Below are positions 1 through 64,000 of a stretch of 64,000 nt of DNA, one piece after another. The notes under the pieces were generated by a model. That model did no database searches. It was not told the DNA's origin and saw only the letters and a list, made by a program, of their open reading frames with translations. Position 1 is the first letter of the stretch. Each line of letters starts with the position of its first letter. The DNA lies in NCBI GenBank assembly GCA_951406725.2, contig OX597818.1:107508001-107572000 (forward strand), given 5' to 3'. Origin of the DNA: Octopus vulgaris. Taxonomy: Eukaryota. A program made the position numbers and the translations under genes.

Positions 1-292
1 AAAATTTATTGACACACATACATACCTGACATAAAATTTATTGACACACATGGATACCTGACATAAAATTTATTGACACACATGCATACCTGACATAAAA
101 ATTATTGACACACATGCATACCTGACATAAAATTTATTGACACACATGCATACCTGACATAAAAATTATTGACACACATGCATACCTGACATAAAATTTA
201 TTGACACACATGGATACCTGACATAAAGATTATTGACACACATGCATACCTGACATAAAAATTATTGACACACACAGGTACCCAACATAAAA
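1..292. repeat. 32-bp minisatellite, about 9 copies, runs off window start
   Basis: Unit AAAATTTATTGACACACATGCATACCTGACAT recurs at 1, 33, 65... with few substitutions. Confidence 0.95.
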
Positions 293-711
293 ATACAGCA
301 TTTTCTCTCTTGAGTAAAATAAGCTGTAATTGAACGTTTCAAAAAGTTCTAAACAAAAGTAAGTGCCATTTCATACAGTCTGATATTAAGGACTTTTTGA
401 CAATAATACTAAAACCACTGCTGATTGCAGCAGTAAATTTTGTCAAATAAATTAGAACTATCAAAGAATCGGAAATTGAAATAACAATACATGTGAGGAA
501 GTTTTTTTCTGTTCCATAATAAAGCATATAGGACAAAGGAAAGAACTGGTATACCATTTAATATTAGGAATGGGATCAAACACACCTGCAGAGATTAGTG
601 ACATCATTGGTCTGCATATATTATTGGCACTGCACAGCAAATTCCCCTTTGTTTCAGGTTGAATTCATGGAATTATTGGTTTAATTCTCCCCATCCTTTA
701 GAAGACAACAT

Positions 712-940
712 ATCTCTGTTATTGTTGCCATACATCTCAAAACAGCCAACTTCCTTGACATGAAATTTAACTCACAAAAAAATCCGCATAAAAATATAAA
801 TACATATAAAGAAAGATAAAAACATTCTGTCTACACATTTATTCTCCAACCTTATTAGCATTATCTCCAGACTCTCTTCTTTATTTTCTAATGAATCTCT
901 ATTCAACAACATCATAGACATACAACGAAGCACTTTACAA
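712..940 (+). pseudogene. Decayed Penelope-like RT/thumb remnant (Naiad-like motifs)
   Basis: Manual translation across stops and frameshifts gives HLKTANFLDMKFN, ISRLSSLFSNESLFNN and TYNEAL. These resemble the PLE NFLD motif and the downstream RLSxLSSxxxxF...YxxAL thumb. Confidence 0.5.
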
Positions 941-2647
941 TACCTGAGGATTAAATGCAATCACACCAGTGAACCACCTGCTGGTGATATCATTTCTGCA
1001 GTAATACTTACAGCTTGAAAAGAAGGACACAAACAAACGTTCAATTTATTGTTGGTTTTTGTTGTTGTTTAACTTTAGTTCCAACCTAACTGAGAAGACC
1101 TATAATCAAAGACAGTTCAGCCATAGGCATTACATAACGGTCATTCCATATGCAAAAATTTGCAATCACGTTTCCTTAAAAATGTAGTATTTTGAAAAAA
1201 AACATGAAGGAGACAAATGGTTAGTTGGATTAGAGATGGCTATAAAGATATTTATCTTGTAGGTACATATGTATATGTATGTGTATCTGTATATATATAT
1301 ATATGGATAGAGAGAGAGAGGGGAGAGAGAGGGGGAGAGAGAGGGGGAGAGAGGAGGAGAGAGAGAGGTAAGTGATAGAAAATAGAATGAATAACATTTT
1401 TTATTTAAAATCACTACAATTGTTTTGAGACAATTTTACATCTGTGGTGTATTGGTGAGATACTGTGTAATCATTATCCAAGGTGTAAAATGAACTTCCT
1501 CAGGTACTTGTTTAAATATGTCCTTTGTTAGATACTCTCATCATTTCACTCAGTATGATAATACCAGTGTGATAATATACATAATGTGTATATGTATATA
1601 TATTGTGTGTTCTGGGTAATATACTTGGAACTAGGCGTATATGACTGATGACATACAAATCTCATGGGAAAATTGCAAACAGCAATCATAAAATTTTGAT
1701 GAAACAAAAGTACTTCCACATGAAATAGGCAGCACTTACATCACATCACAACAATATTTCATACTCTGTGTCTTGAAACTGCAATAGTGGATTTAGGAAA
1801 TTTATTGTTTTACATGAACCGCAAGGAAAACAACCAAAATTATGGAAATAATTTCAATACAGAAAGACAAAACTAGAACATAATCATGCTCCAATTCATC
1901 ATATACAGCCTCACATATATACACATATATATACATATGAATGCATACAAACACACATACATAGATAGAATGAGAGATTTTGTTTGTATAAAGTTTATGA
2001 ATATAGAACAATCCGGAAGAAACTAAATCAATAAGTATATTTCAAATCCTGTTACCTATATCGGAAGTGAATTCTGTGATTTGGACAATTTAAAATTGCT
2101 TTGGAATTAAAAGTTAAAAGCTGATAAGTAAAAATGTTTTAGGAAGCAGATTGTGAAAACAAATTAAAAATAAAAAGCAGCAAATACATTATGACAATAA
2201 CTTAGCAGAATTCCACATGAATTTTTATAGTTAGATAAATAGATTCATTATTTTAGAAGCATAAAATGCTTGACCAGTTATACTCTTATGACAGAAAGAA
2301 CAGATTCACTGCTTTCATTTGTGTGGATAAATTTCAGTAGCATACAAGTAAACTATTTAGCACTCAGTTTTTGACTTTGAAAGAAATCATGAACAGAATA
2401 ACATAAGATGTGTTTTTTTTTTTTTGCAAACAAGGAAAGTACATATAATGTATAATATATTGTTAATAATATCAGGAAATTGATATCAGAAAATTCTTCA
2501 GAAAGATATATACATGTGTAGGATAATTATTGTATTAAAAATATAAATATATATAAATATATGTAAATATGTATAAGTATAAATATATAATAATAATAAT
2601 AAATATAACAGTTTAAAATTTAATAGTTCAAAATTAAGTTTTTAAAG

Positions 2648-2739
2648 CATCTTACGATTGTTTCGCAAAAGTATTGTCTCTATAATGGAATCCTATACTG
2701 ATAAAGATTTATAGACAATACTTTTGCTCTTCAGAGATA
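2648..2739 (-). ncRNA. Type I hammerhead ribozyme motif with canonical core
   Basis: Minus strand reads UAUCU-CUGAAGA-[GCAAAAGUAUUGUCU...AGACAAUACUUUUGC, perfect 15-bp stem II]-GAAA-C-AAUC-G-UA-AGAUG. Stem I is UAUCU/AGAUG and the cleavage triplet is GUA. Confidence 0.75.
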
Positions 2740-3584
2740 TAAAATGTGAAGCTTGTATAATTTATCGAATGGTGATTTTTAAAAATATGAAGTAATATGG
2801 GAAAATGGTGTTTGCTTGAAATATAAATTAAAAGTTACTTGGAAAGTATATCTTATGAATGGAATGTTGTCAAATGCTAAAGAATATCCAGTGTTGATAG
2901 AGTATTTGGAAAATGAGCCAAACATTTTTTACCTGTAATAAACATGTTTGTTCCATATTCTCTCAAAGAAAATTTCTGAATTTCAAACTTTCCTGTTTTG
3001 AAATTATCTGAAAAGCTGCAACATAAGATTCACCAAAGAAAAAAAAAAGGCAGAAAGAATCTTAAAATTATTTAAGAATGCTGAGTGAAACAGAATTAAC
3101 TCTGCCAATTTTCATTATGACAATTCTCGTTCATTGTATAACTATTTTAAAGATAATTAACATTGGGTAATTTACAATATAATACAGTAATATACAACAT
3201 GCTTAAACTTATTCGATTGCATAAGATGAGGCACACCATTTGCATATTGACCACTCTCTGTTTTGAATTGTGCCAGAAAACTTCCTGCTTTTGTTAGAAT
3301 TCCTATTTTAAGGATTCTATACATTCTTTGGATACTGTTTTTTTAACTTGGATGAATAAATCAGATAAGTAGAAATATAAATACCTATATATTACAAATT
3401 TCTGCAATAATATTCTGTTTTTTTTTTTTTGCTATAAATCCATAAAATTTTTTATAGAACAGAAAGAAGTCTTTGAATACGTTATGGATTTTCTTTTAAC
3501 TGCAATGATCTCTTCTTTCTTACTGTATAAGCAATTTGTAAGTACCACTGGTATTACCTCATTTCAGATAAAATAAAATCAATG

Positions 3585-3882
3585 TATGCATACACACACA
3601 CACATGGATGCACACACACATTCACAGAAACACATGGACATGTGCACACACACACTTCACTCACACACATGCACTCACACACACATGTACATGCAGACAC
3701 ACACACATGTACATGCAGACACACACACATTCACAGACACATGTGCACATGCATACACATTCACTCACATGCATGCATTCCACACACACATGCACACACA
3801 CATGTTCATACACACATGCACACATGCACGCACACATGCACGCATTCACACACACACACACACGCATACAGACACACACATA
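3585..3882. repeat. Degenerate (CA)n/CATG low-complexity tract
   Basis: Imperfect CA repeats; the HT-rich ORFs here are artefacts. Confidence 0.9.
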
Positions 3883-4532
3883 CAAATAACTTAGTTGTTG
3901 TCATAAGTCTGTTAGTTCAACATGTATTTTGGTGTTGAGAAATATCAAACAATTCTTTAACAAATAAAATAACCTTAAAAATGGAGAAAAACCATTGGTT
4001 AATAGAAGTTGGTGAAAGTATCTGAAATAAAGTTTCACATTTCCACATTTCTTTTGTTGAGGCAGATTTTTAAAAATCTAAACCAGAAACAAAATAGGAT
4101 AACATTGATTTGAAAATGAAGCCTTTAAAATAATGTTTTTTTCTCCATATTTTGCAGGAAGAAAAAAAAACCGAAATCTTTATACTGAATTCAGCAGAAG
4201 TGTATTGTCAATGTTGTCAGAGAATATCAAAATCCAGAAGCATCGTTATTTAAAATTTACTTTCAAAAGTAAAATTTATAAAATATGATTTTAAAAAGAA
4301 AGTGATAAATTTTTCCTATTTTTTACCTTTCACTTCTATATGATTTTACTTTTTAAACTTTTCTATTTGTCAAACAAACAAGTTAGACATCTTCCATTTA
4401 TTTTTTTCTTACATTATTTACACATATATATGTGTGTGTGTGCATAAGTGAGTGTGTGTGTCTGCAAGTGCATATGTACACATATAGGTATATACGTGTA
4501 TACATATATATACACACACATACACACACACT

Positions 4533-4660
<128 letters not shown>

Positions 4661-5063
4661 ATGAAAATCCATTTTTCTGAGCTACAAATTCACTAAAGTC
4701 TGAAATTTCTTTGAAATGTTATATAATCTGCATATATTGCCAAGTATATCGCTTTTATACAATATTATCAAAAGAAGAATAACTAAATTAATTTGTCAGG
4801 TATTAATTTCTGAAATAGTTGCAAGGCCACTCGTTTTGGAGGGAAAAGGGTTCAGGAGATTTAATTAACCCCAGTAGGATGGATGGTAAAGTTGACCGTA
4901 GCAAGATTTAAGCTTTGAACAGAAACAAACATAACAGCAAAAGGATTTCTCCAACAGGCTGTATTCTGACAATGCACTCTCTTCTTTTAATTTACAAAAT
5001 ATCTACCCTTTAGCAATCATGTTACTCTGACAAATGATTATTTATTCATTTTGCTTTGAATTA

Positions 5064-5404
5064 CCGTATTTGATGGTCTATAAGATGCACCTTTTTTTAA
5101 ACTAAAAATGACTCAAAATATCTCCCTGTATCCAGTGCACTTAATGTAGGCTCAAAACTCGCTCAAAACGGTATGTATGTTTATAAAACATGTGCTGCCA
5201 TCTATTGGTGAACAATCGCCTATGGTATGTTTATAATGAATGTGGATGCAATAAATTGCTTATAATTACCGGTAATAACATAAAGTTATATAAGTAAGTA
5301 GACGAATTAAAACATTATTTTAGTGGTAATTTATTTTGCAAAAGTATAGCCTAGGCTAGGGTGCATCCTATGCACTCGTGTGTCTTGTAGGCCATCAAAT
5401 ATGG
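5064..5404. mobile_element. Tc1/mariner-pogo-type MITE
   Basis: TIRs CCGTATTTGATGGTCTATAAGATGCAC / GTGTGTCTTGTAGGCCATCAAATATGG, TA on both sides (5062-63, 5405-06), no ORF. Confidence 0.8.
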
Positions 5405-5476
5405 TAATCATTCATTATCTTGTAACTTCTTGAGCCTCACTGGTAGTGAACACAGCATTAGAACCTGTGCAAAGGC

Positions 5477-5507
<31 letters not shown>

Positions 5508-5775
5508 TTAACTTTCCTGACCCTTAAACTCTACCTTCTATAAGAAACAAAAGTGAATATACTCAAAACTCATCATGTTTTTTTGGGTCATACAGCATTA
5601 ATATTATTAAGAGGATGTCAGAGTTAATTATGTCTGTCTCAACTTTCAAGAACAGCTTTTGTTCTACCCATTTCATAGTAAAATTTCCCACAATACCGGT
5701 GACTACTTCCCAGTTTTTATCCCCCTGAAGGTATGTTCCAAACTAGACTTGGAGTCCTTTATCCAGAACTATAGA

Positions 5776-6235
5776 GGTAATATTTATACCCACTCAAACG
5801 TGGATGTTCTGCGAGGACCAACTATACTGCAGTTGTTTCCATGAGAGAAACTCTCATATTGGCGTTTGGTGCAAAATGTATTCTTGTTTGCATATCGATA
5901 TAAACAAGAGTCTATTTTGCAGCAAAAGCCAATATGAGAGTTCCTTTCATGCAATGAAGTTTGTTCTAACAGAACGTTCACATTTAAATGGGGCTAAATA
6001 TTACCAGTTGGTATTAATTCCACCTCCTCTGTGGCTAATATATACTTCTAACAAGCCCACTGGCCAATCGCAATGATGGTGCCTGTTGTGGCACCGATTT
6101 TATCTTCCTGCTAATCATATAAACAAGCATGCATTTTGCACCAAAAGCTCAGATCAAAGTTTCTCCTGTGGTATCTAGTGCAGTAAAGTCTCTTATAACA
6201 GAACACCCACGTTTATGTAGGGGTAAATATTATCC
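5776..6235. mobile_element. Fold-back/MITE-like element, arm A + A' + spacer + second A'
   Basis: 5776-5896 is the reverse complement of 5897-6005 (centre ATATCGATAT) and also of 6116-6235. Confidence 0.65.
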
Positions 6236-6265
6236 CTCAGTGTTACTGCTGCACCTGTAGCACAC

Positions 6266-6462
6266 CGGTCGAAATGCTTAGCAGTATTTCATCTGCCGTT
6301 ATGTTCTGAGTTCAAATTCTGCCGAGGTCGATTTTGCCTTTCATCCTTTCAGCGTCAATTAGATAAGTACCAATTATGCACTAGGGTTGATGTAATCGAC
6401 TTAATCCCTTTGTCTGTCCTTGTTTGTCCCCTCTATGTTTAGCCCCCTGTGGACAATAAAGA
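6266..6462 (+). mobile_element. SINE family B (tRNA-like head; central GCCTTTCATCCTTTC..GTC.AT...AAGTACCA domain)
   Basis: B-box-like GAGTTCAAATTC. Related copies at 17741-17960(+), 35232-35443(-), 38953-39163(-), 46716-46932(-); degenerate copies near 4820-4960 and 62640-62800. Confidence 0.8.
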
Positions 6463-6479
6463 CATATATATATTTTTTT

Positions 6480-7000
6480 TTTTCAAAAGTACAGAGACAA
6501 AAGATGCCATTCATTGTGATAGAATTGCTTTGCCAGGTTCCAAACTGCGAGCTCACTGACTGTTCTTGTTTAATGTGGGACCTTGTAAACTCTTCCAGAG
6601 TACTGCCAACCATCTCAACTACCACCTCTATTTCCATCATATTTTACATATTGTCTATGTATACAGATACGAAATTCCTGTCACTTAGTTCAAGCAAGCA
6701 ATCCCTCGATGTCTTCAACCTCTGCAGTCCTCTGCAAATATTATATTTGGGTGGTTTTCTATCCATGAAGACCATACACATCAGCTCCAACTCTTTGGAA
6801 TAAAAACAAGGGAATCAAGAAGATTCCCTGATGCAACCGATAACTAGAATACCAGTGCCATTCCTATTCAAACTTGGTACTATTATTTCTCAATCTTGTT
6901 TTACCATTTTCATCATTCTGTTGTGGCTCTTGTAGGTTGGCACTCTATTGATCTTTGTTTCGGTTACTTGGTATCCTTCCATGAGCAAATTCTAACCTGT
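6480..7000 (-). pseudogene. Possible highly decayed LINE RT fragment
   Basis: Minus strand gives NRVP, RLHQGIFLIPLFL and IFAED in the order expected for DRVP, GxxQGxxLSPLLF and FADD, with many stops. Confidence 0.3.
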
Positions 7001-8569
7001 TCATGGATTCATGGCTGTTGTTAATGCTTCCTGATCATTGATGTTGCAGATGGTTGGCACCATCCACAGTTATTTCCCTTTGGCCACAGCCAAGGACCCA
7101 CAGTTCTTCCAACTGGTCTGCAGTCTGCTTTGTGAACTCCTGCATCTGCTTTCTGCAATTTATGTATCTGTTTATTTTTTTGAATTCCATTTACCTCCTC
7201 CCCATCAAGGGTGTCTTACCATCCCAAGGCATGCAACATTGCACTTGTATTCTATCAATGTCGTCTGCTTTTATCATGACTATGTACCTTGTTTGTTCAC
7301 TCGTGCTGTCAGTAAAGGATAGATTCACCTTCGTTACTCTTGTTTTCATTGTTTTTGTTCTTACCTGGAATTCTGTTGTTGTTATCGTGGTAGTCATTAT
7401 TGATATCGTTGTTGCTCCACTCTGTAAAGAAACACCAGTGCAATAATGATAACAAAGTCTATTGTTGCCTACTGATCAATCTATCTAGGTACAATGTGGA
7501 TGATCCATTGGGATTGTTTCACACCTATACAGGTACATACAGGAAATGCAACTAGTACCTGTTGGACAACTGAAAATGTTTGAGTAGGTTTTCATGGAAT
7601 TTGTACCCTCCTCCTATGGTTCAATGTGCACATTCCCATTGTGCATCTGAAATAAAATTCTAATGTCCACTAGTATCAAAGAGTAGAATGCTTCCGATGA
7701 GTTTTCTTGGTGTCTAATGACATCTATCTGTCCGGCACTGGTAAAGACATGCACAGCTACTTGTCTGGGGGTACTATTTTTATTATTGTTCAATCTGCTA
7801 CTATCAATTTACCACTTGACTCCAAGAAGATCGTCTGTACCTCCAGCCCTAATTACTTCTGGAATAGCAGTGTCACACAGCCATCAGATCTAATAGATTA
7901 CAAGTGAGTACGTTTTGTAGTCATCAAAAATGGGGCTGGGTGCATTCATTCCAGTAATTTTCACTTCAGTGATGCTACCGAATCTATGTCTAGTGACCCA
8001 GATAGTTGAACAAGTGACTTTGCTTCCAAGCTAAGCCAAGATCATGCATTGGTACATTCACGCATCCTTTCCCAAACAAAGCTTTTTCATCAGAGAAAAC
8101 AGAAGTGGTTCCTTCAAAAGGGGCCAATATATTAGTTCCTTCTTCAAAAGCATGTCCCTTAAAAGGTACTTCTGATGATTTTATTTTTGTTTTTGTCTAC
8201 CTTTTTTCTGAAAATCCCTACACTTCCTAGGAATTTGGTCAAGAGAGTATTGCATACATCTGCTGAGGTTTTTGTTAATAAATTTCTCTTTGGATATCTG
8301 GAGAATGAGTTTCTCACTTCCACCCCTCCACCCCACTTGTGTTACCACAGTTCTGTTAAGCAGTCCATCATCTTCTGTGTTTTTTTGCTTATAATAGTGA
8401 AGCTGATGCTGTTTTTCTTCCTGTGTGTTTGGCTGTAACAACTACAACAGCTACGATGACAATGATGACATCATCAACAACAACAACAACAGTCTCAAAT
8501 TTTATCTGTCTGCCAGTGATGTGTGTGGGATGGTAGTGAGGATGAGAGGTTAGGTGGCTGCAGTGTCAG

Positions 8570-8662
8570 TGATGATGACGACGACGACGATGATGATGAT
8601 GATGATCATCATGATCATCATCATTATGATGATGATGATCATTATGATGATGATGATGATCA

Positions 8663-8700
<38 letters not shown>

Positions 8701-8771
8701 CGACGATGATGATAATGATCATTATGATGATGCTGATGATGATGATGATGATGATGCTGATGATGATGATG
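8570..8771. repeat. (GAT)n-type trinucleotide tract
   Basis: Direct reading. Confidence 0.92.
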
Positions 8772-9119
8772 CAGGAAATGTTGTTCTCAGAAAAAGCTAA
8801 CCTTGACTCCACTCTTTAAACTCTGTCCTGACCTCGTGTGTATCTGCTACATCACCACTCATTGATTCTTTCTGATTCTTCACCTCTCATACCAAGTCTC
8901 TCATTATATTTCCACTTCTGTGACTTTCTTTTCACTTGCCTCCACCCACCCACCCACTCCACCCCAACCCCTCCTTTCCCCAACAGTCTTTTGTTTTATT
9001 TTCGCAAATACCACCTGCATGCTTGAACAGAAGAATACTATTCCAGTAGAGAAGAGATTGATAGATGCGAGAGGCTGAGGGGCGAAAGATGGAAAGAAAC
9101 AGTGAATGTCTATGCTGAG

Positions 9120-9151
<32 letters not shown>

Positions 9152-10804
9152 GAGGGGAACATGCGCTTGGAACTTTGGTGAGGAGAGACATGGAAAAGGG
9201 GGAGAGAGTGTACATTTGCATGTGTGTGTGTGTGGTGTGTGTGTGTGTGTGTGTTGGTGAGCGTGTGTTTGGGAGGTGTGATTTCTATGTGCATGTCCAA
9301 AACCATACCTTGAAAGAGTAAGGGACAGTGTTCTACCAAAAGTAAACAAGAACGAGAGATTGTGGAGCAAAGGACTAATAGTGTGACTGTATGTGTCAGA
9401 GAAAGACAGATGCTTCTGAGAGAGAGAGAGAGAGAGAGGGGCAGAATAGAGTGGATGTATGTATGTGAGAATGGGATTTCTTAAAGTAAGAGAGAGCAAA
9501 GGAAAACAGTAAATGATGGAGTGGAGGGGGTTAATTTGAATTGAAAGAACAAGAGGAAAATGAAGATGCAATGTAAGAAAGGAAAAATATAGATTGTGTG
9601 TGCAGTGAGGGAGCTGAAGTTTGAGCTGCTTCTTCTTAAAAATTATGCCATGATACATAATAGATGAAGTGTCATGCCCATTGGAAGCAAAAAAAAAAAA
9701 AAGAAAGGAAGGAAGGAAAAACGATGCCTGAGTTGTCAGTCTTTTCTCCTATCTTTAGCTACCCCAGTGTATATATGTGTGTTTATGTATAAATGTTTAA
9801 AATCAATATGCCTTTAAGAAAAGAATTTCCCAACATTTTAGATTGAACTGTTTGGAAAAGAAAAAGAGAATGGCTCTTTTTTTTTTACCCCTCCATCATT
9901 AATCGATGTATGACTTTAATGTATGTATATATGCATGCATTTATGTATGTATATATTTATGTATATATGTATGCATGCATTTATGTATGTATGCATGCAT
10001 TTATGTATGTATGTATGCATGTATGTATGTATGTGTGTGTGTGTATGTGTGTATGTATGTAAGTATGTATGTATGTATGTATGTATGTATGTGTGCATGT
10101 GTATATGTATGTATATATGTATTGCATATGGTATGTATTCATGTTTATTTTTTAAACCAAAGAAATCTTCCTATTAAGTAGTCACTAGTTTCTTACAAGT
10201 AAACAAAGGAAGTTGGTTATAAGCAACAGTAGAATCTTCTATATTGAATTTTAGAAATGTCTTGCATATTTCCTTTGTTCTAATTACAAGTTCAATTTCC
10301 AGAATACAGGTACTCTCTTACCTTGCCTGAAATCTCCAGCTTTTCCAGACAATATAAAAAAAAAATCTTTATAAAATTATTATGCCAGTAATTTCTGGTA
10401 TAAATGCAAAGATATAATCTAGATTAAGAATATATTGATTTCAAAGTTAATTATGAAATTTTTCTTTCTTATTAACATTTAATGAAATGTTCACAGCTTC
10501 AGTTTGTTCTGTTTCTCAAACCAAAATATTGGATTTGGTGTGCTTGAAGTTAATTGAAGATTCTATTGGAATGTTTCCCTATTGTACGATGCCTTGAACC
10601 ATTGGAATATTCTGAACAGAAATATTACCTGTATTTATGACTGCCAGTTTAACTTATGAACAATTAAGTGGATGTTACCATTCATCAGGAAGTGAAGCAA
10701 ACAAAAAACTTTGAAATTACAGGAGATACATCAGCTTAAATATTCTGGTCAAGAAAGGCAACGAAGACAACGTCAAAATTATGAGATATATGTGTGTGTG
10801 TGTG

Positions 10805-11050
10805 TGGCACACAAAAAACACCATTCGAGTGTGGTCGATGCCAGTACCACTTGACTGGCCCCCTCATGCCAGTGGCATGTAAAAAGCAACCACTACACTC
10901 TGGTTGGCATTAGGAAGGGCATCCAGCCATAGAAACCAAGCCAAATCAAACTGGAACCTGTTGCAGCTCTCCAGCCTGCTAGCTCTGGTTAAACTATCCA
11001 TCTCATGCCAACATGGAAAATAGATGTTAAAGGATGATGATGATGATGAT
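10805..11050 (+). mobile_element. Repeat family C (RTE-LINE 3' tail or RTE-partner SINE) ending in (GAT)n
   Basis: Core GGTTGGCATTAGGAAGGGCATCCAGC...CATGCCAACATGGAAAA..GATGTTAAA(GAT)n. Other copies: 11095-11246(-), 15231-15355(-), 19762-20002(-), 26720-26957(+), 44205-44655(+), 44690-44885(+), 49645-50075(+), 50612-50885(-), 51843-52126(-), 59210-59450(+), 60455-60660(+). Confidence 0.85.
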
Positions 11051-11259
11051 GTATATATTATATGTTGTATATATATACATATTATGTATATAGCATCATC
11101 ATCATCATTATCATTTAATGTCAGCCTTCCATGGTTGCATGGGTTTGATGATTTGACATGAGCTGGCCAGGTACAAGAAAGCACCAAACTTCTGTGTCCG
11201 TTTTCACATGGCTTATTAAGGCTGAATGCCCTTCCTAACACCAACGACATATGTGAGTG

Positions 11260-11320
<61 letters not shown>

Positions 11321-11322
<2 letters not shown>

Positions 11323-12627
11323 GAACTATATGGTCGTTACATTGACGACATTATCGGTGCCACCTCACTCTCCCGTGAACATCTAGATTCCTTCCTCTCT
11401 TTCGTCCAATCTTTCCATCCAGCCCTCCACTTCACTTCCACTATCTCCAACACCTCTGTCTCCTTCCTCGACATTTCGGTTAGCATTCTTCACTCCACTC
11501 TTACCACCTCCATTCACTACAAACACACAGACTCACACTCATACCTCAACTTCTCTTCCTCCCACCCAGAACACACCAAGCTTTCCATCCCCTATTCCCA
11601 ATTCCTCCGTCTACGTAGGCTCTGTAGTGACGACCATGACTTTGAGACTCAGTCTCAACGTATGGCTCACCACTTCACCCTACGTGGATACCCCCTCACC
11701 ACTATCCACACTGCCCTTGCCAGAGCACGGTCTGTGGACCGTGTATCTGCTCTCTCTCCCCGAACCCACCCTGTAGTCTCCCGCCTCCCTTTTCCCCTCA
11801 CTTACCACCCCACGACCCTACCTCTCCAACGCACCATTCTTCGAGCTTTCTGTCATCTCCAGTCCGACCCGTCCACTTCACACCTCTTCCCTAACCGACC
11901 CCTCCCCTCTTTCAAACGAGCCCACAACCTTCGAGACCTTTTGGTCCATAGCTCCTTCCCTGACCCTACCTCCCAACCCGGCTCGTTCCCCTGCTCCCGC
12001 CCACGTTGCCGCACTTGCCCTTACCTCTCCAACACCACCCTCCTCACTAGCACCCATCATCGACCCTATCCCATCATCCACTCCTTCACCTGCACCTCCA
12101 GCAATATTATCTATTGCGTCTCTTGCTCTCTCTGCCATTCCTTGTACATCGGACAAATGGGACGCTGCTTGGCTGACCGGTTCGCGGAACACCTTCGTGA
12201 CATCCACCTTGCGAACGACACACCGGTCTCTCGCCATTTCCGCTCCACCGGTCACTCCTTGCAACACCTATCTGTGTTCGGTTTGTCCTTACACAGAGGC
12301 CATCCGGATTCCCGTTTGCGCCGTGAACAGGAATTAATCTTCTCTCTTTGCTCTTATACGCCATTTGGTCTCAACTCTCCCCCTCCTCATCTAACCCCCA
12401 CTCCCCCCTCCTCACCTACCTTTCCCCCCGACCCCTACTTCTTCAGTCCTTCATCCTTTCACCCCTACTCCCCTTCCCTTCTTCCTCCCTCCTTCCCTCT
12501 TCCCCTTCCCTCTGCTCCCTCACTCCCCTTCCTTCTCCCCCTCCTCTCCTCCCCCTTTTCTCCCCCTCCCTCTCTTCTCCTCTCTCCACACTACACCACA
12601 CGACTTTACACATCACATCATATATGA
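11321..12627 (+). CDS. Partial PLE polyprotein: RT C-terminal half, thumb, Cys linker, GIY-YIG endonuclease
   Basis: Uninterrupted frame with YGRYIDDI, SFLDI, HYKHTDSHSYLNFSSSHP, SIPYSQFLRLRR, CSRPRCRTC and NIIYCVSCSLCHSLYIGQMGRCLADRFAEH...PFGLN. The ORF-track start at 11257 lies in the (TA)n and is spurious. Confidence 0.9.
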
Positions 12628-13080
12628 TGTGCCATACTAATACATACACCAACTAATACATACTAATACATACTAATACATACTAATACATACACCAACC
12701 CTATACATACACACGTCCAGACCTCTCATACGCACTAATACTCTCTCATACACACACACACACACACACACACCCTTATACATACTAATACGTACTAATA
12801 CATACTAATACATACTAATACATACTAATACATACACCAACCCTATACATACACACGTCCAGACCTCTCATACGCACTAATACTCTCTCATACACACACA
12901 CACACACACACCCTTATGTTGGAGCTGGTCACTCAACCCTATTATCTCCCCTAATTTCACTCTCGCGTCTCATGTTTGATCTTTGACTTCTGGCCGAAAT
13001 CAGATCGCCATGTTGATTCGTTAGTTACTGCATGCATTTTTTTTTCTCTCCTTCTTTTTGTGTTTTTTTCTCTCTGTGTA

Positions 13081-13118
13081 TCTTTCTGTTGAAGAGCGTA
13101 GGCTCGAAACGTTAAAGA
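13081..13118 (+). ncRNA. Minimal HHR-like motif in PLE 3' region (variant core CUGUUGA)
   Basis: UCUUU-CUGUUGA-A-GAGC(GUAG)GCUC-GAAA-CG-UU-AAAGA; stem I UCUUU/AAAGA; palindromic AACGUU replaces stem III. Confidence 0.65.
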
Positions 13119-13222
13119 CTTGTTTTATTTATATTTCCTGAGCACCATACTAATACAATTGTTTGTTTGTTTTCCACCTGCCTTCGTCTTTTGTCTATTT
13201 TCATAAAGCTTCCCGTTATATA

Positions 13223-13258
<36 letters not shown>

Positions 13259-13280
13259 TGTATGTATGTATGTATGTATG

Positions 13281-13325
<45 letters not shown>

Positions 13326-13436
13326 TGGTTGTCTACTCCTTATGCAGAGTTTGACCACTTCCTGTACCTACAAATTAGCACCATCATGTGGCTTTTTAAA
13401 CCAGACAATCTTCTGAAAAAACACCCACATAGATTG

Positions 13437-13493
<57 letters not shown>

Positions 13494-13541
13494 GTATGTA
13501 TATATGCAATGGTTTTTGGTAAGCAGTGTCAATTTTTACCA

Positions 13542-13780
13542 TTCTGTAAATAATATTAATAATATTTTATAAGCTTTAAGCTTATAAGAAATAGTCTAAT
13601 ATTGAGGCATATAAGCCCTCAATGGAAAAAAATTGGTTTTCTGTATGCATGTGATGGAAACCCGATTTTTTTCTGATGAGGTCTTATATACCCCAGTATT
13701 AAGCGATTTTCTTTAATTATCACATGTTGATCACTTATAATTAAGCTTATAAAATATTTTTATTATTATCATTTACAGAA
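13542..13780. repeat. Fold-back inverted repeat, about 240 bp
   Basis: TTCTGTAAATAAT...TTTTATAAGCTT mirrored by AAGCTTATAAAA...ATTTACAGAA; inner arms carry (CTGATGA)GGGCTTATATGCCC-like sequence. Confidence 0.75.
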
Positions 13781-13928
13781 AATATAAATATATGAATATG
13801 AGAAAGACAAATATATAAAGTCAACTGAACCTAAAACCAACTACACTGACTTTAAAGAATTGACTTTCTTAGACATCAATATGCACATACATAAACACAA
13901 ACACACCCAGACACACACACATGTGCAT

Positions 13929-13960
<32 letters not shown>

Positions 13961-14104
13961 TTAATCTAAATTGATAAATGGAGCAGGTAAAATTCAGGCT
14001 ATATATGATTGCTAGGTGACAGAAGCTCAGAAGTAATAATTACTCAATGAGGGGTTGTCCACCAGCTATGCATCAGACCAAGCGAAAAAACAAATTAGAA
14101 AAAC

Positions 14105-14270
14105 AGGAGTGGCTGTGTGGAAAGTAGCTTGCTAACCAAACACATGGTTCCGGGTTCAGTCCCACTGCGTGGCATCTTGGGCAAGTGTCTTCTGCTATAG
14201 CCCTGGGCCGACCAATGCCTTGTGAGTGGATTTGGTAGACGGAAACTGAAAGAAGCCTGTCGTATATATG

Positions 14271-14301
<31 letters not shown>

Positions 14302-14498
14302 TTTTGTGTCCCCCTAGCATTGCTTGACAACCAATGCTGGTGTGTTTACATCCCCGTCACTTAGTGGTTTGGCAAAAGAGACCGATAGAATAAGTACTGG
14401 GCTTACAAAGAATAAGTCCCGGGGTCGATTTGCTCAACTAAAGGCGATGCTCCAGCATGGCCGCAGTCAAATGACTGAAACAAGTAAAAGAGTAAAGA
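14105..14498 (+). mobile_element. SINE family A (tRNA-derived head, internal microsatellite), near full length
   Basis: A-box-like TGGCTGTGTGG, B-box-like GGTTCAGTCCC, CTTGGGCAAGTGTCTT core, tail GAAACAAGTAAAAGAG. Copies: 20063-20412(+), 31836-32332(-), 32467-32725(+), 36678-36842(-), 47096-47452(+), 60251-60420(+); 3' halves at 15925-16102 and 43935-44150. Confidence 0.88.
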
Positions 14499-15357
14499 GA
14501 TATACGAAAAAATAAAACGGTCACAAAAAGAAAAGAAGGTTATAACAAGTGTGATCTCTGCATCACAGAACTGTTATCTATTATGCAATTCAGCGATTGT
14601 CTAAATGAATTGAGTAACCTAATTCTTAATCGTAAATGCAAATAATAGCCACCTCCCCAATTATTCCCTAACCATTCTTTTTGCATTCCCACCCCAATTG
14701 AATCTCTTCTATCTATTTATAATGTACAACTTTTGTCACTATCTTTATGTTTTCTTAACCCTGTGATCTCCTTACATTTTCCACTCTGCACATGAGAACA
14801 TGCAGGTGTGTATGCATGCATGCACACCTATAGAATACTATACAGGTACAGAGAAAGTACACACCTGCACATGGATGTGTGAATATTTGGTTTTACTGTT
14901 AAGCAATAAGCCACCAGTTTACTTCCGACTGTTACGTTCCCCTAATCACTCCTAACTCTATCTTCCATCTTCCTCTCTTTCTGCCCCTTCCTTTCTTCTT
15001 CTCTCCCTGCAAATCCACCTTATCCTCACTCCTAAATATTTGACATCTTCTTTTCCTCTTCTTCTCATTCTTGACAATTGCACTTCTAAAAATTCTTTTC
15101 TTTTCATTCTATATGAATGTATAAGAATCTTGGTTACAACAATATATTTATTTGCCATTGACATAGTAAAATGACTCCAGCTTAATATTCACAATGGCCC
15201 TTTCCTTAGTCAGCATCAATCATATATATATCATCATCATCGTTTAACTGGCATGCATTGGATGGTTTGACTGAGGACTGGCAAGCCAGGAGGCTGCATC
15301 AGGCTCCAATCTGATCTGCCAAGATTTCTACAGCTGGATGTCCTTCTTAATGCCGAT

Positions 15358-15404
<47 letters not shown>

Positions 15405-15693
15405 GATATATATACATATATATAATATATGCATTTAATATTCATTATTAATTATTATTATTTATTATATTACATTATTATAAGAATATAATATAATGTT
15501 TTGTTAGGGAATTTTAGTTTTTGAATTGACAATTATTTATCTCCATTTTCTTTTCCTTTTTATAGATTTAGTATACACCTATGTGAATTGTAAAGTTTTT
15601 CTCTATGAAATTCGGTATCAAACAGTTGAACCAGTGAAAGATTGGATGTTTTCATCACTATTTTCCTTGTACTGGATTTAATTTAAATATATA

Positions 15694-15755
<62 letters not shown>

Positions 15756-15866
15756 TATAGAGAGATAGAGAGATAAAGAGATAGATATAAAGCATGATTT
15801 ATCTGTGATCAGATCTATTCAAAAACCGAGGTATTACTGTATACATATATGCATACATACACACAC

Positions 15867-15920
<54 letters not shown>

Positions 15921-16189
15921 CTTATGTGTGTGTTTGTTCCCCAACACCACTTGACAACCACTGTTGATGTGTTTGCAACTTAGCGATTTGACAATAGAGA
16001 CTAATAGAATAAGTACTGGGCTTAAAAATAAATACTAAGAGTTCAAAGCCATGCTGCCCCAGCATGGTCGCTGTTTAATGAGAGAAACAAGTAAAAGATA
16101 AAGTTTCCTCAAATGAAGTATCATCGTCATCATTGTCATTTATTTCAAAATGTGTAACAGTCTCGTGAAAATTGTAAAGAAATCTCTCT

Positions 16190-16825
16190 CTTCAGAGACC
16201 AGATCTTATATTTGAGCTTTGACATCTCAAATCTAAAATCTTTTCCCTGAAGAAGCTTTATTATAGACCATCAAGCCTCCAGAAACAGCTGTTGGATTTG
16301 TAATACTTTTCCCCCACTCTTTTAATTCTCCATTTCATTTGTAGTCTGTGTAAGTCAGACAATTTTATATTCATACATATATACATTTTTTTGTATTTCA
16401 TGGATTTGATATACTTTATATATTGATCTCCACAAGCTTTATTATAGACCATCAAGCCTCCAGAAACGGCTGTTGGATTTGTAATACTTTTCCCCCACTC
16501 CTTTAATTCTCCATTTCATTTGTAGTCTATGTAAGTCAGACAATTTTATATTCATACATATATACACTTTTTGTATTTCATGGATTTGATATACTTTATA
16601 TATTGATCTCCACAAGCTTTATTATAGACCATCAAGCCTCCAGAAACAGCTGTTGGATTTGTAATACTTTTCCCCCACTCCTTTAATTCTCCATTTCATT
16701 TGTAGTCTGTGTAAGTCAGACAATTTTATATTCATACATATATACATTTTTTGTGTTCATGGATTTGATATACTTTATATATTGATCTGTCTAATTTGCT
16801 TATCCACACATTTACTGCTATATCC
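16190..16825 (+). mobile_element. HHR-bearing module with 3 x ~180-bp tandem repeat, ending at (TA)n
   Basis: Units start at 16253, 16434, 16614. The first is preceded by UCC-CUGAAGA and units carry GAAAC-AGCU-GUU-GGA (unit 2 GGCU). Homologous single copy at about 50085-50375(-). Confidence 0.75.
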
Positions 16826-17740
16826 ATATATATATATAGTCTCTCTTTCATACTAAGAAGGAGAAACAGAAACTAAAGATGGAAAAACATTATTCTTGGA
16901 AAGTAGTATATTTGTTATTTATTTATAGAAAAGCTTACTAATTTGTTTTATATCGATCTTTTGAAAATACATTTGAAGTTATTTATATATATTCAGTATT
17001 TGAGAGAGGAAAGTAAGAATGATTGAAAGAGCGAGAGAAAATGAAGTGGAGTTAGAAAAATACTGAGTAATGTGTGAAGTTAAATTTTTATTAGGATAGA
17101 GACTAAAGGCAAATAGACTGGATATAGATTTGAAATTGATAAAAAAATGAACAACTTTTGTTGATTGATAAGAGTGATGACTTGTATTAATGATTTAACT
17201 ATTAATGCTTATAAACTATAGGTGTGTAATAGATTTGAAAGAGATTAAGGTTAAGTGAAAATCAAGAATAAGTTTTGAAATGTGTTTCTGTAAATAGCTT
17301 AATTGTAGTCAAAAACGATAAACTTTTGTTGAAAAAAAGGAAACTGAAAAATTATACACAATGGAATTGGACAAGGATTGGTTTTTAGATGTTACTAAAT
17401 CTGTTGAGCCTATCTTGGTTTTGGTAAAATAAAAGGAACTGATTGGTGTAAAGGAATATATGATAGTATTTATTTATCTCGAATATATTAAGCATAAAAG
17501 TGCTTTAATAAAGTGTGAAAGAAATATGCATGCTTCAGAGAAAGAAAGAACCTGTGAAAAATGGGTGAAAAATGAGACACAGGAAGAGTAGAGAGTAAAT
17601 AAGGAACATAAATAGCTCTGTGTGTACTTCTAAAAACTGCACTGTAGATAAAACTGTGAGTGTATGTCAAACTATTTTGATAATTAAAGTTAGGTGGCAC
17701 AAAGCAAGAAACGTATGCCTTCAGTATATACACAGAAAAA

Positions 17741-17960
17741 GTCAGCAAGCTGACAGAAATGTTAGCAGGCTGGGCAAAATGCTTTGTGGTTTTTCGTCTG
17801 TCTTTACATTCTGAGTTCACATTTCACTGAGGTCAACTTTGCCTTTCATCTTTTCAGGGTCAATAAATTGAGTACCAGTTGTATACTGGGATCGATCTAA
17901 TCGACTGGCCCCGCCACTTCCCCAAAATTTTGGGCCTTCTGCCTAGAGTAGAAAAGAATA
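17741..17960 (+). mobile_element. SINE family B copy
   Basis: Matches 6266-6462 and includes the longer head. Confidence 0.8.
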
Positions 17961-20062
17961 TATACACAGAGAAATTCATACAAATATGCAATGTCTAAAT
18001 GTGATATAAATGTTACAGAAATGCAAACACTTTTGAAGCACACACAAACAACCGAACCACCTCAAGAGTATTCTTAACAACTTAATGTAAGATATTTTTG
18101 TTACACTTTCTAATGTTTTAGCTAACAAACACTTTTCTACAGATTCATTCCAGTATCACACTGAAGCCCTTTTTGGAAACAATTTTAAATATAAAATGAA
18201 GCACATTGAAGATACTACAAGATGTGCAAACCATAGAGACTAGAAAACAAACATTAGCTAATTTATTCTTCTCTTTATTATAGTGGTAAAGTTTTCTTTG
18301 GTCTACTTAAGAACTAATTTCTACAACAGCATTAAAACTCAAAAATCATCAATAGTATATTAATATTTGTTATTCTACTAACATTAAAATCATTGCTTCA
18401 TCCAGCTGTCCAATTAGAACCACTTGTAATTAAAATTCCATTATCTTCAACATTTGTCTCCTAAATATTATCTGTTTATTCAGAAGAAAAAATATTAGAA
18501 AATTTTTATATGTACCTGTGTTCATTGTTTAAAAAAGTTTGGCTGTTATTCCATCTTCCTTTTTGCATGTAACACACATTTACTCATTTTGTGTAAGCAA
18601 TCTCCAAATTTCAACCAACTTACTTTCACCATGTGGATGGTGATAATGGCAGTTCTAAAACTTTGCTCCCAGCAGAGAGAAAGAAGGGAGTTTTTGGTGT
18701 AAGTAGCTGTTTACACATTTGAAATTATTACAGTTGCTTCAGTAATTTTATATCAGAAAGTAGTTTCTAACACATATTATTCAATTCACATACATTTGTC
18801 TCACCACTAATCCATTTAAATTCTGTCTCAACCACCATAAAAATACATTTTGAAACCCACACTAAAGAACTCACACCTCACTTTCCAATGACCTCTGTGA
18901 GTTAGAATTTAAGAATAAGCAATATAACATAGAAGATTTGGTCTAAAGTAAAACTATCATTGGAAAAGACTTTGCAGCCTCTGTGTAAATGAGAATCTCA
19001 AGATTGTTTCTGGCAAAGCTCACACTGTAATCTTATACTTCATTCCTTGCTAGTATTCATGCTTCCTACCAAGTCATTCTTGTTCTCCCTATGTGTATGT
19101 GTATGTATATGCTTGTATATGTTGTAATGACATGCTTCAATCCATTTTTTTCTCTAAAGCACTAAAGTGTTCAGGTCTCACCTTCAGAGTGCATGCGCAC
19201 ACATACACATAATAAATTTATTATATATGAATGCGTGTGTGTGTGTGTGTGTGTATGAAGCTCTCTTGGTTCTCCCACCCACCAAATCAGCCCAATAACC
19301 TTCTGCCAATCAAAACGCTCATTCTGACCTGGGGTGGAGGAAGCTTCTGCTATTCTTTAACAAATCTGTGGGGAAAGCAGCTGATTTTTTAAAAAAAAGA
19401 TACCCTGATGCAAAACTTGTAGTCAAAAGGGTACCAATCATGTTGCAGAGTCTGTAACTGGAACCTACAATGGCAACTGAGAGAATGGCACAAGATATTG
19501 TCAGTCAAATCCAGTGATGTACAGAAGATGTGTCACTAGCATTGCATTTCTTGGTCTCTTGTATATTTTATAAAATTTTATGGCAATGTTGAATTGTGTA
19601 GTCATCTCCGTGCACAAATAAGAATGAAAATAATTCAGAGCAATCAGGCTAAATGGGAGATGGCTATCATAAGACAAGATGACACAATCAGTGAGTGTGT
19701 ATGTAAGCATGTACATATGTTTATATGTATGTATGTATGTATATATATATATATATATATGTCATCATCATCATCATCGTTTAACGTCTGTTTTCCATGC
19801 TAGCATGGGTTGGATGGTTCGAGGGAGGCCAGGAGGCTGCACCAGGCTCCAATCTTGATCTAGCTGTGTTTCTACAGCTGGATGCCCTTCCTAACACAAA
19901 CCACTCCGTGAGAGTAGTGGGTGCTTTTTACATGCCACCGGCACAGGGGCCAGAGCAGGCTGGCAAACGGCCACGATTGGTTGGTGCTTTTACGTGTCAC
20001 TGACATGGATTACGTGTCACCATATATATGTATATATATATATATATGTATATTATAGGTAT

Positions 20063-20220
20063 AGGAGTGGCTGTGTGGTAAGTAGCCTGCTTACCAGCCA
20101 CATGGCTCTGGGTTCAGTCCCACTGTGTAGCACCTTGGGAAAATGTCTCCTACTATAGCCTTGGGCTCACCAAAGCCTTGTGAGTGGATTTGGTAGACGG
20201 AAACTGACAGAAGCCCGTCG

Positions 20221-20290
<70 letters not shown>

Positions 20291-20412
20291 TGTGTATATG
20301 TTTGTGTGTCTGTGTTTGTCCCCCAACATCGCTTGGCAACCGATGCTGGTGTGCTAATGTCCCCGTAACTTAGTGGTTCGGCAATTGAGACCGATAGAAT
20401 AAGTACTGGGCT
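20063..20412 (+). mobile_element. SINE family A copy, joined to a family E 3' part (20412-20640)
   Basis: Matches 14105-14400, then switches to CTTGAGCAAGACACTT. Confidence 0.8.
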
Positions 20413-21062
20413 CTTGAGCAAGACACTTTATTTCCTGTTGTGAAATGAGTTGCGATGTCACTGGTGCCAATCTGTATCAGCCCCTTTGCTTTTCCCTTGG
20501 ATAACATCGGTGGAGTGGAGAGGGAAGGCTGGTATGCATGGGTGACTGCTGGTCTTCCATAAAACATCCTTGCCTGGACTTGTGCCTTAGAGGGTAACTT
20601 TCCAGGTGCAATCCCATGGTCAGTCATGACCAAAGGGCGTCCCTGATAATTTCACAGATTTGTTTGTTTAATAAGTCATTTGATGTAAGATCTTGTGTTG
20701 CGACAGAAACCGATCTTTATAGAACCATCGCAGCCATTTAAGGAAATACAAAACTTTTATATCCATTTTTAGTTTATTTCCTCAGAGTTCTGGCTATAAT
20801 AAAGTGTTAGAATGTTGCATCTCACTTCTGCAATCGAAACTAAGTTATTTTGCTCTTTATATTATTAAGATATAAATGAAAAGTCAGTAAGAACTTTGCT
20901 ATGTATGGAAATGGTTAAATTTATCCTGGCATAATGTAATTGTTATACAAGATATATATCGTTGTAATCAACTTAGATCGAGCATAACCATGAGCTGAAA
21001 GAATTTCCAGCTTTGACCATCCAATCATTTCCACAGACATAATGTATGTTCAACTTCATAAT

Positions 21063-21448
21063 GTCATGACGATGACGATGGTGGTGGTGGTGGTGATGGG
21101 GATGATGATGGTGGTGGTGATGATGATGATGTTGAAGATAATGATAGTGATAATGACTGTGATGATGACAATGATAATGATAATGACTATGATGATGAGG
21201 ATTATGGTGGTGGTGGTGTTAATGATGATGATGGTTTTGATGATGGTTGTAGTGGTGGTGGTAATGGTAATGATGATGAGGATGATGGTGAGGAGAAGGA
21301 TAATGATGATGGTGGTGATGGTTGTAGTGGTGTTAATGACAATGTTGGTGATGATGATGGTTGTAGTGGTGGTGGTGGTGGTGGTGATGAGGGTGAGGAG
21401 AAGGATGATGATGATGACAATGACGACGATGACGATGACGACGACAAC

Positions 21449-21485
<37 letters not shown>
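21063..21485. repeat. Long compound ATG/GTG trinucleotide tract
   Basis: Direct reading; poly-M/V ORF is an artefact. Confidence 0.92.
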
Positions 21486-22198
21486 CAGGAGCCGATGAGA
21501 AAGGGGGAAGAGGAAGATGGATGCTTCATCTTTTTTTATTTATTCTGGGGATAAGATTTTCAATTCATTTCCTTCATAACATCTGGTAAGTGTGACACGT
21601 GTCTCTCCTGATGGGTTGAAACCTGATACATGAGGCAGATGGTGATTTGAGTCTGGTCCACATATGTGATAGGTGGGCAAAGACAATTAGACTGTCTCAT
21701 CATTCACCCTTATTATTATTATTATTATTATTATTATCATTATTAGCAGCAGCATCATTAGTACCACTATCATGGATATTTACGCCAACTTTATCTTTAT
21801 TGGTATTCATTTTAATAAAATGGAATATACGGAGAAGAAAACCAGGCTAAGCAGGATTTTAAATACATGCTTTCATATTTAAAAATCGTTATTTGCTACA
21901 GGGAAATATCATATGTGGTTGTTAAATTTTTACCAAATGGCAATCAAGTTTAAGAGCTGGGTACTTCTAATAATAGTTCTTTTGAAAGTTCCTTAATTCT
22001 GATCACTTTTCTAAATTCATGTATTTAGGCATAAATAATATCAATAAAATAATGTAAAATCTGTGATATCAGAGAGAAATCTGTATCTCACATAAAATTG
22101 GGCAAATCATACATTTAAACATATATATATGTGTGTTGCATGTAAATATATATATATGTAAACATTCATAGATATATATTTATATATTCATATATAAA

Positions 22199-22241
<43 letters not shown>

Positions 22242-22261
22242 TCATATATCAATGTAAATAT

Positions 22262-22295
<34 letters not shown>

Positions 22296-22554
22296 TTGCA
22301 CTCACACACATGTTTATGTATCTATAAGTGTATATAGACATACATTATTGTTTGATAATTTGTTAAGAATAATACTTGCTGGGCTGCAGGCTGTATGTTA
22401 CTTTTCATAGCTCATCTAAAACATTTTTTGTTGAGCTTTGAAAATAGTGAAATGAGCCACCAGATATTATTCTTAATAAATTATCATACAATTAGGTGTA
22501 TCTGTTCAGACACACAAAGATGTACGTATCTATGCATATATAAATGTATAGCTG

Positions 22555-22657
22555 AAATTTATTGAAAAACAAAAGATGAAGGTTTGTGAACAACCAAGTG
22601 TGTTGGTTTGATGCTCAGGAAAAATGAAAATGTCTTTTGCATTTCGAGCCTACGCTC
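22555..22657 (-). mobile_element. Truncated solo 3' end of the 11321-13216 PLE family
   Basis: Minus strand GAGCGTAGGCTCGAAATGCAAAAGAC plus downstream similarity to 13120-13205. Confidence 0.65.
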
Positions 22658-22766
22658 ACCTTACTCTCTCTCTCTCTCTCTCTTTCTCCATATATATATA
22701 TATGCGTGTGCATGTGCATGTGTGTGTATATATATATACTTATATATATAAATACATACATATATA

Positions 22767-22799
<33 letters not shown>

Positions 22800-22878
22800 A
22801 TATAATGTGGCATATAAAATGATATAATATATATATGTATATGTGAAATATATATGTGTATGTGTGTGCATATATATG

Positions 22879-22910
<32 letters not shown>

Positions 22911-23494
22911 ATATGTATAGATGTGTATGTATAAATATAAAAATACATATATATATATTCATACATATATGTATATATATACACACACATGTATATAAGT
23001 ATGCATACATATAAATATAAGATAATATATATTATATAATATGGGAGTCTAACTGATTTAACCCAGGAGAGCATAAAAAACAATAAAAGTATTTATTTAG
23101 ATTGAGCTGACCAAAGACGAATAAGAGATGAATCATCACCATCATCGTTGTCATCATCATCATCATCATCAGTATCATCATCATCATCATCATCAACATC
23201 AATATTCAACTCAGAAGTAAAATGTCTTGTTTGAAATTAGTTTTTTTTTTGTTTGCTTGTTTGGTTTTGGTTTTTGAGAAAATCAAATGAAATTAGTAGA
23301 TAGAAAGAATGAGAAAGTAAAAGGAAAAGGAAAATAAATTAAAGAAAAGCTGGATAAAATAAAATAAAATAAAAATGAAAGACATGGAGAACGAAAGAAA
23401 GAAAAGAAGAAATAAGTGGAAGCGAATAAAAAAATAGACTGAGAAAGAAATAATGGTTCATAAAGGGTGAAATAAAATGAGGGGTGAAATAGAG

Positions 23495-23543
<49 letters not shown>

Positions 23544-23855
23544 AAAGAGAAAAGAAAAAAGCAAAAGGAACAAGGAAATATGAAAGAAAAAATATAAAAG
23601 TCAGAAAATGGAATGGGAAAGAAAATACATAAGAAAAAAAAACATATTCATAGTCTTGAGAATTATGGTTTGAGAAATATATTCCTTGTGATTGTTGTTG
23701 TTGTTGTTGCTTTTTATGTTTATCGTCAAGCAATTGTTGACAATCTTCATACACCCACATACACACATATGCATGGATATAAATATATATAAGTGTGTCT
23801 GAGGTCATATAGATATACATAAACAAACATGAGTATGTGTGTGTGTATAATATTA

Positions 23856-23893
<38 letters not shown>

Positions 23894-25817
23894 CATACAT
23901 ACATACATATAGATATAGATATAAATAGATAGATACACACGGACACACACACACATATATACCAAATTCTAATTTCCAAATATATTCTTTAGATATTGCT
24001 AAACCCCAAAATTGATTCCAAACCATTTAGCTGAAAGTAACTTGAGAAGAAGAAAACATTATTATTGGATAGAAAAAAAATATTTTGTAGTAGCAGCAGC
24101 AGCAGCAGCAGTAGTGATGATAATATTAATGATAACAATAAACTTGTGATAACAATAGGAATTAAAATAAAAGCTATGTTTTTATTTCATGTTTTATTTT
24201 CTTTCTTTCCTTCATTCATTCTGTATACTGGTTTGATTCTCTTTCCTTCTTTCTTTCTTTCTCTCTTTCTCTTTCTTACTTTCTCTCTCTTTCTTACTTT
24301 CTCTCATTCTTTTTTTCTTTCTTTCTCTCTTTCTTTCTTTCTTTCTTTTAAGAGAAAAGACGAATTATTCTGATTTCAGACAAGACATTTTATATATTTG
24401 AGTCCAATATTGACAATGATGATGATAATAGCAATGACAATGATGACGACGACGACGACGGCGATGATGAAAATGAAGAAGAAACTTGTCTTCTCTTTAT
24501 TTCTGGAGGACCTTCTTTGTTTGCTTAGTAACATCCAAGATGCTGAAACAATCGCTTCCCTAACAGCTGCTGCTTTCAAACATTTAAGGTTTTCAAATAA
24601 CACCAAAAATACGCCAAACAAATTTCTATTGTTTATTCCAGTTATTCATGGAGGCTCTTCATACCATCACATGTTGCAAGCCTTTGTCTCACCATCCATT
24701 ATGGCAAGCGTGACAACTGAGAAAACCCAGTCTACTCTGTTCTTGTATATGTCTAACAGCATGGATTCAAGGAATTCTATTGTGCTACCATCACTAGAGA
24801 CATTGTCTTTGATTAGACTCATCAGGCCCTTCTTTGTCGGTTCTAATACAGACTTATGGCTCTTCCAGATGGAAGGATTGTGGTGAAGCTTCCAGAGTCT
24901 CATTCATGCATTCAAAGTTTTGGTTGACTCTCTATACCTGGTCATCCTTCTTATGGGTGTGTCCCTCCCCAGAATGTGTGTGTGTGTGTGTGTATGGGTC
25001 TGATAGTGCATGACCTACTGGCTAAGGTTTTGCACCGACACTCACCAGATCGGCAGTGCAATTCCTGGACTAAGTGGCACATTTGTTCTTGAGAAAAACA
25101 CATCATTTTGCACTGCTTCAGTCCACTCAACTGCAAATGGGTGACCCTGGACTGAATAGCTTTTTGATCAGTGGGGAAGAAGGTTGGCCTTGCTCCTACC
25201 TTTGCCAGCAGGATGCAATTTCACTTGGCTATTAAGGGTTAAACTGGCCATTGTAATCCTGTCAGCTCAGAAATAATGGGAGATATTGAGTTTGGTGGTT
25301 TTAGTAATATCTGTGTGTCCCTATTGAAAAATAGAAAGTTGTCCTTGTGAAAGACAAAGTATTCGGAATTTATGTGCATGAAGCTTTGGAAATCAAAAAA
25401 AACAAAAACCTTTGGATTCTTGATCCCCTAAAACTCTTACATCAACACTTTTACAAAGCTTGACCAACAAATCTCTTTTCCTTAAGGAGCACAATATCCA
25501 ATTTTTCTTCCTCAGACTCAGTGCAAACCATTGGGTATTCAGTCTCAGATGTGTATTTCAGACGGTTCTAAGTGGCAAACAGTACTACTTGAAGTTAACC
25601 ACATGCTTCTCAAGCACAGCCTGGTGTTCTTTTTACCATTTTCTAAATTTTTCCCCATCCAAAAGGCATACTATTTACATTCTTATTCTTACATACATAT
25701 GCCATGTATGTATGACTGTATACCTTCTCATTCTCATTTTAATTTAGTATAAATTTTGATGAGCCATTTGCTTGGTAGCAAATTGTAAAGGAAAGCATCT
25801 TGTTTTAGCTGTCATCT

Positions 25818-26100
25818 TTAAAATTGGAAGAAGGGTTTACTGCTTTTTATAGTCCCAGACACCGTGATCATTTGTAGTGTATAAATTAAGGATTTGCATT
25901 CTCTCCTCAAGAACCCAGGTTTAGGCATACTTTGCTCCAGATGGGTTGGTATGTATCCTGTTTGTCCAATAACATCAGGTATGCAACTTAAAGTGTACCA
26001 TGGGTACTCGATTTGCAAACTTCTTATTAATGGTCCACAAATGTCCTCTTTCTCTTGTATTTTTCTAACCACACTGGTATCTTGATGGCAGCTGATTTCT
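25818..26100 (-). pseudogene. C-terminus of an RLE-type (R4/Dong/NeSL-like) non-LTR retrotransposon
   Basis: EISCHQDTSVVRKIQEKEDICGPLIRSLQ...IPDVIGQTGYIP...LQMITVSGTIK resembles the restriction-like endonuclease tail (EKxxxY, IPIVIGAxG, LQxxxxxGT). Confidence 0.6.
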
Positions 26101-26109
26101 AGCTGTATG

Positions 26110-26143
<34 letters not shown>

Positions 26144-27509
26144 TGTATATTTGTGTGTATGGTGGGGGGGTGTATGTACATATAGAAAAATGGTTTTAGT
26201 AGCTCAAAATAAACAAGAGCATATAGCATAAGATATTAGTTTAACCCTGAAAGGAAGAAATGAATATCTTTTCCTTCTTTTTCAGACAGAGGCCCTTCTT
26301 CAAGTGCAGAAGAAAGAAAAGAAAAGAAGAGGAAAACGTTCCCTGGAAGGTATTGGAGATTTGATCAAAGTGACATGGTGTGGTGGGATGGAAGGGGATG
26401 GAAGAGGATGGAAAAAGGATTTGGTTTCACAATTAAAAGGTTTGTTGAAGGAGACATTGAGTGAGCCAGGGGTCGTTTAGCAAAGAGAAGTGGAAGTGTG
26501 TAGGGTGTTGGTGGGGAATCTGGGAAAAGATTCATTGTCCCGTGTGTGTGTGCAAGAGTGTGCATGTGTGTGTGTGTGCTTGTGTATGTATTTGCAAGTG
26601 TGTGTGTGTATGTTTGCAAGTGTGTGTGCGTGTGTATGTGTGCGTGTGTGTCTGTGTGTTTGTATATATGTACTTATGCATATATGTGTATGTGTTTGTG
26701 TGTACCCTTGTCTTGACACTTGACTACATGTGATGGCTGTAAGTAAGCACATTCTCACCCAAGTGATGTTGTTTCTTTCAAGACTTCCATGTGAAGCATA
26801 CCCGGCCATGAGAAATATTTCCTTGCTCGGAAAGAGATGAAGTTTGGTGACCGGAATGGCATCCAGCCATAATAAATCTACCACAAAAAATTCCATCTGA
26901 CCCATGCCAGCATGAAACAGTAGATGTTAAACATTGTAGATGAGGTTCATCATCATCATATATACATACATACATAGCGGATGGAAGTGAACTCATGGCT
27001 GAGAAACACCACTTCCAAAACGCAGTAAATTCATGCCAACATTCCAAGAATTCAAGAAGTTTCCTGTGTAAGATTTTATTTTGAGTGGATAAAATGTTCT
27101 GTGGCACTGAACGCAATTTTCTGGAGATGACCAAAAACCAGTTGTACTTCAGCCATTTTATAATATAAGTTTACCTTCACCTGGAAGGAAGTTCTAATGG
27201 GAACTCATGATTTTTCACCCTTAGTGGTTCACATGCTAATTATAACCCATAGCTGCAATCTTCATAAGTGCTACTATTCTAAGTCAGAGAAGACTTGAGA
27301 ACCATAATGTTTAAGTGATGGTTCCACATTCTTCAAACTATGCACAAAAACACACAGAATAGTCTCCAGATGTTACATAACTGAGGCAGCATTTAACTAT
27401 TAATGATACCTTACTTATATTGAACTACATATATATATATATGTGCAGTTGAATGCATAATTATATACATACGAACATGCATGCGTATGTATGCATGTGT
27501 GTGCATGCG

Positions 27510-27544
<35 letters not shown>

Positions 27545-29700
27545 ATGCAGTTGTGCCTATGCTGCTTTTTTAAGAATATTTCTGCACGTATTACAATTGA
27601 ACATGGCTGTTTGGTCTTAGAATAAATATTGAAGCTCCTTTCTGTTGTGAGTTAAATGAATTAATCAACAAATAAAAGAAAAACAGCTTTCTTTGAGGCC
27701 ATTAAATGTCTTTTCATTCTCATAATCTATATTCTTTCTTTCAAACAATAAATGTTCCACACTCAGCAGGTATAGATGCATATTTAATGCAGTGTTCTGC
27801 ATGTCATGTGGAGTAACATTATTTCTCAACAGTAATTAATAACTAATGTTTTATAGGTAGCCATGCCATTCTTTGCAAGAATTTAGCTTCATTTCAGTGG
27901 CTTTGTTGTATTTAAAAGCTTTTAAATATCATTGACTAACAGGAATCTGTGAACATACCTATTATTGGATTGATAATGTATTTTCAATTGTAAATAGTAA
28001 ATATCATTTTGGTACACTTATGAAACGTAAAAGAGTTTTGACAAAATAAAACATCTTTCATTTAACGTCAGAACAAAAATGATACCGCATGGTTTTAGCA
28101 GCAAAGTATTTGTGATAATGCGCATTGGCTTGTCATTATTACTGTTGCTGTCATTGTTATCATGAATTATTAGTATTATTATTAACTTTTTATTTAATTT
28201 CTAATCATGATCATATATTGAAAATATTTGTCTGAAGAATCCAGCTGATTTCATTTCCCCTTTTAACAAAATAATAATGGTAAATTTCAGTTTTATTTTA
28301 GTTGTATTTCAATTTAAATTTTCTGTTTGAGATATTTTCTCAATTTTGTTTTATTTGGATTTGGTTTTTGTTTGCAGTTTCTAATTTTTATCAGCAGAAA
28401 ATATAACTGATGTCAAACGAATAATTCTGAACTGCAATGTTTATTTGCAGTGATGAGAAATATAGAGTCAGAAGTATATTTTAAACTGCACAACATGGAT
28501 ATTATTCTGTTTTTAGAAGCAATTTGCAGTCGGGGTTTTATCAGAGTATTACGAAGGATTAATATTGCAATCATTGGTTTATCCAGTAAAGTTGAAGTCT
28601 TTGTCTTTCCCATTTGTGGCAGTAGATCCGAGATTAGTGTTTGGTAGAGTGCAGAGAACCATATCTACACTTGGTGGGCTTGCCAGTCTATTTGGCGCCT
28701 TCATGCTGATTCTTATATCTAACTGGCAGACAATTAGCTTTAAGTGGCTTTGTGAATGATTGTGTCTATCTGTGTAGGTGTATGTGTGCACATGTATGCA
28801 CATGTGTACAGTTCTTTGCCATATACAGGCTTTCATGCTGAAATACACACAAACTCTTGCATGCATGCACACATCACATGCAAGCATACAATCTTTGTTT
28901 CTTTCTTGTCTTTTTCTGCTACAACAGCATCGTTTCATAGGAAGAAATGCCACAATAATTACAAACTACTGTAACCAACACCCACCAATATAAGAATCAC
29001 AACAAAACAAAAACAACTTGAACAGTTATCACTCTCCAACTGAAACTCACCAACCATAAATTCAACCCTCCTCTCCACATCATCGAATTCCAGCAAGTCA
29101 GCATCACCAACATCTTAACAGCATTCACTAACACCACCTGCAGGTTCTGCAAGAAAACAATAACCAGCATCAGCAATGGCACTGGAAGCATCCCTTTCTC
29201 CAACCATCACCACCATCACCACCACCACCACCACCACCACCACCACCACCACCACTACAACAACCACCACAACCACCACCATCACCACCACCACCACTGC
29301 AATAAAAGCAGCTGCAACAGTTCTACTAATATCGCAGAAATCACAGTCTCAGTTGCTCTTTTTGTTCATTGTTATCTTAATCACCCTCCATCCACCATCA
29401 GTTCTTCACCCTTGCCATTATCAAAAAACTAATAACAACAGCTTCAGCAGCATTATCACAATTAATACTCTAATACAGTAGAGACAGGTGGAACGAACGG
29501 CTCTGACAGTTTATTTTTCTAAATTAAATTAATATATAATTTTTTTTTAAGCAACAAGATTATTTTGTTTAAACATTTTTTTAATGTAAACTCCCTATTT
29601 CTGTGCGTTTCACTTACTTTATTTTTTTGCTACCTCATCAGTTGGATAAAGCTTCAAATTACTTGTAGATAGCTTTTACACACACACACAGACACATTTA

Positions 29701-29752
<52 letters not shown>

Positions 29753-29778
29753 TGGGTGTTATGATTGTGTATAGAAGA

Positions 29779-30174
29779 ATATATTACTCAAAGAAATTCC
29801 ACCTATGACTTCCACGTGTTATTTACAATCTTATAATAATATAATAGAAGATAATATAATATAATGAAATGATAGAATTTCAAATGTCCATTCTGACTGA
29901 ACTAGTACTTTCATTGCATTAAATTATGCAATCTTCAGGCTCATATAGTAGTGATGACAGTAATTTTTTTACAAATTTACAACAGTTGTAAACTGTAAAG
30001 CATAACTGTCACCACTGCTACATGGACCTGAAGATTGCATAGTTTAATGCATGAAAGTACTAGTTCAATCAGAATGGACATTTAATATTCTATCATTTCA
30101 TTATATTATATTATTATAAGATTGTAAACAAAACATGAAAATCAGACAAAGATTAAATTTCTTTGAGTAATATA
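29779..30174. mobile_element. Fold-back element with an HHR motif on each arm
   Basis: Arms mirror around about 29983. Minus 29899-29942: GAGC-CUGAAGA-UUGCAU..AUGCAAU-GAAA-GUAC-UA-GUUC. Plus 30024-30066: GGAC-CUGAAGA-UUGCAU..AUGCAU-GAAA-GUAC-UA-GUUC. Confidence 0.8.
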
Positions 30175-30386
30175 TATATCCCTCATCGTTTGTTTTTACT
30201 GTTTTGTCCTCATTGTTCTGTCCTTTCCTGTTTTTACTTTTTTATTGTTTTTTCGTTGTTTGAAAAAAAGCTTGTTTCTATGTTTTTGTTTTCATGTTTT
30301 TCGTTTCTCATTGTGTTCAACGTTTTATTGACTGTATATATACATATATATGTAGGTATGTACATATATGTATGTATATATGCATA

Positions 30387-30447
<61 letters not shown>

Positions 30448-30451
<4 letters not shown>

Positions 30452-30625
30452 GGAATTAACAAGAAAAACAAAACAAAAGACGAAGGCAGGTGTGCAAACA
30501 ACAAACAGATGTATTAGTTTAATGCTCGGGAAGGTGAGAAAGTCTTTTATGTTTCGAGCCCATGCTCTTCAACAGAGAGGAACACAAATAAACAGAGAGC
30601 GAAAATAGAAAAGGTTTTGTGCAGG
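30448..30625 (-). mobile_element. Solo 3' end of the Neptune-type PLE family with HHR-like motif (30543-30580)
   Basis: Minus strand CUGUUGA-A-GAGC(AUGG)GCUC-GAAA-CA-UA-AAAGA; abuts (TA)n. Confidence 0.75.
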
Positions 30626-30687
30626 TAATAATCTAGTAGCTCTGCATTGGTACAACTTGGAAAAATATAGAAAAAAAGTGAAAACGG

Positions 30688-30885
30688 TACTTGCAACGAG
30701 GAGTAGAATATCCAATGTTTCAGATTCAATCCTTCGTCAGATGGCAGAGAAAAAGAGAAGAAAAAAAGAGAAAAAAGTCAAACAGAGTTTTTCAAGCTGA
30801 GATTGTTCGACTTTTTCTCTTTTTCTTCTCTTTTTCTCTGCCCCCTGACGAAGGATTGAATCTGAAGCTCCTCACAGCAAGTTCA
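30688..30885. mobile_element. Fold-back element with CUGACGA HHR-like motif on both arms
   Basis: Minus 30712-30744: CUGACGA-A-GGAU(UGA)AUCU-GAAA-CA-UU-GG. Plus 30845-30866: same motif, truncated. Purine and pyrimidine arms mirror each other. Confidence 0.65.
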
Positions 30886-30889
30886 CTGT

Positions 30890-31172
30890 ACTCCTATTGT
30901 TATGTATGGTGAGAGTCATTCTCTTTTAGTGTCTTATAATTTACCACACACACCAGTAAAATTTCCACTTATTTCTTTTTTACTTTTCTAAAATTTTCGT
31001 TGCGTCTTGCAACCTTTCCAATAGTTTTGACTCTCAAAACTATTGAAAAGGTTGCAAAACACAATGAAAATTTAAGAAAAACAAAAAAGAAACAAGTGGA
31101 AATTTTACTGGTGAGTGTGGTAAATTAAAAGGCACCAAAAGAGAATGACTCTTCCCAGACATAACGGAATAT
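30890..31172. mobile_element. Fold-back element with UUGAAGA-type HHR-like motif on both arms
   Basis: Arms mirror around about 31032. Consensus from both arms plus a solo copy at 50900-51025(-): CUA-UUGAAGA-G-GUUGC(AAGAC)GCAAC-GAAA-AU-UU-UAG. Confidence 0.65.
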
Positions 31173-31225
31173 GCTTCAAGCACACAAATTCACATAAAGA
31201 ATCTTGCAAACCAAATCCAATAAGG

Positions 31226-31257
<32 letters not shown>

Positions 31258-31411
31258 TTCAGCAAAATAATTTAGATTCAAATGAATATGGTACTTAACT
31301 TAGATGCACCAGAATTTTTTATGGTATTACCCATAAAATTATGTGGGGTAATTATAACCAAAAAATAAGCAACAAGAATTACCGGATCCATTCTTGTTGC
31401 TTATTTTTCTG

Positions 31412-31447
<36 letters not shown>

Positions 31448-31564
31448 ATGTATGTATGTATGTATGTATGTATACATATATGTGTATATATATATATGTG
31501 AGTGTGTATATATATATATATATATATACACACACAAAAGTTACGAATTGGAGTAGATAAAATC

Positions 31565-31651
31565 TAAACCACATATGTTTCATAGTAAGTGGAACCTCAG
31601 AAGTGGTAATATCCAAGTGAGGTGTACACAACCTGCTACTCTTCAGGCCAA
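31565..31651 (-). ncRNA. HHR-like motif with long stem II, probably decayed
   Basis: UUGGC-CUGAAGA-GUAG...ACCUCA..UGAGGU...CUAU-GAAA-C-AUAU-G-UG-GUUUA; palindromic CAUAUG; G at the cleavage position is non-canonical. Confidence 0.55.
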
Positions 31652-32751
31652 GGATATCTTGATTAGATTAAAGGTTACATTGTTGCAAGGAAGCACTTAT
31701 TGATGTAAGGAAGATTTAATATCTATTTGAAAGTCTATAAGAATTACTTAATTCAATTTTGAAGTGTAAAGGTGATTTAAAAAAATAATATTTTCTAGAA
31801 AAATGTAACGAAATCTTTTATCAGGATGTTACTCTCTTTTCTCTTTACTCTTTTACTTGTTTCAGTCATTTTGACTGCGGCCAAGCTGGAGCACCGCCTT
31901 TAGTCAAGCACATCGACCCCAGGACTTATTCTTTGTAAGCCTAGTACTTATTCTATCAGTCACTTTTGCTGAACTGCTAAGTTATGGGGACATAAACACA
32001 CCACCATCGGTTGTCAAGCAATGTTGGGGGACAAACACAGACACACAAACATACACACACATGTACATATATATATATATATCATCATCATCATCGTTTA
32101 ACGTATATATCATCATCATCATCATCGTTTAACATATATATATATATATATATATATACATACATATATATGACGGGCTTCTTTCAGTTTCCGTCTACCA
32201 AATCCACTTTAAGGCTTTGGTTGGCCTGAGGCTATAGTAGAAGACACTTGCCCAAGGTGCCACGCAGTGGGAATGAACCCAGAACCATGTGGTTGGTAAA
32301 CAAGCTACTTACCACACAGCCACTCCTGCACCTGTAAGTAAACATATTTGGGAAAACTTTTTTCTGGTATATATATATATGTATGTTTGTACATGGTAAA
32401 TGAGAGATGGAAGTTGGAAGATACAAAAATTTTTATTAATCACTACAATTATTTTGACACACAGGCACAGGCATGGCTGTGTGGTAAAAAGTTTGGTTCC
32501 CAACCACATGGTTCTAGGTTCAGTTCCACTGCATGTCACCTTGGGCAAGTGTCTTCTGCTATAACTCTGGGCCAACCAAAGCCTTATAAATGGATTTGGT
32601 AGACGGAAACTGAAAGAAACCCATCATGTGTGTGTGTGTGTGTTTTCCCCCACCATCACTTGACACCGATGATGGTGTGTTTATGTTCATGTAAAGTAGC
32701 AGTTTGACAATAAAGACTGATAAAATAATAATAAGAATAATAATAATAGTA

Positions 32752-32791
<40 letters not shown>

Positions 32792-32821
32792 TAATAATAA
32801 TAATAATAATATTAATAATAA

Positions 32822-33209
32822 TAGAAGAAAAAAAATGCTTTCTAATTGATGTATCAATACCGGCTGATGACAACGTGTCTCTAAAAGAAATGGAGAAACT
32901 CTCAAAAATACAAAGACCTGGAAATAGAGGTAACTAGAATGTGGAACCTGAAAACAGAAACAATTCCTATCATAGTAGGTGCATTAGGCATGATAAAAAA
33001 ATATTCAGACAAATACATAACAAAAACACCAGGACTTACAAACACATATAACATACAGAAAATTGCACTACTAGGCACTGCACACATCCTACGCAGAACA
33101 CTTTCCATACAATAACCATCAGAGCATCACAACAAATCACAGCACATACCCAAGGCACACAGAGCTGCGCTCGGTAGTGAAGTGAAAGCACGCTATAAAA
33201 ATAAAACTA

Positions 33210-33213
<4 letters not shown>
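32822..33213 (+). mobile_element. 3' end of R4/Dong-type non-LTR element inserted in (TAA)n
   Basis: CFLIDVSIPADDNVSLKEMEKLSK, then after a frameshift YKDLEIEVTRMWNLKTETIPIIVGALG...IQKIALLGTAHILRRTLS*; (TAA)n on both sides. Confidence 0.85.
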
Positions 33214-33273
<60 letters not shown>

Positions 33274-33306
33274 GTCACTTTGATGGCATGAACTGCTCTC
33301 TCACTC

Positions 33307-33359
<53 letters not shown>

Positions 33360-33375
33360 CAACAACAACAACAAC

Positions 33376-33557
33376 ATCGAAAAATATCTTAGTAATGAGA
33401 ACCCAGGTTCGAAATTTCCCCAAGACACCTGATGAAGGCTGAAGGGTATATCAGCTGAAACATTGTATTAACAACAAACAAGATGAGGACAAATCTCCAT
33501 CAAATGTAAATAATGTAAATAATGTACATAATTCCTCATCTCTTAAATATAGAACTG
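33376..33557 (+). mobile_element. ~180-bp module with HHR motif (33424-33468); second copy at 52625-52806
   Basis: GACAC-CUGAUGA-A-GGCUGA(AGGGUAUA)UCAGCU-GAAA-CA-UU-GUAUU; both copies follow (TAA)n-rich tracts. Confidence 0.7.
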
Positions 33558-33574
33558 TATGTATGTGTGATGAT

Positions 33575-33810
33575 GCATGGCCTATTGGTTAGGGGATTCA
33601 GCTGATGATTGTAGAGTTTTGAGTTCGATTCCTGTTGGAACATTTTATCCTTGAGCAAGACACTTTATTTCACCTGGCTCTAGTCCACTCAGCTGGCAAA
33701 AATGAGTTGTACCTGTATTTCAAATGGCCATCCTTGTCACATTCTGTGCGATGCTGAATCTGCCTGAGGGTACATGGGTTCTTTGGAGTACTCAGCCACT
33801 TTACACATGA
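33575..33810 (+). mobile_element. SINE family E (tRNA-like head, CCTTGAGCAAGACACTT core)
   Basis: TGGCCTATTGGTTAGG...GAGTTCGATTCC; related copies near 25010-25265, 35455-35735 and 20412-20640. Confidence 0.65.
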
Positions 33811-35954
33811 ACTTCCCCAGCAGGCTCTTCCATTGCTCCCAGCCACTGGAGCATTCATCATCATAACCAACAGATTGCCAATTACAGTATGTAAGGTTAA
33901 ATGTGTGTACGTCTGGAGGCCTCTCCGTAGTGTTCACAGCCACAGATACCCTTATTGGTTTGTGCGCATGGCTGACGATGTCTGACGGCCCTTATCTATA
34001 TATGACAGATAATATGATATATATTTGTGTGTGTATGTGTATTTGTAAATATATTTGTATTTATGTGTATGTTTGTGTGTATGTATGTTATGTTATGTAC
34101 ATATACTTGTTTCTGTTGTGTTATGACTACGTGTGTTTAGGTATTTCTATTAATATGAGTATGTGTGTGTGTGTGGGGGGAGCTGTGCACATGTGAGAGA
34201 GAGAGGTAGAGGGGAGAGAGAAACGTTTTGATTGAATTAGGGAGTATATGAGTTGACTAGATCTATGTGTGTGTATGATGCATCACTCTTCAAAGTGTGT
34301 TTGTATATGAGTCTGAAAGAAGACGGTGCAGGAGAGATTAAGAGAGAGAATATGATACCATGATTATGTGTGCATAGATGGATATAGGTGTGTATGTGTG
34401 GCAGTGTAAAAATTGATGTACAGGAGTCTGTTAGCATATGTAATTGCACCTAAATATGCACTGCATGTGTGCATGTCTGTGCATTTAAGTGAATGCATAC
34501 ATTGATGTGTGTGGATGTATGTGTATGCATCAGAACAGTTTTCAATTAATAATTCTAAACCGAAATTCCCATCAGATTACCAACAAGTTCTTGTGTGAAC
34601 AAGAATTCTTGACTCTTAAAATTACATTCCTTTCTGTGAATGTTTCTTTTTTCTTTCTTCTGTTATTACTCGCTTGTTGAAAATGACTACCCCCAACATG
34701 ATACTCAACCAATACTAATACCACCCATGACCAACCCACACGATCCACGCTAAATTAAACTACTATTTTTAACCTTCTTCCCATCTGTACTTTTGAGGTT
34801 TCAATTTATGAAACAATTGCGATTCATTTATTTATTTGTTTGTGTTGCCATACGACATATTGAATAAGAGGCAACAGATTCTCTATATATTTAATAACTA
34901 CTAGTGCTTGCCAAGGTGGTGGCGGCGGTGGCGGTGGTGAGGGAGCCATTGTGTGTAGTTTTTGCTTGGAATGGAAACTGATCATAAGTAAACAATTCCG
35001 AAAACTAAATACTTTCTGGATGCTGTCATCACAATATTGATTTCTAACATTGGCAAAGACCATGAAGCATTGTCAGAGGGGAGTGCCATCAATTTAAATA
35101 ACCCCCATTATTTAGCTGGTACTTATTCTATTAATCTTTGAAAAGAGGAAGGCTAAAAGGTAAGGTGACTGTTGAAACGGTAGGGATATATGCAGCAATC
35201 TTTTATTCTATCCTAGTTATTATCAACATAATCTTTTCTACTCTAGGAACAAGGCCCGAAATTTTGGGGGAGGGGGCCAGTCAATCAGATCGATCCCAGT
35301 ATGCAACAGGTACTTATTTTATCAACCCCAAAAGGATAAAAGGCAAAGTTAACCTCAGCGGAATTTGAACTCAGAATTTGACAGACGAAATATCACAAAG
35401 CATTTCGCCCGGCATGCTAACGTTTCTGCCAGCTTGCTGCCTTATCATCATAATGTGAATCCTAGTGATAAGGATGCTGCACTCATGATTGCTAGATCAT
35501 GAGTTCGATTCCCAGTTTGGACAGACCGTTGTCTGTTTGAGCAAAACACTTCATGTCGCATTTCACTCCACTCAGCTGTGATGGATTACCCTTCAGATCA
35601 GGGACGATGTTGGCTTATTTGCTCAGCCAGCTGTTGAGTGGCTTCATTTCAAGGCTAAAACAATGGGAAATGTATTGTGAACAGCGATGTATAACAATAT
35701 CTGGCAGTCTGGTTGATACTGTGTTACCGTGAATATCATAATAATGCAACCCTTGTCTGACTTTGAATGGTTGGAAAGAATGGAATCAGAAGGATTGTTA
35801 TCTAATTATTTGTTCCTGCAATAGAGGTGCTGGTGGGGGTAAAAGTAATATTTTGAAAGTATTTAATACGCATGTTTCAGGTTTACAGAATATATAATAG
35901 GAAATGCATCCAGTATGTAAGACCATCTTCAGTTAAAACATCTTAATCATAATC

Positions 35955-36665
35955 ATCATCATTTAGCATCTGCTTTCCATGCAGGCATGGGTTGGATGGT
36001 TTGACTGAAAATTGGTAAGCCAGGTAGCTGCACCAGGTTCCGATCTGATTTGGCAATGTTTCTAATATTGGATGCCCTTCCTAACACCAACCACTCCAAG
36101 AATGTAGTGGGTGTTTCTTTACATGCCACGGGTGCCATTGACCTGACACTGGCATTAGCCTCACTTGGCTTGACAAGTCTACACAAGCACGGTATATTGC
36201 CGAAGGTCTCGGTCACCTGTCACTGCCTCCATGAGACCCAGTGCTCTAATGGTGCTTTTTACGTCACACCAACATGGGTGCTAATCAGATGACATTGGCA
36301 CCAGCCACATCTACGGTCTCATTCAGCTCAACAGATCTTCACAAGCACAGCATATCGCCCAATGTTTGAAGGGTGCTTTAAAAGGCCACTTACACAGCAC
36401 TGGCATCAGCCACAGCTATGATTTCCCTCAGCTTGACAAGTCTTCTCAAGCACAGCATATTGCCAAGGTCTTGGTCAGTAGTCATTGCCTCCAAGAGGCC
36501 CAACATTCAGAGATTGTACCTCACTACCTCATCCCATGTCATCCTGAGTCTACCTCTTCCACAGGTTCCTGCCAATGTTAGAGTGCAACAATTCTTCACA
36601 CAACTGTCCTTGTCCATATGCATGACCTGACCATACCAGTGAAGTCGTCTCTCTTGCACACCACT
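35955..36665 (-). mobile_element. RTE-clade LINE 3' fragment continuous with a family C tail
   Basis: Minus translation VQERRLHWYGQVMHMD...GTCGRGRLRMTWDEVV matches the RTE ORF2 C-terminus RLxWxGHVxRM...GxRxRGRPxxTW; followed by family C sequence and (GAT)n. Confidence 0.75.
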
Positions 36666-37646
36666 GTCTCACACATATATGATGGGCTTCTTTTCAGTTT
36701 CCATCTACCAAATCCACTCACAAGGTTTTGGTTAGTCCAAGGCTATAGTAGAAGACACTTGGCTGAGGTGCTGCACAGTGGGACTGAACCCAAAACCATG
36801 TGGCTGGGAAGCAAGCATCTTACCACACAGCCATGCCTACACCTAATATTTACTTATGTTATTCAACATTATTATGACCCTAATTCTAACCCTAATCAAA
36901 TCCAAAGAGAAGCAGATAATACATCACTGTCAAGTTGTAAAAGTTACTGCCAGGAAACATTTTGGTAAGCTTGGTTGCTATGAACCAGAAAGAATCTTTA
37001 AAAAACCTTGGTTCTAAAATATAGAACAGTATCAGGAAACGTTGATAAACTATCCCAACATGGTACCCTGCCTTGAAATGGTCAGAAACAAATGGACTCA
37101 CCTACTAAAAGAGTAAATTTTTATGAGAATGTAGTGGTGAACCAAATAACCTTGCAGGGTAACAACACTCACAGAGTATTTAAATAATAAACAACAGCAT
37201 TGCTTTGACAAACCAAAGATAATAAAAAGTTGCAGGAGCTGTCACAATTTTACAATGATCAACTTGGACAATTATGAAAGAATGGTTCAGACCAATTCTC
37301 TCTGATTTCTTCATAATGAGAGTTAACACTCAATTGATAAAATGGTGTGAAAATTCATTCCGAAACAAATGAATGTCACAATGCTGTTTCCTCAAACAGA
37401 AACACTTTGGAGAGAAACTAATACTTCAAGGTTGATAGTGGTGCCAAGGATATTTTTGATGTCTATCTGTGATGACAGAGAAGTTAAAGAAATTAAATGG
37501 TGGCGGTGGTGGTGGTTGCGGTGTTGGTAGCAGTGATGGTGGTGGAGGTGGTGGCAGTGGCAGTGGTGGTGGCGGTGTTTTTGTTGTTGTTGTTGGTGGT
37601 GGTTGCGGTGGTGGTAGCAGTGATGGTGATGGTGGTGGCAGTGGTG

Positions 37647-37678
<32 letters not shown>

Positions 37679-39785
37679 GGTAATGCTGTAATATCAGAAA
37701 AAGTGTTGGAGTTGCTGGAGAGGCCAGAGGAAGTAGAGGTGGAGAGACACTACAGACGAGTGTAGTAAGGGCTGTGGAAATATTCCTCCAGTAGAGTATT
37801 TTTATGTTACTATAACATTCGTTCAGATTCCATTCATCGTTGGATTAGGATAGTCTAGTGGATTTATCTCATAAAGTTTTTTAGAATATCTCGATGATTA
37901 AGAACGAACTTGCCAGGAACTCTTGAGACATTTTCTCTTCTCAGTTAAAAAGATACAACTAAGTTGATGCCTGTGTTTTTTTGAGAATTGTAAGAATGAG
38001 TGTGTCTTAAGTTATCACTTCTGCAAATCAGTTTCCAAGCCCTCAATTTAGGGTCCCACCTCACTAGTGTCAACTATATTATCTTTCCTCATACCAACAC
38101 TAACATTAATTAATCATTCAGCATTCAGGTTTCTCTGTCAAAGGTAAATACTTGTCTATTTACATTGTTTGAATTTCAATCATGGATCATTTTTCATCCT
38201 TGAAATTTATATGTTCGATGATCATTAAAGTCCAATGACCTCTACAGTACCCAGCATTCAAATTGGTTTTCTCTTCCTCGGTTAATCAGAAACATAGATT
38301 GCCATGCTAACTCATAAACCTTCTTGGCAGTTCAATTATTTGGTGAAAAAAATATCACCAAAGCAACTTAAACGGTCCAAAGGACAGGTGCATTTGCTAG
38401 TCTTAAATAAAGGCTAGATAATGTAAGTAATGATGAACAAAAAGTCAGAGGGGTCACAGCTGAAGCAGTTTTCCTTGATCCAGTCTGAATAGCATTAAAC
38501 AACAACAATTCCAACGACAACAACAACAATAACAACAACCAGATACTGTTTCTGAATGTCTGCTACCATTTAATCAATTGTAACATTGTCCGTTGTTAGT
38601 GTCCCTTTTTCCCCATGAATTCCCCTATCAATGACTGCTGTCTGATAGAGTTCTTATCAACAGTTCATCTCATATTCCATACTCAATATCCACACTCCCT
38701 CCCTCCCTCAGAACCACAGAATCAACCAGCATTGAAAAATCTCAGTTACAAATATGGCATTTATTCTCTAATATCAACCAATATTCTTGTTTATCATTTA
38801 CCATTCAACATGCAATGAACATGATCTAAACATTTCTTTCTTTCTTGTCAGAAATTCTTAACAAAACATTTTACTAATAAACTCACAAAACTCAGTCTTC
38901 CTTTCTCTCTGCTTCATTCCTTTCCATTCTTGCATGATTCTTGTATAGCAGTTTCAAATTTTGGTACAAGGCCAGCAATTTTGGAGGAGTGGGTAAGTGA
39001 ATTACATCGGCCCCAGTGCTTAACTGGTACTTATTTTATTGACCCCAAAAGAATGAAAGGCAAAGTTGAGCTTGGCAGAATTTGAACTCAGAACATAAAG
39101 ACAGACAAAATACTGTTGAGCATTTTTTTCTGGCTTGCTAATGATTCGACCATCTTGCCACCTTACAATTCCTGTATATTATTTGCCATTTCTCATACAT
39201 ACTTCTTCTTGTTTGTTTTTTTTTCCCTTTAAATTCTTAAATCTTTCCATGTCTTACATGGTTCCTTCTGTTTCTTGTAGTTCCTATTATCGTTATTTGA
39301 CATCATTGCCAACTGATGTGAAAACTTTTATTTCTATTCAATATTTCTTTAACATTTTACTTTCTTTTACCATAACCTAACATTTAAAAATGCCACTCAC
39401 TTGTGCACACCATACATCACCACCACCGCCACTACCACATACATAAACACTTATATCCACATGCAAAAAAAAAAAACAAACAAACAAACAAACAAACAAA
39501 CAAAAACAAAGCAACTGCATATTTCAAATGCAAAGAAAAGACAATTAGGAAATAATAAGAAAATAATGCCCTTTGTATTCAAGATAGAGGAGTCCTATCA
39601 TCAGAAGAATGCAGGAATTAAATTAACCGTAAAATAACCACTTCTTGCAAACATTTTCCCCTCATTACAACAAAAGCAAAAATAAATCCAAAATGAAATA
39701 TTTCTTTCATATAAAATGACAAAATGAAATATTTAGCTGTAATATGATACCACTGCATTGAAATAAATTTAAGAAACTACTACTA

Positions 39786-39839
<54 letters not shown>

Positions 39840-40538
39840 TTTCTACCACCACCATAGCCACTACCATTAATGTCACTACTACTACTACTAATAATAATAA
39901 TAATAACAATAATAATAATAATAATAACAACAACAACAATAAGAATAATGATAATTTCTATAATAGCTAACACAATAATAATATAAATAATAATTTTATC
40001 TGATGAAATTTCGTCAGAGTTTTTGCTTTTTACTCTGTAATGTAATAAAACCTTCCAGTATTATTATTGTTGTTGTTGTTGTTGTCATTGATGAAATCAT
40101 TGATATAAAAAAAAAACTTCTCCATCTTCACCACCATTGTCATCAAATACATCATCATCATCATTGTAATTTTCAACAACAGCATCAATATCACGATCAC
40201 TCATACCATCTCCATCATCATCATCATCATTATCATTAACATCATCATCATCGTCACTCAGTATTACTAAGGATGTTTATTATTGTGTTTGTGCGTGAAT
40301 GTTAATGAGTGCTTGTGTGTGTGTGTGTGTGTGCACGCGCGTGTTTGTACATGTGTGTGTATGTGTATGTGTTTGTATACATACATATAATGTATGTGTA
40401 TATATATTTTTATATTTATATTTATATATCTATACACTCACACACATATGTATATATGTATATACATACATATATATATATATACAAACATGTTCATATA
40501 TATATATAGACACACACACATGCATTACATATATATAT

Positions 40539-40579
<41 letters not shown>

Positions 40580-41149
40580 TATATACATACATATGATGTT
40601 TATATATAAATATATTTATTTATTTGGTCCTCTCCTCCACAAAAAAGAATTACATTCAAAACGTTGTTTGCTTTTTCTTCTTCTTCTTCTTAATACAGTT
40701 AAGACTCAATTTTGAGGTAGAAAAATTAGTTTAGCTTCCACTAAGTACATTTTATATCAGGTGAGAATCGCAAGATACACTGACTTTCACAAGTACTATC
40801 AGCTATTAAACTGAAGCACATATCATTTCCATATATGTTATTTCACCTGCTTCATAAAATAAAGGATCTCTGGAAATGAAAACAAAAATACAAAAACAAA
40901 AGACACAAAATAAAAAAACGAAAATACATTAATATATTATCCATTGTTTACATATTTATTTCATTTCACTCAGTTCATTTGTTCCTAATTTATTGTTTTT
41001 TTCTATTGTTCACATTTTTATATTTATATACACGTGTGTGCATGCTTATGTGTGCTCTGTGTGAATGTGTGTATACTCATATCTATACACTTGACAGTAT
41101 GTGACTATATATATATATAATGTAATATTTATACATAGACTTATATCTA

Positions 41150-41186
<37 letters not shown>

Positions 41187-42225
41187 ATCTATGTATATGT
41201 GAGTATAATATATATATATATATATACATACACATATATATATATATATGATACTTAAATATATATATGTATATCTATGTATATATACATATATATGTAT
41301 ATGTAAATATAAATTATATATGTGCGCGTATATTCGTGTGTAATCTTTTCTTGTAATGAAAGTGTATGTCTGTATATGTCCACTTGCAGGTGTGTGTCTT
41401 CATGTTTGTGTAAATGGAAGTTTTTTTGCTTCTTTAACTGTTATTTTTTTCATTATTTTTTTTTATATAATTATATCTCATTTCTTTCCTTTCTTTTCCT
41501 TATTTTACTTTTCTTCTTTTGCATACATTTAAAAAATATTTGTGTGTGTCAGTGTGACTGTAAATTTATACATGCATATGCATATACGTGTTATTTTTTT
41601 GTGTGTGTGTGTGTGTGTACACATATACGTACACATTTGCATATATTTACATTATTTATGCTTTCTGTTTGTATATTTTAATTTTTCTCATAGAAATCAA
41701 TGTTGTTTTTAATTGCATTAGATCATTGACACAGCAAACCATTGAATATGTGTCTAAGAGACTGTTTTGAGAGAAGTGAGAGTGCAGAAAAGAAATGAAA
41801 TATTAAAAGTAAATGAGTGATTAAATTGTTGAATAAGGATTAATGATAATGAATAAAATATTAGTGTTTATTCATTGTGATTTTGTATGTATGTCAGCCA
41901 CCGAATATATCCGATGCCTAATTTTGTTATAATGAACTAATCTTTCACTTCTACAGTGCACAACTAATGTGTTTGGTTGTTGCTGTTATTTTTTTCAAAG
42001 CCAAAGTGAATTCAATTATTTTTCATTAAAGACAATCCAACCACGACTGATCCACTTTGTACATATCTTTAGTTACATTGTTGAATGTCACATGGTTTAT
42101 GCTTATAGGTCTCATATGATTGTAATGCTTATGTACGTATCATAAATTATATGTATACATATATTGCAACATACACACACACACATATACACACATACAC
42201 ATACATACACTATATATATATGGGC

Positions 42226-42338
42226 CAAATTCCCTAGTACTTTAAGTTTCAAAGCTTGATGCTATTGGAAATTTCTAATGGCTGAGGATTAGCATCAAGC
42301 TTTGAAACTTAATGAAATTTAAAGTACTAGGGAATTTG
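42226..42338. repeat. Short fold-back next to (TA)n
   Basis: CAAATTCCCTAGTACTTTAA / TTAAAGTACTAGGGAATTTG and TTAAGTTTCAAAGCTTGATGCTA / TAGCATCAAGCTTTGAAACTTAA. Confidence 0.8.
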
Positions 42339-42436
42339 AATGAAACATTTTTGAGCCATACATGTAACTCCCAATAAATGTGCAGAGTGCCCTTCTTCCA
42401 TTTTTCCATTCACTCATATATATATAAACATATATA

Positions 42437-42485
<49 letters not shown>

Positions 42486-42534
42486 TATATACATATATAT
42501 ATTTACAGTATGTGAATATATACATAAACATATA

Positions 42535-43593
42535 CTTGTTTTTCTAAAATGCACCATAAATGTTCAATAATATTGAGATCTGGGGACTGTGGTGGCCAGA
42601 TAAAGTGTCCAACTTCACTAGAATGTTCCTTGTGCCATTCAGTAACAACTTAAGCTGTGTGAATTGGTGCATTATCATCCTGAAAGATTTGCGTTTCCCT
42701 CTAGAAACAGTTCTGCAACCACAGGATGAATTTGATCAGATAAAATGCTTAAATAGTCTTGACTATTAATTCTGCCATGAAAGAAAACCATTGGGCCATC
42801 AAATCTCCAAGATATAGCGCCCCCCACAGATCATCACAGATCCTCATCCATGTTTAACAGTTGGAAGAAGGCAGGCTGGATCAAATGCTTCTTTTGGCTG
42901 TCTCCACATGTATACTAAGCTGGTGGTTGGAAATAAGGTAAAGGATGACTTGTTTGAGAAAATAACATTCTTCCACTGCTCTAGGGACCAATTCTGTAGG
43001 TTTTTACTCCACTCTAAATGCTTTGCAATGTTTGTCTTTGAAAGTAGTGGTTTTCTGATTGCAGCCCTCCCATGAAATCTGGCTTTGTGCAGCTCCTGGC
43101 AAACAGTTCTGTGGAGACTGTGCTCTCAAGGTGGTCATTAAGCTCTGCAGTAATTTTGGGAGCTGTACTTTTGTGATCCCATCTAACAATTTATGTAAGA
43201 ATCCGATGGTCCCTATCTGAAAGTTTTGGTTTTCTCCCGGAGTTTTGTTTCGATGAGGAGGTTTTTCCCTCTTTCTCACAGTCTGTCATTACTTTCGAGA
43301 CAGTACTTCTTGATGCACAAAACATTTCGGCTATTTTCATTATGCTGGTGCCTGCCATATGAGCACCAACAATTTGATCTCTTTGAAAGTTCGATAGATC
43401 TGTCATTTTAACGAATTTTAATTATCTTTTTCTGATGATATCTGAAAAGAAACAGCAATTTTAGCAAAACATATTAAGCAACACTAATAATAAATCAAAA
43501 AAACATAAAAATAAACAAGCTCTTTACAGTTTTATTGATATTTCAAAATTATTATGCTATGATGCTAGGTGTTTCTTTTATTTAGTCCAACCC

Positions 43594-43596
<3 letters not shown>
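42535..43596 (-). mobile_element. Decayed Tc1-like transposon, DD36E spacing, 3' end truncated
   Basis: Terminus CAGGGGTTGGAC at 43596; ATG at 43406 (MTDLSNFQRDQIVGA...GRKPKLSDRD); FQDDNAPIHTA...WPPQSPDLNIIEHLW; several stops and frameshifts. Confidence 0.88.
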
Positions 43597-43625
<29 letters not shown>

Positions 43626-43690
43626 TGATAGAAAAGGTAAGACAACAAAAGAATGAAAGAGACCTCGATATTATGTAAATGGAGGAATTT

Positions 43691-43887
43691 ATCTGTAAAT
43701 GTAATATGTGACAATTATTCGGTAGCCATGATAAAACTCTGCATTTCAGATGCCAGGGTGGAAATCCACACTGCTATCTCTTTAGTTATCCAGCCATCGG
43801 AAAGTTGGTGGCATGGATTTCCACCCTGGCATCTGAAACTCGGAGTTTCATCATGGCTAGCGAATAATTGTCACATATTACATTCAC

Positions 43888-43891
<4 letters not shown>
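43691..43891. mobile_element. Fold-back between (TA)n tracts carrying an HHR-like motif (43730-43790, minus)
   Basis: Arms of about 78 bp. Minus strand GAUAA-CUAAAGA-GAUAGCAGUGUGGA(UU)UCCACCCUGGCAUCU-GAAA-UGCAGAG-UU-UUAUC; perfect stem I GAUAA/UUAUC; G5-to-A core change. Confidence 0.65.
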
Positions 43892-43931
<40 letters not shown>

Positions 43932-44162
43932 CTTTGTGTGTGAGTCTTTGTGCATGTGTTTGCCCCACCACCATCACCACTGCTCGACAACTGGTGTTGA
44001 TGTATTTGCATCCCCATAACTTAGTGATTGAGCAAAAGAGACCAATAGAATAAGTAACAGGCTATAAAAAGTAAGTTGGTTTCAATTTGTATGACTAAAA
44101 CCCTTCAAGGTCATACCCCAGCATAGCCACAGTCAAAAATGCCTGAAAGGAATATAAGATGC

Positions 44163-44198
<36 letters not shown>

Positions 44199-47100
44199 GT
44201 TTCTTGTGAGTATGCCATGGCACTTCACCCACATCTCTCTCGCTCTCTCACTCACTCTCTCTTTCTCTCTCTCTCTCACTCTCTCTCTCTTCCTCCCTAG
44301 CTGGGTAACCATGTACTTCCTCTACAGCAAGACACCTGTTTCTGCCTCTCTGCCACACCCAAACCTTTCATCATTTGACACAGAGTCACCTCCTCCAATG
44401 CCGCCTCTCCTCTCAAAGGATCTTTGTCTTGCAAGTTACTTGGTGACTCGGCCAGTGTTTGGTGCCATACAAAAAGCATTCAGCCCACACTGTAAAGTGG
44501 TTGGCATTAGGAAGGGCATCCACCCATAAAAACTGTGCCAAAACAGACACAGAAGCCTGGTGCAGGCTCCAGCCTGGCCAACTCCTGTCAAACTGTCCAA
44601 CCCATGCCAGCATGGAAGGCAGATGTTAAACAAGGATGATAACGATGATGATGATTGTAAATAGTATTATTTTATGCTGTACACTTTGCCCCGTCAGTGC
44701 TGGTGGCCTGAGAAACGCATCCTGTGCACTCTGTACAGAAGTTGGCATTAGGGAGAGCGTTTAGCTGCAGAAACCATCCCAAAACAGACAATAGAGATTG
44801 GCAATGTGCCCTGGTTTTCCAGCTTGTATTACACCATCCAACCCATGCCAGCAGGGAAAAATCAACGTTAAATGACAACAACGACGAGGAGGAGGATAGA
44901 CTTACATCATAACTGTTCCAGGAGAACACCAGTATATGCCACAACATTCCTCAACAGACCTTTTTCCCCACACACTCACAACACATACTAAAAGTCAAAG
45001 AACTAATGTTTAAGAATTATGAATGGTAGAATCTTCTGGCATCATGTAAAAGAGAACTTCATGTTGCTATAAACTCTGCACACACAATTAATTCACTTCA
45101 AAAATCTTTCATGGAATCTTCGATATGGATGCCATAACTAAAGGAATTCCAAATGAGTTTTATGTCATTCTTTCTTGTCTTTATATCCCTCCAAAATAAT
45201 TTCTTATACTATCAAATATCTATTTAGAGCACAACTGATTACCTTCATCATTCACTAAATTCTGAAGAATATTTTTTAAGGTGTATCAATATGTTGTGTC
45301 ACCATTTTTTCAGTTTATTATTTTTTTATTGAGAGTGTTTTAGAAGAGAGCATCTGTAGTTACATGCCTTCATATGATGAATTCCTCACATGACTTCTTC
45401 TCTGGAAATTAATCCAAAGTCTCATACCAACTGAATCTTGTGTGTAATTTTCTACATCATTTTTTAGCTGAAACTTCAGGTTTTCAAATTTTACATCAAC
45501 TATATTTCCTAGTTAGGTCCAATTTTAATTATCAATAAAATAATAAAAGCAGCTGACCAGTTCTTTTATTTGCAGGCAAAACAATACAATTGTCCTTATT
45601 CAGAGAGTAAGCTATAAAAAAATAAACTTGAATAGATACAAAAATACTGACTGTAGTTTTGAAATCAGCCAATTTTAGTCTAAACCAAATGAAAAACTAA
45701 GCACAATAGAAATTATGTCAAAATTGTTCCTGTCAGTAAATTTGGACTCCAGTAACTTTATCATATTTCAGAGAAAAGAAATATGGGAAACTCTGCAAAA
45801 CTAGCAACCAGAATTATTCTTAAGCAATTTCTGAATATTTAAAAACAGAAAACAGTGAGCCGTATTCCCAATCCTAAAGTTTAAGGTTGTAGCAGTGATT
45901 TGAAACTGAATCCCTGGATACACAGTTATACATAACAAACAAACCCCCATACTTTCATGCAGTTAACTGGTTAATCAGTGTGAAGCAACGATACGGACAG
46001 TTTTACTCAAACATTCTAGAATTTGACTTGTGGTCCCCTATAAAATCCATGTGGCATGCATTTTTTAAAACCAGACAACCTAGGAGGGCAGTTAAGACAG
46101 TTGGTGCAGATAAATACCACGAATGTAGCACATTTGTTTCCAGTTATGTTGGGCAAGCTGCAGATCACCATACGAACAGCTTGCTGTAAATTCCAAGCAG
46201 TATATCTCTCCCAGTATGTAATTATTGTCATCTGTAAAAGGCTAACACCATCTGTCATCTGTAAAAGGCTAACACCATTTGTATTTACATGCGATAATAA
46301 AATCTTCTGTTAAATGTCCGCAAGTGTTGTTCATTTACTTCTTCAAGCAGCCCAAGGAACATATTTCCATTTGTCGACTCAGTCAATCACCCCGCACCTC
46401 GTTTCCACCTCCAGCCAGCCCCATCAATCTACAGACTGCAACAAGGTAACATAGACAATCCAAAGATGTTTCCCATCTTAGAAAAACTTAGAAATGTGCT
46501 ATATACGAAGGACCAGATTTCAGAATAAAGGGATTTTTCAGCAATAGGATATAATAGGGCTCAGTTTGGAAATGTGAAATGTGCACTTGTATGCTTTCTG
46601 TTCTCAACATTTGTATGCAGTAGTGCTGAATGGCATAAATTGCAGAGCTATATTACAAACCAAGTTTGTGAAATATGGATTGTTAATTTTCATTCACATT
46701 AGGGCTGACAAAAATATTCTTTTCTACTCTAGGCATAGGGCCCGAAATTTTGGGGGAGGGGGCCAGTCGATTAGATTGACCTTAGTGCGCAACTGGTACT
46801 TAATTTATCGACCCCGAAAGGATGAAAGGCAAAGGAGACCTTGGCAGAATTTGAACTCAGAACATAAAGACAGATGAAATACTGCTAAGCATTTCACCCA
46901 GCATGCTAATGTTTCTGCCAGCTTGCTGCCTTAGTACTGACTAGAATATCAAACAATCATGAGCTTCTTTGTGGTCACTGGGACAATTAAAAATAGCAGT
47001 CAAATCTTCTTCAAATTATATGTTACCATGTTAATGAAGAATTGACATATTAGATAATATAGTCCAGGATTAACAATTCCTGAAAAGAAAAAAGTCTGCA

Positions 47101-48332
47101 GGGGTGGCTGTGTGGTAAGAGGGTTTGCTTCCAAACAGAGCAAGTGTCTTCTACTATAGCTTTGGGCTGACCAAAGCCTTGTCAGTGGACTTAGTAAATG
47201 GAAACTGAAAGGATACCATTGTGTGAGTGCGTGTGTGTGTGTGTGTGTGTGTGTTTCTACCCTTCTACCACTTGACAACCAGTGTTGGTGTGTTTATATC
47301 CATAACTTAGCAGTTGGGCAAAAGAGACTGTTGGAATAAGTACAAGTTTAAAAGTACTGAGGTTGATTTATTCAATTCAAATTCTTCAAGGCAGTGCTCC
47401 AGCATGGCCAGTCTCATGACTGAAACTTGTAAAATATAAAAGATAAAAGAGAGAGAATGCCTTTGATGTAAGGTTCCTTGGAACCGAGCTAACACACCGA
47501 ATCAGAAAGTAAGATCTCATCAAGCTAACATAATTGATGTGTTCACCCACAACGAAATCTCTTTCAACAAACATTTGGCCATCTTTAAAATTGTGACTAC
47601 ATATTATTAAAGTCCCAAATTTTACCCCAGAGTCAAATAAAAAAAGAAATTGGTTTGAACTCATGTTTAATGACAGTTTCATTCAGTCACTACCCTAATG
47701 TGGTTCAATTTGTGTTGACAAGCACACTTTGCAACATTATTTATTTAGCTGTATCAAATGCTCTCCAAACACATTATCTAGATTCAGTAATCATTGAATT
47801 TTTTTTTTAAATAAGTCAGATGATTTTTGTAAATAATTTTTGTTGAAACTTTTACTGAGAAATATAACTGAAAAATCAGCGTAAGGCTAAAAACGGCAGA
47901 CTGTTCAAGTGGTAGTTGTCTGTTCTTTTGATTCAGTCAATGATATGTCTGCACACAAATAACATTAATAAAACAAACAAAAACTGCTCTTTTTTCAAAA
48001 AAAAAAAAACAAAACAAAGACTTAATCAAATATAAATAATGCAGATTTTTTGCAATTTTAACAAATCTGTTCCACTTTACATTTATTTCACAAAAACTTT
48101 CAATTTTTGTAAAGAAATCCCTTTAGTGTTTCTCAAGGTTTTTTTACTTGCTTTTCTTTACGTGCAAAAATGTCTTCACAGCATTTCTGCATTTTTCAAC
48201 TTTTCTAGATTTTATATTTATCTTCCTACATTAACAGCTACATGGCATGTGCATGATTTCATTAACAATGTCCTTTCTCACAATACAAACTGAAAACATC
48301 ACACACCCGTACACACACAAACAACGCACACA

Positions 48333-48374
<42 letters not shown>

Positions 48375-48510
48375 ACACAGACACAGACACACACACACAC
48401 ATGTAGCTATATACACTTAGGTATATCAATATAAATCTTAATATATATGTGTGTTTGTGAATGTGTGCATGTGTGTGTATACGTACATATACGCATATGC
48501 ATATACATGA

Positions 48511-48545
<35 letters not shown>

Positions 48546-49603
48546 CGAGTATGTATGTATTTATATCTAAGTGGCTGTTGTGTGCATGCATATGTTTGTT
48601 TTGTGCACAAAGGTAAAAAAAATGCATATATTTAGACACATATTTGAACTTTTTAAATACACACACACACGCACACACACATACACACATCCATGCTGCA
48701 TTTTTCTGCTTCCTAACATTTTTATGCCTGTCAAATAAAGGACAGGAATAAAAATAATTCTAATGCATAAAAAGATTTTACTTCCTAAAAACTTGCTTTC
48801 GGTAAAATGTTGTTGTTGCCCCCAAATTTGCATTCCAAACCAAATGGTATTTCTTTCTCTCCAAATTATCATTTTTGAAAGTTTTTGATGTTGTGCAATA
48901 CCAAACCATTATGCCTCTCTGACAAACTAATTAAACTTCAAACACTCTCTGAACTTAGAATTACGCTGGCAATTATTGGCAATAAATTCTCATTTAAAAC
49001 ATGTCATAAGACTAGAGTTATGCTAAATTCTCAATTGCCTGTCAATGCATCTTATCATGAAATCCGAGAGACAGAGGAAGATAGAAGGTGAGAGAGAGAA
49101 AAGGAGAGAGAGGGGGAGAGAGAGTGAGAGAGAAGTGTATAAACATACATTAATTTTCAGAACATATTTTTCGTTATGTACATTCCAATCTAAGAAAGTT
49201 CTGCTTAGATTCCTGTATAGCAAAACATTTATACTCCAAAGAATACATATCTAAGATGATGGAGATCATTTCATTAATATATGATTATTGAATATTTGGA
49301 GGGTATCTCGTTTGTTTGCTCGTATGCATGTGTGTATATGTGTGTTTATATGCCTCTGTATCTGTCAGCATATTTCCTATTATTCATATGTCTACATATC
49401 TATATTTTGTACATTTTTATAACAACATATCAACGTCTATCTACTCTACATTTCATTACAACTTTGCAATTTTCTTTTGTCTGCTTGCTTCATCTTCTCG
49501 TATGATATTAGCTGTTGGTTTGGGCCTTACATTGAAAATCAAACTTCATTCCTTCCTCTGATCAATCTACACCAGCATACATGTACACACACACACACAC
49601 GTA

Positions 49604-49644
<41 letters not shown>

Positions 49645-50251
49645 CCTTGGATCGTAGAGTGACTCGCTGTTCTTGAGGAGATCTATTGAGTCAAGTACGT
49701 TAACACCAACATCAAAATGAAAATCAAATGGAAATTGTAGTTAAGATACCCACGCTGGTGACACGTTAAAAGCACCATCTGAACGTGGCAGTTGCCAGCG
49801 CCGCCTGACTGGCATCTGTGTCAGTGACATGTAAAAGCACCAACCGATCATGGCCGTTTGCCAGCCTCATCTGGCCCCTGTGCCGGTGGCATGTAAAAAA
49901 ACACCTACTACACTCACGGAGTGGTTGGCGTTAGGAAGGGCATCCAGCTGTAGAAACATTGCCAGATTAGACTAGAGCCTGGTGCAGCCTCCATGGCTCC
50001 CAGACCCCGGTCAAACCGTCCAACCCATGCTAACATGGAAAACGGACGTTAAACGATGATGTTGATGATGATGAGGATATGTATATATAGGAGTAAATGT
50101 AAGGATAAGCAAGTTAGGCAGGTCGATATACAAAGAATATTAAATACACTAAATACAAAAAATATATATATGCTTACATACAAAATGGTTCGACTAACAC
50201 AGAATAGAAATGATATCAGGAATTAAAGGAGTTGGAGAGGAGTATTACAAA

Positions 50252-50340
50252 TCCAACAGCTGTTTCTGGGAGGTTAGCAGTCCAAAATAATTATTGTAAA
50301 CTGATTTCATCAGATGATAAGAGCCTCAATCTTCAGGAAA
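50252..50340 (-). ncRNA. HHR motif of the 16190-16825 family
   Basis: UUC-CUGAAGA-UUGAGG...CCUCCCA-GAAA-C-AGCU-G-UU-GGA; palindromic AACAGCUGUU. Confidence 0.65.
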
Positions 50341-50573
50341 GAAATCTTACATTTGAGGTGTTGACAGAAAGGAAATTAAAGACGGAATGATTTTGTGGAG
50401 AGCTAAGTGTATTAGAAGGGGAACTTGGGAGGTATTCAGATAGAGAATAGAGAGAGGAGAAAATAAATTTCAAGGGTTAGGAATTACTTCTCTACCTGCT
50501 CAAGTTTAAACCTCTTGAGCACTACCAAGTGCATTCTATATGGAGAATATCTGATTCTCATCTATGAACTATA

Positions 50574-50610
<37 letters not shown>

Positions 50611-51264
50611 CATCATTATCTCGTCATTTAACGTCCACTTTCCATTCTGGTATGGGCTGGATGGTCTGACTGAGGGCTGGCAAGCCAGAAGACTGCACCA
50701 TGCTCCAATCTGATCTGGCAAAGTTTCTACAGCTGGATGCCCTTCCTAATGCCAACCACTCCAAGAGTGTAGTGGATGCTTTTATGTTCTACTGGCACGA
50801 GGACCAGTCCAGCAGCACTACCATCGTCCATGCTCAAGTGATGCTTTTTACATGCCACGGGCACAGGTGCCAATCAGACGGTACTGTCCACCCACACACA
50901 TTATTGTGTCTGGGGAGGGTCATTCTCTTTTAGTATATTATTACTTAACACACTCACTGGTTCGATTTCCACTCATTTACTTATTTTACTTAGTTTTGTT
51001 GCATCTTGCAACCTCTTCAATAGTTGCTGACTTTGTTCGTTATCAGAGCTGTATTCTTTTTGCTTGTTTGTGAACATGTGTGCGTGTCAGTGTGCAAGTG
51101 TATACGCATATGTATGTATGTATGTGTGCGTATACATATATATGTGTATGAATGTGTGTACATTTGTATGTATGTATTCTGCATATTCATGATTTTGTGT
51201 GTTCATGTTTGTGTGTTTATATGTGTATTTGTGTATGTACCTCTGTCTCCAAGTGTGGTGTGCT

Positions 51265-51817
51265 GATGCAGTACCAGACAGTGGCTCACATAGCTTCTGA
51301 TCTTAACTGGTTGGAAGTGTTATCATGTACATTGTTTTGTCTTGGTATAAAAGATGGGCTACTGCAAATATTCTGCTCAATACCACAGATTTGCTTGTCA
51401 GTTGTTTGACCTTAACCAATTGACCATGTCCCTTAGTGGCTGACGATGTGTGCATCTCTGATCACAAGCAGAAGTAATAAGGGAACATCATAGCCGTGTG
51501 TTGAAAGGAATTATTGGAGGTTTGGATAATTCCCCTTCGGAAACATGGGTGGTTCGTTCAACAGCCTTAAACAATCCTTATTCAGAGACCTTTTGAGTGG
51601 GATGGGCTACTCGACCAGAAGAAAATTCTAACTGGGCCCCCACCTGCAAGGTCATGCGCTGTTTATCTTGATATGAGATCACCATGTCACGCACATATGG
51701 TTGTGATGCATGTGCCTGGTGTACCCTTATCAGACGGGTAGTCATGATGGGTACACTGGACATCATATATTTTACCCCAGTGTCACTTTGATGGCATGCA
51801 CTGCTCTCTCACTCACT
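51265..51817 (+). mobile_element. Repeat family D: non-coding element ending ...CTGCTCTCTCACT-(AAT)n
   Basis: Close match to 62944-63388(-); tail-only copy at 33274-33307; always abuts (TAA)n. Confidence 0.8.
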
Positions 51818-52174
51818 AATAATAATAATAATAATAATAATAATCATCATCATCATCATCATCATCGTTTAACGTCCGCTTTCCATGCTAGCATGGGTTG
51901 GACGGTTCAACTGGGGTCTGGCAAGCCCGAAGGCTGCACCAGGCCAGTCAGATCCGGCAGTGTTTCTACAGCTGGATGCCCTTCCTAACGCCAACCACTC
52001 CGAGAGTGTAGTGGGTGATTTTATGTGCCACCGACACAGGTGCCAGACGAGGCTGGCAGACGGTCACGCTTGAATGGTGTTTTTTATGTGCCACCGACAC
52101 AGGTGCCAGACGAGGCTGGCAGACGGATAATAATAATAATAATGATGATGATAATAATAATAATAATAATAATA

Positions 52175-52610
52175 AATGACCACATCTCACTCCTCTGGAA
52201 CTTCACCATTCAAACTGACAGGAAGATAGATGCAAATAGGCCAGACATCATATTGAAAAACTTCAAACAAAGAACATGCCTCCTCATTGATATGACTGTC
52301 CCAACGATATAAACGTATCTGTCAAGACCTACCAAAAACTGAGCAAATATAAAGATCTTGAAATAGAAATCAGCAAAATGTGGAAGCTGAAGACTAAAAC
52401 AATACCTGTTGTCATAGGTGCCCTGGGAATGATAGCAAAGGCTGATAGCTACCTAATCAGATACCAGGAAACCCAAATGGCAGAAGTTCAAAAGATAGTG
52501 TCATAATAATAATAATAATAATAATTTTTTAAAACCCTGTTGTCTCTTGAGGTCTCTGGGTGAGACTTGGAGCCAACTTGTGCAAATATAAAGCAAAAGT
52601 CAAACATAGA
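52175..52610 (+). mobile_element. 3' end of a second R4/Dong-type element in (TAA)n
   Basis: LLWNFTIQTDRKIDANRPDIILKNFKQRTCLLIDMTVP, then after a frameshift KLSKYKDLEIEISKMWKLKTKTIPVVIGALG (RPD...D..K RLE motif). Confidence 0.85.
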
Positions 52611-52809
52611 ATAATAATAATAATATCAAAAAATATCTTAGGAATGAGAATCCAGGTTTGAAATTTCCTCAAGCCACCTGATGAAGGCTGGAGGGTATAT
52701 CAGACGAAACATTATGCTAACAACAAACAGGATGAGGACAAATATCCGTCAATTGTTAATAATGTACATAATGTAAATAATTCCTCATCTCTTAAATATA
52801 GAACTCTAT

Positions 52810-53315
52810 CACTCCTTGATATTTGTCGGTCTTGCACTACATGTTCACCCTGTTTACTTTGTCATAGGCTCTTTGTATCCTATTCGAGTCTCTACCTCTG
52901 TATCTAGGGCAGGTACCACTGGTTTCATTACATATAATTATATTTAACTTCTTTCTAGTTTCCCTGTATACCCAAACCCTATCTTTCTGGACATATTCAG
53001 AGTTCTACCTGCAGTGCATGAGGTTCTGTACATGTTTCTTTGTTTCATAGGGTGCGCATAGTGGGGACTCATGGTTCATTATCCTAACTCCGTCTGCTAA
53101 CAGCATGCTCTTGTGAGCAACATATTTAGAAGCTATGGGTTTCATGTAATAGGAGGGGAGGAGCTGCACTCTACTGTTCACAGTCTCTCACCAAAGTTCT
53201 TTATCAAGGACAGGGAATGTATCTATTGATAGGGTGCCTATTGGGGTAATTTATAGTTGCCTTGAGACTTTGGTGGGTGGAGTCAGCTATATGCTGGATG
53301 CTATCCATTATGCTC
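52810..53315 (-). pseudogene. Decayed PLE RT/thumb remnant of a third type
   Basis: IADSTHQSLKATINYPNRH..VLDKELW, YYMKPIASKYV and SGTCPRYRGRD resemble PLE motifs IANSIHxS..PxLD..W, YxKPMAS and GxRPLYR. Confidence 0.55.
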
Positions 53316-53322
53316 AGCTTTG

Positions 53323-53343
53323 TTTAAGTGCTGCATAGTGGGG

Positions 53344-53413
<70 letters not shown>

Positions 53414-53638
53414 CTTTAAGCTACAAAATCATAATTATGAGAGATTGAACAAGTAGGAATTTTATAAAATTCTTACTCGTTCAAGTTCTCATAATTATGA
53501 AATATGATTTTGTAGCTTAAAGGTTCTCTCTCTCTTTTCTCTCTCTCTCTCTCTCTTTCTATCTCTCTCTATTTCTCTCTCTCTTTCTCTCTCTTCTCTC
53601 TCTCTCTCTCTTTCCACCCCCATTCTGCAGCACTTAAA
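53323..53638. repeat. Fold-back with (GA)n/(TC)n inside the arms
   Basis: TTTAAGTGCTGCA..GGGGTGGA(GA)n AACCTTTAAGCTACAAAATCATA mirrored on the right; centre AATTTTATAAAATT near 53465. Confidence 0.85.
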
Positions 53639-53747
53639 ATAAGGTATTGTAGGCAATTGTTGTTGACATGTTTTCTGAGGTTGCACACCACTTTCCTCGT
53701 ATTTCTTATGATGATGATGATGATGATTATGATGGTGGTGGTGGTGG

Positions 53748-53800
<53 letters not shown>

Positions 53801-56100
53801 ATGATGATGAGGATGATGGGAATGGGGTTCTTTATCTCGCCTAAGTTACTTGTTGAAGTTTTCCTACAGCTTTTACCATTTCACAACCAGTTCTACCTGT
53901 CTCCAGCTCATCTAGGATTGAACAAAAGTTATCTAACAGAGTTATGATCCCCTTCATAAGTTTCCAAGGCTTTTGAAACTAGGAAAAACCCAACCTTATA
54001 CGGTGCGTCCCTTTTCACACTGCGACATTACTTAACCTTTCATTGCCAAACAAAAGTCTATCTCCATCGAAGTTATTCTCTCTCCCATCTGATCAATCGT
54101 CAACACAGCAAATAAAAGTTCCCTAATTGTGTACAAGTCTACGTATGCACAGTTATTTAATAGGCATTAATAAATTGAGTAAGGAGCTGTCACGATTATT
54201 TTTCTTCCTTTCGCTAAGCATCTATTTTGAAAGCAGACATAATATTTACTCAATCCATATGCAACATATTACACAACCATTAAAAGTGCAAAAGAAAATG
54301 AAAAAACAAAAAGATGATAATGGTGTAAATTAAATTCCCGTGTGGAGGCAGAGAGGAGACAGGAATGAAAAGGGGGTCATAACGATTAAGTCAAAACTTT
54401 GGAATATTTCCCTCAAGATCTTTTCATGTAACAATGACATTCTTCTGGGAGACAAAATTATAGAAACACATCCATAAATATTCTTTCACAAATACAGATT
54501 ATAGACATGCTCACATCGCCTTTTTTAATGCAAACACACACAATAATCACGTGATTATACAGGCTGAGAAGCACAAACACACACACACACTGACGAAAAA
54601 GAAAATCCTCTTTGGCTATCAAGTTTGTGTGGAAATTCTCTGAAATTTTATCAAAGGATAACAAAGTAGAGAAACCCCTATAGTTTAGATTGAAAGAAAC
54701 GAAGGAAAGAAGGATGTGAAAGTGTGAATGGTCAATGAGTGTTGTAGATTTATGAGCAAAAAATTAACTAATTAGACAAAGAATTCTTTTGAATGAATTA
54801 ACATGTTTGGAGTTCTTCAGCTATTTTAGCCATTACCTATTTGAACAGTGTTAATTGTCAACATTGGAATGGTTTGTTTCTAGGAAGCCAACCATTTTAT
54901 GAAATGGAATTCCCCAAGGAGATGAATTTTCAGGGATTCAAAATTTCATTAATATTCCTCTGTTTGTGGTTGTTATTGTTGATACATCTGTTGTTGTTGC
55001 TGCTGTTGCTGTTGTTCTTGTTCTTTTCATCATCATCACCATCATCACCATCATCATTTTTGTCGTCATCGTCACCATCATCATCATCATCATCATCATT
55101 TATACTATCATTGTTGTTTTCTTATCTGTTTTACTTTTTGCTTCCCCCCCCTCTCTCTCTCTCCCTCTCTTCCCATTCACTTCAAGACTCCAATTGTTTC
55201 CCTTCCTTCAATAACAATTTTTATTTCTCATTTCAAATTAGAATTTCTCTGTTCTTTTTTGTTTATATTTTTAATTTGTTTCTTTAAGATTCTGCAATTC
55301 TGAATCCACTTATGCTTGCACGTATCTGCACACACACACACACACATACACACACACACACACACATATGCTTCCATACATTATGTCTGTGCATGTATGT
55401 ATGTATATGAGAGTGTTTGTATATGTGTGATATTAATATATGTATGTATATGTTTACTTCAAGATTTATCTAAGTTTTTTCCCCCTTTCTGGAATTCCAG
55501 CTGGTCACTGCAAAGAGCCAAGACAGCTCATGGGAGTCTATGGACAACTTAATTGATTCAGGCACACATGCATGCATACGTGCATGCGTGCATGGATAAA
55601 CTCACACTCACGCAATGAGTATACATGGCACTTTAGGGCATGCATGCTTCATTGCTGGTTATGTGTGCATATCTGAGAGTGTGTGTGTATGTGTGTGTTT
55701 GTCTCTTTGAGATTCCACAGTTTGTGTATTTGTCTATGTGTATTCCATGATTTTGTGTTCAGCCTTGGATTCTCAATGACATAATCCTTGGCATGTTTTA
55801 CAGGGCTTTCTTTAGTGTAATTCTAATCGGTTGAATTAGGATACAAATCAGTTTTGCTTTGTTCTGCTTTAGATAATCTTGGGTTTTGTGCAAACCGATC
55901 GTTTCGTAGCTCAGTACACCTATAAGGCATATTGATAAACACTTATAGTTTGGTTATAAGAGTTAAGGGTTTTTTATTGGCTTGCCTTGACCCCTATTTA
56001 CACATAAATAGTTACTCGTATACATAAATACATTCAAACATGCATATACACACACACACACATATATAAATTCATACATATATACATACAAACAGGCATC

Positions 56101-56310
56101 CATGCATTTCTACATGCATGCATCCCTACATGCATACATTCCTATATGCATGTGTTCCTACATGCATACATTCCTACATGAATACATTCCAACATGCACA
56201 CATTCCCACATGCATACGTTCCTACATGAATACATTTCCACATGCAGTCATTCTTACATGTGTACATTCCTACATGCATATATTCCTACATGCGTGTATT
56301 CCTACATGCA
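56101..56310. repeat. 16-bp minisatellite CATGCATACATTCCTA, about 13 copies
   Basis: Direct reading. Confidence 0.88.
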
Positions 56311-56639
56311 CACAAAAATTTCAAGTGGACTTAAGAGTTCTTGATCATAATAAAATGGTCTGATGAAAGCAAATCCAGCCAAATCCTTAATTCATAGCAG
56401 ATATGTTTGGCACAACAACACAAAAGCAGGGCATCTGAAACGTTAGCAAGGCACAGTTAAGCACAGAGGAGGTAGGGTTATGATGGAAAGCAGTTTAGAG
56501 AGAGAGAGGCAGAGCAGATCTCATTTTTATTAACTATTATTTCATTGTCATCGATATCCATTAACTGTCTTGCCAGACATTGGGGTACCATTCTTGACAC
56601 TTCCACTGTTAGCTCTCACCACAGGTCTCTGTCTCTGTC

Positions 56640-56790
56640 ATGCATTGTAGGGTCACAAGGTTGTAACCTGTCCAGCCCTTGATATTGACAAACGAGGGTT
56701 TTCTCTGTCTGCCTCTCTTTCACTCTCCCTCAACTGTGCTTTGAAAAATGATTTTGGGACAATTTGTGGCTATAGATGAGCCAAAATATT
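56640..56790 (-). pseudogene. Decayed RTE LINE C-terminal fragment
   Basis: YFGS...KIIFQSTVEGE*KRGRQRK. Confidence 0.45.
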
Positions 56791-57304
56791 GATCCGCTAG
56801 AACACATTTAAACAACTTGATAGGGGTTTAAGAGAAATATTTTCAAAAATTACATAAGTTATGAAGCTGAAAAATGTTGACCTAAGAATGGATAAACATG
56901 GAATGATCTGGCATGGATAATTTCATAAAATCCATTGGAGGGTCTACAAAATATTAACACAAGCTTCCATTCAGTTTCTGTCATATTTCAGGAAACTATT
57001 ACAAGTTAAATATTGTACCTTATTGCACAGGCTATAAAGTTATTGTTGGTCAATGTGCATGTGTAGGTACATGTGTGTGTGTGTGTGTGTGTGCGTGGTA
57101 AAACAAAATGATAGACCAGAGTACAATAGATATCAGGTCAAACTATGATATATTTATACAACATATAGAAAAAAGCAAGTATATAAAGGAGCACAAATCC
57201 TAAGAGATCAGTAAAAGTTCCATTAAGGTATGTTCATAATAGTTGTGATGTAAACAGGAAGACACCAGAAGGGGGCAGAAGGTGTAACTGTAGTATTAAT
57301 ATGA

Positions 57305-58843
57305 CATACCAAATAAAATATATTATACATGCAAACATTATACAAATTTGGAACACAAAATAATAAACATTTTCAAAGTTATGAATGAAATATAAATTTT
57401 CAAATGTTACAAAAGTATGTACACCTTAAAGGAAATTTGCTGTATTCAATATTTGGTGTGACTGCCCTTGCTTACAATGAGTGCATTAAATCTTCTGGGT
57501 GTAGAGTTGTCTAAATTTCCACATAAAACCGATGAAATCGACCTCCATTCATCCTGAATGATGTCTTTCAACTGTGTTACATTGTGGGGCTTTTTCTCCT
57601 GAACCTTCCTTTCCAAAATACCCCACAGACGTTCCGTTGGGTTTAAATCAGGTGACATGGTAGGTGAAGGCAATACCTTTACCTTTTTATCTGCTAAAAA
57701 CATAGTCCTCATCTTTGAAGTGTGTTTAGGGTCATTACCATGTTGGAACATGGAATATCTACCTAGTTCCTTGATACTTTTCAACATTGTTTTCTGCAAC
57801 ATGTTACAATAAAGCCTTGAATCTATTGTTCACACACCAAATGTGAGTCCTCCCACACCAGCTGCACTCATGCATCCCCAAAAGCATAACACTTCTGCCA
57901 CCATGTTTCACGGTACACCCGGTGCATTTGTCGCTATTATCTTCACCTGGTCATCGCCATATTTGTTTAATACCATCTGACCCAAACAAGTTGATTTCAG
58001 TCTCCTCAGAAAAAAGAAATTTATTCCAAAGCTCCTTCCTCTTACTCACATGGGTTTCAGCAAAAGAAAGACGACTTGATTTATGCCTGGTAGTGAGGAG
58101 AGTCTTCCTACGAGGAACGCATCAATGAAGACCACACTGGTTCGAACTTTGGCAAACTGTTTCCGTGGATAAACTTTTTCCACTAACAGAAGGCACACCT
58201 TGGGCCAAAGTTGAAGCAGTACGATGCCTGTCATCCATTATGAATGTGGCAAATATCACACACAGTTAAAATAGAAGGACGACCTAGATGATATTTATTG
58301 CTTAGCCGTCCAGTAGCTTTGTACTTTGGCAATTGTGTTTACGCTAACATGCATTCGTTTGCTAATTAACTTGTATCGTAAACCATTGTTGTGCAAATTA
58401 GAAATAATTTTCTTCAAATCTTCAGACAATTCTTTTCCTTTTGGTGCCATATATAATCACAATGAAGAAGATTTTCACCACGGTACACAAATCAGAATTC
58501 CTGCAGATGCAATAACCAATGACCGGCGCAAAAATGCCAAGAGAAATAATTTATTAGAATTGAAATTATCAGCAGTATCTGAATTTAGTAAAAAAAAGTG
58601 GATAAAATATTGAATATAGCAAATAAAGCTTTAGGGTGTACATACTTTTGTACCGTTTGAAAATTAACATTTCGTTCATGTCTTCGAAAATGTTTACTGT
58701 TTTGTGTTCCAAATTTGTATAATCTTTGCATATGTAATATATTTTATTTGGTATAAATTTAATTTGATTTCCCTCAATATTATCAGAGTAATGGCAATTT
58801 TACTGAAATATTTTAGGGGTGTACACACTTCTGTGAGATACTA
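57305..58843 (-). mobile_element. Decayed Tc1 (DD34E) transposon with long TIRs containing internal direct repeats
   Basis: 57305-57431 is the inverse of 58628-58755; direct repeat GGGTGTACAYACTTYTGT near 58634 and 58817; transposase from ATG 58450 (MAPKGKELSEDLKK) to stop 57446 (FQHGNDPKH...SPDLNPTERLW...GSHTKY), frameshifted. Confidence 0.9.
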
Positions 58844-58878
58844 TATATATAGATATATATAAGGATAAATATATATGT

Positions 58879-58926
<48 letters not shown>

Positions 58927-58933
58927 ATAAATA

Positions 58934-58975
<42 letters not shown>

Positions 58976-58977
58976 AA

Positions 58978-59021
<44 letters not shown>

Positions 59022-59023
<2 letters not shown>

Positions 59024-59203
59024 AGAATTCACAAAAAACAAAAGATGAAGACAGGTGGTGTAAACAAGAAACAGATGTATTAGTTTAATGCTTGGAAGTG
59101 AAAAAGTCTTTAATGTTTTGAGCCTATACTCTTCCGCAGAAAGGAACATCTGTTTGTTGTCTACACCACCTGTCTTCATCTTTTGTTTTTTTGTAAATTC
59201 TCC
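59022..59203. mobile_element. Fold-back derivative of the Neptune PLE 3' end, decayed HHR motif in the loop (59107-59144, minus)
   Basis: GGAGAATT..AAAAGATGAAGACAGGTGGTGTA..ACAGATGT mirrored at 59146-59203; loop reads CUGCGGA-A-GAGU(AUAG)GCUC-AAAA-CA-UU-AAAGA. Confidence 0.75.
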
Positions 59204-59409
59204 CCCTCTGTACCGCCTGACTGGCCCTCGTGCTGGTGGCATGTAAAAGCACCCACTACACTCTCAGAGTGGTTGGCATTAGGAAGGGCACCCAGCTGTA
59301 GAAACTCTGCCAGATCAGATTGGAGCCTGGTGCAGCCATCTGGTTTGCCAGTCCTCAGTCAAATTGTCCAACCCATGCTAGCATGGAAAACGAACGTTAA
59401 ACGAAGATA

Positions 59410-59450
<41 letters not shown>

Positions 59451-61415
59451 ATATACCTATATATGTATGTACACACACATGCCCATCTTGAGTTGACTTT
59501 CTATGCCCATATACTGTTCCAACCCACCAAACTTCCACAGTTCCATGTAAGGTAATATTTCCACTGGTACAGACATGTTTTCAAGAAAGCTTGCAAACAA
59601 ACAGCACCAATTGTTTACAATTAGAGTGCAATGCCATGACAAAGAAAACAAAAATACACACACCCATGCGCACAAATGCACGCATATATATATATGCATT
59701 CTTACAAACACACACAGACCCATATATATTATACACACACATATATATACTGATATATATATATATATATATGAATATATACTTATATACGTATACATTC
59801 ATACATATACACATATATTACTTCTTTTCTCTTTCTACCTACGACGTTCTCTAATAAGGCTATGTTTGCAGATTTACAACTTCGTTAGGGAAATCTGATA
59901 TTTTCCTCAAGGCTGGACAAAACAGACGGTCTCCTGATATCCATCGATAATGGTTTTAAGAGGAAAAAAAAAACAGAAACATCCACCAACACAGAAATAT
60001 AGGAGAGCTATGAACAAATAAATTATAAGTGGCTATATTATAAGAGTGTTTTAATTAAAGTCAGTCAGGATATTGAGCTGTTATGGATATTGGTTGGCAG
60101 TCATAAACAAATGAATGCATAATCCTGCTTAACCCCAAGAAGTTATTATTTTTTAATGACAGACATCAAGTTGGATTCAGTTAAAATAACTGAGCTAAAC
60201 CAAGTATCCATTACAAATATTTATTTGTACAACTATGTAAAGATATACCTAGGTGCAGGTATGGCTGTGTTGTTTAAGGGTTTACTTCTCAAATACATAG
60301 GTTTGAGTTCAGCCCCTGTGTGTGGAATCTTGGGCAAGTGTCATCTACTATAGCCCCAGGCTGACCAAAACCTTTTGAGTGGATTTGGTAGACAGAAATT
60401 GAAACATGCCTGCCTTATATGAGTTTGTGTGTGTGTGTGTGTTTATGTTTCCATGTCCAGACGTTGTGAGACTGTAGTAAATGAGCATCGTTTCTATCCA
60501 ATATTCTACAAAAACATGTCTGGCCATGGGGAAGTATTACTTTGTTTGGAAACTGGAGAAGGTTGGTGACTGGAATGGCATTTGGCTGTAATAAACTTGC
60601 ATCAACAAACTCCATTCTATGGAAGCATGGAAAAGTGGACAGTGAAATGATGAGGATGATGAGGATGATGATGATGATGACAACAATGATGATGACAAAG
60701 AGGGGAAGGAGGAGAAAGAGGACAATAACAATGACGACAATGAAGACGACGATGATGATGATGTCACCAATGACGTCTCCTCCATATGGAAAGGATGTAA
60801 TTGTATTTTTTCCTGGAGCCATTCAACTTGTAACAAAAATTAAATTTCAGACAAACTTCATTCCTCCTTGGTAATCAATTTGGAACTAATGTTCTTCAAT
60901 TTTTTTCAGTTCTTGGTTTGGTAATTTTCCCCTTAGACTTGCTTACAAGTATATACAAGCTATCCTGGAAGAATTACAACCTAAATAAACCATTCTTATA
61001 AACAATGCTGCCTTTGGACATGAGCACCCTAGACTGTGATGTCCCTGGGCCTCACGATTCTAGAGGCCCATTCCTCATTCATGTATGCTGTGGTTTGTTG
61101 CCAACAGATGACTCTATGGTGGGTGGTGGGCACTAATGATGCTAAGTCGACCCAGCATGTAAGTTTAATATTTGATCTTTCCCTGATTTAACTTTACACA
61201 ACTGCTCTCAGTCTTTCAGAAACAGAGACAATATCAAATACATTTGTTATTTAGTAGAATGTTGAATGGTATTACTTAATTCCCACGTTTTAAAAAAAAT
61301 TTGTCTGAAGGAATACTTTTATTGAAGACTTACAATGATGTTCCACATCCCTCAGTTTATGGTTCACCTGTAAACATTATAATTATTACAGAGGTGGGGG
61401 GGGGACACTAAGCAC

Positions 61416-62004
61416 TGATAAGTTAAATTGCAATATTATCATCAGTCTGAAAATGTTTGAGGCATGTTCAAACTGAGCAACAAGCTGCTCAGCTGCTCAT
61501 TGCGTTTTGTCATGGAAAATATATCCTCGTTGTTGACAAATGGTGTATATACCCCTAGATCAGCTTGCAGCATCACCTACTCAGACTGTGAGATGCTAGC
61601 ATCTTTTCCAAGACAAAACATAGTGTGTAGCTTGTTCTCCAGTTTGAATGTGCCTCAGGCATATTTGGATTGATAACTACATTGCAATTTTACTTATCAC
61701 AACATAGTACTTCCCCTCTGTGCTTTACTTATGTGGATCCACCTTATAGGGCCATATAGTGACTGGAAAAGCATTAGCTCGTAAATGCCACCAACTTGAT
61801 ATCTGTGACCAAAGAGGAGATAACTACTCTGAAATGCTAGCATCTCACTGTCTGGGTAGGTGGTGCTGTGAGCTGACCCAAGGGTATACACATCATTTGT
61901 CAACAAACGGGATGTATTCTCTTTGACAAAACGTAGTGTGTAGCTTGTTCCCTAGTTCAAACGTGTCTCAAGCATATTTGGTCTGATAACAACATTACAA
62001 TTAA
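61416..62004. mobile_element. Fold-back/MITE-like element, arm A + partial A' + spacer + A'
   Basis: 61416-61603 is the inverse of 61612-61699 (partial) and of 61833-62004. Confidence 0.65.
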
Positions 62005-62074
62005 GGACAAAAATATGTTGTGGTATTTAGTCGTGACTTTTTTATATTCTGAGTTCAAGTCCCAGTAAAATAAT

Positions 62075-62605
62075 TGTTCATATTCAGTCACATCATGGCC
62101 AATATGAAGAGTAATGGAGATAAGCTATCACCTTGGAATACTCTACGTTTGATGTTCATTTTTCTGAGTTTTTGTTTTCTTCCAATCAACTCAGTATCCC
62201 AACGTTTCTTACTTTCATTAAGCATTTTCTCCCTGTTCTTTGCCATTCCAATCCTTTTCATCGTTTTACTTATTCAAATGTGTGGTACCATGCCATATGC
62301 TCTTTTTGTAATCTAGCCATGCCTCATTCAGTCCCGTCAGTCTGCGTCTACAATTTCTTATTATCCTTTTATCAACTAATAAGGGATCTTTTGTTGCCCT
62401 ACTTTGTTTCCTGCATCCCTTCTGTTCTTCTGCAAGTAGACTTGCCAAATGACTGTAGAACTCTTCCACCAAGACACAGCTCATAAGCTTCTGCATTAGT
62501 GGCAAACAGGTTATAGGTTGAAAATTTGATGCTAAGTTTGCTTTCAAGGGATCCTTGAGGCATAGCAGCATTTGTCCACTTGTCATCCAGGTGGGAATGT
62601 GACCT
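62075..62605 (-). pseudogene. R4/Dong-type RT fragment
   Basis: NFQPITCLPLMQKL...EEQKGCR...TKDPLLVD...AWLDYKK(AY)...VPH...FQGDSLSPLLF. Confidence 0.85.
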
Positions 62606-62943
62606 TATTAAAATGGGAAGTGGACTGACAAAATTATTTGAGCATCAGACAAAATGCCTTGTGGCATTTGTTTTGTATCTTTACATCATGAGTTTAAATT
62701 CCCTCAGCATTAACTCTGCCTTTTATTCCTTTTGATTCAAGAAAATAAATTATCAATCCTGTACAAATTCTTCCTCCAGATTTTTGGCTTTCTGCGAAAG
62801 CTAGAAACGTTTATTACCATTAAAATCCCTCTGGAATGGATTAAATAAGGTACCAATCAAGTGCAGTGGTAGATTTAATCAACTAACCTTTTCACAAGCA
62901 ATGTACATGTGTAAGAAATTATTATTATTATTATTATTATTAT

Positions 62944-63386
62944 TGAGTGAGAGAGCAGTGCATGCCATCAAAGTGACACTGGGGTAAAATATACGAAGCC
63001 CAATATACCCATCATGACTACCCGTCTGATAAAGGTACACCAGGCACATGCATCACAACCATATGTGCACGACATGGTGATCTCATATCAAAATAAACAG
63101 CACATGACCTTGCAGGTGGGGCCCAGTTAGAATTTCCTTCAGGTTGAGTAGCCCATCCTGCTCAAAAGGTCCCTGAATAAGGGTTGTTTAAGGATGTTGA
63201 AAGAACCACCCATGTTTCCAGAGGTGAATTATTCAAACCCCAAAGAATCCCCCTCAACACATGGCCATGATGCTCCCCCACTACTTCTGCTCGTGATCAG
63301 AGATGCACATATCGTCAGCCACTAAGGGACATGCTTAACTGGTTAAGGTCAAACAACTGACATGCAAATCTGTGGTATTGAGCAGA

Positions 63387-63388
<2 letters not shown>
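62944..63388 (-). mobile_element. Repeat family D copy between (TTA)n tracts
   Basis: Reverse complement of 51370-51817. Confidence 0.85.
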
Positions 63389-63431
<43 letters not shown>

Positions 63432-63968
63432 GCCTTTGCACAGCTTCTAACGCTGGAGATGTACTACACTGTCAGCTGTTCACTATCAGTGAACTAAGGC
63501 AACACCTCTTATATTTCGAACACGTTACGGAGTATTCGAGCGGTTCCAAGCAGTGCTGTTTTCTGTAAGTCCTCCACCCTCATTGCAGCCCCTATTTGTT
63601 CCATGTACTTCTTGAGATTTTTGCTCACTGTTCCCAGGGCTCTGACAATTACTGGTATCACTACTACCTTTTGCATCGACCACAACTGTTTAACTTCCCA
63701 AGCTAACCTGTCATATCGCTCGGCTTTTCTTTCTTCCTTATCGCATACCTTGTCGTCAGCTGCGCACGCTATATCTATGATTCAGCATAGTTTGCGTTCT
63801 TTCTCAATTAACACTATATCTGGCTCCCTATTCTCTATCTCATGGTCGCACTGAATCATAAAATCCCATAGGATCTTTCCATTTCTATTTTCAACGATGC
63901 CTTCAGTTTGTGGTCGTACCAATTTTTTGTTCTGTCAAGTCCATACTTGTTGCAAAGTCATGGCGTCT
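63432..63968 (-). mobile_element. 3' end of a third R4/Dong-type element in (TAA)n
   Basis: WYDH..VENRNGKILWDFMIQCDHEIENREPDIVLIEK...IDIAC...IPVIVRALG...LQKTALLGTARILRNVF. Confidence 0.88.
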
Positions 63969-64000
63969 CTTAATTATTATTATTATTATTATTATTATTA

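What the first reader, a model, noticed from the sequence alone, without database searches (positions are those of the whole stretch)
29779..31651. Two-kb hotspot of back-to-back ribozyme fold-backs
Five different HHR families, eight motif copies in total, are packed between (TA)n tracts. They comprise three fold-backs with a motif on each arm (29779-30174, 30688-30885, 30890-31172), a Neptune solo end, and a long-stem motif at 31565-31651. A further hairpin lies at 31354-31416. Transcription in either direction would meet ribozyme motifs, and each fold-back would pair with, and possibly inhibit, its own HHR. Inference: repeated PLE targeting of the same site with 5' inversion, or a distinct class of palindromic non-autonomous elements.
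Basis: partly seen in the sequence, partly recalled or inferred. Interest (0 to 1): 0.75.

Follow-up and report, generated by a model that had tools for sequence, protein, structure and literature searches.

The report
Pile-up of Penelope retrotransposon fold-back ends
Six unrelated repeats, three of them traced to protein-coding Penelope-type jumping genes, lie side by side in a TA-rich 2-kb patch; their mirror-image shape is likely a by-product of copying one short RNA from both cut ends of the target, most of their ribozyme motifs are damaged, and a cluster this dense is expected now and then by chance in this genome.

Summary
The fold-backs and hammerhead-type motifs are real, and there are six repeat families, not five. 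Only two of the eight motifs (both in 29779-30175) pass a whole-motif scan, and they lack the usual G10.1-C11.1 pair. Three families run upstream into reverse-transcriptase or GIY-YIG frames, so they are 3' ends of Penelope-like elements. In position-ordered samples symmetric fold-backs are a minority (11 of 70, 3 of 27, 1 of 30) beside linear, solo and lopsided copies, so this is not a separate palindromic class. The centre is still preferred: 52 of 53 truncated copies of the 30895 family stop within four bases of one site, probably the transcription start. Exactly one arm has the tail (30 of 31), often the shorter arm (14 of 20); arms share private variants; the centre lies in either orientation. 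This favours two primings on one RNA over simple hairpin self-priming. Four fold-backs in 1.9 kb is rare (about 0.3% of 64-kb windows) but expected about 90 times genome-wide. No expression or cleavage data. The scan reported this kind of insertion several times elsewhere in this genome.

The parts
29754..30178 (.). Fold-back 1: head-to-head 3' ends of a Penelope-like family; centre at 29984; tail (29754-29778) on the left arm only
   Evidence: family runs upstream into RT and GIY-YIG frames
29895..29943 (-). Minimal type I hammerhead motif, left arm of fold-back 1 (core starts 29938); no G10.1-C11.1 pair
30023..30067 (+). Minimal type I hammerhead motif, right arm of fold-back 1 (core starts 30028); U opposite U at the base of stem II, as in the family majority
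30181..30332 (.). T-rich stretch, unassigned; no match in the loci held
30335..30448 (.). (TA)n tract
30449..30622 (-). Solo truncated end of an abundant repeat with a minimal hammerhead motif at 30552-30575 (U at core position 6, loop III palindrome broken); Penelope-like by anatomy, link to a protein not tested
30623..30894 (.). Fold-back 2: lopsided inversion joined near 30786-30790; tail on the left arm; motifs at 30718-30740(-, stem I broken) and 30845-30867(+, about 13 bases with the cleavage site deleted)
   Evidence: upstream frames similar to the fold-back 1 protein
30895..31222 (.). Fold-back 3: symmetric, centre 31029-31035, tail (about 31172-31222) on the right arm only; candidate U3-A8 minimal motifs at about 30986-31021(-, A6G) and 31043-31077(+, stems I and II damaged)
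   Evidence: family runs upstream into a GIY-YIG frame
31226..31257 (.). (TA)n tract
31258..31416 (-). Sixth family: lopsided inversion with 27-bp arms and a long tail; truncated downstream of the family's long-stem hammerhead motif
31413..31528 (.). (TA)n / (TATG)n tract
31530..31724 (-). Solo end with long-stem-II hammerhead motif at 31578-31646; G at the cleavage position where 19 of 19 other copies have A; starts near the family's preferred 5' end

Best explanation
The 2 kb hold six separate repeat insertions, likely all 3' ends of Penelope-like retrotransposons that landed one after another in a TA-rich target, and each fold-back is likely the product of one insertion in which the element's enzyme primed two cDNAs on the same short RNA, one from each cut strand of the target. 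Shown: family membership, mixed copy shapes, a preferred 5' end, one tail per insertion, concordant arms, either orientation of the centre. Inferred: the promoter in the element's terminal repeat makes a short RNA (start site, hammerhead motif, tail); one cDNA starts at the tail end and the other at the inner start site; each runs towards the RNA 5' end and stops at or before it; the two 3' ends join by microhomology. If both reach the 5' end, the result is a symmetric fold-back centred on the transcription start, and the one to three unpaired central bases are resolved either way. A short snap-back of a cDNA end may help the join. The copies here are old and passive, with motifs damaged or sequestered.
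For: RT (RVT_1, E 5e-4, below cut-off) and GIY-YIG (E 5e-6, above cut-off) in consecutive frames upstream of the fold-back 1 family; GIY-YIG (E 3e-4, just below cut-off) for fold-back 3; blastp links for fold-back 2 (E 2e-21, 8e-6). Position-ordered fold-back 3 sample, 70 of 495 exact matches: 17 linear, 17 solo, 20 lopsided, 11 symmetric, 5 inverted with an insert; 52 of 53 non-linear copies share at most 4 bases with the linear upstream sequence, 26 exactly 3, against about 8% expected from the truncation rate in the arm. Fold-back 1 family: 11 of 11 (window's subfamily) and 12 of 13 (young subfamily) non-linear copies stop likewise. TATA-like word 30 bases upstream of that site and CCAAT-like words further up in the fold-back 1 family, TATA-like word 27-34 bases upstream in the long-stem family. 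One tail per inversion in 30 of 31; the short arm bears it in 14 of 20, which copying of the long tail-less arm cannot give. Arms agree at four non-CpG diagnostic sites in 34 of 36, 36 of 38, 24 of 28, 35 of 40 copies (expected 24.7, 27.9, 14.0, 21.0) and share private variants 5 and 8 times against 0.17 and 0 in shuffles. Centre orientation 12 to 14 and 10 to 12. G before the start site in 10 of 20 solo or lopsided copies where 16 of 17 linear copies have C. In vitro, a Penelope-like protein cuts and extends both strands and starts at two sites that bound the tail (PMC11167929).
Against: The transcription start is inferred from DNA only. The fold-back 3 family has no TATA word at -30. The extra G is ambiguous in several copies (microhomology with the other arm; 4 of 8 solos, one of them with a short palindrome). 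Some copies carry only a short palindrome of about 9-24 bases across the centre (L147, L151, L178, L195, L245, L247, L251, L265), which two plain cDNAs do not explain and which needs snap-back or a fold-back template. Shared arm variants could also come from later gene conversion; one non-CpG site is only weakly concordant (24 of 37, expected 19.0). The sets used for concordance and centre orientation were the best matches to whole fold-backs, so they are biased. Three of six families were not traced to a protein.
Confidence: 0.7

Rival explanations
1. The symmetric fold-backs are self-propagating palindromic non-autonomous elements: the whole hairpin is transcribed and copied by a Penelope-like enzyme in trans, which keeps the centre fixed.
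For: Whole fold-backs with the same centre recur (most of the 40 scored candidates; centres). Short palindromes across the centre in about 4 of 53 and 4 of 14 non-linear loci. The fold-back 3 family has an AGACG word at +28 to +32, like a downstream promoter element (consensus recalled; Penelope of D. virilis has an internal promoter, PMC2377424), so its stubs could keep a promoter. 53 of 70 copies of that family are non-linear.
Against: Symmetric copies are 11 of 70, 3 of 27 and 1 of 30. Arms are homogeneous within copies rather than carrying inherited left-right differences. In the fold-back 1 and long-stem families the promoter words lie upstream of the centre and are lost. The pieces across the centre are all short, as snap-back would give.
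Confidence: 0.12
2. Each fold-back comes from one cDNA that folds back on itself at the RNA 5' end and copies itself (hairpin self-priming, close to the proposal in PMC3846280).
For: Arm concordance and shared private variants; short palindromes at the centre; self-priming was proposed for head-to-head palindromes of rotifer Penelope elements.
Against: In 14 of 20 lopsided inversions the short arm has the tail and the long arm lacks it, and some short arms are almost only tail (L142, L196, L202, L210); both outer ends are fixed while the inner ends vary. It could be a helper step, not the whole route.
Confidence: 0.12
3. The site is a true insertion hotspot or a selected array with a host function (double-stranded or small RNA source, transcription barrier).
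For: 4 fold-backs in 1.9 kb against 0.2 expected, P 6e-5 per bin; three elements abut with no spacer; 7 of 13 other-family neighbours in family loci lie within 600 bp of the centre.
Against: About 91 such bins are expected genome-wide and about 2.6 among 1250 windows. Family loci show no general co-clustering (13 observed, 10.0 expected, P 0.21). The patch is TA-rich (85 against 30 bases per kb) and 10 of 14 random family copies lie near (TA)n against 23% of random intervals. The junction of fold-backs 2 and 3 is not found elsewhere (39 of 39 other scored matches cover one side only). Motifs are decaying and arms have drifted 5-12% apart.
Confidence: 0.05

Closest known systems
Insertion units of endonuclease-positive Penelope-like elements: pLTR, adjacent inverted 5'-truncated copy, optional 30-40 bp tail, (TA)n targets (Craig et al. 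2021, PMC8557442, passages seen; Arkhipova et al. 2013, PMC3846280, passages seen)
   Same: Head-to-head inverted ends, tail on one end only, microsatellite targets, C-terminal GIY-YIG after RT, short palindromes at the junction.
   Different: Here the units are cut down to the terminal repeat alone, with a sharply preferred inner end; tails are about 25, 50 and 95 bases; six families are adjacent.
Minimal type I hammerhead motifs of metazoan Penelope-like elements (Cervera and de la Pena 2014, PMC4209133, parts 1-2 of 4 read)
   Same: Palindromic loop III, extra base after position 9, U3-A8 core variant; that paper already reports pairs of motifs 100-700 bp apart on opposite strands and no detectable cleavage of a single motif.
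   Different: The fold-back 1 family has U opposite U where G10.1-C11.1 is highly conserved; the solo family mostly has U at position 6; two families have long stems II.
Poseidon element of Anolis, in vitro (Frangieh et al. 2024, PMC11167929, parts 1-2 of 4 read)
   Same: Both target strands cut and extended, two internal start sites bounding the tail, AT-rich target, hammerhead not needed for insertion.
   Different: The parts read do not deal with how the two cDNAs are joined or with a fixed inner end; clade of the families here not determined.
Twin priming of LINE-1 (recalled, not read here)
   Same: Two primings on one RNA give a 5' inversion joined by microhomology.
   Different: LINE-1 inversions have little overlap; here the two cDNAs overlap from none to fully, giving palindromes.
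Metazoan non-LTR retrozymes (bioRxiv 10.64898/2026.07.22.740005, part 1 of 5 read; PMC7229834, search listing only)
   Same: Small non-coding hammerhead-bearing repeats related to pLTRs.
   Different: Retrozymes are head-to-tail tandems; these are head-to-head or solo, and three have protein-coding parents.

Membership tests
EN+ Penelope-like element (fold-back 1 family) | RT followed by C-terminal GIY-YIG endonuclease | tested here: met
   L391: RVT_1 E 5e-4 (below cut-off), YLDD motif, GIY-YIG E 5e-6 in consecutive frames split by one stop; L392 has both in one frame
EN+ Penelope-like element (fold-back 3 family) | RT followed by C-terminal GIY-YIG endonuclease | tested here: inconclusive
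   GIY-YIG E 3e-4 (21.6 bits, cut-off 22.6) upstream in L148/L393; no RT frame of 150 aa recovered
EN+ Penelope-like element (fold-back 2 family) | RT followed by C-terminal GIY-YIG endonuclease | tested here: inconclusive
   No Pfam hit; two frames in L394 match the fold-back 1 protein by blastp, E 2e-21 and 8e-6
EN+ Penelope-like element (solo, hairpin and long-stem families) | RT and GIY-YIG frame upstream | not tested
   Only anatomy seen: fixed 3' end at (TA)n, 5' truncation, inversions, hammerhead motif
EN+ Penelope-like element | Inverted 5'-truncated copy and a tail on one end | tested here: met
   30 of 31 inversions of the fold-back 3 family have one tail; same layout in L391 with 1089-bp arms
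EN+ Penelope-like element | Preference for AT-rich or (TA)n targets | tested here: met
   10 of 14 family copies in 400 kb of random DNA near (TA)5+, against 23% of random intervals
EN+ Penelope-like element | Direct tandem pLTRs flanking a full-length ORF | not tested
   No full-length copy was recovered among the six stretches fetched
Neptune clade | RT phylogeny and Zn-finger-like linker | not tested
   Cys-rich linkers are visible in L254 and L148; no tree built; the solo end has no protein link here
Minimal type I hammerhead ribozyme | Intact core, stems I and II, palindromic loop III, UH site | tested here: inconclusive
   2 of 8 window motifs pass a relaxed descriptor; 6 are damaged
Minimal type I hammerhead ribozyme | G10.1-C11.1 pair | tested here: not met
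   Not met for the two fold-back 1 motifs or their family majority; met in the fold-back 3 family majority and the solo end
Minimal type I hammerhead ribozyme | Self-cleavage | not testable with these tools
   No assay
Distinct palindromic non-autonomous class | Most copies are whole palindromes with one centre | tested here: not met
   11 of 70, 3 of 27, 1 of 30 symmetric
Non-LTR retrozyme | Head-to-tail tandem units each with a hammerhead | tested here: not met
   No such tandem in the region; parents encode protein

The most novel reading that the evidence does not exclude
Stubs of the 30895 family keep an internal promoter, so solo and fold-back copies seed new insertions by themselves: a protein-less, palindrome-forming offshoot of Penelope-like elements, copied by double priming, whose centre records the capped RNA start and flips like a hairpin end.
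Probability: 0.12. Interest if true: 0.6.

Novelty: new member of a known kind. Interest (0 to 1): 0.27.

Why it matters
As a locus it is ordinary retrotransposon debris. The family statistics matter more: how Penelope-like elements make their inverted ends is still open, and these copies give countable marks (one tail per insertion, tail often on the short arm, both arms from one template, inner end at one site, centre in either orientation) that separate double priming from self-priming and predict the transcription start of each family to the base. They also warn that such palindromes can be mistaken for MITEs or regulatory switches in repeat annotation.

Tried and rejected
Rfam: no match in the window. 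The first core scan missed the fold-back 1 motifs because of the U.U at the base of stem II; a relaxed descriptor found them. A second candidate motif in fold-back 3 (near 31108-31155) was dropped: the family majority differs at core positions 4 and 6 and the G12 position varies. Whole-fold-back searches score only the 40 best candidates and overstate symmetry, so they were replaced by single-arm and pattern samples. A composite element of fold-backs 2 and 3 was sought and not found. Expression: no RNA holder listed; laying four runs of contigs gave only other family copies, no piece spanning the locus, so neither expression nor presence in relatives could be judged. The tail classes for the fold-back 1 family are unreliable (AT-rich alignments) and were not used. 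The private-variant count for the old fold-back 1 subfamily failed with a script error. No host gene was identified: 17 of 49 long frames scanned, one Pfam hit. Paper searches listed no paper on a palindromic non-autonomous Penelope class or on centres marking the transcription start; supplements were not read and may bear on this.

Full report
Setting. The window is G000:C5:107508001-107572000 in a 2.8-Gb genome, rich in microsatellites. It looks like an octopus genome; that label is recalled and also appears in earlier notes of the scan, and no call of mine established it.

Observation. Local alignment confirms three fold-backs and a hairpin: arms 29779-29973/29994-30175 (157 of 178 identical), 30719-30784/30804-30866 (60 of 63), 30895-31030/31034-31171 (121 of 136) and 31353-31379/31390-31416 (25 of 27). 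Against good family copies the second insertion spans 30623-30894. Each piece belongs to an abundant family: 1432, 185, 3369, 1077 and 1815 first-look candidates for fold-backs 1, 2, 3, the hairpin piece and the long-stem piece, and the solo end has three more copies in this window. So there are six families. The solo end, fold-back 2 and fold-back 3 abut directly; the others are parted by (TA)n tracts.

Motif audit. Rfam finds nothing. A descriptor for minimal type I hammerheads finds 14 motifs in 400 kb of random DNA against 1 in the reversed control, and passes two in the region, 29938(-) and 30028(+). Both belong to fold-back 1 and lack the G10.1-C11.1 pair; the family majority has U opposite U there, whereas Cervera and de la Pena call that pair highly conserved (PMC4209133). 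The solo motif has U at position 6, as most of its family, and a broken loop III palindrome. In fold-back 2 the left motif has lost stem I and the right one has lost about 13 bases with the cleavage site. The fold-back 3 family has a candidate U3-A8 motif with a 3-bp stem I (variant described in PMC4209133); the window's left copy has G at position 6 and the right copy has damaged stems. The long-stem motif has G at the cleavage position where 19 of 19 other copies have A. For fold-back 1, predicted stem probabilities are 0.62-1.0 for the motif alone, 0.04-0.48 in a whole arm, and 0.00 in the fold-back or a nascent read-through.

Parents. [quoted passage not shown] The fold-back 3 family runs into a GIY-YIG frame (E 3e-4). 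Fold-back 2 frames match the fold-back 1 protein (E 2e-21 and 8e-6) without a Pfam hit. L391 is a 3.7-kb insertion of the fold-back 1 family with 1089-bp inverted arms, 97.9% identical, tail on the short arm: the same layout at larger scale. Inverted 5'-truncated copies, a tail at one end and (TA)n targets are described for the group (PMC8557442; PMC3846280), and so are motif pairs 100-700 bp apart on opposite strands.

Do fold-backs recur as units? Searches with the whole fold-back return many full palindromes with the same centre, but they score only the 40 best candidates. Pattern searches list matches in order of position. For fold-back 3, 70 of the first 71 listed among 495 exact matches give 17 linear, 17 solo, 20 lopsided, 11 symmetric and 5 inverted with an insert. 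For the window's fold-back 1 subfamily, 30 of 34 matches give 19 linear, 7 solo, 3 lopsided, 1 symmetric. For a young subfamily, 27 insertions (30 loci less 3 duplicates, of 414 matches) give 14 linear, 6 solo, 3 symmetric (one only a 19-base palindrome), 2 lopsided, 2 with insert. Fold-back 2 junctions vary from copy to copy. A separate palindromic class is not supported.

Why the centre recurs. Of 53 non-linear fold-back 3 copies, 52 share at most four bases with the linear upstream sequence and 26 exactly three. The pattern forces copies to reach that neighbourhood, so I took the truncation rate from single-arm hits (18 of 29 end between +7 and +67, about 1.6% per base): about 8% should stop in five bases, 74% do (P 5e-42). 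The same holds for 11 of 11 and 12 of 13 fold-back 1 copies. Thirty bases upstream of that site the fold-back 1 family has TATTTAA, with CCAAT-like words beyond; the long-stem family has TTTATATA at -34 to -27 of a common 5' end. The fold-back 3 family has no TATA word but AGACG at +28 to +32 (downstream-element consensus recalled; internal promoter shown for D. virilis Penelope, PMC2377424, abstract and passages). A G precedes the site in 10 of 20 solo or lopsided copies where 16 of 17 linear copies have C, as copying of a cap would give, though microhomology could supply some. I infer that the site is the transcription start. This is not shown.

How the arms are made. One arm carries the tail in 30 of 31 inversions, and in 14 of 20 lopsided ones it is the short arm; some short arms are little more than the tail. 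A hairpin copy of the long, tail-less arm cannot produce them, so both arms were primed from RNA. The arms of a copy agree at four non-CpG diagnostic sites far above expectation, less so at a fifth, and not at CpG sites; they share private variants 5 times (shuffles 0.17) and 8 times (0): mostly one template per insertion, or later conversion. With the tail to the right, centres read in one orientation 12 times and in the other 14 times (14 of 40 other forms), and 10 to 12 (6 of 28 other). Several joints keep both full ends with one or two extra bases (L049, L147, L171). This fits the in vitro result that a Penelope-like protein cuts and extends both strands from two start sites that bound the tail (PMC11167929). 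Against a pure two-cDNA picture, about eight copies carry only a short palindrome across the centre, which needs a snap-back step or a fold-back template; this keeps the self-propagation reading alive at low odds.

Is it a hotspot? Forty 10-kb stretches taken at round-number places hold 43 fold-backs of any kind, spread as Poisson (2-kb bins: 161, 35, 4), and one stretch has three in 1.9 kb. Four in 1.9 kb has P 6e-5 per bin, about 0.3% per 64-kb window, 1.6% given the 12 in this window, about 91 expected in the genome and 2.6 in 1250 windows. Copies of the other families are not enriched around family loci (13 against 10.0, P 0.21), though 7 of the 13 lie within 600 bp; the patch has 85 (TA)n bases per kb against 30, and 10 of 14 random copies sit near (TA)n against 23% of random intervals. 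The junction of fold-backs 2 and 3 was not found elsewhere. The cluster is a real local excess that needs no more than shared target preference and a wide search. The direct abutment of three families is unexplained.

Verdict. New members of a known kind. My reading was set down before the look-up of earlier notes; eight such notes on other DNA of this genome reach much the same view and are not independent support. Interest 0.27: the locus is ordinary, while the family counts offer testable marks of the insertion route.

Noticed in passing
window 30449-31222: Three families abut with 0-1 bases between them; fold-back 2 lacks the last 10-20 bases of its usual right end while the left end of fold-back 3 is whole. 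Nested insertion with loss of target, or template jumping between different RNAs.
   Followed up: partly
window 5776-6005, 13542-13780, 22336-22503, 42226-42338, 43693-43889, 53412-53524, 59022-59203: Further local fold-backs; 59022-59203 is a lopsided inversion of the solo family.
   Followed up: no
window 32158-32639: Inverted pair of a SINE-like repeat (label recalled), 163 of 192 identical, 95 bases apart.
   Followed up: no
window 33429-33460 (+), 2661-2734 (-), 13086 (+): More hammerhead cores; 2661-2734 has a 15-bp stem II.
   Followed up: no
window 57449-57829 (-): DDE_3 transposase fragment, E 1e-6.
   Followed up: no
window 11257-12627 (+); 16253-16788: A 456-aa stop-free frame without Pfam hit; a 180-bp unit repeated three times at 97%.
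   Followed up: no
L391:3649-7394: Young 3.7-kb Penelope-like insertion with 1089-bp inverted arms, 97.9% identical, tail on the short arm.
   Followed up: partly
L342, L347-L350: The hairpin family has a long-stem hammerhead motif upstream of the part present in the window, and many of its inversions join at a GGATCC word.
   Followed up: partly
L248:98-781 (-): A 228-aa frame with a cysteine pattern like interleukin-17 (resemblance recalled, not tested) next to a Penelope-like copy.
   Followed up: no
window 30181-30332: T-rich stretch between fold-back 1 and the (TA)n tract with no match in any locus held.
   Followed up: partly
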